Virus record (IMG/VR): IMGVR_UViG_3300028792_000003 | Coordinates: 1-64,000 of that record | Length of the DNA stretch: 64,000 nt | Direction: 5' to 3' (one strand) | From: a virus | Lineage: Duplodnaviria; Caudoviricetes | In this document: piece after piece, positions 1-64,000 of the stretch | Layout of the letters: each line of letters starts with the position of its first letter | Numbering within the stretch: the stretch's first letter is position 1 | Notes under the pieces: model-generated | Seen by the model: the letters and a program-made list of their open reading frames with translations, nothing else | Databases searched by the model: none | What the model was told of the DNA's origin: nothing | Program-made: the position numbers and the translations under genes

Positions 1-217
1 GCCACAACGGCAGCGGCTACTACGAGGTCAGTCGGTCGATGAACGTCGGGTGACGGATCGCCGGACGGTCACCCAGCGGGTGGCGACGATACGACACCGA
101 CGTAGCCCACCTGCCCCTATACGCCCGCCTAGCCCGCCAACCACTAGCAGTCATTGCACCTATTGGGGCACTTGACAGCACCCGCCACAACAGCAAGCCA
201 GACAAGGAAGAGAGACA

Positions 218-856
218 ATGGAAGCAACAGGTGACATCGGGACGTGCATCGTTTCCGCCGAAGAACTGCGCGTGCATCTTGGCAGTCCGACCTGGAACTC
301 CGCCAAGGCTGCCAACGCGCAGGGCATCCTGAATGGCTTGCAGTCGGAGTTGGAGGAATACCTCAACAGGCCGCTCACGCAGGTACACACCAGAGAGGTA
401 GCCATGACCGATGCCGGTGGCTACCTGAACCTGAAGTACACCCCGGTCACCCGGGTACTGAACATCACCCAGGTGGACGAGAACTTCGACCCGGCCCTGA
501 TCGCCAGCGTCACGGTTCCTGCGCTCCAGAGCGACACGGGGGTCGAGCGGACCTACGACGGCACCCTGAACCCGGTGGGAGACCCGCTGATCGTTCCCGG
601 TGGCCTGTACTACGGCATCCCGAACTCGTTCTACGTGATCGAGTACGTCGCCGGGTACGTGGGTGACCTGTCCGGGGTCAGGTCCGACATGCTTCGGATC
701 GCTTCCCGGGAGTTCGTGATGAACAACGACGACACGATCAACTTCCGGCAGGACAACGCGGCTGAGGCCAAGCAGTCCGACAACAACCCGGTTAAAGGGT
801 GGACCCCGGACGAACTGCGCAAGCACGACCGCAAGCGCAGACGAGTGATCGCCTGA
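218..856 (+). CDS. Head-tail connector/adaptor (neck) protein
   Basis: 212 aa; SD-like AAGGAAG upstream; N-terminal 'VSAEELRVHLG' and C-terminal 'IEYVAGY' pattern typical of gp6-like adaptors; first gene upstream of the sheath. Confidence 0.6.
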   Translation: MEATGDIGTCIVSAEELRVHLGSPTWNSAKAANAQGILNGLQSELEEYLNRPLTQVHTREVAMTDAGGYLNLKYTPVTRVLNITQVDENFDPALIASVTVPALQSDTGVERTYDGTLNPVGDPLIVPGGLYYGIPNSFYVIEYVAGYVGDLSGVRSDMLRIASREFVMNNDDTINFRQDNAAEAKQSDNNPVKGWTPDELRKHDRKRRRVIA

Positions 857-1338
857 TGTCCGTCACCACGAAGAGCAATGGAGTCCCGCAGTTCAAGCGG
901 AAGATCAAGGCGATCAACAGCCGCCTGGAAAACCCTGAGCGTGTCTGGCCCAAGGTCGGTTCCTACCTGTCGCACACGGCGCGCAGGCAGTTCAGCACCG
1001 AGGGCATGTGGCTGCTTGGCAAGAAGTGGACCCCGTTGAAGCCCGAGACTCGGATCAGGAAGATGCGGAAGGGCTATTCCCGGAAGATTCTCGTCGCCAC
1101 GGGCGCGATGAAGGCCACCATGACCAGCAGGCCGATGGACATCGAGGAGTACCACGGAAGTCATGCGGTCTTCGGTTCTTCTGACCCGAAGGTCGAGTGG
1201 CACAGCAAGGGCACCAAGCGGAACGGCAAGCGGATCAACCCGCCCCGTCCGATCCTGCCGCTGACCGCAGAGGTACGCGCAGACCTGAAGCAGATCATGG
1301 TCCAGTACGTGACCGGGCAGAAAGCGACGTGGCGATGA
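856..1338 (+). CDS. Phage virion morphogenesis (neck/tail completion, Mu gpG-like) protein
   Basis: TGATG overlap with the previous stop; 'KWTPLKPETRIRK...ILVATG' and 'PPRPILP' motifs; synteny. Confidence 0.65.
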   Translation: MSVTTKSNGVPQFKRKIKAINSRLENPERVWPKVGSYLSHTARRQFSTEGMWLLGKKWTPLKPETRIRKMRKGYSRKILVATGAMKATMTSRPMDIEEYHGSHAVFGSSDPKVEWHSKGTKRNGKRINPPRPILPLTAEVRADLKQIMVQYVTGQKATWR

Positions 1339-1964
1339 CTGAGACACTCATGCGGGGCGTGTACGACGTACGCACCGCCATCGCGGACTATCTGGCAGAA
1401 GCCATGCCGGTGAAGATCGCACAGGCCCGCGCACAGTGGAACCTCGGTTCGATGTGGCTGCCGGTGCCGTTGCGCTACGACGCGTACGACCCGCTGACCA
1501 CGAACATCTACCCGACGGTCGGATCGCTGGTCACCCGGTCAAGAGGCTTCAGCCGGATCGACTACAACGCAGACCGCAACGAGCAGTACCGGGTGCAGTA
1601 CTCGACCCGGGTGTTCGTGTGGGTGAAGACGCCGGAATACATCGACACCAACTCGCTGGTCGATCAGCCCTACGACAGCACCATGAAGGTCCGGGACGAC
1701 ATCGTGGCGGTGCTGCGCTCAACGCTGCTGGACGACCCCTCCTTCGGGACCGGTGTCCCTGACGGCCCTGTGCTGGAGATGGATGAAGGCTCCATCAACG
1801 AGGAGTACTTCGATGCGATCCAACAGAACGGGCAGACGGCCACCTGGTACGCGGGAGGCAGCATCGCATTCGACATGAGTTCTATCGAGTCGCAGTACCG
1901 GGAACCCCTCGGTTCTGCCGATACCATCACAACCACAGTCAGCCATCTTGACTCGACACCCTGA
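1335..1964 (+). CDS. Putative tail terminator/completion protein
   Basis: ATGA overlap at 1335-1338; lies between the neck genes and the sheath. Confidence 0.45.
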   Translation: MTETLMRGVYDVRTAIADYLAEAMPVKIAQARAQWNLGSMWLPVPLRYDAYDPLTTNIYPTVGSLVTRSRGFSRIDYNADRNEQYRVQYSTRVFVWVKTPEYIDTNSLVDQPYDSTMKVRDDIVAVLRSTLLDDPSFGTGVPDGPVLEMDEGSINEEYFDAIQQNGQTATWYAGGSIAFDMSSIESQYREPLGSADTITTTVSHLDSTP

Positions 1965-1977
1965 GAAGGAGAACCCG

Positions 1978-2226
1978 ATGGCGTCCAAGAAGAAGGTGTT
2001 CAACACGACGGACAGCCCCGTCGTACTGGACGACGAAGGTCACACGCTCGGTGGCTTCGAGTCCGACGAGGTCGAGGAGACGGAGTTCGTTTCCAAGGCG
2101 CTGATCGCTGGTCGGCTGATCGATCAGGCAGCGTACGAGGCCGAGGCCAGTCAGGTCGAGGCTCCGGACCACCAGCATGACGTGCAGGAGCAGCCCGCTC
2201 AGGCCGCGAAGAAGAAGGAGAAGTAA
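1978..2226 (+). CDS. Small hypothetical protein preceding the tail sheath
   Basis: SD AAGGAG upstream; 82 aa; occupies a common pre-sheath position. Confidence 0.55.
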   Translation: MASKKKVFNTTDSPVVLDDEGHTLGGFESDEVEETEFVSKALIAGRLIDQAAYEAEASQVEAPDHQHDVQEQPAQAAKKKEK

Positions 2227-2229
2227 GTC

Positions 2230-3684
2230 ATGGCAGGCGTCGTCGTCACTGCCCAAGCGCAGGCCGCTCCGAACTCGGCTGCTCAGGCGCTCCCGGGGCA
2301 GGTGTTCATGGTGGGCCTCGCGGAGCGGGGCGACACCACCAAGCCGATCAAGATCAGTTCGCTCGCGGAGGCGCAGAGCCTTCTGGGCAACCGGGTCACC
2401 TACGGTTCGCTGTACGACCAGTTGCAGACCTTCTTCGCTGAGGGTGGCAAGCAGGCGTACGTGGCCCGGGTGGTCGGTGCTTCGTCTACGTCCGGGTCGC
2501 TCACCCTGTCCGACCGGGCCGGTAGCCCGGTGGCGACGTTGAAGGTCGATGCCGCGAACCCGGGCTCGTGGTCCACCAACATCACCGTGGAGGTGAAGAA
2601 CGGCGGTCTTCCCAACACCTTCCGGATGATCGTCACTCTGGCCGGGGTCGTGGTCCACGACTTCAACAACATCTCCAGCCCGTCCGAGGCCGTCCAGCGG
2701 TTCAACGGGTCGCCCTACGTCAACGTGTCCAACCTGGGCAGCGCGACGTCCTCCCCGAACAACAACCCCGCCGTGGTCGCAGCCACCAACGCGTCCGGTG
2801 GAAACGACCAGCGTGGATCGGTGTCTGCCACCGACTACGTGACTGCTCTGGCCCGGTTCAGCCCGGACCTGGGCACGGGTGCGGTCTGTATCCCGGGTCA
2901 GGGGAACGCCACCGTCTGGCAGGGCCTGATCACTCACGCGGAAGTCAACAATCGCATCGCTCTTCTGGCGAACCCGATTGCGTCTTCCGTCACGGACTAC
3001 ACGTCAACGGCGGACGACTACTCCAGCCCGTCTGCTGGCATGTTCGGCCCGTGGGTGATCATCCCGGATGGTGCCGGTGGTAGCCGGACGATCTCTCCGG
3101 AGGGCTACGTCGCTGCGGCTCGTGCCCGTGCCATCGACCAGATCGGACCGTGGCGGGTGCCTGCTGGCTCCCTGTCCCGGGCCAACTTCATCCAGGGGCT
3201 GGAGGTCGTCTACTCCGACAACGACATGAACACGCTGGAGGCGGGCAACGTCTCCCCGATTCGTTTCGTTGCAGGTTCCGTTCGTCTTTACGGCTGGGCG
3301 TCTCTGTCCACCGACGACACGAACTGGCAGTACCTGAAGGAGCGCGACCTTCTCAACTGGATGATCTACGAGACGGAGCGCCGCCTGGAGGACTACACCT
3401 TCGAGACGGTGGACGCCAAGGGTCGGCTGATGGCCGACATCAAGGGCGCGCTGACGGCGATGTGCGAGCCGATTGCCACGGCTGGTGGTCTCTACCAGAA
3501 CATCAACCACGCCACGGGAGAGGTAGTCGATCCCGGCTACGTCGTGATCATCGACGGCACCGTCAACACTCCGCAGACCCTGAGCCAGAACCGGGTCAAC
3601 GCGGAACTCAAGGTCCGAGTCAGCCCGACCGCTGGCCTGATCACCATCCAGATCACGAAGACCGGCCTGCTTCAGTCCTTCTGA
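2230..3684 (+). CDS. Contractile tail sheath protein
   Basis: 484 aa; 'FMVGLAERG', 'FFAEGG..AYVARV', 'ANPGSW', 'VRLYG', 'WQYL..R' sheath motifs. Confidence 0.9.
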   Translation: MAGVVVTAQAQAAPNSAAQALPGQVFMVGLAERGDTTKPIKISSLAEAQSLLGNRVTYGSLYDQLQTFFAEGGKQAYVARVVGASSTSGSLTLSDRAGSPVATLKVDAANPGSWSTNITVEVKNGGLPNTFRMIVTLAGVVVHDFNNISSPSEAVQRFNGSPYVNVSNLGSATSSPNNNPAVVAATNASGGNDQRGSVSATDYVTALARFSPDLGTGAVCIPGQGNATVWQGLITHAEVNNRIALLANPIASSVTDYTSTADDYSSPSAGMFGPWVIIPDGAGGSRTISPEGYVAAARARAIDQIGPWRVPAGSLSRANFIQGLEVVYSDNDMNTLEAGNVSPIRFVAGSVRLYGWASLSTDDTNWQYLKERDLLNWMIYETERRLEDYTFETVDAKGRLMADIKGALTAMCEPIATAGGLYQNINHATGEVVDPGYVVIIDGTVNTPQTLSQNRVNAELKVRVSPTAGLITIQITKTGLLQSF

Positions 3685-3716
3685 GGCACCTTCACTGAGA
3701 GAGGAAGTGCAACGAA

Positions 3717-4127
3717 ATGAGCGACAAGTCCGCACAGCGTCAATTTCTCGTGAAGGTTCACGGGATCGACGGCTACTGGATGACCAAGACTGGTGGTGAC
3801 ATCACGGCGTCCACGTCGAAGATCTACGACGGTGGAGAACTCAACCCTGATGTCCTGGCCGGTCCTGCGGAGGCGTCCAACGTCACCGTGACCCGGGGCT
3901 ACGCCTACGACCGTGACGCGGTGATGATCAAGACGCTGAAGAAGCAGGTCGGATCGGCCACCCTGGACATCACGGTCACTCCGCTGGCTCGGGACATGTC
4001 GGCGCTGGCCAGCCAGTCCGACTACCCGAAGGCTCTCCTGGTCGGTCTGATCGAGCCGGAGCCGGATGCCCAGTCCGGTGACCCGGGGATCGTGTCCCTG
4101 GAGTTCGCCATCTCGAACTTCTCCTAG
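3717..4127 (+). CDS. Tail tube protein
   Basis: 136 aa immediately after the sheath; 'NVTVTRG' motif like T4 gp19-type tubes. Confidence 0.8.
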   Translation: MSDKSAQRQFLVKVHGIDGYWMTKTGGDITASTSKIYDGGELNPDVLAGPAEASNVTVTRGYAYDRDAVMIKTLKKQVGSATLDITVTPLARDMSALASQSDYPKALLVGLIEPEPDAQSGDPGIVSLEFAISNFS

Positions 4128-4143
4128 GTTCGGGCGCAGAACC

Positions 4144-4232
4144 CCGTGAGTGGCCCTCTGACAGCCTGAAGCACTTTCAGGGTAGGACGATGGCTAGATG
4201 GGCTTCCTAGGGCCTCAGAGAGCCACTCACGG
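4144..4232 (+). terminator. Long intergenic hairpin after the tube gene (terminator or processing site)
   Basis: CCGTGAGTGGC...GCCACTCACGG inverted repeat enclosing CTCTGA/TCAGAG. Confidence 0.5.
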
Positions 4233-4331
4233 TCTTCCACCGGCACAACCAGCAGCGCACCCAAGCAACAGGACCAGCACCATCAATGCAGCACATCATC
4301 CAGCAATACCAAGTAAGAGGGGTCTAGCAAC

Positions 4332-4910
4332 ATGAGCGAGAACACTGACTTCAAGTTCAGCGGTGTCAATGACGACGACGAGCAGACGAGCGCTCCCAGC
4401 AACTGGGACAGCCTGCACGACTCCGCTGACAACCAGCCGGACAGCATGTACGACCTGATCCGGACGCAGTTGGCCAAGCCTGCCGGGCTGGAGCCGCTAG
4501 TGCTTCCGGTGACCACGCGCCCCGGGGTCAGCCTGAAGTTCGACGTCGCACTCGATGTCGATCTGTTCCAGGCGTGGGTGAAGCGGGCCACGAACCGGCG
4601 CACCAAGCAGACCAGCGCACGGCACCTCGCCAACACGGTGCTGTCGAACCTGCACCGGGGCACGCTGATGAACGGCAAGGAGGTCTTCACCCCGAGCGGC
4701 GACCCCCTGGTGATTCCCATGGACGAGTTCGCCCAGTTGGTCGGCAACACAATCGGCGGGGTGGGCCAGACGATCACGAAGTTGTACGGAAGTGATGGCT
4801 TCGTGCTCCAGCACATGCGCAAGATTCTCGACGCCGCTGGCCTGGGTGACGAGGAAGAGGACTGGTCCGACGAGTTCAGCGACGAGGACAGCGGCCCTTT
4901 CGAGAACTGA
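4332..4910 (+). CDS. Tail assembly chaperone (gpG-like)
   Basis: Between tube and tape measure; acidic C-terminus; slippery heptamer before the stop. Confidence 0.75.
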   Translation: MSENTDFKFSGVNDDDEQTSAPSNWDSLHDSADNQPDSMYDLIRTQLAKPAGLEPLVLPVTTRPGVSLKFDVALDVDLFQAWVKRATNRRTKQTSARHLANTVLSNLHRGTLMNGKEVFTPSGDPLVIPMDEFAQLVGNTIGGVGQTITKLYGSDGFVLQHMRKILDAAGLGDEEEDWSDEFSDEDSGPFEN

Positions 4911-5095
4911 TCGACCGGCTGAAGGAAGACGGACGGATCATACAGGCGGCGGTGGTGGCTGACCGGTTCAAGGTTGACCCCATCGCCGTCCTCCGTACGG
5001 GATACTTCGACTGGGCACTACGGGTCGCATCACTGGAAGTCGTGGTGGGCCTGGAGCGCAAGGCACACGAGAAAGCCAACCGGGGCAAGCAGTAG
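4895..5095 (+). CDS. -1 frameshift extension of the tail assembly chaperone (gpGT-like)
   Basis: C CCT TTC (XXXYYYZ) at 4895-4901; the -1 frame is open to TAG at 5093-5095 (PFRELIDRLKEDGRIIQAAVVADRFKVDPIAVLRTG...). Confidence 0.8.
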   Translation, partial: PFRELIDRLKEDGRIIQAAVVADRFKVDPIAVLRTGYFDWALRVASLEVVVGLERKAHEKANRGKQ

Positions 5096-5113
5096 CAGCA
5101 GAGGGAGACGAGG

Positions 5114-8110
5114 GTGACCGACGCACCTGGCGACAACACGGAGCAGTACATCCTCCGGGTCGCCCTCGAAAACGCCCTGACCGGCGAGGCGAAGGTCGTA
5201 GAGGCATCCATCGACCGGGTTACCCACGCAAGCGAGAAGGCCACCGCTGCGTCGGAAGGCATGGACCGTCAGAACAAGAAGACCAAGCGGTCCCTGACGG
5301 AAGAGGCGCTGGCGGCTGAGGCTGCGGCCAGGGGCACCAAGCAGTTCGGTGACGAAGCGGCCAAGGCCGCGATCAAGTCGAAGATGCTGGAGCGGCAGAA
5401 CAAGAAGACGGAGAAGTCCTTCCTGGGCTTCATCAAGTTCGGCTTCTCGTTCGAAAAGTTGTTCAAGGCATACAAGATCTACGTCATCGGAGACGCGCTC
5501 CAGTTCGTGGCCACCGCCATCAACGGGCTGGGATCGGCCGGTATTGCTGCCATCGGTGGACTGGCACCGCTGAGCGGGATGCTCGCTGCGTATCCGGGTC
5601 TGCTGGCCGCAGGTGCACAAGGCATGGCGGCATTCAAGATCGGCATGTCCGGGATGGGTCCGGCGCTCCAGACGATCCTGAACCCGACCAGCACCATCGA
5701 CCAGGTGTACAAGTCGATGCACAACATCTCGGCCAACGGCCGGATGGTGCTGATCACGATTGCCAAGATTCACAAGTCCTGGCTCGGAGTCAGACAGTCC
5801 ACCCAAGATGCTCTGTTGAAGGACATCGCTCCCACCATCCGCGACCTGGCTCAGACGTACCTGCCGACCTTGCAGAAGGAACTCGGGGCAACCGCGACCG
5901 AACTGAACAAGGTCGCGCACCGCACCGCGAACTGGCTGAACGACCCTCGGGTGGCCAAGTCGATGGACGGCCTGATGGGCAGCAACGCCAAGGTGGTGGG
6001 CAATCTCGGTGGTGCTGCCTTCGGTGGCATGCGGATGCTGGTGAATCTGCTGATCGCAGCGGAGCCGTTGACTCAGCACATCAGTCACGACATGGCGAGC
6101 ATGACGAACAACCTCGCCAACACCATGCGGGACCACCGGTCAGGCATCCGTGAGTGGTTGCTCGGATCGTACGACTTGTGGAAGAAGACCTGGGCCGTGG
6201 TCAAGGACTTCGGCATCGGCATGTTCAACATCTTCAAGGCGAGCAAGCCACTCAGCAAGGCGATGGGTGAAGACCTCGGCACGGTTGCCAAGAACTTCCG
6301 GGACTGGACGGAATCCGACGAGGGCCGGAAGAAGATGCATGACTTCTTCGAGAAGCAGATCCCGGTGGTCCGCGAACTCGGCAAGTGGATCATCGACATC
6401 GGCAAGCAGTGGTTCCGGCTGACGGACAACACCAAGGGCTTTCTGAAGACCAGCGGAATGCTCAGGACGCACCTCTTGCCGGACCTGGTGACGGTGGCCA
6501 ACAGCATGGCGGGCAAGTTCCTCCCGTCGCTTGTGCAGATCGTGGACGCCTGGGCCAGATCGCCGTTTGCTACCTCTGCGCTGTCGAACGCGATCAGCAT
6601 GTTCGCCACCAGCCTGGACTTCATCCTGCGCACCATCGAGAAGATGCCTGCACCGATGCAGACCCTGCTGGGTAACATGCTCACGCTGTCGTTGTTCTTC
6701 AAGATGCAGCCGGAGTTCATCAAGGGCATAGCACAGGCACCGTTCAAGATGATCGGGGACAAGATCAAGGAACACCTGACGGACAAGTTCGCAGAGATGA
6801 CCACCAGCATGAAGGTCGCTCGTGGTGCTGCCGGGCTGGGCGGGTTGATCCTGCTGATGTCCAACTTCGGTGACCAGAGCACTACCGCAGGCAAGGCGGT
6901 CAATACTGCTGCGCACGTAGCCGGTGCTGCCATGCTCGGCTTCGCAGTCGGCGGCCCATGGGGTGCTGCCATTGCAGGAGCCGTTGACTTGACCTATGAA
7001 CTCGCTGCCAAGTGGTTGAACGTCAAGCACAACATCAATGAGGCAGGTCTGAAGGCCAAGGACTACGCGGGCACGCTGGACAGCATCACTGCCAAGATCA
7101 CTCAGCAGACCAAGATGCAGGTTGCACAGGACTTGCAGAAGAGTGGAGTGTTCAACACTGCGGAGAAGTATGGCATCAGCGACAAGTTGGTGCTCAACTC
7201 TGCGATGGGCAACTACGCGGCACAACACAAGTTGGCCAGACAGATGCGCAACGTCGGTGCCCGAGGTGGACAGGCGTTGATCGACATGCAGGACATGACC
7301 GGAGCCGTAGGTCTGACCCGAGGCAGCCTGCGAAGCAGCGTGGAAGCACAGCGACAGGTGATGGACGCGCTGGGCACGTCGAAGAAGTACGCGGGTGACC
7401 TGTCCACGCAGATGGGCGGTGCCGGGGACGCTGGTCAGCGGCTGGTTGACGAACTCACTGGTGGCAACAAGAAGATGCAGCACATGGTCACCGGGGCCGG
7501 AGACCTGAACGCGTTGCTGGGCAACACCAGTGGCACGAGGCGGCAGAATCACATGTTGATCACCATGAAGACGAACATCAACAACATGGTCAGGGCCGCG
7601 CAGGGATATGTGAATCTGATCGGTGGAGGCGTCCTGGGAATCGGCAGCGCAGGGTTACCGAACCAAAGCACTCTTCCGTCGTACTCGTACTTCACTGGTG
7701 GTACGCACCCGGGTGGTCGGGCATTGGTCGGTGAACTCGGTCCCGAGGCTGCCATCGACCGTTACGGCAAGATCAGCATGCTGGGCATGAACGGTCCGGA
7801 GATCACCCGTCTGGGAGCCGGAACCGCCATCATCCCGGCGTCTGCCACCGCCGATCCCTACGGCGGTGCCACCGGCAAGGCACCGGGATGGGCCGTGAGC
7901 GCGCTCCAGCGGGCCTACGACGGTGCAGTTGGCACTGGGACGCATGACACGGCTTACCGGCCCGCAGGGGGCCACACAGGGCCGATGGTGCACAACGACG
8001 TCCGAGTCACCATGCCGATTCAGACGGTGGGTAGCGACTTCGACGCCGAGAGTGCCGTCAGGCGGGCGTGGATGAAGATCCAGCAGGAGACAGAGGAGCG
8101 TGCGCTGTGA
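5114..8110 (+). CDS. Tape measure protein
   Basis: 998 aa, Ala/Gly-rich and helical; C-terminal 'LVGELGPEA' motif; follows the chaperone. Confidence 0.9.
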   Translation: MTDAPGDNTEQYILRVALENALTGEAKVVEASIDRVTHASEKATAASEGMDRQNKKTKRSLTEEALAAEAAARGTKQFGDEAAKAAIKSKMLERQNKKTEKSFLGFIKFGFSFEKLFKAYKIYVIGDALQFVATAINGLGSAGIAAIGGLAPLSGMLAAYPGLLAAGAQGMAAFKIGMSGMGPALQTILNPTSTIDQVYKSMHNISANGRMVLITIAKIHKSWLGVRQSTQDALLKDIAPTIRDLAQTYLPTLQKELGATATELNKVAHRTANWLNDPRVAKSMDGLMGSNAKVVGNLGGAAFGGMRMLVNLLIAAEPLTQHISHDMASMTNNLANTMRDHRSGIREWLLGSYDLWKKTWAVVKDFGIGMFNIFKASKPLSKAMGEDLGTVAKNFRDWTESDEGRKKMHDFFEKQIPVVRELGKWIIDIGKQWFRLTDNTKGFLKTSGMLRTHLLPDLVTVANSMAGKFLPSLVQIVDAWARSPFATSALSNAISMFATSLDFILRTIEKMPAPMQTLLGNMLTLSLFFKMQPEFIKGIAQAPFKMIGDKIKEHLTDKFAEMTTSMKVARGAAGLGGLILLMSNFGDQSTTAGKAVNTAAHVAGAAMLGFAVGGPWGAAIAGAVDLTYELAAKWLNVKHNINEAGLKAKDYAGTLDSITAKITQQTKMQVAQDLQKSGVFNTAEKYGISDKLVLNSAMGNYAAQHKLARQMRNVGARGGQALIDMQDMTGAVGLTRGSLRSSVEAQRQVMDALGTSKKYAGDLSTQMGGAGDAGQRLVDELTGGNKKMQHMVTGAGDLNALLGNTSGTRRQNHMLITMKTNINNMVRAAQGYVNLIGGGVLGIGSAGLPNQSTLPSYSYFTGGTHPGGRALVGELGPEAAIDRYGKISMLGMNGPEITRLGAGTAIIPASATADPYGGATGKAPGWAVSALQRAYDGAVGTGTHDTAYRPAGGHTGPMVHNDVRVTMPIQTVGSDFDAESAVRRAWMKIQQETEERAL

Positions 8111-8787
8111 CAACGGTTCAGGTGATCCGCGACACCGCTGCGGCTGCGTACCGGAACACGAACAAGCCGCACAGGCGGATGACGATCATGTCCGAGGGTG
8201 GCAAGCCGGTGCTCACGGTGCCGTACGCCCCGCAAGTTGTGACGCACAGTGATCTTGTTCCGGGCTACACCGAGATCGACCGCGCTCGTGGGGTGCCGCT
8301 GCTGTCCCGCAACCAGCCCAAGAACCGGAAGCAGGCGTTCACTCTCACGTTCGGCAGTCCTGGCAACCAGGCAGACCAGACGGCGAAGATCAACACCCTG
8401 ATCAGCATCGGACGCAGCGCCAAGCGAGTGAAGTTGGCCTACGGCGCGTTTGAGACCGGCCTGTGGCGGATCAGCACGATCACGATCACCAGCGAGCGCC
8501 GGACCATCGGTGGCAACATCATGCAGGCCACTGTCGATGTCGAGTTCATCATGGTGGCGGCTACTCCTGCTGGCAAGGCGCACGGTCCTGCCTCGGGCGG
8601 CAACAAGAACAGCAGCGGCAGCAAGAAGACTCGACCCAAGTTCTACGTGATTCGCAAGGGCGACACAATGCGGAAGATCGCACTGAGGTTCTACGGCAAG
8701 GCCGACATGTGGAAGAAGATCGCAACGGTGAACAAGATCAAGCACCCGAACAACCCGAAGACCGGCCGCAAGATCAAGTTGCCCTGA
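8107..8787 (+). CDS. LysM-domain tail tube initiator/baseplate protein
   Basis: GTGA overlap; C-terminal LysM 'YVIRKGDTMRKIALRFYGKADMWKKIA..NKI..P..IKLP'. Confidence 0.8.
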   Translation: MTTVQVIRDTAAAAYRNTNKPHRRMTIMSEGGKPVLTVPYAPQVVTHSDLVPGYTEIDRARGVPLLSRNQPKNRKQAFTLTFGSPGNQADQTAKINTLISIGRSAKRVKLAYGAFETGLWRISTITITSERRTIGGNIMQATVDVEFIMVAATPAGKAHGPASGGNKNSSGSKKTRPKFYVIRKGDTMRKIALRFYGKADMWKKIATVNKIKHPNNPKTGRKIKLP

Positions 8788-8788
8788 G

Positions 8789-11701
8789 ATGACCGTCACT
8801 AAGAAGAAGCACACGCCCAAGAAGCACGCACCTCAGACCGCCAGGCCGAACCCGCCGTCTGCGAACCCGACCAACGGGCTGGAGAGCCTCTTCCTCGTCG
8901 GCAGGAAACTCAACCAGTCCGAGATCGGGGCCGTGCTGTCTGCCGACGTGTCCCTGTCGATGTCGCAGATCTCTCAGATTCAGTTCAAGTTCTACGATCC
9001 GCACTTCGCCCTGCTGGAGAACGGCCTGCTGTTGCCCAACGCACGGGTCGATCTGGGCAAAGACCTGATCATGCGGGTGTCCAGCACGAACACCGTGGAC
9101 ATGGGCAACGGAGACACCGGACTGGACATCGCCTGCCGTCCCGACGCGGTGCGGAAGTTGAAGGCTGCTCAGGGAAGCCTGGTGCTGAAGAACGTCAGCC
9201 CATCGCAGTTCGTCGTGCACGAGTGCAACCGGCTGGGAATCAAGCACAAGGTCCAGCCGTCCCAGAAGCGCGATGTCGTGCACCGCGACCAGAAGGTGCC
9301 TGGCACGCACTACGGACCTACCTCCGGCAACGCACTGCCGTCGTCGTGGTCCACCTTCCAGCGGCTGGCGCAGGAACTGGGCTTCGTCTGCTTCGAGTCG
9401 TTCGGTTACGTCTACTTCGGAAAGCCCACCTGGTTCGTGGCGCAGTTCGAGAACGACGCCATGGAGGTGTACTGGGACACCGGCCCGGTAGCCAACCGGA
9501 ACCCCTACGTACCCGAGTGCCACCGGACACTGGACGGCGAACTGAAAACCGTCAACGTGGTGGTGCCCTACGAGCGGTGGAAGGAGTGCAGGCCCGGACG
9601 CACGTTCAAGTTGCATGGGGTTCCGTACTTCGACAGGGACAACTACATCATCAGCGAGGTGTCGTACGACCTCACCGGGCGCTCACGGCAGATCAATGTC
9701 ACCGCCACGATCCCGGTCAACCCGAAGAAGGACGCAGCGCTGTTTGCCACCTCTCCGGACGGGCTGGCTGCCTACACGCAGGGCAACTCGTTGCGGGCGC
9801 TGTGCCAGTGGGCCGGATGGCGGGGCCAAGACCTGAACATCGCAGTCGCCGTGGCAACCGCAGAGTCCAAGGGCAACGCCCGCGCACTGGGTGACACGAC
9901 GATCACCACTCCCAAGTGGGGGCCGTCTGTCGGTCTGTTCCAGATCAGGACGCTGAAGCATCCGGGCGACTACAGCGGAGTAGATGCCAAGCGCGTCTAC
10001 TCGAAGTTGTTCGATGCGGAGTACAACGCTCAGTTGGCGCACTCGATCTGGAAGAAGGACGGCTGGCGACCCTGGAGCACCTACACATCGGGTGCCTACA
10101 AGCAGTACCTGGGCAAAGACCGGGAGATCACCGGCTGGACCAACACGCACACAGCACCCAAGATTCCGGGTACCGACGCAGCCAACGCCTCCGGACCCGG
10201 GCGCATCGGAGACAAGACGTCCGACACGTTCGTGCGGGTCGCGCTGCAACAGGCGGGCGATCAGTACATCTTCGGAACCGAGGTCAGCCTGTCTGACAGC
10301 AACCCGGACGCCTTCGATTGCTGCCTGACCGGAGACAGCATGGTGTCTACCACGACGGGTCCGGTGCGGATTGACGAAGTGCAGCCCGGGATGGAGGTCT
10401 TCACCTGGGACGACGGCAAGATGCTCACGAACAGAGTTGTGGCTCAGAAGAAGCAGAAGAAGCAGACCGTCTACAGGGTGCGTACTCGTAATAGGTCGAT
10501 CCGAGCATCCGCGAACCACCCGTTCATGGTCCTGCGCAAGCAGCCGCGCAAGCGCAGTCCCCAGGGCAGTTGGCTACCGGTCGAGTGGGTGCCCGAATGG
10601 ACCAGGGTCGATGCCCTTCAGCGTGGTGACGTTATGGTGACAGCCAAGTCGATTCCGATGCCTGTCTTCGAGTGTGTTCTGTCCGATGGAACTCCGGTGG
10701 ACGAAGACGTCGCGTGGTTGCTTGGCCTGTTCATCGGTGACGGACACATCCCGCCGAGGAACCCACGCGTGTGCGTCTACGGGGAGACCAGGAAGCGTGC
10801 TGCGCAGATCGTCCGGGACAAGTGGGGGGCGAACTCCACGGAGCACGAGGTGCACGGGCTAATCATCCATTCAGCACATCTGGCCCGGGTACTGATTGGC
10901 GCGCTCGGCAGCGAGAAGGCACGTACGAAGCGAGTACCTGCCAGCACGTCTCTGCTAGGGCCGGAACTGATCCGGGCGTTCTGCGCTGGCTATGCAGACG
11001 CGGATGGGCATCTGGACAAGCGCGGCTACCAGTCGTACGCATCGGCTTCTCGTGATCTGGTGGCCGGGGTCCGTAGCCTGCACGTCATGCTCGGTGACTC
11101 GGTGTCGAACATCAGCACCAACTTCCGCAAGAAGCCCATCGTGATCAACGGCAAACTGGTGAAGGATGCCGCTCCACTGCACACGTTCCAGGTGTACCCG
11201 GACAGCAACCGCCAGGGGCAGAAGTTGCTGGACGTCTACGGCGCTCGTCGGGCGTTGCCGGACGAGAACTTCAGCGTCGAAACTCTGCTGTCTGTCGAGG
11301 AAGACGGATATGAGGACACTTACGATCTTCAGATCGAAGGGACCGAGAACTTCATCGCTGATGGCTACCTGGTTCACAATTCCGAACTGGTCCAGTGGGC
11401 TGCTGCCCGTGCCGGAGTGAAGGTTCCGGACGGGTCTTCTGCGCAGCGGTCATTCTGCAAGAAGGTCACCGTCGAAAAGGCCATCAACACACGAGGAGCG
11501 TTGCTCTTCCACCCTGGGCACGTGGCGATCAGCCTGGGCAACGGTCGCACCATCGAAGCGGCGAACTCCCGGGTCGGTGTGGTGTCCTATTCAGCGCGAG
11601 GCAGGTTCGAGGCTGGGGGTCTGATCCCGGGCATGCACTACGGCAGAACGATCATCTCCAACACCGCCCACGGCAGCAAGTTCCACAACCCAGGAGTGTG
11701 A
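8789..11701 (+). CDS. Baseplate hub / tail-associated lysin: hub domain + lysozyme-like transglycosylase + intein-split NlpC/P60
   Basis: 'AVAVATAES.GNARA...GLFQI...W.PWSTY' transglycosylase; 'GDQYIFG...FDC/SELV..A...GALLF..GHVAI.LGNG..IEA' NlpC/P60. Confidence 0.85.
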   Translation: MTVTKKKHTPKKHAPQTARPNPPSANPTNGLESLFLVGRKLNQSEIGAVLSADVSLSMSQISQIQFKFYDPHFALLENGLLLPNARVDLGKDLIMRVSSTNTVDMGNGDTGLDIACRPDAVRKLKAAQGSLVLKNVSPSQFVVHECNRLGIKHKVQPSQKRDVVHRDQKVPGTHYGPTSGNALPSSWSTFQRLAQELGFVCFESFGYVYFGKPTWFVAQFENDAMEVYWDTGPVANRNPYVPECHRTLDGELKTVNVVVPYERWKECRPGRTFKLHGVPYFDRDNYIISEVSYDLTGRSRQINVTATIPVNPKKDAALFATSPDGLAAYTQGNSLRALCQWAGWRGQDLNIAVAVATAESKGNARALGDTTITTPKWGPSVGLFQIRTLKHPGDYSGVDAKRVYSKLFDAEYNAQLAHSIWKKDGWRPWSTYTSGAYKQYLGKDREITGWTNTHTAPKIPGTDAANASGPGRIGDKTSDTFVRVALQQAGDQYIFGTEVSLSDSNPDAFDCCLTGDSMVSTTTGPVRIDEVQPGMEVFTWDDGKMLTNRVVAQKKQKKQTVYRVRTRNRSIRASANHPFMVLRKQPRKRSPQGSWLPVEWVPEWTRVDALQRGDVMVTAKSIPMPVFECVLSDGTPVDEDVAWLLGLFIGDGHIPPRNPRVCVYGETRKRAAQIVRDKWGANSTEHEVHGLIIHSAHLARVLIGALGSEKARTKRVPASTSLLGPELIRAFCAGYADADGHLDKRGYQSYASASRDLVAGVRSLHVMLGDSVSNISTNFRKKPIVINGKLVKDAAPLHTFQVYPDSNRQGQKLLDVYGARRALPDENFSVETLLSVEEDGYEDTYDLQIEGTENFIADGYLVHNSELVQWAAARAGVKVPDGSSAQRSFCKKVTVEKAINTRGALLFHPGHVAISLGNGRTIEAANSRVGVVSYSARGRFEAGGLIPGMHYGRTIISNTAHGSKFHNPGV
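10322..11380 (+). mobile_element. Intein (353 aa) with LAGLIDADG homing endonuclease, in the NlpC/P60 DC|S motif
   Basis: Starts CLTGDS; block B 'ASANHPF'; 'WLLGLFIGDG' and 'FCAGYADADG'; ends 'TYDLQIEGTENFIADGYLVHN'; +1 residue Ser. Confidence 0.95.
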
Positions 11702-11708
11702 GCACCCG

Positions 11709-11900
11709 ATGATGCACAGAGCGAAGATCACCCGCGTCAACAGCACGGACGGACTCGTCTGGTTCGAGGTGCCCGACCTGGCAGTGGGACGGGACTACGG
11801 ACCGTCGCCGTGGCTGGGCACGGAAACGGTGGGAGCCTTCGTGATCGTGGGCCAGGTCGGCATCGCCCCGGAGAACCTGATCATCCTCCGGGTGTTGTGA
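11709..11900 (+). CDS. Small baseplate protein (spike OB-fold-like)
   Basis: 63 aa, beta-rich; between the hub and the gp25-like gene. Confidence 0.45.
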   Translation: MMHRAKITRVNSTDGLVWFEVPDLAVGRDYGPSPWLGTETVGAFVIVGQVGIAPENLIILRVL

Positions 11901-11938
11901 TGACGGCTGCACTGACCTCCCGGCTCTAGGATTTCCGT

Positions 11939-12310
11939 ATGCCATCGACCAACTTGATCTCGTACCCGTTCCGCCTGGGGGTGAGCGGGAACGTCGTCGT
12001 ACGCGCGGACGACAGCGACAACTACTACGCGGAAGAACTAGCAGTTCTCACACTTACGGTTCCTGGAGAGCGCCCTCTGGTGCCGGAGTACGGGTTGGAA
12101 GACCCCACGTTCGGGGACTTTCTCCAGGAAGAACTGACCGCCAAGGTAGACATGTTCGGCCCGCCCGTCACTATCCAGGGAGTCAACACCCGGTTCCCCC
12201 GGGACGGCGTGCTGGAAGTCACGGTTGCGTTCGACAGCCAGGAGACGTCCTTCTCGTACTTCGATGACGACGACGATGTGCTCACCGACGAAGAAGACCA
12301 GGGGGTCTGA
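11939..12310 (+). CDS. Baseplate wedge protein (gp25/GpW-like)
   Basis: 'LTVPGERPLVPEYG' gp25-like motif. Confidence 0.8.
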   Translation: MPSTNLISYPFRLGVSGNVVVRADDSDNYYAEELAVLTLTVPGERPLVPEYGLEDPTFGDFLQEELTAKVDMFGPPVTIQGVNTRFPRDGVLEVTVAFDSQETSFSYFDDDDDVLTDEEDQGV

Positions 12311-12313
12311 CTT

Positions 12314-13789
12314 ATGCCATCGCCTGATTACTCTCCCTACATCGACCTGACGATCTACGACCGGGACACGCAGGGCATCTACGACGACGCCGTGGCGCTG
12401 ATCCAGCAGACTCTGCCGGACTGGCAGCCGCGCGAGGGCAACACCGAAGTGGTGCTGCTCGAAGCAGTCGCGCAGGAAGTCTCTGAGATCGTCTACGCGA
12501 TCAACCGGCTTCCTGACGGGATCATGGAGGCACTGCTCCAGTTCTTCCAGATCAGCCGCGATTTCGGTGCTGCGCCCACCTGTGACGTGATGTTCCACAT
12601 GGCCGGTACGGACGGGTACACCATCCCCGAGGGAACCCGCGTATCAGTGGCGGTGGAAGGCCAGTCGGACGCGATCATCTTCTACACCGATGTCGAACTC
12701 ACAGTGAACCCCGGGTCCAGCACCGGCACGGTCAGCGCCACTGCCCTGGACTACACCGACATTGCCAACGGCATCGCGTCCGGCACCCAGGTAGAGATCC
12801 TGGACTCGATCATCTACGCGGACTACGCGACCCTGAACAGCACGGTCATCGGAGGCCGCACCAGCGAAGGGGATGACGACTACATCGAACGAGGCGTGAA
12901 CCGCTTCAACCGGCTGTCCTCGACATTGGTACTGCCGTCTGACTTCGAGTCGGCCGCACTGGAGAACCCCGGTGTCACCCGGGCCAAGGCGCTGGACATG
13001 TTCGCCTTGATCGGAATCGACGGGCCTGCACTTACGACGGCGACTCCGGCTACTACGGGCGGCACGCTTGCTGCTGGTACGTACTACTACGCGGTGTCTG
13101 TCTACAACGTCAACGGGGAGAGCACCCCAGCCACACCCACGACGGCCACTACCACCGGCACCACCGGCCAGGTGACGTTGACGTGGGCTGCTCCCTCGGT
13201 TCCGTACGGCGTCCCTGCGATCACGGGCTACTACGTCTACCGAGGCACCGCGTCGAACAACCTGAAGCAGATCGCTACCGTCGCAGCAGGAACGCTCACC
13301 TACGTGGACACCGGCAGTGCCGGGACCACGGACCCGCCGACCAGCAACACAACGGGACCGGCCTACCCAGGCAGCCTCCCGGGGCACGTGCTGGTTGTTC
13401 TGTACGGTCCCGACGGTCCGGTGACCACCAGCACGAAGAGCCAGGTTCAGTCCGTCTTCGATGCTTCTAGCGCAGCGATTCTGGATGCCAAGGTAGGAGA
13501 CCCCCAGATCGTCACCCAGAACGTCACCGTCACGGTCCGGGCACTCCCGGGCTGGGACACCGCAGACGTCACGGACAACATCACCGCCGACCTGACGACC
13601 TACCTCAGCCCCCAGGTGTGGTCCTGGGAGGGAGTCATCCGCCGCTACGAACTGATCCAGTTGATCAGCAACAGCGAGGGCGTCGATTTCGTGGAAACCC
13701 TGACCACTCCTTCGGGCGACGTGTACATGGACGGCTACGCCCCGCTGCCGCAGTTGGGCATTGCCACTGTCACTGTGAACAGCGCGTGA
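12314..13789 (+). CDS. Baseplate J-like protein with an inserted fibronectin-III-like domain
   Basis: 'LPDWQPREGNTEVVLLEA', 'GGRTSE.DDDYIER'; FN3-like insert 'YYYAVS...VTLTW...ITGYYVYRG...TYVDTG'. Confidence 0.85.
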   Translation: MPSPDYSPYIDLTIYDRDTQGIYDDAVALIQQTLPDWQPREGNTEVVLLEAVAQEVSEIVYAINRLPDGIMEALLQFFQISRDFGAAPTCDVMFHMAGTDGYTIPEGTRVSVAVEGQSDAIIFYTDVELTVNPGSSTGTVSATALDYTDIANGIASGTQVEILDSIIYADYATLNSTVIGGRTSEGDDDYIERGVNRFNRLSSTLVLPSDFESAALENPGVTRAKALDMFALIGIDGPALTTATPATTGGTLAAGTYYYAVSVYNVNGESTPATPTTATTTGTTGQVTLTWAAPSVPYGVPAITGYYVYRGTASNNLKQIATVAAGTLTYVDTGSAGTTDPPTSNTTGPAYPGSLPGHVLVVLYGPDGPVTTSTKSQVQSVFDASSAAILDAKVGDPQIVTQNVTVTVRALPGWDTADVTDNITADLTTYLSPQVWSWEGVIRRYELIQLISNSEGVDFVETLTTPSGDVYMDGYAPLPQLGIATVTVNSA

Positions 13790-13801
13790 GAGGGGCAGAT
13801 C

Positions 13802-14983
13802 ATGAATGAGCCGATCTACTCCGAGACCACGGAGCGCATCTACCGCGACCTGCCTAGCCACTACCGGGTTGCGGACATCGGCAACGACTACGCGTTGAAG
13901 CGATGGCTAGCCGGAGTGACAGAGCAGCAGGGCAAGTTGGAGACTCTATTCAACCGCTTCGACTACATTCCGCCAGATGACGCGCGCGGTGTGTCATCCG
14001 TCAGCGAACTCGTTGACCCGGCAACGATGGACAGCGCGTGGTTGGACTGGCGAGCGCAGTTCAGCGGTCTTCAATACCCGGCGAACACGACCGCTACCAA
14101 GAAGCGGCAGTTGCTCATGGGAAGCAACATGGACCGGGGCACCCTGACGACGATCCGGAACGCTGCCAAGTCCTGCCTGGTCGGAGATCAGTACGTAGGC
14201 GTCTACCCACGCACCACGTCCAACGGCGATGTCGGAATGGCCACCCCGTGGGACATCACCATCGTCACCAAGGCCACCGAGTCGATCCACCAGTATCTGC
14301 CGCTGCGCTATACGACATCAGCCAACCCGTCGTCCTGGCACTGGCACGGTGGTGCTGCTGAGATCCCTGCCCTGGTGGTCAGCAAGCCGGAGTCAGACGG
14401 GATCTACAACAACAGGGCACTCAGGGTCGCCTGCGACAACACGTACCGTGACCTGACCGGGGAAATGCGCGACCCCACCAACATCTTCGAGCAGATCATC
14501 GTGCCTGCCAGCGCAGACATCACGGTATCGATGCTGGTGGAAGCGCAGAACCCGGACATGCAGGTCAATCTCGGAGTGTCCTACTACGACGCAGTGGGCA
14601 CCTACCTGGACTTCGACTACGTGGTGCCGGAGGACTCTTGGACGGCACCGGTTGGGCACATGGGAAAGATCAGCGGGACGATCACCACCCCGGTTGATTG
14701 CTCCCGGATCATCATGCAGGCATCCGTAGGAGGTACCGGCCTGGTCGAAGGGGCCTGGATCGACTACGCAGAGCCAGGTGTCGTTGACGGCACCACGAAC
14801 GACTGGCTCCCGCAGACTTCAGATCCGGTGCAAACGGTGATCGACCTGAATGCCAAGCCTGCGGGTGTGAAGTTGTATCACGAGTCGTTCTCCGCTGACT
14901 GGGCGTCAATCATGGCAGCGTTCCCGACCTGGGCCGACTGGAATGCTCACACCTGGGCAAAGATCATGGAAGGTGGCTTGTAG
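13802..14983 (+). CDS. Baseplate/tail protein (P2 gpI-like) with a carbohydrate-binding-like insert
   Basis: 'LVDP...AWLDW.AQF.G', 'RGT', 'KPAGV' gpI-type motifs. Confidence 0.7.
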   Translation: MNEPIYSETTERIYRDLPSHYRVADIGNDYALKRWLAGVTEQQGKLETLFNRFDYIPPDDARGVSSVSELVDPATMDSAWLDWRAQFSGLQYPANTTATKKRQLLMGSNMDRGTLTTIRNAAKSCLVGDQYVGVYPRTTSNGDVGMATPWDITIVTKATESIHQYLPLRYTTSANPSSWHWHGGAAEIPALVVSKPESDGIYNNRALRVACDNTYRDLTGEMRDPTNIFEQIIVPASADITVSMLVEAQNPDMQVNLGVSYYDAVGTYLDFDYVVPEDSWTAPVGHMGKISGTITTPVDCSRIIMQASVGGTGLVEGAWIDYAEPGVVDGTTNDWLPQTSDPVQTVIDLNAKPAGVKLYHESFSADWASIMAAFPTWADWNAHTWAKIMEGGL

Positions 14984-14985
14984 CC

Positions 14986-15951
14986 ATGACAGAAACACGG
15001 ACCGCTCGACTCAGTTTGCCGAACTGGGGTGCCGACACCGACAGCCCGTCCCGTGCGGACTTCGATGAAGCGTTCAACAACCTGGAGCAGTGGACCGCCA
15101 TCGACCTGATGGACGACGTGCTGGCGAACCGGCCTGCTCCGGAAGTGCGAGGCAGGTACTTCCGGGCCACGGACACCAATGCTGTCTACCGGGACACCGG
15201 CACGGCCTGGCGGCTGATCGGCCAGTACATCGAGGATGCCGTCGTACGGCCTTCTGCCGCTGGCACTGTCGGCCTGACGATCAAGGGGCAGTTCAACCAG
15301 ACCGCGAACCTGTTCGAGATCAGGGACACCCTGGGCATCGTGCTGGGCTACGTCACGGCAACGGGTCAGTTCTTCGCACCTTCCGCGAAGATCGGAATCG
15401 CCTCTCCGGCCAACACTGCCGTGGTGGCGCTCGGTACTACCAACCCCGGTGCGAGCCTGATAACGATGAAGGCTGGTGCCTCACCGACCGTCGATCTGAT
15501 TCAGTTGCAGGACTCGACCGGGGCCGTCATCTTCAAGGTGGACAAGGACGCCAACGTCCAGGCAGCCGGGTACAAACTCGCTAACGGCGTCGCACTTGAC
15601 ACCATCGAGGCGTTCTCGTTCTACAGCAGCGGCACGATGGCGGTGCAGACCGGCAAGCACGAGGTGCCGCTTCCGGTTGGCTACCAGTTGGTGTCGGTGT
15701 CTGCTCGGGTCAGCACTGCTCCTTCGGGTGCTGCCATCCTGATCGACATCAACTACAACGGTGCAACTGTCTACACGACACAGGCCAACCGAGTCACCAT
15801 CGCGGACGGCCAGAAGAACGCCACGGTCAGTGCAGCGCAGGTGACGACGTTCGCTTCTGGCGGCTACCTGTCGGTGGACATCGACCAGGTGGGCAGCAGC
15901 ACCCCGGGCAGCGATCTGGTGCTCTTGATGCGACTGCGCAGGACTTCCTGA
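14986..15951 (+). CDS. Tail fibre protein
   Basis: N-terminal 'T.RLSLP.W' fibre anchor; 'GRYF.ATDT..VY.DTG..W' motif. Confidence 0.7.
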   Translation: MTETRTARLSLPNWGADTDSPSRADFDEAFNNLEQWTAIDLMDDVLANRPAPEVRGRYFRATDTNAVYRDTGTAWRLIGQYIEDAVVRPSAAGTVGLTIKGQFNQTANLFEIRDTLGIVLGYVTATGQFFAPSAKIGIASPANTAVVALGTTNPGASLITMKAGASPTVDLIQLQDSTGAVIFKVDKDANVQAAGYKLANGVALDTIEAFSFYSSGTMAVQTGKHEVPLPVGYQLVSVSARVSTAPSGAAILIDINYNGATVYTTQANRVTIADGQKNATVSAAQVTTFASGGYLSVDIDQVGSSTPGSDLVLLMRLRRTS

Positions 15952-16835
15952 TGGCTACGGTCGTTGACAGTTTCGACGGCGCTAACGGAACCCCACTCGG
16001 TGTGATCCCGGGTACGAGTCTGCAATGGACCCCAGTGTCCGGCACCGGCTGGGTCTACCAAAACAGCAAGGCAGTCTGCAACAACCCAATCGACTCCAAC
16101 TCGCTGGTGGTGGTCGATCTGTCCACCCAGAACTACGAGGTTTCCTGCGACATCGGCAGCGGAGGAGGCGCTCTGTACTTCCGGGTGCAGGGCAGTGGCA
16201 ACTGGTTGCGGCTCCGACAGCGGTACTACGTAACCAGCAGCACCTACACGTACTACGTCACGCAGTACCAGTGGGCGGGTTACTACACGCACGCGGCTAT
16301 TGCAGGAGCCGTCAACCCCTCTGCCTACTACTACTACTCCGGATACATTGACGACGGCAGCCAGCCAGCAGGATATCCGCCGTCGTCTGTGACTGTTTCT
16401 CACCAGCATGATTCAGAAAACAACGGCTCCTATGAACTGTCGCACTCACACTCCTTCTTCGCGCAGGTGTCAGGTGGGTTCCCACAGTGGATCAAGCAGA
16501 CCACCAACTACAGTTACCCTCCGCAGCAAGTGCAGCGCAGCGGCACGACATACAACTACTACTACAACGTCTACTTGGAGAAGTGCGTCAACTACGGGAT
16601 CTCCACCGTGCACAACTACTCCGGCTACTGGCTATCGAACCTGCGCGTGCTGTGCCAGGGGCAGGACATCTCTGTCTACTTCAACGACTCGTTCGTCAAC
16701 CAGGTCACGGTGCCGGAGTTCGCCAACGCCACCAAGGCCGGGGTTGGTTTTGGCTACAGCGAGAATGGCACCCCTAGCCTGGATAACTTCACCGCGACGT
16801 ACACCAAGCCACAGGGATGGGGAGTCCCCATCTAG
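15951..16835 (+). CDS. Putative receptor-binding protein, Tyr/Asn-rich, with HxH motifs
   Basis: TGATG overlap with the fibre gene; beta-rich lectin-like ends; central aromatic insert with HQH and HSH. Confidence 0.55.
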   Translation: MATVVDSFDGANGTPLGVIPGTSLQWTPVSGTGWVYQNSKAVCNNPIDSNSLVVVDLSTQNYEVSCDIGSGGGALYFRVQGSGNWLRLRQRYYVTSSTYTYYVTQYQWAGYYTHAAIAGAVNPSAYYYYSGYIDDGSQPAGYPPSSVTVSHQHDSENNGSYELSHSHSFFAQVSGGFPQWIKQTTNYSYPPQQVQRSGTTYNYYYNVYLEKCVNYGISTVHNYSGYWLSNLRVLCQGQDISVYFNDSFVNQVTVPEFANATKAGVGFGYSENGTPSLDNFTATYTKPQGWGVPI

Positions 16836-17031
16836 AACAGCAAGTCGAACAAGCCGACGCACGGGCACTTGGAAGCAGCGCACTCCCTGGGCAGAGAGTC
16901 ACGGCAGAACCAAACGGTTCCTGTCTCGTTGATCAACCTGCACAGCGAGTCGCTAGGAGAAGGAATGGGACGTGCATCGAAGACAATGGACTCCTACGCA
17001 GCAGACGTAGGACCGAACCGACAGGGGAACC

Positions 17032-17280
17032 ATGACAGGCCGCAGGAAGAAGAGCCAGGGGGAGCCGGTCTGGAATGTGATCCGGCTGGTTCTGCTCTCC
17101 ATCATCACGGTGATGTGGGTAACGAACTGGCTCATGGGTCTGGCATCCAAGTCGGGTCTGATTCACACGAACTTCGAGCCGGACCCGACCGTCAACGCAG
17201 TGTTCACCTTGGTGGCCGGTGTGGTGTTCGCCTCCAAGCAGAAGATCGGCAAGAGCGATGACGATGATCACGCCGAGTGA
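17032..17280 (+). CDS. Two-TM membrane protein (holin-like)
   Basis: Two hydrophobic segments, charged termini; located after the tail genes. Confidence 0.5.
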   Translation: MTGRRKKSQGEPVWNVIRLVLLSIITVMWVTNWLMGLASKSGLIHTNFEPDPTVNAVFTLVAGVVFASKQKIGKSDDDDHAE

Positions 17281-17770
17281 CATGAACTGGTTCACAGCAT
17301 CGGTCGCCTGGTCGATCATCGGTTTCATTACAGGAATGGCGGTTGGATACATGCTTCCTCGACCTAGCAAGATCAAGGTGGGCAAGATCAAGGACCAAGC
17401 CTGGTTCCGGCAGTGGAACGTGATCGTCGGCGTGCTGTTCGTCTTCCTCGCCGTCTCTTCGATCATCCAGGGCGTGATGGTGTCCGGGCTGTCCGACCGG
17501 GCTGACGCGTGCCGGGCCAGCAACATCGAGGACTTGCAGCAGTACGTGAGCAAGTCTGCGCTGTACGACCACCTGGACACGCTGGCCCTGAAGAAGAGCA
17601 GCAGGCAGTCGAAGCACCTGTTCAAGTTGTTCGAGCGGGGCAAGATCGCGGAGGCACAGCGTCTCCAGCAGCAGGTCACTGATGACTACTTCAAGACCCG
17701 CCTGCACATTGATGTCCTTCGGGAGAATCTGAAGGCGACTACCCAACTGGAGAAGTGCAGCAGCCGGTAG
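17258..17770 (+). CDS. Membrane protein with C-terminal helical domain (lysis accessory?)
   Basis: Two TM segments then a coiled coil flanked by Cys; start codon uncertain (17258/17264/17282). Confidence 0.45.
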   Translation: MTMITPSDMNWFTASVAWSIIGFITGMAVGYMLPRPSKIKVGKIKDQAWFRQWNVIVGVLFVFLAVSSIIQGVMVSGLSDRADACRASNIEDLQQYVSKSALYDHLDTLALKKSSRQSKHLFKLFERGKIAEAQRLQQQVTDDYFKTRLHIDVLRENLKATTQLEKCSSR

Positions 17771-17815
17771 CCGGGTAGAACAAGAGACTGCACAACTGGG
17801 GAAGGGAACAAAACC

Positions 17816-18133
17816 ATGATGCGTGACATGATCATCGCCGGTATCCGTACCGGAGTGGCCTCCGTGGTGGGACTGGCCATCACACTTCTGATCCACTGGA
17901 ACATCGAGGTGCCCGCTGGTTTCGACCAGGCACTGACCGCCGTTCTGTTCGGTGGCGTGGTGGTGCTGTACAACCTGCTGGTGTCCTTCCTGGAGCGGAA
18001 GGTCAGCCCGGCGTTCGGCGTGCTGCTCGGCATCCCGAAGGCTCCGAAGTACGACGTAGTGCCGGGACAGGTCATCCAGTCCCACGAGGCGCCCTACGAG
18101 TACATGAAGACAGTTCCTCATACCGGCAAGTGA
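17816..18133 (+). CDS. Putative holin
   Basis: Two TMs; 'YNLLV..LE.K.SP.FG.LLG.PK.P.Y' resembles actinophage holins. Confidence 0.65.
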   Translation: MMRDMIIAGIRTGVASVVGLAITLLIHWNIEVPAGFDQALTAVLFGGVVVLYNLLVSFLERKVSPAFGVLLGIPKAPKYDVVPGQVIQSHEAPYEYMKTVPHTGK

Positions 18134-18181
18134 ACTAGCACGACCAACAGCAGCACCCACAACTGGAGGGCAGCAGTACCC

Positions 18182-18649
18182 ATGCGACAGGACAGGCGCG
18201 AACGCTGGACCAGGATGCATCTCTTGCGGCTGCACGGGTGGAAGGCGATCATCATCGGCTGGCTGATGTTCTGGACGGGTGGACCTTCCCAGTTGGAGGT
18301 CACCGTCGGTCCCTGGACCCGGCTGGTTCTCGGTGGGATGGCGTTCTTCGCTGGGGTACTGCTGCTCTCCGGGCTGAACCGGGAGAAGACCGGCTACACC
18401 CGGGAGGCTGTCGGTATCTTCGCCATCGGTCTGTGGGACGCGGCCATGATGCTGGCGGTGGCGTTCAGCATGTCGGTTCGGGGAGTGCACCTCTACTGGC
18501 CAGGCCAGACGGTGCCTCTGACGGCACCACGGCCCTATGGGGCGGTGCTGTACCTGGCGCTGACCATGATGGTCTGGGGAGTCCACCTGAAGGCGGTGCT
18601 GTCGGACAGACGGATCGGCAGGCGTCGCAACCCGGGAGTGAACCGGTAG
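18182..18649 (+). CDS. Four-TM membrane protein
   Basis: Four hydrophobic segments; last gene of the lysis-like cluster. Confidence 0.55.
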   Translation: MRQDRRERWTRMHLLRLHGWKAIIIGWLMFWTGGPSQLEVTVGPWTRLVLGGMAFFAGVLLLSGLNREKTGYTREAVGIFAIGLWDAAMMLAVAFSMSVRGVHLYWPGQTVPLTAPRPYGAVLYLALTMMVWGVHLKAVLSDRRIGRRRNPGVNR

Positions 18650-18756
18650 AAGCCCCTAGGACGGCCTGGAAGCACTTTCCCGGCATCGACCCCCGCCGAA
18701 GGGCCAACAGGTCGTCCTAGGCCCCGCGTGGCAGCGGGAGCAGCACCCAGAAAAGC

Positions 18757-18849
18757 GAAAGACCCCGGCAGAACAGGCAGTAGGTGCCGGAACCAGCCAC
18801 CTGGCGGTTCCAGAACCCAAGGGAGAAGCCTGATCTACCGGGGTCTTTC
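18757..18849. terminator. Probable bidirectional terminator between convergent operons
   Basis: GAAAGACCCCGG...CCGGGGTCTTTC inverted repeat with A-rich and T-rich flanks. Confidence 0.6.
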
Positions 18850-18895
18850 TCATGGGCAAGAGACGTAGCGTGGACACGTCCGCTTGCCGGTCAGG

Positions 18896-19936
18896 TTAGC
18901 GAAGACGCACGGCAGAGTCCACTGCCCTACGGATCGCTTTACTAGAAGAGCCGCCCGGGTCATTGCTCAGGAGCGGGTTCCTGTCGTATCGAACAGCCCG
19001 GACCAGGAACTCCCGGCGCAGGTCCGTGCGGGGGTCGTACTCCTGGTACTGCTTGCCATGGTCCGACCGAAGACGGATGCCCTGTGCGTACAGTTCTGCC
19101 TTCCGGCCCGCTTTGTCGTTGTCGTAGAAGAGCACGATCTCCCCGACGCCGAGCCGTCGCAGCAGACGCACCTGGTTGGGCGTGATCGAAGACCCGTACT
19201 GGCCGAGTGCCGGGATTTCCGCCTGCCAGACCTTGGCGGTGTCGATGCTGCCTTCCACGATGCACACCATGTTGGAGTTGGACTGCTCGACCAGGTGTGC
19301 GCCGTGCATGTAGTCCTGCCGGTTGAACGGCGACTTCTTCTTCGACGGGTACTTGTAGCGCAGGTCAACGTCCGGGTCGAGGTAGCGCAGGATCACCCCG
19401 GCCAGACGGCCTTCCATGTCCCGGGCCGGGATCGTCGCCGCGTTGTTGATGATGTCGTAGCCCAACTCGAACTGCTGAACGGTGTCCTGCTTCAACCAGC
19501 GGTGGAACGAACAACCGACCTTGCCGGTGCAGCCCTGGGGAGGACGACGGTCCTGCGAGCACCTGCCCCAGTACGGCGTGGGGAATGCGTACCGCTGCAA
19601 CGACTCGTCATCTGCGAACGACGGCTGCTTCTTCGGACGGTTCAGTTCCCGGAGAGTTTCCTGCACGTGCTGCACGGTCCGCTTCAGGTCCGGTTCCATG
19701 GCCCGCACGTTCAGCACGCCGTACTGCTCGCCCAACTTGGCGATGCCACCGCCTTCGCCGCAGGAGAAGCACACCCACAGGCCGGTCTGCAAGTTGAACT
19801 GAAGCGTGTACTTGCTGGACCCGTGGAACTCGCACCGGACCATCACCTCCGAGCCGTTGACGTTGCCCACGTCGAGGTGTTGCTCTGCGAAGTCGCTGTA
19901 CTGGAACCCGGACAGTGCCGACTTGTCTGCCGACAT
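18896..19936 (-). CDS. DNA primase (zinc finger + TOPRIM)
   Basis: 'CEFH...CFSCGEGG' Zn finger; 'IVEGSID' and 'LFYDNDKAG' TOPRIM motifs. Confidence 0.9.
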   Translation of the reverse strand: MSADKSALSGFQYSDFAEQHLDVGNVNGSEVMVRCEFHGSSKYTLQFNLQTGLWVCFSCGEGGGIAKLGEQYGVLNVRAMEPDLKRTVQHVQETLRELNRPKKQPSFADDESLQRYAFPTPYWGRCSQDRRPPQGCTGKVGCSFHRWLKQDTVQQFELGYDIINNAATIPARDMEGRLAGVILRYLDPDVDLRYKYPSKKKSPFNRQDYMHGAHLVEQSNSNMVCIVEGSIDTAKVWQAEIPALGQYGSSITPNQVRLLRRLGVGEIVLFYDNDKAGRKAELYAQGIRLRSDHGKQYQEYDPRTDLRREFLVRAVRYDRNPLLSNDPGGSSSKAIRRAVDSAVRLR

Positions 19937-20361
19937 CAGGCAGCCATCCAGGTCTCGTTGCGGACGATGCGTCCGATAGTGCGGCGGTCAACGCCAAACT
20001 TCTGGCCGATCACACCTTGGGGCAAACCTTGCTCGTGATACATGCGACGAATCATGTGCACGTTGTCCCAGGCCAAGTGGGTGCGACCGTGTGACTCATA
20101 CCTGGCCTGACGACCTTTCCTATTGCGATCCGCATGGTTGTCCGCATGAGTACCGACAAACAGGTGTGACAGCCGGTAGCACGCAGGATTGTCGCAGTGG
20201 TGACAGATCAACATTCCGTCTGGGATGGGGCCAAATGCACTCTCCCACGTCACCCGGTGTATCAACGCGGTCTTGCCGTTGTGCCAGGTCTTTCCGTAGC
20301 CCTTGGATGACAGCCCATGCTTCCACCGCTTACACGGACCGATTGACTTAGTTGTCTTCAC
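19936..20361 (-). CDS. Free-standing HNH homing endonuclease with C-terminal HTH
   Basis: 'IHRVTW...ICHHCDNPAC...HLFVGTHADN'; GTG at 20361 with GGAGG SD inside the dnaB 3' end. Confidence 0.85.
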   Translation of the reverse strand: MKTTKSIGPCKRWKHGLSSKGYGKTWHNGKTALIHRVTWESAFGPIPDGMLICHHCDNPACYRLSHLFVGTHADNHADRNRKGRQARYESHGRTHLAWDNVHMIRRMYHEQGLPQGVIGQKFGVDRRTIGRIVRNETWMAA

Positions 20362-21622
20362 CAGAATCCTCCATTCGTGCTGCGTCACGGAGGTCCAACA
20401 TGGTCTGGTAGTCAACTTCACGGAGGATTCCCTTGTCAGGTTCGAAGTGGACATGCCAACGAAAACCGCCGGGACCGTTGCGGTTCTTTGCCATCTTCAT
20501 GGTCTGCGTCTTCGAGGACGTCTGCTTGATCGTGATGATCCCCGAGGCATCCTGACCGATGGCGTCGGACTGGCTGATGGTCTCCGGGCCACCGGGGTCT
20601 TTGCCACCCGATGCGTTCCGGTTCAACTGCGACGCTGCGACGATGGGCACCTGGTACTCGACAGCGAGGTTCAGCAGCCCGGACGAAAGCGCTGCCACGT
20701 CCTGCCATTCACCGCCCTTCTTGTCCATCAGGGTCAAGTAGTCGATGAACACGATGTCGGGCCGGTTCCGCTCGATCTGAGAGGCGACCGTCATCAGGCC
20801 AACGCGCCCCCGCGTCGTGTCGGACACGTGCAACTTGCCGTCGAGTTCCTTCTTCAACTGCCGGACGAACTTCTTGTAGCGAGTCAGGTCGAAGTCCCGG
20901 CCCTGCATCAGCGCGGTGGTGCTGAAGATCTCCTTGCCGATGGACGACGACAGGAACGCGTGGATACGCATGCCGACCTGGGCACGTGACTGTTCGAGGG
21001 CGTCGAACTGGACTGTGTAGCCGTTCAGAACAGCGGCAGTGGCCATCCGCTGCATCGTCCAGGACTTTCCTTCACCGAGACGCGCACCCACGATCCACAG
21101 GTCGCCGGGCTGCGGTCCACCGGTCTTGTCGTCAAGCGTTTCGAACCCGGTGGGGATGCCAGCACTGCCAGTACTAGCAACACGGTCCACTCGTCGTTCC
21201 ACGTCGGACACGATGTCGTCGTACATGCTGAAGATGTCGCCGTCGTTCATCGTGCCGAGCGAGGCGGCGATCTTCACCGCGCTGGACCCCATGGCCCGGA
21301 CAGCGGAGTCGATGTCACCCTTGGCGATCAGGTCGGTCCATTCGTTGATGCCGACCAGCATCTGTCTGCGGGCTGCTGCCTTGCGCACCTCGGTGGCGAA
21401 GTACTCGGTGTCGTTGACCGACTTGACCACGAACTTGGGGAACTCGGACTTGAATGCCGTCTTGCTGGGGGTCTTGCGATACCTGCCGTAGTAGCCTTCC
21501 AACCACTCCCACTCGTCGGGGTAGGCCCGGAACATTTCGTTCCCGATGTGGTTGGCCATGGCCAGATTGATGTCTCCTTCACGCAGGACGCTGCTGATCA
21601 GGAGTTGTTCGACGTTGGACAC
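20348..21622 (-). CDS. dnaB: DnaB-like replicative helicase
   Basis: Walker A 'GARLGEGKS'; 'VFIDYL', 'SQLNR', 'SDAIGQDA', 'KNRNG'; probable GTG start at 21622. Confidence 0.92.
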   Translation of the reverse strand: MSNVEQLLISSVLREGDINLAMANHIGNEMFRAYPDEWEWLEGYYGRYRKTPSKTAFKSEFPKFVVKSVNDTEYFATEVRKAAARRQMLVGINEWTDLIAKGDIDSAVRAMGSSAVKIAASLGTMNDGDIFSMYDDIVSDVERRVDRVASTGSAGIPTGFETLDDKTGGPQPGDLWIVGARLGEGKSWTMQRMATAAVLNGYTVQFDALEQSRAQVGMRIHAFLSSSIGKEIFSTTALMQGRDFDLTRYKKFVRQLKKELDGKLHVSDTTRGRVGLMTVASQIERNRPDIVFIDYLTLMDKKGGEWQDVAALSSGLLNLAVEYQVPIVAASQLNRNASGGKDPGGPETISQSDAIGQDASGIITIKQTSSKTQTMKMAKNRNGPGGFRWHVHFEPDKGILREVDYQTMLDLRDAARMEDSGEDN

Positions 21623-21759
21623 AGGTGTGCCTTCTTTCCACGCTTGATGTTCTTGGCCCATGTTGGAGCATTGCTTGCACTGCTACCCGAAAGACTGAAC
21701 CCGGCCCCGCTGCTCTCCTTCAGCAAGGCCGGGTTCTACGTCCAACGGGGAAACCGACA

Positions 21760-22356
21760 CTACCCCTGCGCCTTCTTCGCCGCCTTCTTCGCGGCACGGG
21801 TCGCGGCAGCCTTGGAGGCCGGGGTCGGCTCACGGAGCACCCAGGTCTGCTCGATGGTGTAGCCACGAGCCATCAGCCGGTGCACCAGCCCGGACATCAG
21901 CGCCGGGGCGTTGACCGGCTTGCCGTCCGTGGACTTGATCGTCTTGGCCACCTTGGCGGCGACCTCCGCACGGGACGAACCGCCTTCCAGCATCAGGTTG
22001 ACGATGGTTTCCGAGTTGGAGCCCTTCACGAAGCCGTGCTCGTTCATGTCCCGGGGCAGCGACCGGCCAGAGGTGCCCTTGGCGACCTTCTTGGTGGGGC
22101 GCTTCTTCGCGGTCGTGGTGCTGGCCTTCTTGACCGAGCGCTTCTTGGCCGGAGCCGTCTTGGCAGGAGCAGTCGTCTTGGCCGCAGCCTTCTTGACGGT
22201 GTGCTTCTTCTTCTTGGGGGTGACCACTGCCGGAGCACCAGCAGCGGTGTCGTCACCCTTGGCCGAGAACTCCACTGACGGGGCGATCTTCTTCTTCGCG
22301 GTCTTCTTCGCCGGGCGCTTCTTGGGAGCCGGTCCGACCTTCTTGGCAGGTGCCAT
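21760..22356 (-). CDS. Histone H1-like Lys/Ala-rich DNA-binding protein with a globular C-terminal domain
   Basis: PAKK/AKK repeats; ATG at 22356 with AGAGG SD and a promoter-like sequence upstream. Confidence 0.75.
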   Translation of the reverse strand: MAPAKKVGPAPKKRPAKKTAKKKIAPSVEFSAKGDDTAAGAPAVVTPKKKKHTVKKAAAKTTAPAKTAPAKKRSVKKASTTTAKKRPTKKVAKGTSGRSLPRDMNEHGFVKGSNSETIVNLMLEGGSSRAEVAAKVAKTIKSTDGKPVNAPALMSGLVHRLMARGYTIEQTWVLREPTPASKAAATRAAKKAAKKAQG

Positions 22357-22408
22357 GATGATGATCCTCTGGTTGTTGTTGTACGGGTGGATGTACTTGC
22401 AGAACCGG

Positions 22409-22458
22409 ACACTACAGGCAGACGCGATGACCGTGCAACATATCGCGCTGACCTGCGG
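22409..22458 (-). promoter_or_regulatory. Leftward sigma70-type promoter with upstream CCGCAGGTCAG motif
   Basis: Minus strand TTGCAC-N18-TAGTGT; CCGCAGGTCAG ends 9 nt upstream of the -35. Confidence 0.55.
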
Positions 22459-23059
22459 CTTTGCGCGTGTCGCGGCGTGGTTGACCCGGGCCATGGGCAC
22501 AGGTCCGGTGACCAGACGGCAGCGGGCCAGTGGCATAGGGCGCTCTACTAGAACAGTCCTGAACAGGAAGACAAGACAGGCATACCGAACAAGTAGCCGA
22601 AGGAGCCGGTAGAGAAAGAACCAGCAGAAACAGAAGCAGCCCCAGGTCACTCTGTCCTTGGAGCCGGGGAAGACTAGGAGCAGAGAACCTGGGGCTGCGA
22701 TTCCACCTGGACCCAAGCATTGCCCTGGACGACGCTGCACTCGGGTTGCAGCAGTGCGGGGCGAAGAGCACCAAGCGGGAAGAACTCTAGCCGAACCGGT
22801 CGCGGGCGGGTCAAGCCCCTCTGCACCGTTTGGACGTATGGCCCTGGTCACTGATCGACGGCACAGGCCGCTGGGCAGAATGGTCACCGGGCCGATGGCA
22901 CCGGGCGCTCTGGTATCTGTTTGCCGGTGAACAAGCGAACGATCCTTTCGGCAGCCTGGACTCTTCTGGTGATCCTGGTCGATGTAGCACTGGCCCTCTT
23001 CCTTCTGATCTGTCTGGTGGTGATCATCAAGATCATCTTCGGCTGACCCTCTGTCTGAA

Positions 23060-23230
23060 CAGTTGAGCAGTTGAGCAGTTTGAACTGAAGAAGAACAGAC
23101 CGAACATCTTCCAGAATCTTTTTTTCTCTTTCTCTGGTAGTTGTTCTTTCTGTTCTTCTTTTTTTTTCTTCTTCTCCGGTAGTTGTATCTCTTTCTTCTC
23201 TCTTGAACCTGTAGATGTATGTAGTAGTAA
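23060..23230. other. AT-rich polypyrimidine tract with short repeats (candidate replication origin)
   Basis: TCTT/TTTT-rich run; TTGAGCAG x2 and GGTAGTTGT x2; at the strand switch next to dnaB and primase. Confidence 0.4.
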
Positions 23231-23696
23231 GTACTCAAAGACGCGCGACGCGCAGGTGCCCACGCGTGGGAGCGCGCGAGGCAGGCCCTGCTGCAAGAGG
23301 GCCGCAAGAGGGACGCGGCTGAACCGAAAGCAGGTCGAGAGCATCCACGACCCGAGACCCGAGCACCAGGGAAACCGGCAGGGGTGACCCGATCCGGGAC
23401 CGGCCGGAGGAAGCCACAGAATCCGATCTGCGGGACTGGCACCCCGGTCCGGCTGTCCGGATGCCCCGGGGTGGGTTCTAGGCCGTTACAGGCGCTCTGA
23501 TGGCTTGCCATGACCGGCCCATGACCAGCCCGGACCGACCACCTGGCAGGCAGGACCAGGCTGGACCAGGGGTCGGAAGACGGCAGAATCCTCGCAGTTC
23601 TGGGTGGGTTCCCGGGGCAGGTACCCGGCAGGACCGAGTGCGACAGCGCCTACAAGTGTCCGTTTTGCCCCTTTTTCCGTAAAGTAAAGTACAAAA

Positions 23697-23752
23697 CCGC
23701 AGGTCAGACCGCGTGTCGGAATTGGATTCCACAGGGGGTGGTTTGGTACCCT
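23697..23752 (+). promoter_or_regulatory. Rightward promoter with upstream CCGCAGGTCAG motif
   Basis: TGGATT-N18-TACCCT with extended TG; same 11-mer as the leftward promoter. Confidence 0.45.
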
Positions 23753-23757
23753 TGCGG

Positions 23758-25100
23758 TCCGGGTTGATGTCTGCCCGGAAGCACCTCCGTAGAAGCCGAC
23801 TGGGTTCGGTGGACTTGCACGACAGTGCGGGGCGCGGGGGTGATCGCTCAGACATCGGGGTGTAGCCGACAGGCGGGATTGCCCCGGGACTCCGGTCCCA
23901 ACGACAACTCAACAGTGGGACGGTCTGCTGGACTTGCACGGTTCGCCGCGCAGGACTCGCAGGCTGAAGGGACAGGGTTAGGGATCGCCGGTTAGGGTGC
24001 CAAAACTCACGTCAACTCGTGAACCTGTTTCGTCCGGTCGGTGGATGTTGTGTCCACGGCTTACGCACACCTGGGCTTGATGCCCCATAGGTTGCAGCAA
24101 CGACTCATGGCCATGGACTTGGCCAGGACGATGAACCGGAAGCGCCGATCTCCACGCAAGTGGGGAAGGATGCGCAACAAGATCGGTCGCTGGTGACAGC
24201 GCGACAACCGATGTCTCTGTACTGACTTGCAGCCCCACGTGACTGCTGATCGAACCTGATCGGCCTCACCCCGGACTTGCTAGGACAGACCGCCGAACGT
24301 ACACAGCGTTTACTCCGCCGCCATGGTGCTGGGCAACTCCCTCGGGGGATTGCCGGACCAGCAGTGCCAGACGGAATCGCGCTTGACCGTACCGATGCCG
24401 CCGATCACTTGATCGGCCCAATGCACTCGGATCAAGGTGGGTACTAACTAGGTCGCGTTTCGGCCCTCGGGCACGCAGACAAGTACAGAAGACAACGACA
24501 GATCGATGAAAGGCATGACCCGCCGCTTAGACGGCTCCAGTCCCGATCTTCCGTGTAGCGATGGTGCCTCGTGTGGGCTACGTGCGGAAGTGAACGCGGT
24601 GTGGAATCCGCAACGATGGCAGCATGACTCGACGCCGGATACTGGCGAACACAGAGACATGGCTTGCACCACTTACAACTACGAACCTCGCCCCTGGGCC
24701 TGTTGGTAACAGGCAGTAGGGCGGGTCGCGTGCCGCTAGTTCGGCACAGGTGATCATCCTGCGGACCTCGGGGTCACGGGACTTGCGCGCTTCCGGGCGG
24801 GCAGGACTCTTAGCGGGCAGACGGATCACAGTGGATCATGCAAGCCGGGAAATCCCGATGGGGTCCAAACTCATCGGAAACCCGTTAGCGACCGCGATGA
24901 CAGAAGACGAAGCCCCGGAGTGTGACCGGGGCGGGTGAGCGGGATGGGTGGGAAGTTGAACTGTTCGCAGGGTGGAACCGGGGTCATGTAGAGATAACCA
25001 ATCTTGCACTAGACAGTGCGGGTGGACGATGGTGCTGGACTTGCCGTCGTCCTTCCCGGAACGCCTAGCGCGAACCTCAGCCTGTTCGACCGGCAGGCTG
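23758..25100 (+). ncRNA. Candidate large structured non-coding RNA (about 1.35 kb)
   Basis: No credible ORF; many hairpins including GCAA and GTGA tetraloops; long-range helices; six GACTTGC copies. Confidence 0.5.
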
Positions 25101-25126
25101 GCACAAGTACAACGAAAGGTCTGAAC

Positions 25127-27289
25127 ATGACGCTTGAAGAAAAGGCCGTCCGACTCATTCGCAAGTCGCTGAAGTACTACGGGGTCAGTGACGACCTGGG
25201 ACCGGCTGGCTCCCTGTCGGAGAACCTGGCCGCTGACCTGATCGAAGCGGGGTGGGTTCGCTGATGCTCACCGACACGCTGGGCTTGACCACGCCCTACA
25301 AGGTCACTGACGAACGAACCGGCCAGGCTCGACTTGTCTGGTCCTCGTCGCGGGGTCTGCGGCGACTGCTCCGGGCCAGGATCATCGGTACCAAGTCCGA
25401 CCACCACCTGGTGTCGGACACTCACATCCCGGCTACCACCGGGGTGCTGCGGGCCTACCACTACGACCGCAGCAGGCTGATCGGGACGTACCTCGTCACG
25501 AACACCACCTGGGGCGACTTCGCCACCTACGATGTTGAGAGGCCCAAGGACGACCCGTCCCTGGACCAGAAGATCAGCAACGCAGAGTGGGACCGCGATC
25601 ATGGCACTGGCGACTAACATTCGACTTCCGCTTGACGACCACGGCAACACGCCTCGTCAGCGCCGCAAGTTCGTCTGTAAGAAGCACCTCACGGCGTACT
25701 GCGCCAAGCGCAAGTGCGTCAAGCAGATCAACATCAAGAACAAGTAGGGGGTACTCGTCGTGGCAAGCAGGAAGCAGAAGCACGCGATGGTGATGGCCAA
25801 GCGGGAGTCGCGTCTGGCGGCGGAGCGCAGGGTCGGCCAGGAGGCGCTGGAGCGGGACCACGCGGAGCGGGCCAGGCAGGCTCGATTTGCGGAGGCAGAG
25901 AAGATGCGCCGCCGCAACAGCATCACCAGCAAGATGATCAACCTGATCGCCAAGTCGCTGGACGCCAACGAGGAGACCAAGTGACCCAGACCAGCCTTCC
26001 CAGCACTCGCCCGGTGATCATCGACCACACGGGCATGGTGGATCGCTTCATCAACAAGTCGGACTTCGCGGCCAGTTCGTCCGAACTCAGCGTCCGGGGT
26101 CATGCGTTCAGCGTCCGGTGGACGGCGATCCTGCTCTGGGTACTCGCTTTCATCCTGGGCACGGAAGGCGGCTGGATGGTGATGGTCTGTATGGGCCTCA
26201 CCGTGGCGGGTGTCGTCCTGTGGATGATCACCGGCCTGATGCTGGCCGACGACGCCAGCGAGTAGCAGCAGCAACAAGTACAACGGCCCGCCCCACTCAT
26301 CCCGGTGGGGCGGGTCTTGCACGTCCAACGACAACACAGCATGAGTGAAAGGGAACTATCAACATGGCCAAGTACAAGGGCACCGACTTCAAGGTCGGGC
26401 AGCGCGTTCTCGTGGACGGGGACGAGCCGGGCTACTGGGGCAAGGTGGTCCAGGTGAACCCGCGCACCGTCGAGGTGGAGTACGACGATGCGGACAGCAT
26501 CTTCCGGGTCTTCTTCAGCGACGTCGTGATGATCAAGCCGGAGGACGCGTCCGACCAGACGGCACCGGACGGCTACCAGGCGGACCCGGACAAGTTGAAC
26601 GACACGCTCAAGCCGAAGCACCCCACCGGGCCGCGCAAGTCCGGGGTGGCCGCGCTGGTCAACAAGGAGGGTCTGCTGGCGGTTCTGGGCACGGTTGTGC
26701 TGGCCCCGGACGGTGCGAACCAGACCTACTCGTTCCCCAACAACCGGCTCTGGGTGATCACGACTGACACCGGCACCGTCGTAGAGATCGCTCCGATCAA
26801 TGGCGACCCCGATGACGACTACCAGAAGGTTATCTGGACCTGCTACCGCAACGAACTCCGCACGGTGTCGGTGGCAACCACGATCCCGATGGAGTACCTG
26901 CCGTGACCAGCCAGAAGTCCTACACGTTCAACGACGTGCTGCTGAACGTGCAGATCGACCCGACTCGTGACGAGTACCCCACTTGGGAGCCGCGTCCGAA
27001 CACCCGGGTATACCTGACTGGCCCGACTCGTGCGTCGGTCTTCGTCTACGGCAGCAGGATTGCAACCCTGTTCGCTGACGGTAACGTGAAGTTGCTCGTG
27101 TCGCAGGACATGTCCAACACCGTGCGCAACAGGCTGAACGACGTGCTCGAACCGTTGGGATGGCGACTGCACCAGTGGTCGCATCGTTGGTACTTGCTGG
27201 CGTTGCAGCCGAACGAACCGGTTCGCATCGAGTACATCACCGGGATGATCATCCACCCGGCACCCATCACCAACAACAGCAACCGCTGA
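25127..27289 (+). other. Cluster of small early hypothetical genes (25127-25264, 25264-25617, ~25601-25747, 25760-25984, 25981-26265, 26364-26906, 26903-27289)
   Basis: Tightly coupled ORFs with SD sites and phage codon usage; 26364 starts with an SH3/KOW-like 'FKVGQRVLV'. Confidence 0.6.
26286..26315 (+). terminator. Intrinsic terminator-like hairpin
   Basis: GCCCGCCCCAC...GTGGGGCGGGT followed by CTT. Confidence 0.55.
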
Positions 27290-27306
27290 CAAGAAAGAGG
27301 AATCAC

Positions 27307-28470
27307 ATGGCTACCTCGGCCACCCGCAAGACCGCTGCCGCCAAGAAGCCCGCCGCATCGAAGAAGCCCCTCCCCAAGCGCACCGCATCTACCAGGGCGA
27401 CCGTAAAGAAGCACACCCCGGTCAAGGAGGCTGCTGTCCCGGACTTCGCCATGGCGGAGGTGCCGGACAAGTCGATCCTCGACGGCTACATCAGCCGCAC
27501 CGTCGTGCACAGTGCCAAGAAGAAGGACAACAAGTCCGAGTTCGACGTCTTCGACGCTGCGCTGGCGAACATGTGGAACGTGCTGATCGAGGGTCCGACC
27601 GGCCCCGGCAAGACGACCGCCGTCCAGGCATGGTGCGCGGCACGGGGTATCCGGTTCGCGTCGGTGTCTTCGAACGCGTCGGCCGAACCGTCCCAGTTGT
27701 TCGGCAAGTACATCGTCAACGAGTCGAACACCGGCTCTCAGTTCGTCTGGCAGCACGGACTGGTGTCCGACATCTTCCTGAACGGCGGCGCGCTGCTGAT
27801 CAACGAGATGAACTTCCTGCCGGAACGGATCAGCACGGTCCTGTTCGGTCCCACGGACAGCCGCCGCGCTCTGACCCTGATGGACCACAAGGGCGAGGTG
27901 CTGAAGGCTCACCGGCCCACGGTGCTGAAGCGTCGTGGCGACCAGATGATCCCGATCACCTGCTGGTGCGACTCCCCGGAGTCGGACGACTGCAAGTCGA
28001 AGTGGGTGATCATCATCGGGGACATGAACCCGGACTACGAGGGCACCCGTCCGCTGAACAAGGCGTTCCGTAACCGGTTCGCGGTGCAGTTGCAGTTCGA
28101 CTACGACTCGGCGGTCGAGAAGTTGCTGATCAAGTCTGCAAGCCTTCGCATCATGGCTAACGACATCCGCAGCGACGACCAGTACGAGACCCCGGTCGCC
28201 ACCAACATGCTGATCGAGTTCGAGTCCCAGTGCGAGGTGCTGGGCATCGAGTTCGCCAAGTCGAACTTCATCAACCACTTCTCTCCGGAGGAGCGCGATG
28301 TCGTGAAGGTCGTCATCGAAGCCTATGCGGACAACATCGAGTCGGAACTGTCCGACGAGATCGAGGCCGACGACGAGGACGACAGCAACGCTGATGCGGT
28401 TCCGTCCGTCGATGACGATGCCATCGAGGTGGACGAAGACACGTTCGACTGGGTTCAGACCACGGCCTGA
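27307..28470 (+). CDS. MoxR/CbbQ-type AAA+ ATPase
   Basis: Walker A 'GPTGPGKT'; Walker B 'LLINE'; 'MNPDYEGTRPLNKAFRNRF'. Confidence 0.88.
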   Translation: MATSATRKTAAAKKPAASKKPLPKRTASTRATVKKHTPVKEAAVPDFAMAEVPDKSILDGYISRTVVHSAKKKDNKSEFDVFDAALANMWNVLIEGPTGPGKTTAVQAWCAARGIRFASVSSNASAEPSQLFGKYIVNESNTGSQFVWQHGLVSDIFLNGGALLINEMNFLPERISTVLFGPTDSRRALTLMDHKGEVLKAHRPTVLKRRGDQMIPITCWCDSPESDDCKSKWVIIIGDMNPDYEGTRPLNKAFRNRFAVQLQFDYDSAVEKLLIKSASLRIMANDIRSDDQYETPVATNMLIEFESQCEVLGIEFAKSNFINHFSPEERDVVKVVIEAYADNIESELSDEIEADDEDDSNADAVPSVDDDAIEVDEDTFDWVQTTA

Positions 28471-28484
28471 AGAAGAGGAACAAC

Positions 28485-30617
28485 ATGAACAACAACACCG
28501 TAGCGGAAATCAACGCCGACTTTCTGATCGACCAGCAGGAGCAGGCCGCGCGACTTGCGGGAATGTTGTCTGTCTTCGAGCGGGCCGACAAGACCCTCTC
28601 CGGCCAGAAGGTCAGCACCGCCATCGTGAACGAGCCGCGCAAGGGTGCTCCGGCCTGGTCCGACGGTCAGACGATCACCTTCAACGCCGCCAAGATCGGG
28701 GAGGTGGCCACGACCGACGACCTGATCAAGATCACCGGCCTGAACTTCCACGAACTCGCGCACGTCATGTACACGCCCCGGGTGAAGTCCTGGCTCGGTC
28801 AGGAGGTCGCCAACGCCGGGTGCTGGTACGTGTTCAACATGCTGGAGGACCAGCGGATCGAGACGTTCATGTCGGCCCGCTACCTGTCCACCAAGGCGTA
28901 CTTCAACATGGTGGTGCTGAAGTTCCTCTTGAACGACCCGTCCAACTGGAGCGAGCAGCACGTCCTTACCTACGGTCGCCGGTACCTGCCGCAGAAGGTC
29001 CGGGACGAGATGCAGCGTCGGTTCAAGGACCAGAAGAAGGTGCCGCGCATCAACTCGCTGATCGACCGCTACCGGGTGCTGTCCTTCCCGGCAGACGACC
29101 GTGAGGCGCTGGCCATCATCAAGGAGTTCAAGGCGCTGCTGGTGCAGACCGACACCACGCCGGAAGACCCCTTCGGTCACGACAGCAAGGGATGCCGCCC
29201 GAACATCACTCAGGGTGACGCCTATGACCAGGACCAGCAGGACGACACCAAGTCCTGGGTTGACTACCGGGACGAGGAGCAGGCCGACCAGGACGACGAG
29301 GAGTCAGATGACTTTGATGACTCTGACGACTCTGACGACTGGGATGACGCTGCTGGTGACGCTGGTGACCACGACGGTGCAGAAGCCGACGAGGACGCCG
29401 ATGTCAGCCAGGAAGACGGCCAGGGTGGTGCCGGTGACGAAGAGGGCGACGACTCCGAGGAGGGCAATGACTCCGACGACGCTGGCAGTGACGGCGCTGC
29501 TGGTGATGATGACGACGAGGAGTCTTCTAGTGACTCTGACTCGTCTGGCCAGGATGGCGACCGGGGTGGCGATGAACTCACGGACACGGACGGCTCAGGG
29601 TCGGGCGACCAGTCCGACTCCGACTCGCAGCAGCAGAGCGACGGCGGGCAGTCCGACTCCGGCAAGGGCGCTGGTACCGGCAGCACGGGTAATCACTACG
29701 GTGACCTGACCGACGACGAGTTCGAGAAGGCGATGCAGGACGTCTACAACGACATCGCCAATCAGCCCGACGTCCGGTCCGACATCAAGGACAAGGAAAA
29801 GGCCATTGAGAAGACGGTCGGCAAGTCGCCGTCGTTGGCCAAACTGCCCCACATGATGACGCCGATCACTCCGGACTACCGGCTTGCCGCTCGTCGGTTT
29901 GCCAAGGAACTGTCTCGGATGTGGGCGGATGCCGACCCGGCGTGGGACTCGCATCGTGCCAGTGGACGGGTCAACATCCAGCGCGCCATGCACGGTCACG
30001 ACATCGACACCGTGTTCGACGCCTGGGAAGAGGGCAAGCAGGACGCCAACGACATCGACATGGTGATGCTGGTGGACTACTCGGTCAGCATGCGTACGCA
30101 GATGAACGATGCGTCCAAGTCTCTGTGGGCGATCAAGCGCGCCGTCGAAGAGATTCGCGGCGAGGTCACCGTCATCGGCTACGACGACAAGACGCCCACC
30201 GTGATGTACGACCGCTACGAGAAGGCAAGCCCGACTCATTACCGGCGTTTCATGGAAGGCGCCTACACCGACCCGGCACAGGCGTTGGCGGAGGCGTACA
30301 CCATCCTGAAGCACAGCCGGGCCAAGCACCGGATCGTGCTGATCCTGACGGACGGTGCCTGGGGCAACTACGAGGTGTGCAACACGCTGGTCAAGAAGAT
30401 CAATGCCACCACCATCACCACGGCGTTGGGCTTCCTCGCTGACGACATAGACAAGCGGGTTCTGGACCAGATGACGGCGGATGCCAAGGAGACCGGTGAC
30501 GACACGGCCTTGCAGGAGCAGAAGTTCCACTACTGCAAGGCAGCGTCTGTCTTCCAGGATGCTGCTGGCCTGACTGCTCTGGCCAAGGCCGTCGTGAAGC
30601 AGGCGATGAAGGAGTGA
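28485..30617 (+). CDS. CobT-like protein: HExxH domain + acidic linker + VWA domain
   Basis: 'FHELAHV', 'NMLEDQRIE'; MIDAS 'DYSVS' and 'LTDG'; adjacent to the AAA ATPase. Confidence 0.85.
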   Translation: MNNNTVAEINADFLIDQQEQAARLAGMLSVFERADKTLSGQKVSTAIVNEPRKGAPAWSDGQTITFNAAKIGEVATTDDLIKITGLNFHELAHVMYTPRVKSWLGQEVANAGCWYVFNMLEDQRIETFMSARYLSTKAYFNMVVLKFLLNDPSNWSEQHVLTYGRRYLPQKVRDEMQRRFKDQKKVPRINSLIDRYRVLSFPADDREALAIIKEFKALLVQTDTTPEDPFGHDSKGCRPNITQGDAYDQDQQDDTKSWVDYRDEEQADQDDEESDDFDDSDDSDDWDDAAGDAGDHDGAEADEDADVSQEDGQGGAGDEEGDDSEEGNDSDDAGSDGAAGDDDDEESSSDSDSSGQDGDRGGDELTDTDGSGSGDQSDSDSQQQSDGGQSDSGKGAGTGSTGNHYGDLTDDEFEKAMQDVYNDIANQPDVRSDIKDKEKAIEKTVGKSPSLAKLPHMMTPITPDYRLAARRFAKELSRMWADADPAWDSHRASGRVNIQRAMHGHDIDTVFDAWEEGKQDANDIDMVMLVDYSVSMRTQMNDASKSLWAIKRAVEEIRGEVTVIGYDDKTPTVMYDRYEKASPTHYRRFMEGAYTDPAQALAEAYTILKHSRAKHRIVLILTDGAWGNYEVCNTLVKKINATTITTALGFLADDIDKRVLDQMTADAKETGDDTALQEQKFHYCKAASVFQDAAGLTALAKAVVKQAMKE

Positions 30618-33600
30618 ACGTGCAAGTTGGTGAGCGGGTGGTGATCCGCAGCGCCGACCCATGCAACGGCCGCGCCGGGAGTGTTGTACGAATCAGCAAC
30701 ACTCCCGGCCTTGGCGATGTAACGGCGCATGTCGCTCTTGACTGGCAGCCCGGGGACGGGCCGCAAAACATCGTCTACTCGGCCACACTCGCGCAAGTGG
30801 AGAAGGAATACATGGCCAGCCAAAAACTAGATCGGGATGCCAAGATCGCCAGTTGGGATGCCGATGTCCCCGTGATGCTCGAAGGGATCGAGCAGGGTTA
30901 CCTCGACAAGCACATCCGGCAGATCGCCAAGGCTTGCATCGACCGGTACCAGAAGATCAAAGGCTCCGAACTGGTGGCGGTTGCTCAGTCCAGCCAGGTG
31001 AAGACAGGAAGTATCAAGCACCCGGTCAGCAGCGGCAGTCCACAGGATGGAGTGGGGCAGATCGTTGCACCTACGACGATGATCACGGTGGCAAGCGTCC
31101 GGCACAAAGGCAGTGCCTGGGCAACCATCAATGAGACGGACGCTCGCAAGGTGATCCGGAACGACGGGCTGATCCTGCACATCGACCGCCGGGACTTCCT
31201 GGGCAAGACGATCCGGATTCAGCCTCAGTCGCTGAAAGAGCGCGCCTACGACGGCTTGCGGATCAGGATCGACGCCTGTGGTCCCAAGATGATCAAGGTC
31301 GCGTTCGTGGACGCTCCCCCGGTTGGGTCGGGCTACGCGAACAAGATCAAAGCAGATGCACCTTGCTTCATGTCGTACAAGGTGCTTGTCCCGTATCTCG
31401 ACATCATCTAGTAGGGGAACAAGATGGGCGACGTCATCAACATCACCAACAAGGTAGCCCCTCGCCAGGACGAGGAACTCCGCAACCTGGCCAGACGGTT
31501 GGTGGGCAAACTCGCCACCCTGGACACGGCTCGGCTGGACACGCCACTGCTCCAGCCGTTGGATGTCTGGTCCGACTTGGAAGACGAGTACCAGATCATC
31601 CTCCAGAAGATCGCGGACATCAACATCCGGGTCTATCGGTTGTGCAACCAGAAGTCGCTGGTGTTCACGTGACCAGGGAAGAGCGAGTTCGGGTCAGGCG
31701 GGACATCCGCAGGCGCAGGGCCGCGAAGAAGAACCAGAACACCCTCACCCCGCTTCAGTCCCGACTGATGCGAGACGCCTACCAGCAGATCGATAAGAGA
31801 GAGAGCCAGCGATGACGCTGACCAAGAAGCGCAAGGTTCCATCCAACAAGGCTGAGAAGATCGTCGTGCTCGACGGGCTGTTGTCCGACATCGAGGAGCG
31901 CCGCAAGGCGGTCAAGATCCTGAACGAAGAGATCAAGGACAGGCAGGACGAGGCCATCGTCCTGATGGAAGACCTGCACCTGGACAAGCACTCGACCAAG
32001 TTGCCCAACGGCGACACCGCGCGGGCTGCGCTGGTCAAGTCGTCCACCACGGTGCTGGACGAGGAGCGGTTGAAGAAGAAGGTCGGCGTCGCGCTGTGGA
32101 ACAAGGTCACGTCCCGCGTGCTCGACAAGGCGAAGTTGGACGCCTACGTCAAGTCGGGTGACATCAAGGCAACGGTGATCGCGGACTGCATCACCGAGAA
32201 GCCCCGCAGTCCGTTCATCAAGATCACCATCTGATCCAAGACATCCAGAAGGGCAGCGGCGGATGCCACTCCAGAAGAAGAAGACAGCCAGCAAGCCGGT
32301 GCGCAGGAAGCCCGGGGCCTGCGACCACCAGAAGGCTTCTCCTTGCTGGAAGGTGAAGATGCCGGACAAGGACTACCACTGGCCCGACGAGGACGGTGCG
32401 GTGATGTTCGCCTGCCGACACAGCAGGGAACTTGCAGTTGGCTCGACCGTGTTCGACCCGCTGGGCAACGTCGTCGTTCAGTTCGGTCCCCGGGAGTACG
32501 ACACCGCCAAGTACCGAAGGCACTCCAGTCTGATCGCTGGCAACGTGCTGAACCGGCTGGACGACTTGCAGGCGGAAGCAGCCAAGGCCCGCCGTGAGCG
32601 ACTGGCTCCCACCACGAAGAAGATTGCCCCTGTCAAGAAGGCGGCAGCCAAGAAGCCACTGAGAAAGAAGGTCGGCTGATGATCCGGAAGAAGAAGACCC
32701 TTCGCAAGAAGGAGGTGACCAAGGAGCAGGCGGGCAAGCCTGCCGAGAAGCCGGTCGAGAAGCAGCGGCTGTGGAACCCGGCAGCCCGCACCATGAGCGA
32801 CATCAAGAAGATGAAGTTGCTCGCGCCCAAGGACGCACCGTCGCACTTCCCGAAGTTCGACTCGAAGATGCTCCCGGGCACCTACTTCCGGATGGACGGC
32901 AAGATGGTGGACTCGCTGGTCACCGTCTTCCCGGACGGGGTGCACTGCTCGTGGTCCACCTGCGGCAGATGTCTTGGCACCATCGACTCGTGCAACTGCA
33001 AGGCCGGGATGGTCCACACCCAGGGCATCGAATGGATCTACATCCGGACGCTGCTCTGGAAGGAGAAGGTCTTCGACAGTTCGGACCGGGTGACGGCAGA
33101 CCACCACGAGGTCACCAGCCGGGGCCTGTACTGGTACGCGCCCAAGGCGTCCCGGGTCGGGAATCACCCGGTCGCACTCGGCGGCAGGAAGCCCATGGTC
33201 AGCAGTCCGGTCGCTGTTGGTAGCGCTACCGGGAAGAAGACCCTGCGGAAGAAGGGCCAGCCTCTGCCCGCAGAAGCCCGTCAGGTGGTCCAGAAGCCGT
33301 CAACCGGCACCGGGGCACCCCGGACCGCTGCCAAGCCCGCAGAACGGCGTACAGCGGCTCAGGTGCCTGCTCCGGTGAGCCTGGCAGAACTGAACCGGGA
33401 CGCTGCGAGCAGGTCGGACGAACTGGAGGCTGCTTTCTCCAGCGCAACCAGCAGTGCTGGCAGCAAGAAGAAGCCGCTTCGCAAGAGGGCTGGCCAGAAC
33501 AACAACAACATGAGCAAGAAGCCACTCAGGAAGAAGGGCTAGCGCGATGAACGACACCAACACCACCACCATCAAGACCAAGACGAAGCCGGTACTCGAC

Positions 33601-34942
33601 AGTTTCCTGCTGCGCGACCTGATCATGTGGGCAGACAAGGACGAGAAGGCGATTCAGCACAAGGCTGCTCTGGCCGGTATCAAGTGGGACCAAAGCGACT
33701 GGGCCAGGGAGACCCGCAACGGCGTCTGTAAGACTGCCTGCTGCATCGCGGGTGCAGCGGTGCTGGCCACCGGCTTGGGGCTGTTGTTCGAAGGAGACGA
33801 AGGGGAGAAGAGCCGGACCGCTTACGGGTGTGCGCCGCTGGTTCCTTCCGACGAGTTGGACGACAAGGGCAAGCCGGTGATGGTCCCGGACCGTGATCAG
33901 TTCCGGTCTATCAACATGGGCGGCAGGCAGGCACTCGGGTTGACTGAATACGAGGCCGACTACCTGTTCAACGGCGATAACGACCTCGCCACTGTTGCCG
34001 CCATCGCGGAACGGATCGCGGAACGCCGGGGCATCAACCTGTCTCTGCCGACGAAACTGCACGACCTTGCCCGGACGGTGCACCTGTGCCGAACGGACGG
34101 CGACAACCCTTGTGTTCAGAAGACCCGAGGCAGTGACATGTACGAGTACGACGTCTGTGACAAGTACATGGGCACGTACCGCTACCGGCTCATGGACTGG
34201 GACAACCCGCCCGAGGCGCACGAGTTCAACCAGTTCGATCTGGTCGGGGGCTGATCTCGGTGGCGCGCAGGATGCAAGTCCAACTGCGAGAACCGCAGAA
34301 GAAGGTGGCATCCGTCACCGATCTGTCGGACGACGCACTGGAGTGCAGGTTCAGCAACCGGCACGCACTGGTGCGGACCAACGAAGGGAACGTGGTCACC
34401 AACACCCGGAAGGAGGTCATCGAGTTCACCCGGTATCTGCGCTGCATGGTGTGCGGGTTGGAGCAGGCGAAGACATTCTCGGTGCCTGATTTCCGGTGCA
34501 TCAAGACAATCCCGCACTACCCGGACGACTACCTGATGCAGCACCGGCTGGACAGGAACGAAGCACGGATGGAATACGTCAGGAGGCACTTCAAGTGACA
34601 GGCGCAGACACCAGCACCAACCGGTTGCAGTTCAAGTTCACGGACTCGGTAGAGATATCCGAAGAGGAGGGACAGTTCAGTGACGAGATCATGCTGATCC
34701 TGGACCTGGCGATGGAGGACTTCGCAGAACTGCACACCATGAAGGTGGAGTTCCACGGCCACCCGATGATGGTGGTCGGCTTGTACCAGGAAGACGTGGA
34801 CAGCGACAAGGAGAGCCACTTCCGTCCGCTGATCCTGATCCCGGACGCGCACACCATGCGGGGTTGCGTCGAACCGCTGAACCCAGATGTGAACAAGGTT
34901 CCGCTGTCCAACGAGAACGAGACGAAGGAGACGGATGGCTGA
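30614..34942 (+). other. Cluster of hypothetical genes (30614-31411, 31424-31672, 31812-32234, 32263-32679, 32679-33542, 33547-34254, 34260-34598, 34595-34942)
   Basis: Coupled ORFs; several have CxxC motifs and Lys-rich tails. Confidence 0.6.
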
Positions 34943-35204
34943 TGCCAATACTCAGGGGGCGTGGCCGGGAGCCGCCGCTATTCGCAAGGGGATGCCACCG
35001 GGTTGGAACACCCGGCAGCAAGTCGCGGATGCGTGCAACCGAACACTGGACACGATTCAGCGGTGGGAGAAAGAGGGAGTCTGCCGCCCAGGTCGCTACG
35101 AGCAACGTGGACAGTTGCTCATTCCGCTGTACTCCGATCAGCAGATGGCTCTGCTGGTGGAAGTGGCAGCGACTATGAAGCCCGGTCGCAAGAAGGCCGA
35201 GTGA
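34935..35204 (+). CDS. MerR/excisionase-like HTH DNA-binding protein
   Basis: 'TRQQVADACNRTLDTIQRWEKEG...LYS..Q'. Confidence 0.7.
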   Translation: MADANTQGAWPGAAAIRKGMPPGWNTRQQVADACNRTLDTIQRWEKEGVCRPGRYEQRGQLLIPLYSDQQMALLVEVAATMKPGRKKAE

Positions 35205-35241
35205 GCCTCGCCAACAACAACATGAAAGCGTGGACCAGATC

Positions 35242-35508
35242 ATGCGCGAAGTCGTCGTGGTGTTCAAGTGCGACATCGACAAGGAGACGGTGACCGACGA
35301 GGCCGACCTCGTGGAGCGCACCTTCACCTGGGACCGGATCAACTACAAGTTCGAGTACGGCCCGTGCTGCGCACGAACGGTCGAGGACGGGAAGTTGACG
35401 ATCCGCCAGTTGCTCGAATGTGCCGTCAAGGTCAGCAAGGTTCCGGGGCGGGTTCCCGGGGCTAAGAACAAGAAGGTTGCGGCATCCAAGTCCGCAGCCG
35501 GGAAGTAG
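35242..35508 (+). CDS. Lsr2 N-terminal (dimerisation)-like protein
   Basis: 'MREVVVVFKCDID......VERTFTWDRINYKFE' resembles the Lsr2 N-domain; no RGR AT-hook domain. Confidence 0.5.
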   Translation: MREVVVVFKCDIDKETVTDEADLVERTFTWDRINYKFEYGPCCARTVEDGKLTIRQLLECAVKVSKVPGRVPGAKNKKVAASKSAAGK

Positions 35509-35516
35509 AGGGGTTC

Positions 35517-35819
35517 ATGCAGTACCGCATCGTGACCGAGGTCTTCGTGGAGAACGAGGACGGCTGGACACGCAAGGAAGCCTCCATCGGGGAGACGGTG
35601 GACGCCGAGTCGTTCAGCGAGGCGCTCCCCAAGTTCAACCTGGCGCTCAACGACCAGTGGAACAAGGTCGCTGAGATGGCGTCCATGATCGACGCCCAAC
35701 CGGAGTCCAGCAAGACCGAGCCGGAGAAGGAGACGGACAACAACATCACGATCACGATGCCGGACGGCAGGACGGTCCAGGCACTGATCCTTCCCGACCA
35801 CCTCAACAACAACCAGTAG
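35517..35819 (+). CDS. Hypothetical protein
   Basis: ORF with GAGGGG SD. Confidence 0.5.
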   Translation: MQYRIVTEVFVENEDGWTRKEASIGETVDAESFSEALPKFNLALNDQWNKVAEMASMIDAQPESSKTEPEKETDNNITITMPDGRTVQALILPDHLNNNQ

Positions 35820-35833
35820 GAAGGCCAACACCA

Positions 35834-36568
35834 ATGGCTGTCAAGAAGAAGAGCACGATCAAGGGCGGAGAGGTCGGTAGCGTCAAGGCGCTCCGCAAGT
35901 CCCTGAAGCGTGGCACGGGCACCACGTTCCTGAAGAACGTCCCGGACGAAGGTATCAACGTCCGGTTCCTCACCGAGCCGGACAAGTGGGTCGAGTACTA
36001 CGAGCACTACGACGAGGACCGTACCGACAGCCGGTACTTCCCGTGCTCGGAGGACTGCGAGGGCTGCGAGAAGAACCTGCGCAAGTCCAAGCGGTACCTG
36101 ACCAACGCGCTTGACCTGGACGACGGTCAGAAGGTCATCCCGCTGAAGTTGCCCGCCTCCCTGGCGGGGATGCTGCTGAAGCGGTTCGACAAGTTCGACA
36201 CGATGATGGACCGCGACTACGAACTCTCCAAGGAGGGGTCGGGTCTCGACACCGAGTACAGCGAGGCGTACGAGTCCCCGAAGAAGCGGAACCTGTCCAA
36301 GTTCGAGTTGCTCGACCTTTGGTCGATCCTGGAGGGCCAGTTGAACGGCTCTGACGAGGACGACGAGGAAGAGGACGACGACGACACTCCTGTGCGCAAG
36401 GTCACCAAGGGTGGCAGTGCCAAGGGTGTGAAGAAGAAGCCCGTCGTTGACGACGACGAGGACGACGATGACGAGGACGAGGACGACGAGCCGGTCGTCA
36501 AGAAGCGCGTCGTCAAGAAGAAGCCGGGCAGCAAGCCCGTCAAGAAGTCCATCAAGAAGAAGAAGTGA
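35834..36568 (+). CDS. ssDNA-binding protein (T4 gp32-like)
   Basis: 'VRFL', 'H...PC...C..C', 'K.GSGLDTEY'; acidic then basic tail; upstream of the polymerase. Confidence 0.7.
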   Translation: MAVKKKSTIKGGEVGSVKALRKSLKRGTGTTFLKNVPDEGINVRFLTEPDKWVEYYEHYDEDRTDSRYFPCSEDCEGCEKNLRKSKRYLTNALDLDDGQKVIPLKLPASLAGMLLKRFDKFDTMMDRDYELSKEGSGLDTEYSEAYESPKKRNLSKFELLDLWSILEGQLNGSDEDDEEEDDDDTPVRKVTKGGSAKGVKKKPVVDDDEDDDDEDEDDEPVVKKRVVKKKPGSKPVKKSIKKKK

Positions 36569-36585
36569 ACGAGGGAGATACGGAC

Positions 36586-37410
36586 ATGACCAAGACCACC
36601 ACCACCACGCAGGGTGACCTGGACGCGCTGCTCGCCACCGTCCACGCCGCCATCGGTTCGTACCTGGGTATCGACGGCACCGTGACCGTCGTGCAGGACG
36701 GCGAGGCAGAGCCTGCCGTTGAGGCTGCTCCGGCTGCCAAGGGCAAGGGCAAGAAGGCTGCTCGCCCGGCTCCGGTCAAGGAGGAGAAGGCTGTTGCTCC
36801 TGCCAAGACGGAGAAGGCTCGCCGCAAGCAGTTGGCCGGGATGGACGACGACGCCCTGCGCGCCCTGTGCGTCGGTTACGACTATGAGGACGCGGACGTT
36901 GCTGACGCTGACACCTCGGACCTGATCGACGCCATCCTCGGTGAGGAGTTCCCCGCCGACGCCGACGAGGCCGAGGAGACGGAGGAGGCTGACGACTCCG
37001 ACGAGGACGAGGCAGAGGACGACGACGAGGAGGACGACGACGACGAGGAGAAGGAGGAGGGTGACTCCCGCGAGTCGCTGTCTGGTCTCAACCTCCGCGA
37101 GTTGAAGGCCAAGGCGAAGGAGGCTGGTTACGCAACCAGCGACCTGAAGAACATGGACCAGGACGCGATCATCGACCTGCTGCTGGACGAAGCAGAGGAC
37201 GAGGACGCCGACGAGGAGGAGCCCGAGGACGAGGACGACGAGTCCGACGAGGCTGCTGACGACGAGGAGGAGGCCGACGAGGAGGAGTGGTACTCCGAGG
37301 CGCAGTTGAAGGCCATGTCCATCAAGGAACTCCGCGACCTGGCTGACGAGTACGAGATCGAGCACGACGGTCTGAAGAAGGCTGATCTCGTCGCCGCCCT
37401 GGTGGAGTGA
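36586..37410 (+). CDS. Highly acidic protein with three Rho-N/HeH-like repeats
   Basis: 'L.GM..D.LR', 'LSGLNLRELKAKAK', 'LKAMSIKELRDLA...KKADLV' separated by D/E tracts. Confidence 0.65.
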   Translation: MTKTTTTTQGDLDALLATVHAAIGSYLGIDGTVTVVQDGEAEPAVEAAPAAKGKGKKAARPAPVKEEKAVAPAKTEKARRKQLAGMDDDALRALCVGYDYEDADVADADTSDLIDAILGEEFPADADEAEETEEADDSDEDEAEDDDEEDDDDEEKEEGDSRESLSGLNLRELKAKAKEAGYATSDLKNMDQDAIIDLLLDEAEDEDADEEEPEDEDDESDEAADDEEEADEEEWYSEAQLKAMSIKELRDLADEYEIEHDGLKKADLVAALVE

Positions 37411-37419
37411 AATACTCCA

Positions 37420-37680
37420 TCTGACTAGACCCCGCTAGGCACGCCGCACGGCTCAACGGTCTCGCCCTGTCAAAAGGGCGGGTACCGATCCCGTGGCAAA
37501 TACCGCTGGAAGTGGCGGGGCGTGCCTAGCGGTCTCAGACGCCACCCCGGCAAGTACGCGTTGACCAAACAGGACTCCCCCGTGCCTGGCGGTCGCTGCA
37601 ACCTTGCCGGGGTGGTCCTGTGGTAGCCCGGTGCCAGGCCGTGCCCCCACTGCCACCCCAAGGGCATCGGGCTACCTCAC
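37420..37680 (+). ncRNA. Three tandem long-stem RNA structures (candidate ncRNA or processing array)
   Basis: 13-14 bp stems 37432-45/37519-32, 37542-54/37603-15 and 37622-35/37663-76. Confidence 0.45.
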
Positions 37681-37727
37681 GACCAAGTACGGCGTACACC
37701 AACTCCATCACCAGTGGAAGAAGAACA

Positions 37728-40559
37728 ATGGGCAAGTCAACCAGTTCATATTTTCCTGTGCACGCTCACTCGCAGTTCAGCACGCTCGACGGCATGAGCA
37801 AGGTTCCCGCCATGGTTGCCCGGGTAGCAGAGATGGGGCAGCCCGGCATGGCGTTGAGTGACCACGGGAACATGGCGGGCACCGTTCAGTTGTACAAGGC
37901 ATGCAAGCAACACGGGATCAAGGCTTTCCCCGGCATCGAGGCGTACCTGCTCGATCCTGCGTTCGAGGGTCTGCTGGACGAGTCGGGTACCGCAGGCCGG
38001 TTCCACTTCGGATTGCTCGCCCTGTCGGAGAAGGGCTACAAGGCCCTGGTGGACTTCACCAGCAAGACGCACACCCGGCCACGGTTCAGCAGGTTCCCCC
38101 GGGCCACTCTTAGTGACATCACGGCTCTAGGACGGGACTACGGGGATCACGTCGCTCTGACCACCGGCTGTCACTTCGGCTGGTTGCAGCAGACGCTGAT
38201 CAAGCACGGGCCGGACGCAGCGGACCGTGTGCTCAACATGTACACGCAGGCGTTCCCCAACACGTTCGTGGAACTGCACCAGCACAACATCGACGACCAC
38301 GACAGCCACGACGAGGAAGAAGAGTTGCACTACACGTCTGACTACGACGTGATGATGGAACTCTACAAGATGGCTAAGGCGTATGACTTGCCGGTTGTCG
38401 CTGGGCAGGACAACCACTACACGTTCCAGAAGGAGAAGCGCGCTCATTCGTTGATGAAGTCGATGACCTACGGCGGGACCGATGACGCCTTCCCCGGTGA
38501 CACGTTCCACCTGGCATCGGCCGACTGGATGGAAGAGCACTTCCCCGCCAAGGTCTGGAAGCGCATCGAAGCGGGTCACGAGCAACTGCTCGACCTGCAC
38601 CGGTTGAAGATCAAACCGCTGGACACCTACAAGATCGACGTCCCGCACATCATCGACAACCCCGAGAAGGTCGTCTGGGACACGGCACAGGCCAACCTGC
38701 GCAAGCACCTGAAACGCGACTCGGCCAACCAGGCAGCGCAGAAGAAGTACGAGGACCGGCTCGCGTTCGAGTGGGACATCATCGCTTACTTGGGCATGGC
38801 GGTGTACTTCGCCATCTGGATGGAGTTCGTCAAGTGGTGCAAGCAACAGCACATCGCTATCGAAGCGCGTGGCTCTGCGAACGGATCACTGATCGCGTAC
38901 GTCCTGGGCATCACGCAGGTTGACCCGATCAAGCACGGCACCGACTTCGAGCGGTTCATGTCCAAGGACCGGCTGAAGCCACCGGACGTGGACATGGACA
39001 TCGAGGACGCCCGACGAGGTGAAGCGCTCGCCTGGCTGGCCAAGAGGTTCGAATCATCCCAGATTGGCACCTGGAGCAAGTTGGGCAGCACCGTCGATCC
39101 CGAGACCGGCGAGGAGAAGGGGTCGGTTCTCCAGACGTGGTTCCAGTCCAAGCGGCGCATGTGCGAGAACCAGGCTTGGGACAAGGAGAAGCACCTCGCT
39201 GAGAAGCAGGACCGCAAGCCGGTCAAATACCAGGCGGTCGATGCTGGCAAGAAGCGGTTCGCCCGTGAGTTCGGCTGGGTCAAGTCCATGGAAGACGTAC
39301 GGAAGGTCAACAAGAGCGAGTACGAAGGGCTGCGCCGCCTGGCAGAGATGAACAGCGCGTTCAGGTCGTACGGCGTACACGCAGCGGGCGTTCTGCTGTC
39401 CGGGGAGCACATCAAGATCACGGACTACATCCCCCGGATGCTGGTCGCGTCGTCGGACACCACTGTCACTCAGTACGACATGGATGACGTGGAAGAGTTC
39501 GGCATCCTGAAGATGGACCTGCTCGGGCAGACCACGTTGTCGGTGATGCGCAGGTGCCAGGAACTGATCGGGTTGGACGATCCAACTGACTTCTCCTGGA
39601 TACCGATGGATGACCGGGCCGCGTACAGGTTGCTCAGAACGGGGCGGACTAATACCGGCATCTTCCACTTCGAGGGGTACACCAAGGCGAAGGGCGGGCG
39701 GGAACTGAAGGTCACCAACCTGAAGGACACGGTGCTGGTGCAGGCTCTGTACATGCCGGGCTGCATGGACGTCGCACCCGGGCAGAAGACCAGCCAGAAG
39801 GACTTGTACCTCCAGCGTCGCAACTCGGCGTCGGAACGGAAGAAGGTCACCTATCTGCACGGTGCGTTCGAGAAGGCCCTGAAGGAGACGCATGGTGCAG
39901 TGGTCTTCCAGGAGCAGGTCATCAACATCATGCGCGGTCTCGGCATGGACATCGCGGGCATCAATACCTTCTTCAAGGTGGTGAAGGACTCGGGCAAGGG
40001 GTCCGGGGAACGCAACCGGGAACGGATGGCAAAGGTCCGGAAGCAGTTCGACAGCCTGTGCCACCAAGAGGGGATTGACAGCGACGCGGCCTGGGGACAG
40101 ACAGCCGCGTTCGTGGCCTACGGGTTCAACCGCGCACACGCCACCGGGTACGCGATCCGCACTTACCGGTGTGCGTATCTGAAGGCGCACTACCCGCTGG
40201 AGTTTATGACCGCCCTGCTGGAATCCTGGGCTGGTCGGGACAAGGAGGCGCTGTACATCAAGGAAGCAAGACGGATGGAAATCCCCATCCTCCCGCCGCA
40301 CGTCAACATCAGCGGTGCGGCGTGGACGATGGATGCTAGCCGTGGCGCAATCCGCCGAGGTCTGCTATCAATCAAGGGTGTGGGTCCGGCTATCGCGGAC
40401 ACCATTGCAAGGAACGCACCGTACGACTCCGTGAAGGACTTGTGCGAGCGGACCAAGGGGGTCGGGGGAACCAAGAAGTTCTTGGACAACGATTCCTACA
40501 CAGGAGCGTTGGCTGCATTGCAGTCGGCGGGGGCTTTGAAACGACTGAAGGAGAACTAA
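37728..40559 (+). CDS. dnaE: DNA polymerase III alpha subunit (PHP + polymerase + HhH, no C-terminal OB domain)
   Basis: 'HAHSQFSTLDG', 'SDHG', 'RGSANGSL', 'PDVDMD', 'HAAGV', 'KMDLLG', 'YGFNRAHA'. Confidence 0.95.
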   Translation: MGKSTSSYFPVHAHSQFSTLDGMSKVPAMVARVAEMGQPGMALSDHGNMAGTVQLYKACKQHGIKAFPGIEAYLLDPAFEGLLDESGTAGRFHFGLLALSEKGYKALVDFTSKTHTRPRFSRFPRATLSDITALGRDYGDHVALTTGCHFGWLQQTLIKHGPDAADRVLNMYTQAFPNTFVELHQHNIDDHDSHDEEEELHYTSDYDVMMELYKMAKAYDLPVVAGQDNHYTFQKEKRAHSLMKSMTYGGTDDAFPGDTFHLASADWMEEHFPAKVWKRIEAGHEQLLDLHRLKIKPLDTYKIDVPHIIDNPEKVVWDTAQANLRKHLKRDSANQAAQKKYEDRLAFEWDIIAYLGMAVYFAIWMEFVKWCKQQHIAIEARGSANGSLIAYVLGITQVDPIKHGTDFERFMSKDRLKPPDVDMDIEDARRGEALAWLAKRFESSQIGTWSKLGSTVDPETGEEKGSVLQTWFQSKRRMCENQAWDKEKHLAEKQDRKPVKYQAVDAGKKRFAREFGWVKSMEDVRKVNKSEYEGLRRLAEMNSAFRSYGVHAAGVLLSGEHIKITDYIPRMLVASSDTTVTQYDMDDVEEFGILKMDLLGQTTLSVMRRCQELIGLDDPTDFSWIPMDDRAAYRLLRTGRTNTGIFHFEGYTKAKGGRELKVTNLKDTVLVQALYMPGCMDVAPGQKTSQKDLYLQRRNSASERKKVTYLHGAFEKALKETHGAVVFQEQVINIMRGLGMDIAGINTFFKVVKDSGKGSGERNRERMAKVRKQFDSLCHQEGIDSDAAWGQTAAFVAYGFNRAHATGYAIRTYRCAYLKAHYPLEFMTALLESWAGRDKEALYIKEARRMEIPILPPHVNISGAAWTMDASRGAIRRGLLSIKGVGPAIADTIARNAPYDSVKDLCERTKGVGGTKKFLDNDSYTGALAALQSAGALKRLKEN

Positions 40560-40563
40560 CAAC

Positions 40564-41056
40564 ATGTTCACCAGGGTGGAGCGTGACCCCCTACTGCCGC
40601 ACCAGATCGTCTTGGCGACGTCTCGCGGCGGTACTGACATCATTGTCAGTTGCAACTGTCTGCGGACGACGAAGAACTCGAAAGCCCGCAACGTGCATCA
40701 CGAACCCATCGCCACGGTGACGACCGTCCCGGAGGCGTGGAAGTACTACAACGATTCATCCAACCATGACAGCAGCAGCAAGACCCCGTTCACCGACGAG
40801 TGGAAGGGAGGTTCCCGTGCGCTATCTCAGGAAGCCGCTGTGGACCGAAAAGCAGCGGGAGCGGTACTGGCGCGGATTTATCCGCAGACTCGGCGGTCGG
40901 AAGTACGTGGACCCGAGGTACCGGGCAAGGTGCTTCAACTGCCGTAACAACTTCACCATGTTCAAGGACATTCAGATGCGGGGCCTCGAAATGAGGCCCC
41001 GTTTTCTGTTGTGCACCAAGTGCTGGAACGAGACTAAGGAAACAGGGGAACTCTAG
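40564..41056 (+). other. Two small overlapping Cys-containing hypothetical ORFs (40564-40947; ~40817-41056)
   Basis: CxC and CxxC motifs. Confidence 0.4.
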
Positions 41057-42198
41057 TGGCCACCAAGGCAACCAAGGCCCGCGAGTTGATGAACAACGTC
41101 AACAAGGCACTGGGCGAAGAAGCCATCCGCATGGGCAGCGACAAGTCGTTCGTCGTGAAGTACATCAACACAGGCATCCTCCCCATCGACGCACTGCTGG
41201 CGGGCGGCATCCCGCTGGGCCGGTTCACGGTGCTGACAGGTGACTGGAGCACGCTCAAGACGTACATCGGTCTGTGCGCCATCAGAGAGGTGCAGGCAGC
41301 CGGTGGCATCGCCGCCCTGATCGACACCGAGCGGACGTTCGATCCACAGTGGGCCAAGTCCATTGGTATCAACGTGGACGATCTGCTGCTGTACCCGTCC
41401 CGCGACGTCGAAGACCTGACCACCATCAGCGGTGAGATGGCCATCGACGCTGCGGAAGCGATGGTGCGCAACGGGGTGGACCTGCTGGTGTTCGACTCGG
41501 TGGCTGCTGCACTGCCGGAAGCAGAGCGCAAGAAGCGGATGCACGACGAGAACATCCAGCCTGGTCGGCTGGCCGCGCTGATGTCTGCCGCGTGCCGTCG
41601 TCTGACTGCCGCGAACAACAAGACGGCAGTCATCTGGATCAATCAACTCCGGGAGAACATCGGTGTGTCCTTCGGTCCCACTACCAAGGCAACCGGTGGA
41701 CGTGCTCTGCCATATTTCGCGTCCTACATCCTCAACATCAAGAAGGTCGGCAAGATCACCCGGGACGTGAAGTACCACAACGGTGAGAAGTGGCAGTCCG
41801 GCAAAGAGCAGATCGGCCAGAAGTTCCAGGCCGAACTCCAGAAGAGCAAGTTGAACAAGCCGTTCCGGGACGTCTGGTTCGACTACTCGATGGAAGACAG
41901 CGCCATCGACGAGGTGGGGTACATGATCGCGCAGGGGATCGAGCACGGCTGGATCACCCAGAAGGGCGCGTCGTATTCCTACGGGCCACACAAGGCCGTA
42001 GGACGCGACAAGTGGCGTCAGACGGTTCTGGCTACCCCGGCGCTCTACGAGGCGCTTGAATCGGCTGTCAGGGACCACCACGGCATCCCCCAGGCCAGCA
42101 AGACGGCCCAGAAGCACCGGAAGCATGTTGCGGCAGTAGTAGCCGCTCCGGCGCAGCAGAAGAAGAAGCCAGTGCTAGCGAAGAAGACACTCCGGTAG
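41056..42198 (+). CDS. recA: RecA-like recombinase
   Basis: 'TGILPIDALL.GGIP.GR', 'IDTE', 'VFDSVAA', 'INQLRE', 'TGGRAL.YFAS'; variant P-loop GDWSTLKT. Confidence 0.92.
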   Translation: MATKATKARELMNNVNKALGEEAIRMGSDKSFVVKYINTGILPIDALLAGGIPLGRFTVLTGDWSTLKTYIGLCAIREVQAAGGIAALIDTERTFDPQWAKSIGINVDDLLLYPSRDVEDLTTISGEMAIDAAEAMVRNGVDLLVFDSVAAALPEAERKKRMHDENIQPGRLAALMSAACRRLTAANNKTAVIWINQLRENIGVSFGPTTKATGGRALPYFASYILNIKKVGKITRDVKYHNGEKWQSGKEQIGQKFQAELQKSKLNKPFRDVWFDYSMEDSAIDEVGYMIAQGIEHGWITQKGASYSYGPHKAVGRDKWRQTVLATPALYEALESAVRDHHGIPQASKTAQKHRKHVAAVVAAPAQQKKKPVLAKKTLR

Positions 42199-42417
42199 AA
42201 GTAGCGCCGTGGACACCCGATACGAACCAACCAGAAAGAACCTCGAAGGGTTCATGGCCAAGCAAGGTGTCTACACCGTGCAGTTGGCTAGTCCGATTGA
42301 CTTGCCGATTGTCCGGAGCAGGGTGCAGGTGATGGCGGCGAAGCACAACAGGTCACTCGTCACCCGGTACGACGAGAAGAAGTGCCTGTTGGAAGTGAAG
42401 GTAGGGGAGCACATCGC

Positions 42418-42735
42418 ATGACCGGCCAGTCGGAACTTCCCTGGTCACCCAGGACCAGGCAGAAGATGGGCGAGAAGACAGAGCAGCAGATCGTCAAGAA
42501 GCGTGGTGGCCGGGTTCATCCCCGGTCCGGTGCTGGCTCTATCAAGGACGACGGATCATCCGACTTCGAAGTGATGGAGATTAAGGATGCCAACAAGTCC
42601 TACACGCTGAACGGCAAGGAACTCGAAGGTCTGTACCGGCGAGCGACGCGTCAGAACAAGGATGCTTCGTTCATCATCTACTTCACCGGAGCAGACCTGA
42701 CTGCCACCATCAACATCACCAAGGGCAAGGGGTAG
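42418..42735 (+). CDS. PD-(D/E)xK Holliday-junction resolvase-like nuclease
   Basis: 'E..I.....G..HPRSGA...KDD......EIK'. Confidence 0.65.
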   Translation: MTGQSELPWSPRTRQKMGEKTEQQIVKKRGGRVHPRSGAGSIKDDGSSDFEVMEIKDANKSYTLNGKELEGLYRRATRQNKDASFIIYFTGADLTATINITKGKG

Positions 42736-42743
42736 GTACGACC

Positions 42744-43490
42744 ATGGAAGAGCAGGCACCAGAAACAGCACAAGAATGGATGGACAAGATGCTCGCCTGG
42801 AAGAGCGAGCCTCTGATCCCGGAACTTCTCGGGTATGTAGAGAAACTGCCCGGGTTCGGCACCGTCCTACGCAGCCCGTTGGTGTATCAAGTCCCGTTGT
42901 TCACACCGGGCCAGGCCAATGAGACGTACCGGCTGAAGAAGAAGGCCGTCAAAGAGGCCGAGGCTCGCAACGACATGGGTTCCGTTGTGTTTCTGCACGA
43001 ACGCGCCTATCGGCTAGACGCGCTTGTCAGGTACGTCGTCGGTGCTGACGAACTCACCGAACAGCCGTGCTCGCTGGTAGGGCTCGATCAGGAAGCCCGT
43101 GATCTGGCTGCCGACGTATGGATTGATTCCGAGAACATCGACCAGTACCTGGATGTCTGGGGCGCTCTCTTCCGGGGCTGGGAGCCTGACATGCCACTGC
43201 TGCTGGGCGACCGTGACGAGCAGGCGGAGTTCAACGCCATGCCGGATGTGCTCCGTGTGTACCGGGCAGGCATCGACGATGGTGGTTGGTCGTGGACGTT
43301 GGACCCGAAGATCGCCGTCTTCTTCGCCAAGAGGTTCGGCAGCGACCACCCGATGGAGACAGCCATCGTCAAGAAGTCGGACGTGTTCGGTTACTTGTCC
43401 CGGCGAACTGAGTCGGAGGTGCTGGTTGCCGATGGTGCAGCCCTGTTCGACAAGCGGCCCTATGTTCACGTGGAAGATGTCGAGCGGTGA
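42744..43490 (+). CDS. Hypothetical protein with possible ADP-ribosyltransferase-like R-S-E motif pattern
   Basis: 'VYRA', 'SWTLD...A..FA', 'ESEVLV'. Confidence 0.4.
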   Translation: MEEQAPETAQEWMDKMLAWKSEPLIPELLGYVEKLPGFGTVLRSPLVYQVPLFTPGQANETYRLKKKAVKEAEARNDMGSVVFLHERAYRLDALVRYVVGADELTEQPCSLVGLDQEARDLAADVWIDSENIDQYLDVWGALFRGWEPDMPLLLGDRDEQAEFNAMPDVLRVYRAGIDDGGWSWTLDPKIAVFFAKRFGSDHPMETAIVKKSDVFGYLSRRTESEVLVADGAALFDKRPYVHVEDVER

Positions 43491-43864
43491 AGCAGACACC
43501 ACTGGAAGCCATCTACCTGGAGGGCTACCCGCTCCGGGTGCAGGCGTACCGGACCCTGATGCGGGCAGGCATCACGACGGTGGAAGAACTCATCGGCCGG
43601 GACGTGTACCTGACCAGGACAGCGGAAGGCCCGTCTCCGTTCGCGGAAGACGACTGGGGTGTTCCGATCCGCACGGGAGCAGAGGCAAACGCGTGGGCAC
43701 AGTGGATGGACTACCGGCACCGCTACGGTCTGGCAGAACTGAAGAACATCGGACCACGAGCACTGCACCAGTTGTCGATCATCCGGGAAGAGATGATCGA
43801 ACGTTGGCGTACTCGCACTGAACTTGAACGGGTTGCTCCGGCCAAGGAATGGTCATTCGACTGA
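43487..43864 (+). CDS. RNA polymerase alpha-CTD-like protein
   Basis: 'RTLMRAGITTVEEL' and 'ELKNIGPRAL' HhH-like segments. Confidence 0.5.
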   Translation: MKQTPLEAIYLEGYPLRVQAYRTLMRAGITTVEELIGRDVYLTRTAEGPSPFAEDDWGVPIRTGAEANAWAQWMDYRHRYGLAELKNIGPRALHQLSIIREEMIERWRTRTELERVAPAKEWSFD

Positions 43865-44073
43865 ACAGACAAGACAAGAAAGCGAACAACAACAACATGA
43901 ACATCTTGCTGATGGCTTTCGCCCTCGGCGTGCCGATTCTTTTCATCATCTGCTCCAAGGTGATCGTCAGGCTGGTCTTCTACGGGATCGTCCTGTACGT
44001 CTCCTGGGGCATGATCCTGTCCACGTTCGGCATCGGCTGGGCACCCATCAAGTAACAAAGGACTGACAGACAC

Positions 44074-44835
44074 ATGGCACCTCACCGAAGAGCAACCATC
44101 CGACTTGGCACGTTCAACGTCCCGTTCAACCTGCACGTCGGGACTGCCGACGCGGAGATCACCAAGTTCATCGAACTGGCCGACCCCGACGTGTTCGGCA
44201 CCCAGGAGATGTGGGGCAACGACCGGGACCAGATCATCAACAACTGCCCCGGGTGGGCATGGCACCGGCCCAAGCAGACCGCACACAGCGACGAGTGCAC
44301 CATCTTCTGGAGCAAGGACAGGTTCAAGGCACTGGACCACTTCTGCTACCAGATCGCACCGCCGATGGAAGGAGGTGCCGCCCCGGGCAGGTTCCTCAAC
44401 GGCGTGCTATTGCACTCGCTCGACCTGAACCGGAACGTCTGGTTCCTGAACACGCACCTGGATGCTCTGTCCAACATCAACGGCGACAGGAACCGCATCC
44501 GGAGCGAGGTGCAGGCGATCAGTGGGGAGATCGCGCGCCTGTCGAAGTACGGAGTGCCGGTCTTCATGGTGGGTGACTTCAACCAGAACTACTTCCGGAA
44601 GCCGATGTTGCGCGATGCATTTCACTCGGTGCGGACCCATGCGAACTGGGAACTCTACGGACGTAAGCCGCTCTGGTACGGCACGCACGGCAGGTCGTAC
44701 ATCGACACGTTGTGGATCAACCGGCCCGTCCACCACAACATCAAGATCGAGCACCAGCAGGTTCACCGTGGCTACAAGTCAGACCATCGACCTTTGACGG
44801 TGGACGTTTCCATGCCAGTACGACCGAAGGAGTGA
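44074..44835 (+). CDS. Endonuclease/exonuclease/phosphatase family protein
   Basis: 'TFNV', 'GTQE', 'NTHL', 'GDFN', 'ID', 'SDHRP'. Confidence 0.88.
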   Translation: MAPHRRATIRLGTFNVPFNLHVGTADAEITKFIELADPDVFGTQEMWGNDRDQIINNCPGWAWHRPKQTAHSDECTIFWSKDRFKALDHFCYQIAPPMEGGAAPGRFLNGVLLHSLDLNRNVWFLNTHLDALSNINGDRNRIRSEVQAISGEIARLSKYGVPVFMVGDFNQNYFRKPMLRDAFHSVRTHANWELYGRKPLWYGTHGRSYIDTLWINRPVHHNIKIEHQQVHRGYKSDHRPLTVDVSMPVRPKE

Positions 44836-44838
44836 GCG

Positions 44839-46572
44839 ATGCCGCTCAACCTGCGTGACATCGCCAAGGCCGCGAATAACAACGACACGGTGATGACTCC
44901 ACTGATCCAGGACTGGTTGCTACAGCACGGAGACGAGGAGTACGACCGGCACATCGCTGACTGGATCAGGGATCAACTGGTCACCAAGCCCCGGAACAGG
45001 TCCGCATCGTTCAGCGCGTCTTCTGCGGGAGGTTGCCCTCGTGCGCAGCAGTTGCAGTACCTGGGTATCCGGGGACTTGACTCGGTGGACGTGCGGTTGC
45101 AGAACATCTTCAACGACGGCAAGTGGCGTCACCTCCGCTGGCAGGCGATGTCGTTCATGGCAGAAGCACTGACCAAGGCCGAGATGCCGTTGTTCTGGCG
45201 CAACATGCGGTCCAGAGGGACCATCGACGGCTACGGCATCGTTCCTGACGATCACCCGCGTGCACTGTGGCGCGGGATGGACTACGGCTTCGAGTTGAAG
45301 GGTATGAACCCCTTCGGCTACCAGAAGGCGATCAAGGGCGACCCGGAGATGAAGCATGAACACAAGTTGCAGGTGCATCGGTACTTCCTGATGGGCGGCT
45401 TCGACCTGTTCGTGATCATCTACGAGAACAAGGGTTGTGTTCCTGAATACACGCGTTGCATGACCCGACGTGGCTGGACATATCACTACGACCTCGTTGA
45501 TGGTGACGAGATTCTGACCTACAACATGGAGCAAGATTGCATGGAGTGGGAGCCATATCAGAACAAAGTTGTCTACGAAGCAGACAGCGCTCCTTTGTAT
45601 CGTGTTGGCAACAAGCACCAGGAGTTCGTCACTACACGCGATCATCGCTGGGCTGTGCGAGACCAACAAGGCAACATGTCAGTGCGACGTACCGATCAAC
45701 TGAATTCAAACAGTTGGGTGCCGTTCCACGCTCCTTACGAGCAGAAGTCATCTGTCTGTACACCGTATGAGGCGGAAGCGATTGGCTGGGTCGCTTCAGA
45801 TGGCTGGATCAGCGACCACAAGTGGTACACCATCGCTCAATCGAAACCCGAAGGGACCAAGGCTCTCGATGCTTTGCTAGAGCCTACCGATCTGAACGTG
45901 CAGGGGCCGTACGACGGCATGTATTACTACTACCTGAAGGGGCCGTTGCGCAGCAGGCTGAGAGAACTGCTTCCGACCAAAGACCACTTGCCCTCCCTAG
46001 TAACGCGAATGGATCGTCCTGCCTTAGAGGCGTTCGTGCGCGGTTGCTTGGGAGGTGACGGGTCATGGGCACCTACTGGTATGGAATTGCAGTTCTGCCA
46101 GAACGATGGCTTGGTCAAGGAAGCCTTCCAGATCGCCTGTACCTTGTTGGGAATTAGATACAACATCAACGAAGGCAAGTTGAGTGGCTATCTTGGTAAC
46201 CGTCGTTGGATGCGCACTTACACTTCCGTTGCTCTCCCGCAATACGAACGAGTGTGGTGTCCCAAGACGACCAACGGTTTCTGGCTCATGGAGCAGAACG
46301 GCAAGGCCGTCATCACAGGCAACACCCAGGAATGGCACGAGTGGGTGATCGAGCCAGACGACGAGTACCTGGAAATGTCGCAGGCAGAACTCGAACTCCT
46401 CAACGACGGGATCGACAACCAGCGACTGGCCCCGGTACTGAACCAGTGCAAGGTTCACACCGGGCAGTTCAAGGAGTGCACGTTCGGGATGCAGCCGGGT
46501 AACTCCCCGTGCCTTCGGGCAGGACGCTGGCCGAACATCCAGACCAGCAAGAGCAAGAAGGGCAGTAAGTGA
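44839..46572 (+). CDS. Cas4-like PD-(D/E)xK exonuclease containing an intein
   Basis: 'SASS...CPR', 'G...H', 'GTIDG', 'ELK', 'Q...Y', C-terminal Cys cluster. Confidence 0.8.
   Translation: MPLNLRDIAKAANNNDTVMTPLIQDWLLQHGDEEYDRHIADWIRDQLVTKPRNRSASFSASSAGGCPRAQQLQYLGIRGLDSVDVRLQNIFNDGKWRHLRWQAMSFMAEALTKAEMPLFWRNMRSRGTIDGYGIVPDDHPRALWRGMDYGFELKGMNPFGYQKAIKGDPEMKHEHKLQVHRYFLMGGFDLFVIIYENKGCVPEYTRCMTRRGWTYHYDLVDGDEILTYNMEQDCMEWEPYQNKVVYEADSAPLYRVGNKHQEFVTTRDHRWAVRDQQGNMSVRRTDQLNSNSWVPFHAPYEQKSSVCTPYEAEAIGWVASDGWISDHKWYTIAQSKPEGTKALDALLEPTDLNVQGPYDGMYYYYLKGPLRSRLRELLPTKDHLPSLVTRMDRPALEAFVRGCLGGDGSWAPTGMELQFCQNDGLVKEAFQIACTLLGIRYNINEGKLSGYLGNRRWMRTYTSVALPQYERVWCPKTTNGFWLMEQNGKAVITGNTQEWHEWVIEPDDEYLEMSQAELELLNDGIDNQRLAPVLNQCKVHTGQFKECTFGMQPGNSPCLRAGRWPNIQTSKSKKGSK
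45436..46323 (+). mobile_element. Intein (296 aa) with LAGLIDADG endonuclease and Gly-Asn C-terminus
   Basis: Starts CVPEYT; 'TRDHRW'; 'IGWVASDG' and 'RGCLGGDG'; ends 'VWCPKTTNGF...ITGN'; +1 residue Thr; more AT-rich than its flanks. Confidence 0.9.
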
Positions 46573-46573
46573 C

Positions 46574-47681
46574 ATGCGGAAGAAGACTGACAAGCCTGCC
46601 AAGAAGCAGGAGTCGCCTGAGCAACCTCCCCGCTCGAAGAAGCGCAAGCCGCCCAAGAAGACTCTGCGTGCGTTCGAGTTGGGTGAAGGAATGCCCAACC
46701 TCACCGAACTTGCGGCAGAACTGGATGCCATGACGGACGTCCTGTGTGGGCGTGTCGAACCGCCGATTGACCACGGCACACTCACACTGATGGAAGTGGC
46801 AGACGGTTACTTCGCACGGGCAAGTGAGATGGCTATGAAGATTCATAGGCTGGAGCGTCGGGGTCAGATCACGAAGACATCCGCGCACTACAAGTTCAGG
46901 ACAGGCGAACTGCGCGACTTCACCGAGATGGCCAAGCGTGCAGCAGACCTGGGCAGCAGGCGTTTGACCGAAGAGACGCTCCAGTACGAGATGGCCAAGT
47001 TCGGCAGAGAATCCAAAGGGCAGGTGTTCCGATGAACCACGAAGACGACAGCAGCATGTTCAACGCCATCACCGATGGGCAGTACGGCATGGCCGAGAAG
47101 ATGGCTGGTACCGACATGTACCAGGCACAGGTCGATTCGGTACAGGCCCACACTCAACTGATGCTCGCCCACGAGGAGAGTGTCGTCAGCAAGAACCGGC
47201 TCCGGGATCAGATCTGCGCCACACTCACGGTGTCGTTCTTCGTCGGCCTCATGGTGTTGGTTCCGGTGATCGTGCACCTGTGGTTCTGGGCCATCCCGTG
47301 AGCACATCTCAACAGCGTCCTAAGCGGGTGCTGAAGGCACGCAACCTGCCGACACAGGACAAGCGCCCCACCTGCCCGCTGCACGACCTGAAGATGCCCT
47401 ACAACATCGACGAACTCCGGTGGGAGTGTCCCCGTCAAGGGTGTGCGCAGGTGGTGTTCCCCAAAGCCACCGTCGAGAACGGCAGACCGGTGCTGGGCCG
47501 TGGTGAGGTTGAACTCTTCAGGATGCTCAACCCTGACACCGGTCAGTACCACTACTTGCTACGATCATCCGAGAACAACGTGATGATCGACATCACGGAG
47601 AACATGACTGGTGCCGTGGACAGCATCGTAGGCAGCAAGGCTTCCTTTGGGGTCCAGGCACTTATAGCGGGGGACTGGTAG
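46574..47681 (+). other. Hypothetical genes (46574-47035, 47032-47301, ~47298-47681 with Zn ribbon)
   Basis: Coupled ORFs. Confidence 0.55.
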
Positions 47682-47684
47682 GAC

Positions 47685-48242
47685 ATGAGCAACACCGTGG
47701 TGAGAACTGTCGTCATAGGCATTGACCCTTCGTCCAAGAAGATCGCCGCCACTGTCACAGTCAACGGAGCGGAACCAACCCTGCGTATCAGGCCGCTGCC
47801 CACCGGCAGGCGAGACACGCCCCGGCAGTTGTTTCTGGCCGGTCGCTGGTTCCGCCGACTCATCATGGAGTTCGACCCGCAGAGCAATGACGTATATGTC
47901 TACATCGAGAACCCGTTCGTGTCTCCGAAGACGATCCGGGCATGCCTGCCACTGGCCCGGATGCACGGACATCTGATGGCCACCGCTTACGCATGTGGAG
48001 TCAAGGTCGTTGACGGGGTGGACATCAGCCGGTGGAAGTCGGTTTCCATCGGCAAGGGCAACGCATCCAAGACGGAGATCATGGCGTGGGTGCGCAAGTG
48101 CTGGCCCCAGGCCGCAGAGCAGGTCGGCAAGGACCAGGACAAGGCAGACTCGGCTGGGATCAACGTGTACGGCCAGCACATGGTGAAGCAGATCAAGAAG
48201 ATCGAACGACTGAAGGAGAAGAACAGTGCCGACCAAGGCTAG
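47685..48242 (+). CDS. RuvC-like Holliday junction resolvase
   Basis: 'VIGIDPS', 'YIE', 'WK....GKGNASK', 'D.ADS'. Confidence 0.85.
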   Translation: MSNTVVRTVVIGIDPSSKKIAATVTVNGAEPTLRIRPLPTGRRDTPRQLFLAGRWFRRLIMEFDPQSNDVYVYIENPFVSPKTIRACLPLARMHGHLMATAYACGVKVVDGVDISRWKSVSIGKGNASKTEIMAWVRKCWPQAAEQVGKDQDKADSAGINVYGQHMVKQIKKIERLKEKNSADQG

Positions 48243-49734
48243 TGGGACCAAGGGCAAGAAGAAGGACAGCGATCCTCAGTTCGCCATCATCAAGACCGAA
48301 CTCGTTCCGTTGGCAGACCTGCGGATGTACTACAAGAACCCCCGTGTCGGTAATGTCAACGAGGTGGCCAAGAGCCTGCACGTGAACAGCCAGTTCAAGC
48401 CGGTAGTTGTGAACGTTGGTACGCACACCGGGCGGGACAACGAGATCCTGGCTGGCAACCACACGTTCAAGGCCGCTGGCAAGGAACTCCAGTGGGTCGA
48501 GGACGGCGAGACCTACGAGAAGCCCACCTGGACGCATATCTGGGCGTCGTTCGTAGACGTGGACGAGGACGCTGCCAAGCGCATCGTGCTCGCTGACAAC
48601 GCGACTGCCGACAAGGGCGAGTACGACGAGAAGTTGCGAGCGGAACTCCTGCTGGACCTCCCGAACGTCAGTGGTACCGGCTACACCCTGGACGAGTTCG
48701 AGGACATCAAGGCCGACTTCGGTGACTTCGGTGACGACATCGACTTGTCCGAGGACGGCGAAGACCTCGAATCCATGATGGACGACGAGGACTACGAGGA
48801 GCAGCCCAAGGGAAAGCGGTTCGCGGACACCGAACTTGGCGACGAGATCGACGCCGAGGAGGACGAGTCTCCGATCAGCAACCGCGAGCGGCTGAAGATC
48901 AAGGAAGAGACCGGCATCGACATCGCCAAGCAGTCGGAGGAACTCGGTGGTGTCCTCCAGTTGGACGACTCGCCGTTCTTCGACTACGTGAAGGTCGGTA
49001 CCGGCGAACTCCAGTTCCAGTTGCCCCGGTACCTTCCCGAGATGTTGGTGCAGACGTCCGACCTGCCGGAGAAGTGGTCGGCCTGGGCGGGTAGCGCCAC
49101 CCGGGACAAGCCGGAGAACGAAGACCCCGATCACTGGTGGCTCTACAACTACGGGGTGGACAGCACTTCCGGCATGGAGCACGTCGCCAACTCGTTCGTG
49201 TCCTTCTTCACCTTTGACGAGTACTTCGAGCGGTGGTGGGACGCTCCATCCAAGTACGTCGCCAAGTTGATCAATAGCAAGGTCAAGTACGCGGTCACGC
49301 CTGACTTCTCGTCGGTCAGCGAAATGGGCAACACGTTCTGCCTGTGGCAGATCTACCGGCAGATGTACCTGGGCCGGTACTTCCAGGAGGCGGGCATCAA
49401 GTTGCTGCCGCACGTGATCTGGCCGGATGGCGACATGGAGTTCCTGGAGAACATCACCCTGGCTGCCCTGCCGGACGAGGTTCCGGTGCTGATGCTCCAG
49501 TTGCAGACCATTGACGAGAAGAACGTCGCGGGTGGCATCCAGCACTTCAAGGACCAGGTGCAGAAGATCATCAAGACGGTCAACCCCGAGACGCTCGTCG
49601 TCTACGCGGGCAAGCCGGGGCTGGAGTTCGTCCAGTCGCTCAACCTGCATGGCAGCGACCTGCGGTGGCTGAACACCCGGCAGGCCGCACTGTCGGAGTC
49701 CATGAAGGGCCGCACCAAGAAGACCGGCCTCTGA
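48226..49734 (+). CDS. ParB/Srx-like N-domain fused to a DUF4417-like domain
   Basis: 'KNPR....VAKSL...F.P.VV...ILAGNH' and 'LADN' (ParB); 'FF..D..FER.W', 'TPDFS', 'WQIYR...Y.Q..GI' (DUF4417). Confidence 0.7.
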   Translation: MPTKASGTKGKKKDSDPQFAIIKTELVPLADLRMYYKNPRVGNVNEVAKSLHVNSQFKPVVVNVGTHTGRDNEILAGNHTFKAAGKELQWVEDGETYEKPTWTHIWASFVDVDEDAAKRIVLADNATADKGEYDEKLRAELLLDLPNVSGTGYTLDEFEDIKADFGDFGDDIDLSEDGEDLESMMDDEDYEEQPKGKRFADTELGDEIDAEEDESPISNRERLKIKEETGIDIAKQSEELGGVLQLDDSPFFDYVKVGTGELQFQLPRYLPEMLVQTSDLPEKWSAWAGSATRDKPENEDPDHWWLYNYGVDSTSGMEHVANSFVSFFTFDEYFERWWDAPSKYVAKLINSKVKYAVTPDFSSVSEMGNTFCLWQIYRQMYLGRYFQEAGIKLLPHVIWPDGDMEFLENITLAALPDEVPVLMLQLQTIDEKNVAGGIQHFKDQVQKIIKTVNPETLVVYAGKPGLEFVQSLNLHGSDLRWLNTRQAALSESMKGRTKKTGL

Positions 49735-49772
49735 TCAACAACACCATCCGCCAGTGGAAGGCAACTAACAAC

Positions 49773-50663
49773 ATGACGACGTTCAACAACATCGAAGAGT
49801 CACCCACCGGGAAGATCGGGCGGAAGAAGTCCGATGTCACCATCCTGGGGGTTCCGTTCGACCTCGCCAGTACCAACCACTCCGGTCAGCGAAATGCGCC
49901 GTACCGGATTAGGGATGCCGGGTTCTGGGACGAGGGCATGTACACCACCCAGCACGGCGTTGACCCGTTGCAGGCCCTGGAGGTGGTGGACGCCGGGGAC
50001 GTGGAGATCATCCCCGGAGACACTCTGGGCGGCTGGCAGGCCATCCAGGACGCCGCTGCGCAGATCTACGCCAACACCCGGTGCCTGATCAGTATCGGAG
50101 GGGACCACTCGATCACGGCGAAACTGCTGGCGGGCATCGTGTCCATCGAGCGTGACCCCGTGACGGTGTTCCACTTCGACGCGCACTGGGACTACTGGCA
50201 GCACGACGCCGGGGTGGAGATGAACCACGGCACCTGGGTCCGCTACGTCATCGACAACGGGCTGGCCAACCGGGTGGTCCAGTTCGGGGTACGAGGCTGG
50301 GGCGTCCCCAAGACCGATGCCGCGTGGGCCGTGAAGAACGACATCACCACGTACCACGCTTCCAGCCGGTGGATGGACAGCCTGGTCGCGGAGATCAAGG
50401 ACACCAGCGACCCGATCTACCTGTCCATCGACGTGGACGTGCTGGACCCGGCGTTCGCTCCGGGGGTCGCCTATCAGGAGCCGGGCGGTTGGACCACCAG
50501 AGAACTCTTCGGTGCGATCAAGGCCGTCGCAGGTTCGGGGAAGATGATCGGTGCCGACGTGGTGGAGGTGATCCCCGACCGCGATCCCACCGGGCAGACG
50601 GTGAAGGTGGCCAACAGATGCGTTGCTCAGTTGCTCACCAGCATCGCCGCTACCCGGAAGTGA
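49773..50663 (+). CDS. speB: Agmatinase-like ureohydrolase
   Basis: 'GVPFD', 'DAGD', 'GGDHS', 'FDAHWD', 'HGT', 'SIDVDVLDPAFAPG', 'DVVEV.P'; all metal ligands present. Confidence 0.85.
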   Translation: MTTFNNIEESPTGKIGRKKSDVTILGVPFDLASTNHSGQRNAPYRIRDAGFWDEGMYTTQHGVDPLQALEVVDAGDVEIIPGDTLGGWQAIQDAAAQIYANTRCLISIGGDHSITAKLLAGIVSIERDPVTVFHFDAHWDYWQHDAGVEMNHGTWVRYVIDNGLANRVVQFGVRGWGVPKTDAAWAVKNDITTYHASSRWMDSLVAEIKDTSDPIYLSIDVDVLDPAFAPGVAYQEPGGWTTRELFGAIKAVAGSGKMIGADVVEVIPDRDPTGQTVKVANRCVAQLLTSIAATRK

Positions 50664-50795
50664 CCGGGAAGTCAACGCACTGATTCAACGTGTCGTGGAA
50701 GACGCGTGTCGGGTTCCTTGTACGGTGGTGCGCCACAGGAGAAACTTGCACCAGTTGTTACGGCGAACCCCGTCGTACCCCGAAAGGAGAAAGTC

Positions 50796-51131
50796 GTGAT
50801 CGAGGACTTCATGCTCGACACCGACGACGACGCGCTCGTCGTTTCCGGCGCTGCCACTCGTGGTGGCGGTGGTGGTGGTTCCGCCAAGAAGGCTGCCAAG
50901 CGTGGTGGCGGTACTCGTGCCCGCAAGGCCGCGAAGAAGACCACGGCCCGTCGTGGTGGCTCCACTGCCAAGAAGACGGCCAAGAAGGCTGCCAAGAAGG
51001 TCGGTCGCGCTCCGGCTCGTCCCGCCAAGAAGGCCGCGAAGAAGGTCGGTCGTCCCGTCAAGCGGACCGCCGCCAAGAAGGTCGCCAAGAAGGCCGTGAA
51101 GAAGACCGCTCGCCCCCGCAAGCGGGCTTGA
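50796..51131 (+). CDS. Histone/protamine-like basic protein with a short acidic leader
   Basis: GAAAGGAG SD and GTG start; 'MIEDFMLDTDDDALVVSGAATRGGGGGG' followed by AKK repeats. Confidence 0.8.
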   Translation: MIEDFMLDTDDDALVVSGAATRGGGGGGSAKKAAKRGGGTRARKAAKKTTARRGGSTAKKTAKKAAKKVGRAPARPAKKAAKKVGRPVKRTAAKKVAKKAVKKTARPRKRA

Positions 51132-51164
51132 TCCACCGGCACCATCGCAATACCGCACCCACGA

Positions 51165-51204
51165 GAAGGGCGCTCTGGCCTAGCAACAGCCGGAGCGCCC
51201 TTCC
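51165..51204 (+). terminator. Terminator-like hairpin
   Basis: GAAGGGCGCTC...GAGCGCCCTTC followed by CTCTTT. Confidence 0.55.
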
Positions 51205-51233
51205 TCTTTCCCTAGTGAAGAAAGACGAACAAC

Positions 51234-51638
51234 ATGACCAACATCAGACACGAGGAAGCGCTGGACGCCATGTTCGTGCTTCCGCCTGAACTACTGGAGC
51301 AGTTCGGGCCGGACGACACCCACGAGCGCTGTGCCGTTCTGCTGGGCCACCGGGACCGGGGCAAGTTCGTGATCACCGACGTTGTGGAGGTCGCCAACGA
51401 CGCGACGGACACCACGTCCACGTTCGCCATCAAGGCGGGCTCGATCAAGCGTGCGGTGCGCAAGGGCCGGGGGGTCTTCCTCGGCGTGCTGCACACACAC
51501 TGGGAATCGACCACCTACCCGTCGATCAACGACGTGCAGAACATCCCGCGTGGCTGGATCGGCTGCGTGCTCCACACCAAGACAAGAACAATCACTTACT
51601 ACACCCGCTCTGGGTACGTGACGGAGGTTCACCCCTGA
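51234..51638 (+). CDS. JAB/MPN+ (JAMM) metalloprotease
   Basis: 'ERCAVLLG' and 'HTH.......S..D' (HTHWESTTYPSIND) JAMM motif. Confidence 0.85.
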   Translation: MTNIRHEEALDAMFVLPPELLEQFGPDDTHERCAVLLGHRDRGKFVITDVVEVANDATDTTSTFAIKAGSIKRAVRKGRGVFLGVLHTHWESTTYPSINDVQNIPRGWIGCVLHTKTRTITYYTRSGYVTEVHP

Positions 51639-52552
51639 TGCAGAAGACCGAGTACAAGAACGGTGAGGACTGGGTTAAGTTCAGCGTCCCCGACGAGGAC
51701 GGGGAGCCAGAGCAGTGGATGGTCCAGTCCAACTTCCTGCTGTCGAACTGGACGTGCATCTACGGACAGGGGTGCCCGGGTCTGACTCCCGCAAACGAGA
51801 ACCGCTACTTCGATGACATCGGCTGTTGCAAGTTGGGGTTCTGGTTCACCGACATCGAGGACTACGAGAAGGTCGAGAAGCAGATCAAGAACCTGTCCAA
51901 AGAGGACTGGGACGACGAACTGCGTCAGTACGTTGACAAGAACGGCTGGGCGAACATCTACAGCATCGACCGGGACAACGACGAGATCAACGGCAAGTCG
52001 AAGGTCACCGACTTCGGGTGTGTGTTCGCCAACCGCAACACGGGCAGCGTCGGATCGACCGGCAAGACCGGATGCGCGTTCCACCACCTCGCCGCCAGGA
52101 CCGGCCAGGACCACGTGGACGTGATGCCCCAGGTCTGCTGGCAGTTGCCCATCAAGTACGAGTTCGATGACGACAACGACCGGCACGTCATTCAGCCCTG
52201 GACCGTGGACCAGTGGGGCGGGGAGGACGAGGAAGGCTCACACGACCACATCATGTGCTGGTGGTGCACAGAGACGCCCGACGCCTACGTGGGCAGCAAG
52301 CCTGTGCTGGCAGCCATGGAGCACGAACTCCGGGAGATCATGGGCGACACGGCGTACGACGAGATGGTCCGGGTGCTGAACGCCCGACCCAAGCCCGCAC
52401 CGATGCCGGGGTCCGTCACCAACGACGGCAGGCCGATGATCCCGCTGCTGATCGGCAACCGGGAACCGTACAAGGCACCATCGGCAACCAGCACTCCCGC
52501 AGTGATGAAGAAGATGAAGGAGACCGGCAATGTCGTCGTCCCAGGTTCCTAG
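51638..52552 (+). CDS. Cys-rich DUF3109/YkgJ-like putative Fe-S or Zn protein
   Basis: 'C....C', 'GCC', 'CVF', 'GCAFH', 'P.VCWQLP', 'CWWC'; TGATG-coupled to the JAB gene. Confidence 0.65.
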   Translation: MQKTEYKNGEDWVKFSVPDEDGEPEQWMVQSNFLLSNWTCIYGQGCPGLTPANENRYFDDIGCCKLGFWFTDIEDYEKVEKQIKNLSKEDWDDELRQYVDKNGWANIYSIDRDNDEINGKSKVTDFGCVFANRNTGSVGSTGKTGCAFHHLAARTGQDHVDVMPQVCWQLPIKYEFDDDNDRHVIQPWTVDQWGGEDEEGSHDHIMCWWCTETPDAYVGSKPVLAAMEHELREIMGDTAYDEMVRVLNARPKPAPMPGSVTNDGRPMIPLLIGNREPYKAPSATSTPAVMKKMKETGNVVVPGS

Positions 52553-52735
52553 TCCCGCAGACGATGCCGCCAAGAAGCGGATGGCGGCACTGACACTCGC
52601 GGTGCTGCACCACGCATCGTCCAACCTGGCAGAAAGGGCTGTCCCTCCGGGGTGGCAGACCGTCGTGGACACCGCCGACGGGTTCCTGGACTACATCAAC
52701 ACCGGCAACAAGCCGCAGCAGACAAGAGGAAGGCG

Positions 52736-53200
52736 ATGATCATCACCATGGCCGAGCAGCACTGGCACGACCACGAGACGGAGCACACCACCCTCTACGG
52801 CCAGTTGGTCTGTCCTACCAACTGTCATTACGCCGGAAAGGACAGATTGTGGGAGACGGACATTGACGAACTGAAGGAGTGCGTCGCTGCTGCCCGTCAT
52901 CTTCGTCCGACCAAGCACACAAGAAGTCAGTGCTTGACGGCAAGGTTCGACCCACGTCCGGCGGAAGAGCAGCAACCTGACCTGGTTAACCACCCGCCGC
53001 ACTACACCGGGAACGCCAACGGGGTCGAGTGCATCGACGTCGTGGAAGACCTGGGGTTCTGCATCGGCAACGCGATCAAGTACCTGTGGCGTGCCGACGA
53101 GAAGGACAACGCGCTCCAGGATCTACAGAAGGCGCGCTGGTACATCGACCGGGAGATCAACCGCCGCGAACGCCGCCAGTCTGGCGATAGCGGCAAGTAG
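52736..53200 (+). CDS. DUF3310 (SaV-like) protein
   Basis: 'VNHP.HY...ECID...FC.GNAIKYLWRA..K...DL.KA.WY'. Confidence 0.8.
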   Translation: MIITMAEQHWHDHETEHTTLYGQLVCPTNCHYAGKDRLWETDIDELKECVAAARHLRPTKHTRSQCLTARFDPRPAEEQQPDLVNHPPHYTGNANGVECIDVVEDLGFCIGNAIKYLWRADEKDNALQDLQKARWYIDREINRRERRQSGDSGK

Positions 53201-53260
53201 ACCAGCATCACTCAATAACAACCAATCATTCAACAACAACCAGTGGGGAGCCTTATCCAA

Positions 53261-53710
53261 ATGACTAGCACGAGCCTGATCGACACCAAGAGCCCGAACA
53301 AGACCGCCTGCGTGGACAACGGCAAGCACAAGTGGCAGGTCGCTCGCATCCGGGGCACCAAGGTCCGCCACCAGTGCGCCAAGTGCCTGCACATGGACAG
53401 GTGGGTCCAGACGGCCAACTCCGGCAAGGTCACCGTCCAGAAGAACAGCAAGCCGCAGCCCGTGAACGCCACCAAGCAGAACTCCTTCACGGACGAGCCG
53501 GGGAAGGTCACCAAGTTGACCGGTTCCAACTCGGTGCACGAGCACCTCGGTGACAGCACGTCGCAGATCTTCAAGGACTACGCCGCCACGTTGACCGTCA
53601 CGGAGTTGCGCGAGAAGGCCAAGAAGCACGGCCTGACCGGCTACTCGAAGATGAAGAAGGACGACCTGATCACGGCCCTCACCACGGCGCAGCCCGTGCA
53701 GACGGCCTAG
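53261..53710 (+). CDS. Zn-ribbon + Rho-N-terminal-like domain protein
   Basis: 'TVTELREKAKKHGLTGYSKMKKDDLITAL'. Confidence 0.65.
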   Translation: MTSTSLIDTKSPNKTACVDNGKHKWQVARIRGTKVRHQCAKCLHMDRWVQTANSGKVTVQKNSKPQPVNATKQNSFTDEPGKVTKLTGSNSVHEHLGDSTSQIFKDYAATLTVTELREKAKKHGLTGYSKMKKDDLITALTTAQPVQTA

Positions 53711-53857
53711 TCCGGCAGACCACCGCTTCTTAGAGGCGAGCCTTCTAAGGGCCTTCAGGGCGGCTCGACGGGTGTCCCGGGGTGATTCCACGTCCCGAAC
53801 CCTGTTGGGCCGTCCTGGGGCCGTTTCCGGGGGTTACAAGAACGGAGTAGGACCAGC

Positions 53858-55034
53858 ATGGGATACGACCAGCGCCTACGGGCGCAGCAGAAGCAGTTCC
53901 AGAAGCGATACGACGAGGTTGTCATCAAGAACGAGCAGGTCATCAACGCGCTCAGGCTGATGGGCATCGTCAATGCCGGGTACGAGGTCACACTCGAACT
54001 GGCCGTTGCACTGCTCGCACAGGGCAAGCACGACGAGGCGGCACAGATCTGCACCGAGTCATTGGCGACCTGGCAGAAGTTCCTGTCCGGTCACGACACC
54101 GAGGTCAAGGAGGCAATGCAGTGAGCAAGAGCATCATCGAATCCGGCACTCTCGGGACGTACGTGTCCCAGCCCATCGAAGTCGAGGCAGTGCAGTGGAC
54201 CGGGGAGAACGCCGGGGAGATGACCCAGTTCTTCAAGAACCGGCAGCCGGAGAACCAGCGCAACTGGATCAGGCGTCAGGCTGCATCGAAGGGCCTGTGG
54301 GAGCACATCGCTGGCAACGCGGACTGGAAGGACGACAAGGCATACACGGCGGCGGTGTTCGACTACATCCACGACACCTGGGTCGGAGTGAAGACGAACC
54401 AGTTCATCATCTACGGCACCAAGCAGGAGTTCTACCCCTGTGACAGTGACGTCTTCACGACCAAGTACCGGTCCCGGGCAGAGGCAGCCAGCAGTGACGC
54501 TGTTCAGGCGGAGCCGCAGGTAGAGCCGGAGCCGACTGAGCCTGAGCCCAGGCCGGAGCCTGACCCCAACGTCAGTACGGACCCGAACCTGTTCGCACAC
54601 ATCGTCGGCAGCAGGCTGGCCGACTTCTTCACCGAGGAACTCGGGGTTCTGTTCGGGGTGGCCATGGACAACGCTGCTCGGGCAGCCGTCGATGCGGTCA
54701 ACAAGGCCGAGTGGGAAGAGACCAGTTCCGACGACCAGGACGTCACCGACGTGATCCGGGAAGCGCTGGACGACGCCACCGAGGAAGCGTCCCAGTCGGC
54801 CTTGGTCAAGCAGGCTGGCAAGGCGGGCAAGGTCACGGACTGATGCAGTACCTGTGCTGCCCGAACTACGGGTGGAAGCGGGTCACTCGCCGGGAGTTCT
54901 CGGACGGCACCGGCTACGCCTGCGACCACTGTTCATGGTCCGCGTACATCGAGGAAGAGGGCGACCAGCCTGATCTGCGCAGGCTTCAGGACTGCAACCC
55001 TCTGCGCAGCATCCAGTTCAAGTACCGGCAGTAG
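53858..55034 (+). other. Hypothetical genes (53858-54124, 54121-54843, 54843-55034)
   Basis: Coupled ORFs; 54121 has the common phage motif 'VEAVQWTGEN...EFYPC..DVF...Y'. Confidence 0.6.
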
Positions 55035-55040
55035 ACACGA

Positions 55041-55092
55041 GAAAGCCCCGGCCTTCGCCTAGTGCGTGATCTAGGTGACGGTCGGGGCTTTC
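55041..55092 (+). terminator. Terminator-like hairpin
   Basis: GAAAGCCCCGGCC...GGTCGGGGCTTTC. Confidence 0.6.
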
Positions 55093-55099
55093 CAGCAGT

Positions 55100-55460
55100 G
55101 GAAGCCAACGCCCTGGGCAAGAGCATTGTGTATGTCGGATCGGTTGGTGACCCGCGAACTACCGGGAAGGAATACGCCCCACTAGTTAGTTCCGGTCACC
55201 ACTGGGGTTCCAACCCAGCGTTTGGTGATACCGACATGCCCCAAGAGTGGCAGTTCCAAACCACGGAAGTCAACAAGATTGCGGCACTCAGTGCGACGAA
55301 TGTCTGAACCAGCGTAATCACAGGCTTTTGTTTACCGAGGTCAGGGGCTGTTTTGCTGATTCACCCTGCCGAAGAAAAACATGAGCAGAGAGGGACGGAA
55401 ATCACATCATGCGTGGAACGAGGGCACCACAGAACGGTAACAACCTGGCAGAGCAAACGA
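55100..55460 (+). ncRNA. Candidate structured RNA (about 360 nt)
   Basis: Nested helices and lower GC; no convincing ORF. Confidence 0.35.
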
Positions 55461-56404
55461 ATCCGGAGGCCCCGTGAACCGGCTGCTGCGGCTGATGGCC
55501 AGCCTGCGGTGCGGGGCGTTCGGCCACCTGGAGATCACCGTCATAGATGAAGTCCTGCCAGTGCACGGGAGAGGCTGGCAGGTCATCACCCAGCACCATG
55601 CAGCCTGCCGCCGCTGCCTGCGCACACTGAACCACCCAAAGAGCAACACACCATTCTTCTAACTGATACCGGGGGTATCGAGCATGAGCACCGACCCGAA
55701 CGCCACCACTAGCACTGCGGCCAACCCGCACTACTACCGGCGCAACGGCCTGAACTGGGACGCGATCCGCGAGGACTACAACAAGCGCGCCACTCCGCTG
55801 GAGCGCGGTCTGGTGGACGGCGTGGAGGTTCCCGTCCAGGAGCGCAGGACGCTACGGAAGAAGACGGCTGCGTCTGCTGTTCCGTCCCAGCGCAAGACGA
55901 TCCGCAAGAAGACAGAGCAGAAGACGAAGATGACCCGCGACGACAAGGGCGACCTGAAGGTGTCCCGGAAGTAAACTCAGATCACGCGGGGCCGGGCAGG
56001 AAACCCATCATCGGGGCATGCTGTCCTGCTCGGTCCCGCGCACCAAGACCAACAGCCAGGCGAATCAACAAGAAAGGAAGTGCAACATGGCTCGTATCAA
56101 GATCACCGGCTACATCGACACCGACGAACTGGAGCAGGACGAGGTAGACACCAGCCACGAGATGGGCCTGAGCGTCGAGGGCTACGAGGCTGCTGTCGGT
56201 ATCGACGGTGGTGGTGGCTGGTCGTTCACACGCATGAACGACGTCGAGTTCGTGCTGGAGAAGTAGCACCCAAGGACTCCGCTCCCCATCGGGCGGGCCG
56301 GATGCTTCTGCCTGTAGGTCAGGAGCAGTCCGGAAGATAAACAGTGGTCCGACCACATTCACGGTGGGTGAGGAAGGTGGGCACTGCGGCGTCCATCTTC
56401 CAAC

Positions 56405-56486
56405 GCGGGCATGGCGGAACAGGCATACGCACCGTCCTCAAAAGACGGCACCGCAAGGTATACGGGTTCGACTCCCGTTGCCCGCA
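56405..56486 (+). tRNA. tRNA-Leu(CAA)
   Basis: Acceptor GCGGGCA/TGCCCGC; anticodon arm CCGTC-CTCAAAA-GACGG; long variable arm; T-loop TTCGACT; discriminator A; CCA not encoded. Confidence 0.93.
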
Positions 56487-56539
56487 CTGCAACAAAACAA
56501 CCAACATCAGTATCAACAACAACATCTGGAGGTACCGTC

Positions 56540-59384
56540 ATGCGCTACTACATCGGGTTCCTGATCGCCGTTGGTCTCGTGACCTGCGGGCTGATCATCG
56601 GCCTGCACCCCGTCAGCACCTGGCAGAACATGCTCATCGGCGGGTGCGGTTCTGCACTACTGCCCCGGCAGAACTACGGGTGCACGGGCACGCATTCCAC
56701 GCTCAGTCTGGTCGGTGCCTATGGCCTGATCGGGTTCGGGCTGCTGGTCGCTGCACTGACGCCGCTCTATGGGAAGAAGTGAAGACAGATGAACGAGATC
56801 TCTACCGATGCCCAGGGAGGCCAAGTGAGCACCACACCGCGCCCGTGGTGCTGCCCCGAGCCACGCTGCACGCCGATTCACTCGCTCCAGGGCGGCGACA
56901 AGCCGCTAGACGAGCCCGACTCCGGAGAGTCGTTCTTCTGCTTTGGCGAGGCACCTCAGGTGGTGTTCATCTACGACGGCGTTGAGCACGTCAACGACAC
57001 CCGATCCTGCGCCTACACGCCGCTCAAAGGAGTCATCTCGTGGCAGGAGAACGCCGAGGACTGGAGGGCTCTCTCAAACGCCTACAGTCGAGCGAGCCGG
57101 GCCCTGGAAGTGCACCGATCTGAGCGGGAGGCGGGCGATGAGTGAGCACACCGCCGACTATGACGTGCCTGTCGCGCCCAGGTTCCTGACGGGCAAGCGG
57201 CCCGGCGTGAACGTGGACCGCATCGACGTAGGGGCCGGGCTCCGTCGCCTCGAAGCCTTGGGGTGGAGTCAGCAGGGTGACGCTCGCACGTTCATGGTGA
57301 TCCATTACGCCTTGCAGCGTTGGGCTCGTGGCGAAGAGGCCGAGGCTGAGCGGCTGGCAATCGCCCAGGGCGAGACCGATCCGACGTTCATTGCAGCCGC
57401 CATCGACCTGACCTCGTGGCGTGTCGTGCTGGCGTCCGCGATGACCGGAGCAGCGCAGGTCATTCCGCCCGCTGTGACCAAGGAGACACGACATGCCGAG
57501 TGAGATGACGACCGAGAGCGTGGAGGCGCTGGCTGCGGGGCTGGCGGGGCACGAGGCCGACGTGAGCCCTTACGACGCGGCTAGCATCTACGGCTGCCGT
57601 TGCGGCTGGACGTTGACCACAGAGCAGAAGCATGTCGACGACTACGGCTGGAGCGCCTATCGCATTCACGTTGTCGAGGCCCTCATTGCTTCCGGTGCTG
57701 TCTTGCTTGCCCAAGACGTACGGCACGAAGCACTTCGGGAGTTGGCCAAGAAGTGGCAGTGGAATGAGTGGACCACGCTCACTGCCCAGTTCAAGAAACA
57801 GTCGCTGATCGGGACTGCTCAGGTTGTGACCGACTGGCTCTGGCATTACGCCAATAAAGAGAAGAGAGAAGACGTATGAATCCTCCATACTCAGATTCAG
57901 CCTGTGTGTTCTGCAACCTGGACAAGATCGCCAACCCGGTGGAGAGGTGGGTCGCCTCAGTTCACGGAATAGTCTGCTTTGTCTTCGAGCCGCTCAACCC
58001 CGTTGTGCCGGGGCACTTGCTGGTGGTTCCGGAGAAACACGTCGAGAACGCGACTGTCTCGCCTTGTACTGCTGCGGGAGCGATGGAACTAGCAGCGATG
58101 GTCGCAACTCGCTATTCGTCCGCGAACATCATCACCTCCATCGGCGCTCCGGCTACTCAGTCGGTCATGCACCTGCACCTGCACGTCGTGCCTCGCCAGG
58201 AGAACGACGGCCTGCACCTGCCGTGGACCAACCAGACAGCCAATCGGTAGAGAGACGGGAGAACAACAGCAACATGATGTGCGACGGAGTAAGCGAGTCC
58301 GGTGGGTTCACCACCCTGGAAGTTGATTGGCTCAGAGTTCTGTCCCGCGCCGACTCACAGTGTCAGCGTGACGACGACAGCAGCATGCGGGCACTGGAGT
58401 ACTTGAACAACATCGGCGTGGTCCGGGTGGTGTCCGAGACAAGTCAGATGATCAGACTGCGACTGACCAGGCCCCGGGACGAGGAAACCCGGAACAGGGT
58501 CGTCCAGACCCCGGAACAGGCCCAGAAAGCCCGCACAGACGCTCTGGTGGCTTCCCACACGGGTGCTGACGACAGAAAGGAAGGCTGACTGCGGTGAACG
58601 AGCCGAACGAGGACTTCATCGTCCCGCAAATCAGAGCCCATGGGATGGCACGAGTCGGGACACGGGTCCATATTGACTACCCGACGACGGCCGTGGTCGA
58701 GGACAGGAACGCACCCAAGGTCATGTTCTGCCGCACGGTGGTGGTCCGGGGAGAACTCGAATCCGGAGACCTGCCCATGTGCGAGGACTGCGTGAAGCGG
58801 TACCTGGACTACTGCCACGCGGTGGCGAACATGCACTACGAGCAGGCCAGGAACATCGTCGAGGCCATGACGGAAGACGCCCAGAAGAGAGAGGAAGGCC
58901 AGTGAGCAATCCGGCCAACGACGACTGGGAGAAGGAGAACCGGTACCCGACCCCCGAGGAGTGGGTAGCCCGGTTCGAGAGCCTGAGCCACGAAGACAGG
59001 CTGAAGAGCGCGGCGTGGGCCATCCAGAACTGGCATGACTCGCGGGAGTGCTTCCTGCTCAACCACGCGGAAAGACTCGCGGCACAGGACCAGCAACTCC
59101 GGGAGGCACACATTCGGATCAGGCGCATGGAGCAAGACGGCCAGCGCTTCTACGGTGTGGGCGGGAATGAGAGCGGCCTGAAGACCGACGACAGTGGGCG
59201 GGTGACCACTCCCGTCTTCTTTGTCTGCCCGGTGTGCATGTCCGAGGTGAAGAACATCGTCGGACTCGTGGAAGCGCACTTGCGGAGCGGGAACTCGATC
59301 TGTCCCGCGTCAGACACCCCGCTGATGTACCGGATGCAGGAAGAGCCGGGAGAACAAGCCCCTGACGACACGCGGCGGGAGTAG
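56540..59384 (+). other. Cluster of small hypothetical genes around the HIT gene
   Basis: Overlapping start/stop ORFs (56540, 56789, 57138, 57493, 58273, 58594, 58902). Confidence 0.55.
57876..58250 (+). CDS. HIT-family nucleotide hydrolase
   Basis: 'CVFC', 'P..PGHLLVVP..H', 'Q.V.HLHLHVVPR'. Confidence 0.9.
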   Translation: MNPPYSDSACVFCNLDKIANPVERWVASVHGIVCFVFEPLNPVVPGHLLVVPEKHVENATVSPCTAAGAMELAAMVATRYSSANIITSIGAPATQSVMHLHLHVVPRQENDGLHLPWTNQTANR

Positions 59385-59624
59385 CAACTTCCTCGGCGTA
59401 CACCCCGTACAGTCCCAGGATACGTAGAGAGATGTACGGGGAAGCAGAAGAGGGACCAGCAGACAGTCAGCAGCAAGCCAAGCAGACAGCCAGCAATAGA
59501 CCGGCAATAGACCGGCAGAACTGCTCAAGAACATGGCACTAAGTTGGATGGTCAGAACCAGCAGAAACCACGTCTGACCTCGAAGAACATGATGATCAGC
59601 CTATCGACAGTAGGGACCAGCAAG

Positions 59625-60677
59625 ATGGCAGGCAGCACGACTGAGGGACAGGCAGAGGGGAAGACGGATGCTCCTCAGCCCAAAAAGCGTGCAACGAATC
59701 GTTCAACTTCAGCAGCGAAGAAAACGGGGGTGAAAAAGACTGCTCAGAAGACGGCTCAGAGGGGGGTGAAAAAGGCATCCAACTCCGTACAACGTCGCAC
59801 GCCTGCGAAGAAGCCCAAGATCAAGAAGGACGGCACTCCGGTACGCAAGCCGTCGAACGCGAAGCACAACTACGAAGAGGCACGGGGCATCTATGTAGAA
59901 GGCGTCCCGAAAGACCCCTCGAAACCGGACGGCGACAGGACATGGCTGAACATGTCCGAACTGTCAGAGCGCACCGGAATCCCCTACGTGCGGATCAGGC
60001 AGCGTTCCAGCGAAGAGCGATGGCCTGACCAGCGGGCGCAGTTCCAGCAGAAGATCTCCGCCAAGAGACTGGAACTCCGCGCCGAGTCGCTGGCCCGGGA
60101 AACCATCGACTTCGAGGACAAGACGCTCGACGTTGCCAAGATGGGCACCAAACTGGTCACGGTGCGGATGGCAGAGATCGCCCGCGAGGTCCGGGAGTAC
60201 GAGCAGAAGCGCGCTGCGGTCAAGGTGAAGTTGGATGCCGGAGTAGCCGTCGAGCCGTGGGAACTGAAGTACCTGAAGACCGCCATCGGAGCGGGCGAAC
60301 TGGAACGTCTTGCCAACGCGGCCACCAAGTTCCAGGAGATCGGCCTGAAGGCGCTGAACGCGGACATCATCCGGGCGGAAATCTCCGGCCCGAACGGTGC
60401 ACCCATCCAGTCGCAGGTGGAACACACGATCTCGGTGGTGCAGGAACTGAACCGCGACGACCCGGACCGCCTCGGTGCGTTCCTGTCGGCAGCAGCCAAC
60501 GCTGGCATCTTCGATCAACTCGCTGCCATCGACGTGGACGCGGAAGAAGACGACGAGCACTGGGAGCCTCACCCCCGGGAAATCGAGGCCCAGCAGCAGC
60601 AGCGGTTCCAGCAGGACTCGGCACACGAACGGGCAGACAGCCAGCCCGAAGAAGAATCAGACACAGAAGGGGAATGA
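59625..60677 (+). CDS. Putative terminase small subunit
   Basis: Basic N-tail; HTH 'MSELSERTGIP...W'; coiled coil; 'EISGPNGAPI' motif typical of TerS. Confidence 0.6.
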   Translation: MAGSTTEGQAEGKTDAPQPKKRATNRSTSAAKKTGVKKTAQKTAQRGVKKASNSVQRRTPAKKPKIKKDGTPVRKPSNAKHNYEEARGIYVEGVPKDPSKPDGDRTWLNMSELSERTGIPYVRIRQRSSEERWPDQRAQFQQKISAKRLELRAESLARETIDFEDKTLDVAKMGTKLVTVRMAEIAREVREYEQKRAAVKVKLDAGVAVEPWELKYLKTAIGAGELERLANAATKFQEIGLKALNADIIRAEISGPNGAPIQSQVEHTISVVQELNRDDPDRLGAFLSAAANAGIFDQLAAIDVDAEEDDEHWEPHPREIEAQQQQRFQQDSAHERADSQPEEESDTEGE

Positions 60678-60685
60678 ACGGGGAG

Positions 60686-62239
60686 ATGGCAAGAACCAGC
60701 ACGACCAACAGCAGCACCACCAGCAAGAACAGCAGCAAGAACAGCACGGTCAAGAAGGACACCCGCAAGACGGAGCACGACGGGCAGCACAGCAGCAAGT
60801 TCATGTGCGGGTCCGTCAAGGAGTTCGACGGCACGAACATCAAGTGCTGGAAGCGTAAGCACTCGACGGACGAAAAGTGCATGGCCACGGTGCCCAAGGG
60901 CTCCGGCCCGGCAGGTGGCTTCCAGACGATCTACTGGCAGAAGGACTGACTGGCTGATGGACAAGCACGAGCAAGACAGCAGCGCTACCGACGACAGCAG
61001 CAACCGCGTGGTGCTGGTGGTCGCGTTCGACATGCAGGACCAGTACACGCTCAGGCAGGTGCACAGCACCGTGCTGGAGGCCATCACCAAGAACCTCCCC
61101 GAACTCTCGCCGGAAGACATCCGCCCCAGGGTGTACGCGGCACTGCCGCCACTGTCCGTCAACGTGGAAGACCTCTTCGCCAACGATCTTGACGGCGAAC
61201 CGACCAACCAGCACCAGGCAGACAACCAGGCAGACAAGAAGGAGGGCACGGATGACTAGCAGTTCTGCCAGCAGTCAAGGCCGCAGTTCAGGCAGTAGTC
61301 CAGGCAGCAGCAAGAGCAGGCGCATCCGCAAGGGCCAGAAGGACGTCATGCGGTCTGCCTACGAGGCTGGTTACCGGGCTGGCTATTCCCGCAGCCGGGA
61401 CAGTTCTGCCAGCAGCCACTTCGAGGACTGGTACGCCCTGTTCAACGGCACGGCTGATGTCTACCACTCTGCTGATCGTCCGGCTGATCGTCCGGGCTAT
61501 CACCCGACAGACAGTCTCAGCCCAGAGGTGCGGGAGCAGAACACCAATCCCGAACTGGCCGCTCACATCGCAGACCAGATCAGCCTGGCAGTCGGCATGC
61601 CGGTCACGGTCAGCGACGACCTCAGCCTGGTCAGCACGGGCAGCACGGTCACCCGGGAAGAGGCTGATCTGATCAAGGAGGCTTTCCGGAAGGCTGGTCA
61701 GCATGACTGACACCGAGAAGTTGCACGTCAAGCAGGACGTGCTGGCCATGAAGATGCACAGGGAGCACGTCTACGAAAGCAAACCCAGTACCGCGTGGGA
61801 TCAGTTGCCCCGGGAGACGCAGGCCGCACTGGCTAAGACGTGCGTCTGCTGGTCAGCCGCTGGGTGGATCATCAAGTCCGGCGTGTTCGAGGAACTCGAA
61901 ACGAAGATCACCAGCCGGGTCGAACAGCGCATCGAACACGACGACCAGGAGAAGCAGCAGGTAGTCACTACCAAGCCACTTTTCGATGCTGTCCGTCTCG
62001 GCGGAGCGTTCAACGTTTCTAACACCCTGCTCGGCCTGCTCGGCGACCTGATCACCGGCGACCCGTGGGACACCCGGGCAGCAAAAGCAGTCAGCGAGCC
62101 CCTGACCACTGACACGATCAGCAAGGCCAAGCAGGCGGTGCAGGAAACCCTGAGCACCGACCAGTACCAGGCACGGCTGGCCTGGGAGCAGGTTCTGTTC
62201 AAGCCCGACAACTCAGTCATCATCAGCGACGTCATCTAA
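60686..62239 (+). other. Hypothetical genes (60686-60949, 60957-61259, 61252-61710, 61703-62239)
   Basis: Coupled ORFs with SD sites. Confidence 0.55.
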
Positions 62240-62289
62240 GCCCGAGCCACTTACCCCGTGCCATCTAAGCCCAGACAGGGATGCCTCAC

Positions 62290-63627
62290 ATGAGTACTCG
62301 CAAGAAGAGCACCGGTACCAACTTCAACTCCGTCGCGCTGTCAGCACAGGCGCTGAAGCAGATCAGGCTGGCCAAGAGCCACGGGATCAAGATTCCGTTC
62401 CGGGCCTACCGCGCAGCCAAGCGAGCGGGCATCCCGTTCTACGTGGCGTGTGCGTTCTTGGTGCAGGAGTCCAACGGCGGGGAGAACGTCTTCGGACACG
62501 ACCCGGGGAACTTCTCCGGTGCGGGCACGGTCACCCGGGCCAAGTACTTCCGGTACAAGCAACTGCGCGCAGAGGGTCACGGCATGCAAGGGGTCGGGCC
62601 GTGCCAGTTGTGTGTTGACCCTGACAGCCTGATCCTCACTTCGGATCTGCGCTGGGAAAAAGCATCCAAGGTCACCGAGGGTATGGAGATCATCGCCTTC
62701 GATGAAGAGGGGACGCCGGACAAGCGACACACCACTAAGCGTCGATACTTCAGGACTGCTCGGGTGGACGGCATGTTCGTGTCCGACATGCAGCGGGTCC
62801 GGATCGTCACCGACAAGGGCTCGGTGATCGTCACGCCAGAGCACAAGTTTCTTACTCACCGACCCGAGAGGTACACATGGAAGGAAGCGCAGTACTTGCA
62901 GGTAGGTGACTTGATTCCAGACGTGCCGACGTGGACTGAAGACGACATCTATGAGGCGGGATACGTTGCGGGGCAGTTTGACGGCGAGGGATGCCTGACG
63001 GTAGGCGAAGGTGCTAACGGCCAGGCATATGGCAGGCTCCTTTGGTCACAGAAGGAATCCAGCCCTGACGTGCAGTACATGGAAGCGCTGATCGAGGATT
63101 TCGGCTTTGAAGTGAGACGGCATAACGCACCTGGTCGTGGCTGGAATGGTGAGCGAGGTAACGGACCAGTTGCCCATCTCGTTATTGGTGGCAGTTGGCT
63201 GGAAACGTTGCGTTTCCTTGGTACGTTCCGCCCACGTCGGATGCTGCGTCACCCTCGTCTGCGTGAAGTCTGGGAAAACCGACAGTTGAACGGCTGCGGC
63301 AGGCAGACAGTACTGGCCATTGAGCCACTTGACGATGGGCCAATGGTTGCGCACAAAACCAGTACGAGCACCTTGATCGTTAACGGCCTGCTTTCGCACA
63401 ACACCTGGTGGGAGTTCCAAGACGAGGCAGACGCCGCAGGAGGCTGCTGGAGGCCCTACGTCAACATGCTGGTGGCATTCCGCCACCTGGCCACGTTGCG
63501 GCGCTCTATGGGCACCTGGAAGGACGCTGCGCGCAGGTACAACGGCAGCGGCCCCGCCGCAGACAGGTACGCCGACCAGATGGAGCAGCGGTTCAACCAC
63601 TGGGTGCGGGTAGTCGGGAGCAAGTGA
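62290..63627 (+). CDS. Lysozyme-like/lytic transglycosylase (probable endolysin) containing an intein
   Basis: Catalytic 'QES'; 'GVGPCQL|T'; 'ARRYNG.G..A..YA'. Confidence 0.8.
   Translation: MSTRKKSTGTNFNSVALSAQALKQIRLAKSHGIKIPFRAYRAAKRAGIPFYVACAFLVQESNGGENVFGHDPGNFSGAGTVTRAKYFRYKQLRAEGHGMQGVGPCQLCVDPDSLILTSDLRWEKASKVTEGMEIIAFDEEGTPDKRHTTKRRYFRTARVDGMFVSDMQRVRIVTDKGSVIVTPEHKFLTHRPERYTWKEAQYLQVGDLIPDVPTWTEDDIYEAGYVAGQFDGEGCLTVGEGANGQAYGRLLWSQKESSPDVQYMEALIEDFGFEVRRHNAPGRGWNGERGNGPVAHLVIGGSWLETLRFLGTFRPRRMLRHPRLREVWENRQLNGCGRQTVLAIEPLDDGPMVAHKTSTSTLIVNGLLSHNTWWEFQDEADAAGGCWRPYVNMLVAFRHLATLRRSMGTWKDAARRYNGSGPAADRYADQMEQRFNHWVRVVGSK
62611..63402 (+). mobile_element. Intein (264 aa) with one clear LAGLIDADG motif
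   Basis: Starts CVDPDS; 'VTPEHKF'; 'YVAGQFDGEG'; ends 'LIVNGLLSHN'; +1 residue Thr. Confidence 0.92.
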
Positions 63628-63628
63628 G

Positions 63629-64000
63629 ATGCCTGACAACCTTGACAACCTTGACAACTCTGGCAGCAATGACAGCCATGACGGCCTGGATGGCCCGACT
63701 GTCGAGGACTACGTACGGGCCACGGCCGAAGCGTTCGGCCTGGACCCTGATCAGGCGACTGATCATCTGAAGCGGGAGTTCCAGTACGCACAGGACCAGA
63801 TGCGGGAGCGGCTGACTCACCAGCGTGACCTGATGCCCAGGCCCTACATCGGGATGACGGTGCACTACACCAGTTTTGGCACTCCCAACGGCGAGTACCC
63901 CAGCCAGTGCCGGGCAGCGGTCGTCACGGAGGTCATGGGCAAGGTCCCTGCTGACGCCAACGTGCACGTGTCACTGTGCGTGCTCAACCCGTCGGGTCAG
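63629..64000 (+). CDS. Hypothetical protein (partial, runs off the window)
   Basis: ATG at 63629; frame open to the end (MPDNLDNLDN...GMTVHY...CRAAVVTEV...). Confidence 0.6.
   Translation, partial: MPDNLDNLDNSGSNDSHDGLDGPTVEDYVRATAEAFGLDPDQATDHLKREFQYAQDQMRERLTHQRDLMPRPYIGMTVHYTSFGTPNGEYPSQCRAAVVTEVMGKVPADANVHVSLCVLNPSGQ

Follow-up and report, generated by a model that had tools for sequence, protein, structure and literature searches.

A predicted modular untranslated leader RNA ahead of the rightward early genes in an uncultured actinobacterial phage

A gene-free gap between replication and early genes

Phage record IMGVR_UViG_3300028792_000003 spans 91.8 kb at 62% GC, and the window analyzed here is its first 64 kb (64,000 nucleotides). 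Judged by DnaB identity, the nearest cultured relative of this uncultured actinobacterial phage is Brevibacterium phage Cantare (51%), followed at 42-45% by Gordonia phages of the Chidiebere and GMA6 type. Within the window, a gap free of genes lies between minus strand genes on the left (primase, DnaB helicase and a further ORF) and plus strand genes on the right.

18896-19936, minus strand: primase, left of the gap
20348-21661, minus strand: DnaB helicase, left of the gap
21760-22356, minus strand: gene for a Lys-rich protein of 198 aa, corresponding to the last 198 codons of a spurious 583-aa ORF and kept in relatives
22357-25126, no strand assigned: the whole gene-free gap (2.77 kb) between the minus strand replication genes and the plus strand early genes, with an equivalent syntenic gap in relatives
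25114-25129, plus strand: ribosome binding site GAAAGG, then the ATG that opens the first early gene (25127-25264; 45 aa)
from 25127, plus strand: small early genes, right of the gap
27160, plus strand: AAA_5 ATPase, right of the gap
28485, plus strand: VWA protein, right of the gap

Through DnaB and the AAA ATPase we reached metagenomic relatives and contigs (designated L with a number), all of which share the same gene arrangement with a gene-free gap. The gap measures 2.1 kb in L013, the closest of the relatives that cover the full region (DnaB 61% identical to that of this phage); L097 has 2.3 kb, L133 and L135 have about 1.3 kb each and L014-16 have 1.4-1.6 kb. In the cultured relatives it is 1.16 kb (Gordonia phage ChisanaKitsune) and 0.7 kb (Cantare). 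Most of the gap cannot be aligned between this phage and L013, but about 10 short collinear islands remain. Strain-level variants of L097 (99.3-99.8% identical) were too similar to inform the comparison. Used alone as an IMG/VR query DnaB returned no match, the AAA ATPase query returned distant loci only in one search, and a blastn search of the region against 50,697 phage records, a collection presumed to include L5 and D29, gave zero matches. The sequencing runs listed as containing the stretch comprise one DNA run, which is probably the source, and no RNA run.

A first-pass annotation of the DNA had marked 23758-25100 as an ORF-free stretch of about 1.35 kb. Codon log-odds, GC3 and stop distribution bear out that no credible gene lies there; the extent was set too short, as the true gap reaches from 22357 to 25126. 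GC3 periodicity is lost from about 22450 to about 25100. We rejected a 583-aa ORF (21760-23511, minus strand) as an artefact composed of low-complexity translation upstream of an internal ATG, with GC3 periodicity ending near 22400. Because this ORF is an artefact and the real gene ends at 22356, the left boundary of the gap falls at 22357, and for the same reason the 583-aa ORF used as a query matched no relatives. The real gene, which lies upstream of DnaB, encodes a Lys/Ala/Pro-rich protein with a conserved C-terminal domain, for which searches gave neither a Pfam match above the cut-off nor a PDB match, and nothing convincing in PHROG; the protein may assist the helicase by binding the origin or coating DNA.

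Unannotated small genes, or the remains of a decayed gene, are a very improbable account of the stretch. ORFs of 41-67 aa exist, GC3 periodicity is weakly visible at 23950-24450, and the early genes beside the gap are themselves poorly conserved between relatives. Yet every ORF of at least 40 aa within 23758-25100 has a codon log-odds of at most 0.09, against 0.13-0.56 for neighboring real small genes, and stop codons are spread evenly across the three frames (13-15 per 456 codons in each). No ORF is conserved at the protein level beyond the DNA islands, which score alike on both strands, and the substitutions within the islands track pairing rather than codon position. The only gene-like codon score in the gap (0.305) belongs to a 41-aa ORF in its left half (22921-23046, plus strand), which encodes the strongly hydrophobic peptide AAWTLLVILVDVALALFLLICLVVIIKIIFG and may specify a small membrane protein inside the non-coding region.

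The contigs of many relatives (L012, L017, L051, L054, L009 and others) stop in or beside the gap, and relative contigs of 38.9, 60 and 72 kb begin at most 2 kb from DnaB. We considered whether the gap marks a physical genome end and rejected this for the present phage; the cultured relatives have the junction in mid-genome, and a 57-kb Logan contig from the source run spans the region with no break or variant. The contig ends suggest hypervariability of the region within populations, enough to interrupt assemblies, with microdiversity the likelier cause. Both ends of the phage record itself fall inside the structural gene block, and its AAA ATPase is also listed on a 92,794-nt contig, 1,001 nt beyond the 91,793-nt record; the record is probably a permuted or slightly incomplete linearization.

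Predicted divergent promoters and a candidate replication origin

Two divergent promoter-like sites and a repeat-bearing AT-rich tract were identified in the gap.

22409-22460, minus strand: leftward promoter P_L of the Lys-rich/DnaB operon, TTGCAC-N18-TAGTGT (22438-22409), with a copy of the CCGCAGGTCAG motif (22448-22460) upstream of the −35
23088-23218, no strand assigned: AT-rich tract (35% GC) of strongly strand-skewed pyrimidines, containing a 26-nt direct repeat in three copies (TTTTTTTCTCTTTCTCTGGTAGTTGT) and an inverted repeat of 28 nt
23655-23707, plus strand: conserved upstream element ending in the 13-mer AACCGCAGGTCAG (23695-23707), about 15 nt upstream of the P_R −35
23722-23752, plus strand: rightward early promoter P_R, with −35 TTGGAT (23722-27), spacer palindrome CCACAGGGGGTGG (23729-41) and extended −10 TGGTACCCT (23744-52)

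The layout of P_R, TTGGAT-N19-TACCCT with a TG extension, is of the sigma-A-type extended −10 kind. Across four to five lineages with a DnaB 59-83% identical to that of this phage, a P_R-like site (TTGNNN-N17-19-TANNNT with TG extension and palindrome) is present at the homologous position, with counterparts in L013, L097, L009 and L133. On the plus strand of the whole gap TGNTANNNT occurs once in each of this phage, L013, L097 and L009, always at the homologous place, and TANNNT is rare genome-wide (0.9 per kb). The spacer palindrome is CCAC-N5-GTGG in this phage and ATACCC...GGGTAT in L097, L133 and L017. The first-pass annotation had seen a plausible promoter upstream of its stretch. P_R lies directly before the stretch and is conserved in relatives, and the position at which the stretch had been started, 23758, coincides with the transcription start predicted for P_R near 23757. 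A search for a second promoter-like site between P_R and the first gene found none in this phage or in L013. A SigR/SigH-type promoter (GGAAT-N18-GTT at 23718) was rejected as not conserved.

P_L is positioned about 80 nt before the Lys-rich gene, and the same promoter is found in L097, L133 and L017. Each of the two divergent promoters has the 13-mer motif shortly before its −35 (23695-23707 and 22448-22460); at P_R the 13-mer AACCGCAGGTCAG is identical in this phage, L013, L009, L097 and L133, and it is inverted in L135. A metagenome scan for the 13-mer plus palindrome returned 25 loci, mostly a conserved actinobacterial intergenic element (L106 and similar), together with two tRNAs and singletons, and none showed further similarity to the phage gap or a match in Rfam. 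Two copies of the 13-mer motif, alongside CCAC-N5-GTGG and GTGGACA-type boxes that resemble DnaA boxes, occur at L106:590-641 and at about 14 further metagenome loci. The gene beside this intergenic element of high-GC bacteria is presumably crgA-like, as judged by eye. The likeness between the phage 13-mer and the bacterial element could reflect a shared host-factor site or chance.

The pyrimidine tract is placed between P_L and P_R, and at the corresponding position L097 carries CCTATGGG repeats within an AT-rich tract. An AT-rich tract with direct repeats, adjoining replication genes, is found to the left of the stretch first singled out; its anatomy and neighboring genes suggest that 23088-23218 is probably the replication origin, and that the left half of the gap (22357-23650) is probably an origin feature separate from the RNA leader predicted below.

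Covarying hairpins on the plus strand

From P_R to the first early gene the plus strand is predicted to form an untranslated leader or non-coding RNA with the following structural domains.

23757-25126, plus strand: predicted untranslated leader or non-coding RNA (1.37 kb), from P_R to the first early gene
23762-23856, plus strand: 5'-proximal long hairpin domain, which includes the helix 23766-73/23849-56
23905-23978, plus strand: B-H1-B2, a single-stranded box CAACTCAACAGTGG, followed by an 8-bp helix (23921-28/23959-66) that encloses a variable hairpin, then GGCTGAAGGGACAGGGT
24298-24397, plus strand: D3, UACACA-stem...stem-UUGA, with a base helix (24302-09/24379-85) and two inner helices
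24533-24626, plus strand: Island C, a 12-bp stem (24548-59/24577-90) with outer helices (24536-45/24595-605) and a conserved 17-nt loop
25077-25101, plus strand: hairpin H3, 26 nt upstream of the first early ATG

The distance between the P_R counterpart and the first gene is about 1.3 kb in L013 and L097, with shorter distances of about 1.0 kb (L133) and about 0.73 kb (L016). Left of P_R the gap takes up 0.2 to 1.3 kb, depending on the lineage, compared with 1.0-1.4 kb from P_R to the first gene in this phage, L013, L097 and L133.

We find that four local structures predicted on the plus strand (23921-66, 24302-85, 24536-605 and 25077-101) keep their pairing through compensatory changes in separate helices or domains, each compared over 2-5 lineages, with the structures derived from the same alignments as the covariation counts, so that the counts lean towards the structures. 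In the H1 helix, 24 of 24 cells across three lineages are paired, with covariation at two pairs and an invariant G-U at two; the hairpin is missing from L014-16 and L133, where the two boxes stand side by side. A covariance model of B-H1-B2 gave weak matches only (E of about 1 or higher). In H3, three lineages show three double-sided pair changes, and the loop-closing U-G pair is conserved. Read on the opposite strand, the invariant G-U pairs would become A-C mismatches, which favors an RNA over a site in duplex DNA.

D3 was compared in five lineages, in which 98.8% of cells are paired and eight pairs are changed on both sides, one of them represented by four pair types (GC, CG, UA and UG). 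None of 500 shuffles reached the observed values, and slid controls paired at 25-50%. A covariance model built from four of the lineages found the fifth, L017, at an E of about 1e-7, in the syntenic place and in the right orientation. Island C is 81% identical between this phage and L013 over 95 nt, with an invariant 17-nt loop, six pairs changed on both sides and none broken; its covariance model found no member beyond these two phages.

Covariation among homologues is present in the four local helices or domains; between this phage and L013, the greater part of the leader lacks conserved structure. The helices that had drawn attention to the stretch can be found in the sequence, namely GATGTCTG 23766-73/CAGACATC 23849-56 and CCGATC 24145-50/GATCGG 24181-86, as can the hairpins at 24150-65 and 24188-201 and the complementary segments ATGTCTCTGT 24211-20/ACAGAGACAT 24651-60. 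Several structures of the first-pass annotation do not recur in L013: the two GNRA hairpins are deleted or altered, the stems at 24698-714 and 24912-32 are not kept, and the long-range 10-bp pair is absent and is lineage-specific. We estimate that chance alone would yield about two perfect complementary pairs of 10 bp within 1.3 kb. The sequence of the 5' long hairpin is likewise not conserved, with relatives folding a non-homologous long hairpin at the same position.

Folding of the leader as a whole

Folding of five 300-nt windows against dinucleotide shuffles gave z-scores of −1.68, −1.26, −0.14, −2.39 and −1.66 (mean −1.43), and 24 coding control windows from the same genome gave a mean of −0.63 (sd 0.78). 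The earlier description of the region as densely base-paired is on this measure marginal (z of −0.1 to −2.4 against −0.6 for the coding controls). A genome-wide regression of folding energy on GC shows an excess of half a standard deviation in the region, on the plus strand only. Sliding RNAalifold over the alignment of this phage with L013 gave an SCI of 0.1-0.4 in most 160-column windows, with z near 0 and no excess over column shuffles; two of 14 windows rose above the column shuffles (z near −2.6).

These values bear on the proposal, raised in the first-pass annotation, of a single giant, globally folded RNA of the GOLLD or ROOL sort. The report that the stretch matches no known class holds, since no Rfam 15 family matched the region in a covariance-model scan, where hits at E up to 10 were noise below gathering scores; so does that of no group I or II intron hallmarks, with the intron covariance models unmatched. 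A discrete giant ncRNA gene with a function of its own, to which the downstream operon is incidental, would account for the size, the missing genes and Rfam match, the several covarying conserved domains across 1.2 kb and the negative sign of all five folding z-scores. Such a gene is nevertheless distinctly unlikely, and its globally folded form is not supported: the one long-range pairing put forward, 24211-20/24651-60, is missing in L013, the SCI is low in most windows, and whole domains (Island C, the H1 hairpin) come and go between lineages. The unit is closed by no terminator and has no tRNA neighborhood, as the sole tRNA of the 64-kb window in the Rfam covariance-model scan lies at 56405. 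A long modular 5' leader fits better than a separate RNA gene because no terminator precedes the first gene; our search of 23300-25400 found no terminator-like site on the plus strand, although actinobacterial terminators without a U-tract would escape it.

A recurring UACACA-stem-UUGA module

At the base of D3, CA(C)A and the next 4 nt pair with 4 nt followed by UUG. This base defines a module that recurs in two to five copies per leader on the plus strand and essentially never on the minus strand; as UACACA-stem-UUGA it has one to three copies per leader. Shuffles predict 0.04-0.27 such modules per leader. The copies comprise at least nine different stem sequences and are sometimes nested. 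Pattern scans of IMG/VR for the module recovered L017 and one unrelated contig, L143 (IMGVR_UViG_3300032144_000031, 53% GC), which over 13.6 kb has no genes in common with this phage. Several nested UACACA-stem-UUGA modules lie at L143:10269-10830, in a non-coding region of about 550 nt. That region follows a collagen-like gene and a gene resembling a holin gene.

The UACACA-stem-UUGA module may be a wider phage RNA motif. The leader could represent a new family of modular phage early RNAs in which repeated hairpins of this kind and further conserved boxes recruit a protein, with a module that would be mobile between unrelated phages given its occurrence in L143, a proposal we put forward tentatively and hold to be rather doubtful. 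The protein recruited by such a family would be an antiterminator or a sequestered host RNA-binding factor.

GGACTTG repeats and a role for the region as DNA

Six copies of a short repeat were also found along the leader, at 29 times the genome density.

23811, 23930, 24115, 24273, 24779 and 25037 (starts; span 23811-25044), plus strand: six copies of GGACTTG(C/G), all on one strand

GGACTTG is repeated in L097 as well. We tried the repeats as the −35 boxes of tandem promoters and rejected this, as there is no −10 box 16-19 nt downstream; they were also rejected as the start of uniform hairpin modules, as contexts vary between copies. A search for a phage sigma-70 region 2 found none, and a search for a T7-type RNA polymerase was uninformative, its control giving no match anywhere.

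The strand specificity of the repeats is one point in favor of a reading in which the region acts mainly as DNA, as an extended replication or regulation region with protein-binding sites (GGACTTG, the palindromes, the 13-mer), and possibly as an origin primed by an R-loop from a G-rich transcript, as for ColE1 RNA II or T4 origins. The region adjoins the primase, the helicase and the conserved Lys-rich protein, it includes the AT-rich repeat tract, palindromes and the invariant 13-mer lie upstream of both divergent promoters, and G exceeds C on the plus strand, giving a positive skew. We consider this reading unlikely for the stretch from P_R to the first gene. The origin-like features lie left of the promoter and outside the stretch first annotated, the double-sided pair changes and invariant G-U pairs fit RNA rather than duplex binding sites, and GGACTTG is missing in L013 though the length of the region is kept.

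A modular leader of the rightward early operon

As a non-coding feature the stretch at 23758-25100 stands. Taken together, the conserved promoter, the absence of genes, the excess of G over C on the plus strand and the covarying plus strand hairpins make it reasonably probable that the right part of the gap is a modular, partly structured untranslated 5' leader RNA of the rightward early operon in a phage of about 92 kb, a reading drawn from sequence comparison. Against an untranslated leader we count the marginal folding energy, the lack of conserved structure over most of its length between this phage and L013, covariation drawn from 2-5 lineages, the restriction of Island C to two lineages, the weak −35 and 19-nt spacer of P_R in this phage, the final G in place of T in the TGGTACCC box of L017, and the GGACTTG repeats, which such a leader leaves unexplained and which L013 lacks.

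Under the leader reading, host RNA polymerase would start at P_R (23722-23752), with its palindromic operator in the spacer and its invariant upstream element, and would cross about 1.37 kb of gene-free DNA ahead of the first early gene (25127). The predicted RNA is modular, with fast-evolving spacers (lineage-specific hairpins, GGACUUG repeats) between conserved hairpin domains. We infer that the conserved domains B-H1-B2, D3, Island C and the hairpin before the ribosome binding site would act in cis on early expression. The modules may keep polymerase elongating over more than 1 kb of untranslated RNA, in the manner of nut or put sites; they may set RNA stability and the translation of the first gene, and they may bind a phage or host protein. 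The leader may also be processed into a stable non-coding RNA.

Relatives retain the length of the leader (0.7-1.4 kb) but not its sequence, and the leader offers four separable hairpin domains, each of which can be tested singly. One of its elements is a compact hairpin module, strand-specific and showing good covariation, that is in no RNA catalogue. Should the modules turn out to bind proteins or to signal antitermination, they would open a way into the control of early genes for a large and mostly uncultured group of phages related to Brevibacterium phage Cantare and Gordonia phage GMA6, and would add a new RNA motif to the catalogues.

Comparison with known systems

GOLLD and ROOL are large ornate RNAs, often phage-borne, that form Rfam families. 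The leader resembles them as a large non-coding phage stretch with several conserved stem-loops, and differs in matching no covariance model up to an E of 10, in not lying beside tRNAs, and in having no conserved global architecture, with domains gained and lost between close relatives.

The nut sites of lambda and the put RNAs of HK022 are processive antitermination signals located just downstream of early promoters. Similarly, the leader presents single-stranded boxes and a hairpin (B-H1-B2, D3) shortly after an early promoter and before a long transcription unit, in more than one copy per phage, with the function inferred purely from position. We identified no N-like or Q-like protein in this phage. 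The R-loop origins of ColE1 RNA II and T4 are comparable in having a G-rich untranslated transcript beside replication genes and an origin-like tract, whereas transcription of the leader runs away from the AT-rich tract, and neither an RNase H site nor a primer 3' end can be named in it.

Long untranslated early leaders are experimentally known in few actinobacterial phages. In cluster A mycobacteriophages (L5, D29, StarStuff), an abundant stable ncRNA is produced from an ORF-free 500 bp after the early promoter Pleft, as determined by RNA-seq and Northern blot, and is toxic to the host (PMC5712189). The leader described here is longer (1.37 kb compared with about 500 bp), showed no blastn similarity to that RNA and is predicted from sequence. 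Both are ORF-free stretches directly after an early lytic promoter and before the first early gene of an actinobacterial phage, both have a promoter that overlaps a repressor-type site, and both evolve fast in sequence with many indels. By this analogy of position, the Pleft ncRNA of L5 and D29 is the nearest known counterpart of the predicted leader.

Follow-up and report, generated by a model that had tools for sequence, protein, structure and literature searches.

The gene for a stand-alone JAMM (JAB) protease, adjoining genes for a basic protein with a conserved junction motif and for an eight-cysteine protein, is the hub of a cassette that is conserved in Bendigovirus/Cantarevirus-like large soil actinophages. 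The window, the stretch of 64,000 nucleotides analysed here, comprises positions 1 to 64,000 of the 92-kb genome of an uncultured soil phage (Table 1). Reading these sequences together, we tentatively favour, at rather less than even confidence, a mechanism in which the JAMM enzyme would cleave the junction and free a polycation that binds DNA, the agmatinase-like enzyme playing an accessory part. A first-pass annotation had described five consecutive genes in this region as a candidate system for phage chromatin or DNA protection that supplies polyamine, may attach an amine to DNA and matures a histone-like protein; as a whole, that interpretation is partly supported.

Table 1. Features of the locus, in window coordinates
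Feature	Position	Strand	Basis or remark
RuvC-like Holliday junction resolvase	47685..48242	+	phrog_159 2.8e-15; context only, conserved upstream neighbour
ParB-DUF4417 fusion, 502 aa	48226..49734	+	phrog and Pfam matches
DUF4417 domain	48898..49731	+	modelled (beta/alpha)8 TIM barrel
Arginase-family ureohydrolase, agmatinase-like, 296 aa	49773..50663	+	PF00491 2.5e-68
Shine-Dalgarno-like GAAAGGAG	50782..50789	+	direct sequence reading; 6 nt 5' of the basic-gene GTG
Basic pro-protein (putative), 111 aa, GTG start	50796..51131	+	composition and relatives in 15 other loci
Junction LVVSGAA then TRGGGGGG	50835..50879	+	proposed JAMM cleavage region; motif conserved in relatives
Terminator-like element: 15-bp GC-rich hairpin (51165-51203), then CUCUUUCCC	51165..51212	+	folding
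Stand-alone JAMM/MPN+ metalloprotease, 134 aa	51234..51638	+	Prok-JAB PF14464 1.1e-8
Rv0495c/DUF3109-family eight-Cys metalloprotein, 304 aa	51638..52552	+	PF11307

Gene layout and linkage across phage loci

All five genes lie where they had been placed, on the + strand, and their family assignments hold. Their shared orientation, which had been offered as part of the case, is no more than chance would give in this genome: in our survey of the window, the likely genes between ~25 kb and 64 kb lie almost without exception on the + strand, as does almost every gene in the phage, so that co-orientation carries little weight. The five are also not a discrete operon, since the 3' end of the RuvC gene, which lies upstream of the block in related loci too, shares 17 nt with the start of the ParB-DUF4417 gene. 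A terminator-like hairpin 3' of the third gene, encoding the basic protein, splits the block and places the basic and JAB genes in separate transcription units. In keeping with the reported coupling of the Cys-protein gene to the protease gene, their start and stop codons overlap in TGATG.

Linkage was assessed in 17 phage loci with DNA and one gene table, 18 in all. In 16 of these the JAB gene occurs with a basic protein that has the motif, in 16 it lies beside the Cys protein, and it adjoins the basic protein in every one of the 16 loci that have it (the window, L001, L002, L005-L007, L011-L014, L033-L035, L037, L038 and the P0102 contig). This adjacency is kept in Cantare and L038, from which the Cys protein is absent, and is unaffected in Gray, L011, L034 and L035, where the order has changed to Cys-JAB. 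The trio of basic protein, JAB and Cys protein recurs in phages so divergent that identity between their Cys proteins falls to ~35%, bearing out the expectation that the genes would co-occur in related phages. L016 and L017 belong to a very distant lineage (26% identity, other GC content, convergent orientation) that has only the JAB-Cys pair, still adjacent; since they keep JAB without a basic protein of the motif type, the protease must also do something else or act on a different substrate. The five genes do not form an obligatory unit: the arginase gene recurs in seven of the 18 loci, each time directly 5' of the basic gene, but it is missing from the other 11 and behaves as an optional insert, and L016 and L017 are without ParB-DUF4417. 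ParB-DUF4417 can be described as a fixed upstream DNA-handling neighbour that need not belong to the cassette.

These patterns bear on the simplest alternative, conserved synteny only, in which independent functions (RuvC/ParB-DUF4417 DNA processing, an agmatinase in an auxiliary role, a protein that binds the nucleoid, JAB and a redox helper) sit side by side in the replication/recombination arm of one lineage. We hold this to be unlikely, if still the most credible of the alternatives. The genes of the region are all co-directional, the block is divided by the terminator, components are lost independently, cellular homologues of the Cys protein stand alone, and the ParB and Cys-protein trees conflict over the carriers of arginase, which points to mosaic exchange; furthermore, the loci with a basic protein all belong to a single broad lineage of phages, in which synteny can persist without shared function. 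Against it, JAB-Cys adjacency persists in the distant L016 and L017, JAB-basic adjacency outlasts changes of gene order, and one locus, L012, carries an in-frame arginase-basic fusion that would be difficult to account for if the two had no functional connection. The module is present in cultured phages, namely the Gordonia phages GMA6, Gray and their relatives and the Brevibacterium phage Cantare, and with GMA6, Gray and Cantare in culture every inference made here can be tested directly at the bench.

The basic protein and its candidate protease

The basic protein is built of an N-terminal piece, the junction, a Gly run (Gly6 in the window) and a K/R/A tail. In the window the acidic leader reported earlier is confirmed (first 21 residues, net charge -6, pI 4.05), and the last 90 residues carry a net charge of +37 with pI 12, 66% K+R+A and no acidic residue. 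In composition this resembles the low-complexity, K/R/A-rich tails of histone H1 and protamines, and the tail would probably be a DNA-coating polycation. Among relatives the sole conserved part of the pro-region is the junction, hydrophobic-x-[E/S]-G-[A/S]-G in short and [VILFM][VFA]x[ESG]G[AS][GA] in full, which is kept at the boundary between the acidic and basic parts. What precedes it varies from 3-5 residues in L038 and Cantare to about 100 in L006, and L012 has an entire arginase and a linker in that place, in frame in a single 460-aa ORF whose product is one and the same protein in three sources. Because so few residues stand before the motif in Cantare and L038, cleavage, if it takes place, cannot in general serve to strip off an inhibitory acidic leader.

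The region between the basic and JAB genes has a folding energy of -36.2 kcal/mol (z -4.55), which none of 200 shuffles equalled; all 13 related loci tested have an equivalent strong hairpin 3' of their basic gene (14 of 14 with the window), whichever gene follows. From the Shine-Dalgarno site, the upstream gap and this hairpin we infer that the basic gene forms its own, strongly expressed unit.

The JAB protein has the complete zinc motif, an upstream Glu with HxH-x7-S-xx-D, and E31, H87, H89, S97 and D100 are invariant in the 13 sequences compared. Its profile matched the solved structure of PfJAMM1 (5lda, 1.2e-7) and also the bacterial MPN proteins 2kks and 2kcq. JAMM enzymes normally recognise a ubiquitin-like beta-grasp domain in a substrate that ends in Gly-Gly; the basic protein has no such domain, which counts against the cleavage proposed below. 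Like PfJAMM1/desampylase (5LDA) and CBASS Cap3, the window enzyme is small (~130 aa) with an entire E-HxH-S-D site; unlike them, it falls below the NCBIfam equivalog cut-offs and has no ubiquitin-like beta-grasp, E1 or E2 gene in its neighbourhood, and the site offered by its candidate substrate is disordered, a motif that leads into a stretch of Gly.

Under the mechanism that we favour, the basic gene would yield a four-part pro-protein, and the JAMM1-like protease, its catalytic residues intact in every relative, would most likely cut the glycine-rich junction, a site suggested because enzymes of this class cleave behind Gly-Gly. Once released, the tail would coat or condense DNA; it might act on the phage's own genome as this is replicated or packaged, or on the nucleoid of the host. 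The agmatinase-like enzyme would probably convert host agmatine to putrescine, a second counter-ion for DNA, or might be a physical partner of the tail, and the eight-Cys protein is a second conserved partner of the protease. Maturation of a histone-like protein is the best-supported part of the earlier interpretation, with cleavage suggested by the motif and by what is known of JAMM enzymes.

Processed basic precursors are familiar in other viruses. In adenovirus, pVII and pre-Mu are basic core-protein precursors cut by the viral protease adenain, and in T4 the internal proteins IPI-III are cut by the gp21 prohead protease; these precursors are small, very basic and DNA-associated, and lose an N-terminal piece through a cut at a short motif in which small residues prevail. 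Here too, as far as the genes tell, the virus encodes both the basic precursor and a candidate protease, but the latter is a JAMM metalloenzyme rather than a cysteine or serine prohead protease, and the genes lie in the replication arm rather than the head module. If the proposal is correct, the protease-matured polycation would give phages an equivalent of the basic core proteins that adenoviruses process, and a JAMM enzyme acting on a substrate that is not ubiquitin-like would broaden the known roles of prokaryotic JAMM proteases.

A different view of JAB would make it an anti-defence deconjugase that mimics CBASS Cap3 or the isopeptidase of Bil systems, the basic protein being an unrelated nucleoid-binding or capsid-internal protein and any processing falling to another protease. 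Matches to the PADLOC JAB models (6.6e-7) and, weakly, to NCBIfam Cap3 (NF050170, 8.6e-4) speak for it. The Cap3 score is, however, far under the equivalog cut-off (19.6 against 200 bits), and CBASS genes are absent nearby; the strict adjacency of JAB to the motif-bearing and Cys proteins would also go unexplained. Of the readings weighed here, we give this one the lowest probability.

The arginase-family enzyme and possible polyamine supply

The ureohydrolase is intact, as had been claimed: its binuclear metal site has all six ligands (His in GGDHS, D/H/D in DAHxD, both Asp in DxDxxDP), the Glu that binds guanidinium is kept as well, and the ATG at 49773 agrees with the start of homologues. 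Its substrate is uncertain, since it scores just below the cut-off of the agmatinase SpeB equivalog TIGR01230 (168.5 against 174.3 bits) and well short in NF002564 (172.7 against 302), and since its best solved relative is a guanidinobutyrase (3nio, 1.2e-36), followed by the agmatinase 4dz4. Polyamine supply is a plausible role in this phage, weakened by the sub-cut-off score and by the lack of an arginine decarboxylase in the phage. Metal ligands are changed in four to six relatives (P0091, P0097, P0099, P0101, L006 and L035 are those listed), which indicates that polyamine synthesis is not a conserved requirement.

The phage arginases form their own clade of ~20 clusters with at least 47% identity, beyond which identity drops to 40%. 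Polyamine enzymes are not new to viruses: PBCV-1 encodes a polyamine pathway, and the Microcystis phage MaAM05 bears an agmatinase-family gene, speB, whose product is 29% identical to the window enzyme. The present clade differs in being bound to one genomic position, 5' of a basic-protein gene, in being fused once to the basic protein and in having ligands that are sometimes degenerate. It offers, as a lead, a distinct phage agmatinase-like clade, some members apparently inactive judging from their residues, that is tied to a putative DNA-binding protein.

The L012 fusion, in which the arginase is joined to its would-be substrate, can also be read as RiPP-like protein tailoring, with the tail as substrate, the arginase-family enzyme converting Arg to ornithine and/or the Cys-rich protein N-methylating Lys, and JAB removing the leader. 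The leader-and-core architecture adjoining a protease fits this, as does the fact that characterised relatives in the YkgJ/DUF3109 superfamily, FliB among them, methylate primary amines. We nevertheless find it very improbable, slightly ahead of deconjugation only: among the solved structures and curated models compared, the arginase is nearest to agmatinase and guanidino-acid hydrolases, the Arg content of the tails does not follow the presence of arginase, and the flavoprotein partners of cellular Cys-protein relatives point to redox chemistry rather than methyl transfer. Those fusions likewise weaken the earlier suggestion that the Cys protein is a lysine methylase.

ParB-DUF4417 and the eight-Cys protein

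[quoted passage not shown] The N-terminal part matches ParB families (phrog_723 1.4e-42, phrog_940 5.2e-42, phrog_6392 9.3e-34), PF02195 is recorded for relatives, and the GxxR box reads AGNHT, which makes NTP binding uncertain. DUF4417 (PF14386) matches at residues 321-470 (2.8e-21, 76.3 bits against a gathering cut-off of 28.9). Relatives of full length were seen in 14 loci; a coverage of at least 80% is reached in no more than 17 phage records, while 817 have one of the protein's domains. The DUF4417 model is a TIM barrel; tRNA-guanine transglycosylases (TGT) and DpdA head its list of fold matches, the TGT family with a lead of only ~1.5 Z. TIM barrels are a generic fold. At the sequence level, PF01702 (TGT) gave no match to DUF4417 at E up to 10, the probability in hhalign comparisons with a pair of phage DpdA sequences stayed below 1%, and a PDB profile search found no link to TGT. 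The model nonetheless raises a possible TGT-like fold, new here, for what is among the commonest phage ParB fusions and one to whose DUF4417 part a recent survey assigns no fold or role (10.1101/2025.10.10.680097).

The earlier proposal that an amine is attached to DNA has no direct support; its leads are this possible fold and the DUF3109 member DpdM, a dPreQ1 methyltransferase. In 7-deazaguanine DNA insertion by DpdA/DpdB, a ParB-fold NTPase acts with a TGT-fold TIM barrel (PMC10164549), and the window fuses a ParB domain to a modelled TIM barrel that best matches TGT and DpdA, although its DUF4417 lacks sequence similarity to TGT and no preQ0/preQ pathway genes, including QueC and FolE, are found in the phage. 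A DNA base modification reading would take ParB-DUF4417 as a fused DpdB/DpdA analogue that exchanges a base, assisted by a DpdM-like base modifier (the Cys protein), an amidinohydrolase that prepares or trims an amine or guanidino substituent, and a basic protein that holds the enzymes on DNA. We consider it improbable, and its fuller form, in which the fusion, the DUF3109 metalloprotein and the amidinohydrolase install a novel amine-bearing base while the JAMM-matured basic protein tethers them, a little more so. Besides the generic fold, the failed sequence comparisons and the missing pathway genes, Cantare and L038 lack the Cys protein, L016 and L017 lack ParB-DUF4417, and DUF4417 and ParB are both widespread as lone domains, in hundreds of actinophages. 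If base exchange did prove true, DUF4417 would be a new DNA transglycosylase family spread over those hundreds of phages.

For the Cys protein, the DUF3109 half of the "DUF3109/YkgJ-like" label holds, and YkgJ would be a remote relative. PF11307 (Rv0495c, formerly DUF3109; Pfam 38.1, PF11307.14) is recorded for the window protein, all 78 homologues and 30 of 30 ESM Atlas neighbours, although the older PF11307.13 gave no match; the YkgJ HMM PF03692 gave none at E up to 10, and the first Cys motif, C-x5-C-x16-CC, differs from the CxxxCxxCC of YkgJ. Eight Cys are invariant in the family and resemble the two metal sites described for DpdM, a remote relative. Alignment of the family by hhalign to YkgJ and to DpdM was not significant; in the DpdM comparison (A1 against A3, probability 0.2%) C128/C146/H149 were aligned to C120/C129/H132. 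The AF2 model (pLDDT 84.2) found no fold match among solved structures, and Foldseek against BFVD returned a phage 'zinc- or iron-chelating domain' protein (E 0.057, probability 0.84).

Cellular members of the Rv0495c subfamily stand alone or are recurrently fused to HI0933-like flavoproteins, which would point to a metal or redox role for the Cys protein. Rv0495c of Mycobacterium tuberculosis, in the same Pfam 38.1 family, has a known phenotype in redox homeostasis (10.1101/2023.08.22.554105), and the flavoprotein fusions are therefore a lead that bears on the biochemistry of that gene. Compared with Rv0495c and other cellular copies, those of phages have a JAB partner and a phage-type C-terminal extension, PMPG...GRPxIPL.

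Composition and recurrence of the block

The source record is a 91.8-kb IMG/VR virus, rated complete by CheckV, and its first 64 kb make up the window (GC ~61%); the stretch is contained in a single sequencing run, a soil metagenome that probably represents the source sample. Among cultured phages, those closest to it are Gordonia phages in the genus Bendigovirus, GMA6 and Gray among them, and the Brevibacterium phage Cantare. Megablast with the block as query returned no match in the phage collection. All five genes claimed in the first-pass annotation for 48226-52552 are real, and their family assignments hold in Pfam and phrog matches and in conserved motifs (see table). They are indeed co-oriented, but almost all likely genes lie on the + strand, so that co-orientation carries no weight here. 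Because a RuvC gene overlaps the start of the ParB gene by 17 nt, the block has no sharp left edge.

Features of the block, its surroundings and the compared records (window positions unless a record is named)
Feature	Position	Strand	Evidence or remark
ParB-DUF4417	48226-49734	+	PF14386 2.8e-21; phrog_723 1.4e-42
Arginase-family protein	49773-50663	+	PF00491 2.5e-68; all metal ligands present
Basic protein, 111 aa	start GTG 50796	+	Shine-Dalgarno site GAAAGGAG before start
JAMM protease (JAB)	51234-51638	+	full E-HxH-S-D motif
Eight-Cys protein	51638-52552	+	ATG overlaps JAB stop as TGATG
577-aa ORF	44839-46572	+	N-terminal 200 residues: phrog_1706, 2.4e-9
DUF3310 protein	52652-53200	+	PF11753, 5.1e-17
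Small Rho_N-like protein	53243-53710	+	
Resemblance to basic-gene tail, 74 nt	22276-22349	-	76% identical to 50989-51060 (query 2764-2835)
Long ParB/DUF4417 homologue	L038:3519-5990		823 aa
Cellular contig copy of Cys protein	L008:7001-7909		49% identical
Putative holin-like proteins	L016:2751-3035; L017:5746-6048		short AKK/PAKK tails
Region of the DpdM homologue, phage Knocker (L042, L044)	record positions 1310-3876		homologue annotated hypothetical

Downstream of the block are a DUF3310 protein and a small protein whose C-terminal segment resembles the Rho_N domain found by Pfam in its counterpart at the related phage locus L005, where both are kept beside the block. Elsewhere in the window, a 577-aa ORF matches a Cas4/PD-(D/E)xK-like phage family at its N-terminus; no match was obtained for its long middle part, perhaps an insertion such as an intein.

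Recurrence of the block was assessed in 17 phage loci with DNA (the window counted) and one locus available as a gene table only, taken from the phage collection, IMG/VR and public assemblies and typed by jackhmmer and by eye. The basic protein, JAB and the Cys protein occur together in 14 of these (the window, GMA6, Gray, L005, L006, L007, L011-L014, L033-L035 and the contig carrying P0102), in the order JAB-Cys or Cys-JAB. The trio thus recurs in related phages as the first-pass annotation would have it. The five genes are not an obligate set: the Cys protein is missing from Cantare and L038, which retain the basic protein and JAB, and the arginase is confined to seven loci. Two far more distant phages, L016 and L017 (Cys protein 26% identical; GC 44% and 56%), carry JAB and the Cys protein as convergent, overlapping genes between lysis and terminase genes, and their loci contain no basic protein, no ParB and no arginase. 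Since each partner occurs beside JAB without the other, we regard JAB as the hub of two separable partnerships, and the linkage is layered and centred on it. No adjacent JAB was found in the cellular homologues of the Cys protein that were examined. Mere synteny, by which the block genes would be neighbours and nothing more, is rather unlikely in our view. The putative holin-like membrane proteins upstream of the pair in L016 and L017 lack the junction motif of the basic protein and are probably unrelated to it.

The basic protein and its neighbouring protease

The first 21 residues of the basic protein have a net charge of -6, and the other 90 have a charge of +37 with zero acidic residues. 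Across relatives only the junction between these parts is conserved, the usual layout being an acidic stretch followed by two hydrophobic residues, x, E/S/G, G, A/S and G/A, then a Gly-rich run and a K/R/A tail (LVVSGAA in the window; VVEGAG, VFAEGAG, LFSGAG and MFSGAR in relatives). The piece before the junction comprises 3-5 residues in L038 and Cantare, about 14-30 in most loci and about 70-100 in L007 and L006. At locus L012 the junction is preceded, within one 460-aa ORF, by an entire arginase domain, its ligands intact, and an acidic linker; this is a single case, in which the same protein (P0157) was recovered from three sources. With such a range, from next to nothing to an entire enzyme, this part resembles either a pro-region that can be removed or a neutral linker. 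We gave up, as a general rule, the idea that the acidic leader inhibits by neutralising charge, given the 3-5 residues before the motif in Cantare and L038.

Directly 3' of the basic gene in the window is a 15-bp GC-rich hairpin with a pyrimidine-rich tail (intergenic fold -36.2 kcal/mol, z -4.55). An equivalent strong hairpin is present in 13/13 relatives tested (z -2.6 to -6.8), irrespective of the next gene, and most are followed by a U-run. Together with its own ribosome-binding site and a 70-140-nt upstream gap in most loci, this makes the basic gene look like a self-contained, highly expressed unit, with JAB and the Cys protein probably expressed at a lower level downstream. A readthrough link from the arginase gene, raised by the shared frame in the window, was discarded, as L005 and L006 have the two genes in different frames. 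The 74-nt resemblance to the tail-coding part elsewhere in the window is probably a matter of low complexity.

The JAMM site is intact in every copy, its five catalytic residues being invariant in 13 divergent sequences. The family profile is nearest to small stand-alone prokaryotic MPN proteins and the desampylase PfJAMM1 (2kks 7.9e-9; 5lda 1.2e-7), and no curated equivalog cut-off was reached. JAB also matches defence-system JAB models (6.6e-7); an anti-defence JAB is in our view very improbable. JAMM enzymes cleave after Gly-Gly, and a Gly-rich junction beside an always-adjacent, apparently always-active JAMM gene makes processing the simplest reading of these sequences. The proposal that JAB matures the histone-like protein gains from the adjacency, the intact site and the conserved junction, and loses from the lack of a substrate-type beta-grasp domain.

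We suggest that JAB may cleave the basic protein at the junction and so free an abundant DNA-binding polycation, that the arginase may add a second polycation or act together with the tail, and that the Cys protein may serve JAB or the host redox state. As a whole, this reading is tentative and somewhat less likely than not, though it is the one we favour over its rivals. That a virus matures its own basic protein with its own protease has general precedents in adenoviruses and T4. Literature searches on DUF4417, DUF3109, Rv0495c and DpdA/DpdB turned up no account of the five-gene combination, nor any of the junction motif, of the fusion with an arginase or of a fold of DUF4417 like that of tRNA-guanine transglycosylase.

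An optional arginase-family enzyme

The ureohydrolase of the window is intact as claimed, and it falls in the agmatinase/guanidino-acid hydrolase branch. Its naming as an agmatinase is less secure, as it scores just below the TIGR01230 cut-off (168.5 versus 174.3 bits) and its best solved relatives are the guanidinobutyrase 3nio (1.2e-36) and the agmatinase 4dz4. Neither type of arginine decarboxylase was found in the phage, which would leave the host as the source of agmatine. About 20 clusters of close relatives (at least 47% identity, all about 297 aa) make up a clade of their own, beyond which identity falls to 40% and below; the 40%-identical relative P0102 has the same genomic context.

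Where present, the arginase gene is immediately 5' of the basic gene (7/7 loci). Its carriers are scattered on the Cys-protein tree and fall in one ParB clade (support 100/100), which suggests a mosaic genome in which the ParB and arginase genes travel together as one segment. The enzyme is thus optional, and it is sometimes degenerate: metal ligands are altered in six relatives, with the GGDHS His replaced by Gln in P0091, P0097, P0099 and P0101 and by Asp in L006 and L035. P0099 further has Arg for the DAHxD His and Ser for a DxD-motif Asp; P0101 has Ser and P0091 has His for an Asp of the DxD motif. Judging by these substitutions, catalysis is apparently not always kept.

The eight-Cys protein and ParB-DUF4417

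The Cys protein belongs to PF11307 of Pfam 38.1, now named after Mycobacterium tuberculosis Rv0495c. Neither the older DUF3109 model (PF11307.13) nor the YkgJ model (PF03692) matched the genome, and Pfam searches at E up to 10 with the protein and two cellular homologues gave nothing useful. Its confident structural model (pLDDT 84.2) has no solved neighbour; among viral models it matches the GMA6 homologue (8.7e-20), an unnamed phage protein (1e-4) and a phage 'zinc- or iron-chelating domain' protein (E 0.057, probability 0.84). A predicted complex with JAB scored 0.02, which counts neither for nor against an interaction. A C-terminal extension (PMPG...GRPxIPL) is common to the phage copies and missing from most cellular ones. 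A phage-type copy with this extension stands alone among ordinary cellular genes on an Actinopolymorpha sp. contig, with no JAB or phage genes nearby, which suggests phage-host transfer.

DpdM, assigned to DUF3109 by HHpred, has eight Cys forming two metal sites and methylates dPreQ1 in phage DNA (PMC10516641). Neither PF11307 nor our alignment of the window-type family found a match in the record of Vibrio phage VH7D, whose DpdM was identified from its Cys motif. VH7D DpdM and four homologues have eight invariant Cys in the same order as the window protein, but profile comparison is not significant: hhalign of our alignment against VH7D DpdM, E. coli YkgJ and a five-sequence DpdM alignment gave no significant result. 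M. tuberculosis that has lost Rv0495c shows a disturbed redox balance (10.1101/2023.08.22.554105). Looking for longer relatives brought up more than 30 cellular clusters (P0203-P0237) in which an HI0933-like flavoprotein (TIGR03862; FAD) is joined to the Rv0495c domain; in one further cluster the domain is fused to PAS-SpoIIE, and one stand-alone copy lies between superoxide dismutase and F420H2-dependent quinone reductase genes. For this subfamily we therefore consider a metal or redox role likelier than methyl transfer, which weakens the suggested kinship to lysine methylases. Tailoring of the basic tail itself seems to us very improbable. The HI0933-like fusions are a clue to the biochemistry of Rv0495c.

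The DpdM homologue of Mycobacterium phage Knocker (30% identical to VH7D DpdM) lies between queuine tRNA-ribosyltransferase (DpdA-like) and QueC-like genes, with a GTP cyclohydrolase I gene adjacent; Knocker probably makes methylated dPreQ1.

ParB-DUF4417 fusions are a frequent phage ParB architecture of unassigned function (10.1101/2025.10.10.680097). Full-length relatives of the window protein occur in this phage group only (17 records), and single domains in 817 records. DpdA depends on DpdB, a ParB-fold ATPase (PMC10164549), so that ParB-DUF4417 could be a DpdB/DpdA analogue, a lead rather than a finding. Sequence-level support is nil: comparing DUF4417 with two phage DpdA sequences by hhalign and searching PDB sequences with its profile found nothing, and the ESM Atlas yielded no usable match. 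The preQ0 pathway is also absent from the phage, and with no DpdA link in sequence we consider a DNA base-modification system improbable. The homologue at L038 is far longer than the usual length of about 500 aa, probably through an insertion, possibly an intein.

Follow-up and report, generated by a model that had tools for sequence, protein, structure and literature searches.

Introduction

Characterised JAMM enzymes mostly cut after the C-terminal glycine of a folded ubiquitin-like domain. The CBASS enzyme Cap3 acts on the C-terminal tail of a CD-NTase and not on a separate ubiquitin-like protein, as the title of structure entry 9ild also indicates; because it acts on that tail, Cap3 provides a precedent for a tail-type substrate that is not ubiquitin-like. 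Adenoviruses trim the precursors of their histone-like core proteins with a protease of their own, whose sites are (M/I/L)XGX↓G or (M/I/L)XGG↓X, where the arrow marks the cut (PMC4246237). DpdM, a member of the DUF3109 family that is reported to be homologous to YkgJ and to have two cysteine-lined metal sites, N-methylates the aminomethyl group of dPreQ1 in DNA in vivo (bioRxiv 10.1101/2023.04.13.536721), while the flagellin lysine N-methylase FliB has a CX4CX3CC motif, eight conserved cysteines and a [4Fe-4S] cluster (PMC8598068).

The locus described here lies in the complete genome (91.8 kb, ~92 kb) of an uncultured phage, within the 64,000-nucleotide stretch of IMG/VR record IMGVR_UViG_3300028792_000003 that was analysed (hereafter the window). 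A sequence-only reading of this DNA had drawn attention to a histone-like protein with an acidic leader, encoded next to a JAMM protease. We report that this pair belongs to a conserved trio, which consists of a leader-bearing basic protein, a JAB protease and a DUF3109/Rv0495c-type protein with eight cysteines. As the best explanation of the trio, to which we assign a probability of roughly 45%, we propose that the JAB, working with the DUF3109 protein, may remove the leader from a DNA-coating precursor, in analogy to the processing of adenovirus pVII by adenain.

Results

Among the loci inspected for the trio (about nine), the three genes stand side by side in nine: the window, the Gordonia phages GMA6, ChisanaKitsune, Gray and UBSmoodge, and four IMG/VR or metagenome phage contigs (L005, L006, L007 and L014). 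These loci range from 40 to 61% in GC content, and their DUF3109 proteins share just 30-36% identity between the main lineages. The JAB and DUF3109 genes overlap or abut throughout and swap order among loci, while the basic gene always comes first. A distant phage lineage (L009 and L010) has the JAB gene adjoining the DUF3109 gene in convergent orientation, with no leader-bearing basic gene nearby. Outside these loci, we found no JAB in the flanks of 17 metagenome loci for which P0022 or P0023, two proteins of the same DUF3109 clade as the phage members, is the nearest listed homologue. One locus, L041, lies between pheS and a gene for a SpoU-type methylase, which is clearly a chromosomal context.

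All features of the window given here are on the + strand. Upstream of the trio are a RuvC-like resolvase gene (47685-48242), which serves as a conserved synteny anchor, and a gene for a ParB-like nuclease domain fused to DUF4417 (48226-49734), which is a conserved neighbour of the module. Inserted between the latter and the basic gene is an arginase-family, agmatinase-like gene (49665-50663), the translation of which probably begins further 3′ than 49665. This gene does not occur at the same position in L003-L007, L011 or L012 and is present only in the window phage among the examined loci; we rejected it as a core component, since it is missing from all relatives examined.

The first gene of the trio (50796-51131) encodes a protein of 111 amino acids and has positional homologues in eight other loci. 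A Shine-Dalgarno-like AAGGAG (50784-50789) is located 6 nt ahead of its GTG start at 50796. The acidic leader and purely basic, RGG-containing tail noted earlier are indeed present. The leader, MIEDFMLDTDDDALVVSGAA(T), comprises 20 residues (50796-50855) with a net charge of -6 and ends in VVSGAA, a candidate cleavage site. It is followed by a Gly/Arg-rich linker and an Ala/Lys-rich tail (50856-51128) with a net charge of +37, whose 91 residues include 24 lysines, 13 arginines, 22 alanines and 13 glycines and neither aspartate nor glutamate. Three RGG sites lie at residues 22, 36 and 53. Lysine makes up 22% of the whole protein (24/111 residues), and AAG is used for all 24 lysine codons.

By composition the protein is H1/protamine-like, and it is predicted to be disordered (Atlas model pLDDT 0.33). 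No Pfam, PHROG or NCBIfam profile matched it, and among the homologues only the ChisanaKitsune protein matched PF07382 (HC2), at a sub-threshold 19.3 bits (cut-off 40). The resemblance to H1 and Hc2 is compositional only, with no profile match and no globular DNA-binding domain.

Homologues of the basic protein were found by position only, through the neighbouring DUF3109 gene. A tblastn search against phages gave no match, and a word search of 5.8 billion proteins returned nothing at E<=0.001. The only protein reported by an exhaustive phmmer search of 1.8 billion representatives, P0009, was set aside as a 1398-residue repeat protein whose SLSTDDGPFVVSDEATIEGG repeats resemble the leader by chance. 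If the open reading frame were no real gene and had merely arisen from repetitive, GC-rich DNA, the absence of a true homologue from the word-based and HMMER searches would be expected, as would the long open reading frames that occupy several frames on both strands over 50670-51290. Such an artefact is most improbable, however, given that the frame has a ribosome-binding site, uses AAG for every lysine and is followed directly 3′ of its stop by a terminator-like hairpin. Moreover, the same design of leader and tail recurs at the same position in the eight other phage loci, one of them at 40% GC, and for this reason the architecture is not explained by chance in a frame rich in GC.

Translation begins upstream of the leader, with support from a ribosome-binding site, in 8/8 complete copies. 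The prospect that translation might start past the acidic segment is not borne out by these copies, and in the window even the alternative in-frame ATG at 50811 retains this segment. Leaders are 20-25 residues long, have net charges of -2 to -9 and hold all the acidic residues of the proteins, leaving the tails with none. The leader is also kept among the homologues, as the sequence-only reading had suggested checking: between lineages it is 60-68% identical, compared with 46-48% for the JABs of the same pairs, and its conservation is on par with that of the enzymes. The window leader itself can be aligned only loosely with MLND-type leaders (29-43% identity).

Two parts of the original proposal do not hold among the relatives. 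Di-glycine of the RGG sites had been viewed as the site relevant to the JAMM enzyme, yet RGG occurs 0 to 4 times per protein and is entirely missing from the GMA6 homologue; because it is not conserved, we rejected RGG as a specific JAMM site. The element that is conserved, at the boundary of leader and tail, is hydrophobic-x-G-[AS]-[GA] (for example VVSGAA or VVEGAG), which takes the form V/I-x-G-A-G/A in 7/8 copies and ASGSG in the eighth. No further copy of this junction motif was found at the N-terminus of other proteins of the phage. Also, the acidic leader had been proposed to hold a protamine in check until its removal. Since a leader of -2 to -9 cannot mask tails whose net charge is +23 to +41 across homologues, charge masking is implausible.

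A scan of IMG/VR with a DNA pattern for the leader recovered GMA6 and one chance match within an unrelated open reading frame (L095), which was discarded. In published mass spectrometry of GMA6 virions (PMC4524720, S5 Table), only three major proteins, orf20, orf29 and orf43, are reported, which gives no information on the basic protein; an AKK-rich protein is hardly visible to tryptic mass spectrometry.

The second gene (51234-51638) encodes a JAMM/JAB (MPN+) zinc metalloprotease of 134 residues, and its earlier description as intact is confirmed. The protein scores 35.4 bits against Pfam Prok-JAB PF14464 (cut-off 25; 34.9 bits in a genome search) and carries the full E ... H-x-H-x7-S-x2-D motif (E31, H87-x-H89 and S97-x-x-D100), whose catalytic residues are invariant in 9 homologues. 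Its structural model adopts the JAMM (MPN) fold (pLDDT 88.7), and Foldseek assigns this model a probability of 1.0 to Cap3 9ild, 8tyx, 5ld9/5lda and AMSH. The best solved matches are Cap3 bound to a CD-NTase (9ild), a bacterial Ubl deubiquitinase (8tyx), PfJAMM1 and AMSH, and a profile search likewise matched solved JAMMs. At the sequence level a single close relative was found (P0002, 48%). Pattern scans of viral contigs for the JAB found nothing, and a broader JAB alignment held no stretch fit for such a scan.

These fold matches bear on another function raised by the sequence-only reading, in which the JAB would serve anti-defence as a deconjugase, undoing Cap2-type conjugation by host CBASS, or Bil-type conjugation; the lysine-rich protein could then be a decoy or protected target. 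The nearest solved folds and defence-library profiles are indeed Cap3-type JABs and a bacterial Ubl deubiquitinase, and the phage appears to have no conjugation system of its own: searches of the complete 91.8-kb genome gave no match to E1 (ThiF, PF00899) or to a ubiquitin-like protein (ThiS, PF02597; ThiS/MoaD-type). However, the matches are weak, at 19.6 bits against a cut-off of 200 for the Cap3 equivalog profile and 27.5 bits in PADLOC. Nor does the idea gain from the context, since a fixed three-gene arrangement in a DNA-metabolism block across divergent phages is not expected of such an enzyme and nothing ties DUF3109 to conjugation. We therefore consider an anti-defence role very unlikely. 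The missing E1 and ubiquitin-like proteins also mean that the usual substrate of a JAB is missing from the phage, which counts in favour of the precursor as its substrate. Against cleavage of the leader by the JAB stands the fact that a 20-residue leader is not a folded ubiquitin-like domain, the usual JAMM target. Further points against it are the JAB-free flanks of the 17 metagenome loci, the chromosomal setting of L041, the loose alignment of the window leader with MLND-type leaders and the terminator-like hairpin between the basic gene and the JAB gene.

The basic gene is linked to a JAB gene in every inspected relative of the window clade, and to this extent the reported adjacency of the two genes is correct. 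They are not contiguous, however: a spacer of 102 nt intervenes, which contains a 15-bp GC-rich hairpin with a C/U-rich tail (51165-51213; folding z -3.3) that resembles a terminator or attenuator. A simple consensus terminator scan did not call this hairpin, though folding reveals it. Strong terminator-like hairpins are found 3′ of the basic gene in 9/9 loci, with unrelated sequences, and the basic gene and the JAB gene may thus be separate transcription units.

The tightest partner of the JAB is instead the third gene, which the earlier pairing of JAB and basic protein had left out. This gene (51638-52552) encodes a DUF3109/Rv0495c-type protein of 304 residues, and its start overlaps the stop of the JAB gene (TGATG). 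The coupling of the two enzymes invites the suggestion that they form a self-contained unit acting on some other target, be it a small molecule or a protein of the host or phage. In that case, the basic protein would be a mere conserved neighbour whose leader, kept or cut by another protease, serves as an interaction, targeting or autoregulatory motif. Acidic tails are known to modulate basic DNA-binding proteins without being cleaved, as in HMGB1 and T7 gp2.5. The enzyme pair without a basic gene in L009 and L010 indicates that it can work without a leader-bearing substrate, and a hairpin parts the basic gene from the enzymes at every trio locus. What such a unit leaves unexplained is why the basic gene directly precedes the enzymes without exception in lineages that are only ~30% identical and in which the order of the enzymes is shuffled, and why the leader ends in small residues of the kind cut by Gly-Gly-type peptidases. 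On balance, we judge it a serious but somewhat unlikely alternative to leader removal by the JAB.

Eight cysteines, including C-x5-C...CC, are invariant in the DUF3109 protein, which is probably an Fe-S or Zn protein. Precomputed annotation assigns PF11307 to 78/78 homologues, and 100% of Atlas neighbours are PF11307, whereas the local Pfam search matched PF11307 to 4/20 aligned relatives (best E 9.5e-07) and not directly to the window protein. The phage clade, the only DUF3109 clade seen in an operon with a JAB, exceeds most bacterial members in length by ~50-80 residues. A Foldseek search of the PDB with the DUF3109 fold gave no match at E<=0.001, and VIA-align reached a Z of 3.1 at best; its few SET-domain rows (Z 2.5-2.7) are far below meaning. 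The net charge of the protein was discarded as a hint of a basic substrate because phage and bacterial members are equally acidic.

A chemical role for this protein is offered by a two-step maturation of the kind seen for RiPPs, which would refine leader removal by the JAB. The leader would recruit the DUF3109 protein, which would N-methylate lysines and/or the arginines of the RGG/AKK tail, after which the JAB would remove the leader. Primary amines are the target of both DpdM, as shown in vivo (bioRxiv 10.1101/2023.04.13.536721), and FliB, which the scheme takes as relatives, and the eight invariant cysteines with C-x5-C...CC can be compared with the eight of FliB (PMC8598068). Profiles for TGT/DpdA, QueC and QueD (PTPS) found no match in the complete phage genome, so the substrate of DpdM is absent from the phage, while the neighbour of the DUF3109 protein is a protein with 22% lysine. 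The layout of precursor, leaky terminator and enzymes is also similar to that of RiPP operons. This two-step scheme is nevertheless unlikely. PF03692 did not match the window protein at E<=10, and hhalign gave a probability of just 0.3% to E. coli YkgJ, aligning only a C-[IV]-[FY]-x-N-R patch. The lack of a PDB fold match, the indirect PF11307 assignment and the like acidity of phage and bacterial family members also weigh against it.

The Ala/Lys-rich tails of mycobacterial nucleoid proteins carry methyl-lysines. A further extension of the two-step scheme, quite doubtful in our estimation, is a viral chromatin pathway in which the leader docks onto a JAB-DUF3109 complex, the Fe-S or Cys-cluster DUF3109 protein methylates lysine or arginine, and the JAB clips V-x-G-A↓G. 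On the same logic, chromosomally encoded Rv0495c/DUF3109 proteins in Actinobacteria would methylate protein lysines in Ala/Lys-rich tails of the HupB/HBHA type.

Discussion

Under the favoured reading, leader removal by the JAB, the first gene would yield an intrinsically disordered DNA-coating protein that resembles a protamine or the H1 C-terminal domain and whose precursor bears an acidic/hydrophobic leader of 20-25 residues. We infer that the JAB and the DUF3109 protein are co-translated and act jointly on this precursor, with the JAB cutting hydrophobic-x-Gly-(Ala/Ser)↓(Gly/Ala), or VVSGA↓A in the window phage, so that a fully basic protein is released. The terminator-like hairpin past the first gene would ensure much precursor and little enzyme. 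The leader would most likely be a handle for recognition or targeting, by the enzymes or to the capsid or replication compartment, or an element that promotes solubility and prevents aggregation.

The conserved trio thus points to a putative, previously undescribed maturation pathway for a viral DNA-binding protein. If the JAB does trim the leader, it would be, to our knowledge, the first JAMM protease that matures a precursor which is not ubiquitin-like, and the first phage counterpart of the adenovirus-style maturation of DNA-condensing core proteins. It would also provide a concrete substrate for the large DUF3109/Rv0495c family, which includes a member in Mycobacterium tuberculosis and is scarcely mentioned in the literature searched. 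The system is directly testable in culture, as GMA6, ChisanaKitsune, Gray and related Gordonia phages possess the trio. Even if the mechanism differs, a polycation that has a strictly conserved acidic leader and a terminator-bounded gene to itself is probably an abundant factor in the handling of DNA by these phages.

Several described systems resemble parts of this module. The Ala/Lys-rich tails of the actinobacterial nucleoid proteins HupB/Hlp and HBHA, of chlamydial Hc2 and of H1 (its C-terminal domain) share the AKKA/PAKK repeats, the lack of acidic residues and the presumed non-specific binding of DNA, whereas the phage protein lacks an HU or H1 globular domain. We know of no cleavable acidic leader on any of these proteins. 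The third gene falls in the PF11307 neighbourhood and specifies eight invariant cysteines, as reported for DpdM and FliB, but the phage has no 7-deazaguanine pathway, and no FliB/YkgJ link was detectable for this gene. RiPPs and double-glycine bacteriocins likewise have a short acidic/hydrophobic leader ending in Gly-(Gly/Ala/Ser), and a precursor gene followed by a hairpin and then by processing enzymes. The phage "core", however, is a predicted DNA-binding, polycationic tail of 50-100 residues, not a peptide natural product. The role of peptidase falls to a JAB, and we saw neither a C39 peptidase/ABC exporter nor a RiPP recognition element.

CBASS Cap3, the Bil deubiquitinase, archaeal JAMM1/desampylase and Mec+ have the same fold and the same complete E...HxH...S-x-x-D zinc site as the window JAB, and all cut after a small-residue (Gly/Ala) tail. 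The window JAB differs from these minimal prokaryotic JAMMs in scoring far below their family cut-offs and in belonging to a phage that lacks E1/E2 or a ubiquitin-like partner. Also, the bond that it is proposed to cut is a peptide bond inside a disordered protein, close to the N-terminus, whereas theirs lies at a C-terminal tail.

Close in overall logic are pVII and pre-Mu of adenovirus with their protease AVP/adenain. The likeness is one of possible way of working and implies no homology. AVP belongs to the clan CE cysteine proteases and comes from a eukaryotic virus, while the phage candidate is a JAMM zinc peptidase with an additional Cys-rich partner. In both cases, a virus encodes a histone- or protamine-like protein, DNA-condensing in adenovirus and predicted to coat DNA in the phage, with an N-terminal propeptide (putative in the phage). 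AVP has deubiquitinase-like specificity, and its sites, (M/I/L)XGX↓G or (M/I/L)XGG↓X, follow the same pattern as V-x-G-A-G/A at the leader junction of the phage proteins (PMC4246237).

A basic protein with a conserved acidic leader

The window spans positions 1 to 64,000 of a complete IMG/VR virus record of 91.8 kb, with ~61% GC and a gene content typical of actinobacterial phages. The genes considered here lie within a DNA-metabolism block. Reading along the plus strand, this region carries a RuvC-like resolvase (47685-48242), a ParB-like nuclease domain fused to DUF4417 (48226-49734), an agmatinase-like gene of the arginase family (49665-50663), the basic-protein gene (50796-51131), a JAB gene (51234-51638) and a gene for a 304-aa Cys-rich DUF3109 protein (51638-52552). 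Downstream on the same strand are genes for a DUF3310 protein (52652-53200), labelled 'nucleotide kinase' in PHROGs, and a Rho_N/SAP-domain protein (53243-53710), neither of which is kept beside the trio in relatives. The agmatinase-like gene, which at 167.9 bits scores just below the agmatinase equivalog cut-off of 174.3 bits, was not found at the corresponding position in any relative examined. If it does encode an agmatinase, its putrescine product would be a second DNA counter-ion besides the polycationic protein.

The sequence-only reading described an acidic segment ahead of a purely basic tail, and this description holds. Translation from a GTG at 50796, with AAGGAG 6 nt upstream, yields a 111-aa protein that splits cleanly into two parts. 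A 20-aa leader contains five Asp and one Glu (net -6); the other 91 aa, at net +37, include 24 Lys, 13 Arg, 22 Ala and 13 Gly but zero acidic residues. All 24 Lys codons are AAG. In each of eight complete copies an RBS-supported start lies upstream of a leader of 20-25 aa; leader net charge ranges from -2 to -9, and the tails (50-101 aa, net +23 to +41) have no Asp or Glu at all. Leader identity between Gordonia-phage lineages is 60-68%, compared with 46-48% for JAB and 59-70% for DUF3109 in the same pairs; judged by these identities, the leader is more conserved than JAB and on par with DUF3109. The leader is thus conserved and the starts lie upstream of it, contrary to the two observations that the sequence-only reading had named as counting against its idea. 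No genuine homologue of the basic protein was found by tblastn, word-indexed search or exhaustive phmmer; even so, it is extremely improbable that this reading frame is spurious.

Three RGG sites are present as first described, but RGG, the motif stressed there, is not the conserved one: basic proteins carry 0-4 copies and that of Gordonia phage GMA6 has none. What is conserved instead is a hydrophobic-x-Gly-Ala/Ser-Gly/Ala junction (VVSGAA in the window; VVEGAG, TVEGAG, AVEGAG, IDGAG and ASGSG elsewhere), the sole feature common to all lineages, followed by a Gly/Arg-rich stretch. The tails are similar in composition only. Since a leader of -6 cannot neutralise a remainder of +37, charge is an unlikely means of restraining a protamine as earlier proposed, and a recognition, targeting or solubility element would fit better.

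The phage also makes an AKK-rich protein that lacks a leader (21760-22356, minus strand), noticed because 72 nt of its DNA match a portion of the basic-tail sequence at 76% identity. This Ala/Lys-rich protein of 198 aa has the N-terminus MAPAKKVGPAPKK and, as its sole Pfam match, a sub-threshold hit to CdrL_M; its C-terminus probably forms a small folded domain.

The JAB and DUF3109 proteins

An intact JAMM protease is indeed encoded by the next gene, with a Prok-JAB match above the Pfam cut-off, a complete E/HxH/SxxD zinc site and a confident predicted model (pLDDT 88.7) that adopts the JAMM fold. Sequence searching revealed one close relative only. The best solved structural neighbours of the model are the Cap3-CD-NTase complex, a bacterial Ubl deubiquitinase, PfJAMM1 and AMSH. 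The first of these recalls the earlier suggestion that the JAB is a deconjugase directed against CBASS or Bil systems, which we consider very unlikely.

The Cys-rich protein has 78 homologues with the precomputed label PF11307 (DUF3109, now Rv0495c), with eight invariant cysteines. Its predicted model is confident (pLDDT 85.7), with no solved structural relative found, and in the literature searched just two papers mention DUF3109. The phage-type clade has a conserved C-terminal extension (PMPG ... N-x-G-R-P-[LM]-[LI]-P-L) that is missing from most shorter bacterial members. DpdM, which belongs to DUF3109, was shown to N-methylate dPreQ1 in phage DNA and has been termed a YkgJ homologue with two Cys-lined metal sites (bioRxiv 10.1101/2023.04.13.536721). 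That role is ruled out here because TGT/DpdA, QueC and QueD are absent from the phage. Flagellin lysine N-methylase FliB has a CX4CX3CC motif, eight conserved Cys and a [4Fe-4S] cluster (PMC8598068), and homology of the window protein to FliB or YkgJ was not demonstrable by searches. A RiPP-like refinement, in which DUF3109 would methylate the basic tail, is rather unlikely; it overlaps with leader removal and would be the more novel of the two.

Linkage of the three genes

Using the DUF3109 protein as a handle, we collected ten distinct GenBank Gordonia phages, six IMG/VR loci and 80 metagenome loci. The trio sits together 3′ of RuvC and ParB-DUF4417 in phages ChisanaKitsune, GMA6, Gray and UBSmoodge and in contigs L005, L006 and L007, always with the leader-bearing basic gene first and JAB and DUF3109 following in either order. 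One 1.9-kb metagenome contig (L014) opens partway through an AKK-rich tail, after which come DUF3109 and JAB. A profile built from trio JABs had no match in the other 79 metagenome loci, where the DUF3109 ORF was located in 62, and in 32 of these each flank measures 600 bp or more. In L005 (IMGVR_UViG_3300008116_000323, 2476-6168) the whole synteny, ending DUF3109-JAB, occurs at 40% GC; its basic protein has an Arg-rich rather than Lys-rich tail and a weakly acidic leader (net -2). In L007 (1841-2428) an HNH endonuclease gene is directly upstream of the basic gene, the position of ParB-DUF4417 in other loci.

Two features absent from the sequence-only reading concern the arrangement of the genes. 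Between the basic gene and JAB lie 102 nt that include a 15-bp GC-rich hairpin (z = -3.3), and the JAB stop overlaps the DUF3109 start codon. At nine of nine loci the 66-113 nt that follow the basic gene are predicted to fold into a strong GC-rich hairpin; the hairpin sequences are unrelated between loci, and a U-rich run follows most. JAB and DUF3109 overlap or abut throughout (104-nt overlap to 27-nt gap). This layout is as expected for an abundant structural product and small amounts of co-translated enzymes, and would be just as compatible with two separate transcription units.

A quick maximum-likelihood tree places the nine trio-linked DUF3109 proteins within one clade (SH-aLRT 99), which includes a subgroup formed by homologues P0022 and P0023. 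One or other of these two is the nearest listed homologue for 17 metagenome loci, none of which has a JAB profile match in its flanks. At one locus (L041; Ga0207667_10021465, 3477-4226), a DUF3109 gene of the phage-gene clade is flanked by pheS on one side and a SpoU/TrmH-type RNA methyltransferase gene on the other, near rpmI, a clearly chromosomal context with neither JAB nor basic gene nearby.

On a far-removed branch, that of a distant phage lineage, contigs L009 (3822-4905) and L010 (4959-6087) carry DUF3109 and a related JAB as convergent neighbours, between a probable small-terminase-like gene and a lysis cassette of M15-type peptidase and holin-like proteins with short AKK tails. A leader-bearing basic gene was not found there, and JAB and DUF3109 therefore seem to constitute a functional pair on their own, with the basic precursor appearing as their constant companion within one large phage clade.

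A proposed maturation pathway

We propose, with a probability of roughly 0.45, that the basic protein is made as a precursor, that JAB together with DUF3109 would cut off its leader at the conserved junction, and that the mature polycation would then coat or condense DNA. This is favoured by the conserved linkage of the three genes, by a leader as strongly conserved as an enzyme, and by a junction of small residues of the type that Gly-Gly-type peptidases accept, which is found at the N-terminus of no other protein of the phage. Moreover, the phage genome encodes no E1 or Ubl, and Cap3 provides a precedent as a minimal JAB whose point of action is the C-terminal tail of a target protein and not a separate ubiquitin-like protein. 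However, the hairpin between the basic and enzyme genes, the pair without a basic gene in L009 and L010 and the bacterial DUF3109 genes without JAB all count against the proposal. The first two of these observations would suit a JAB-DUF3109 unit that is independent of the basic protein, whose leader stays uncleaved or is otherwise processed, an alternative we regard as fairly unlikely.

No description of the trio was found in the literature searched. Phage T4 internal proteins, from which a capsid-targeting sequence is cleaved off, are one parallel to the proposed step. The closest functional parallel is offered by adenovirus, whose own protease processes histone-like core precursors at (M/I/L)XGX|G or (M/I/L)XGG|X (PMC4246237).
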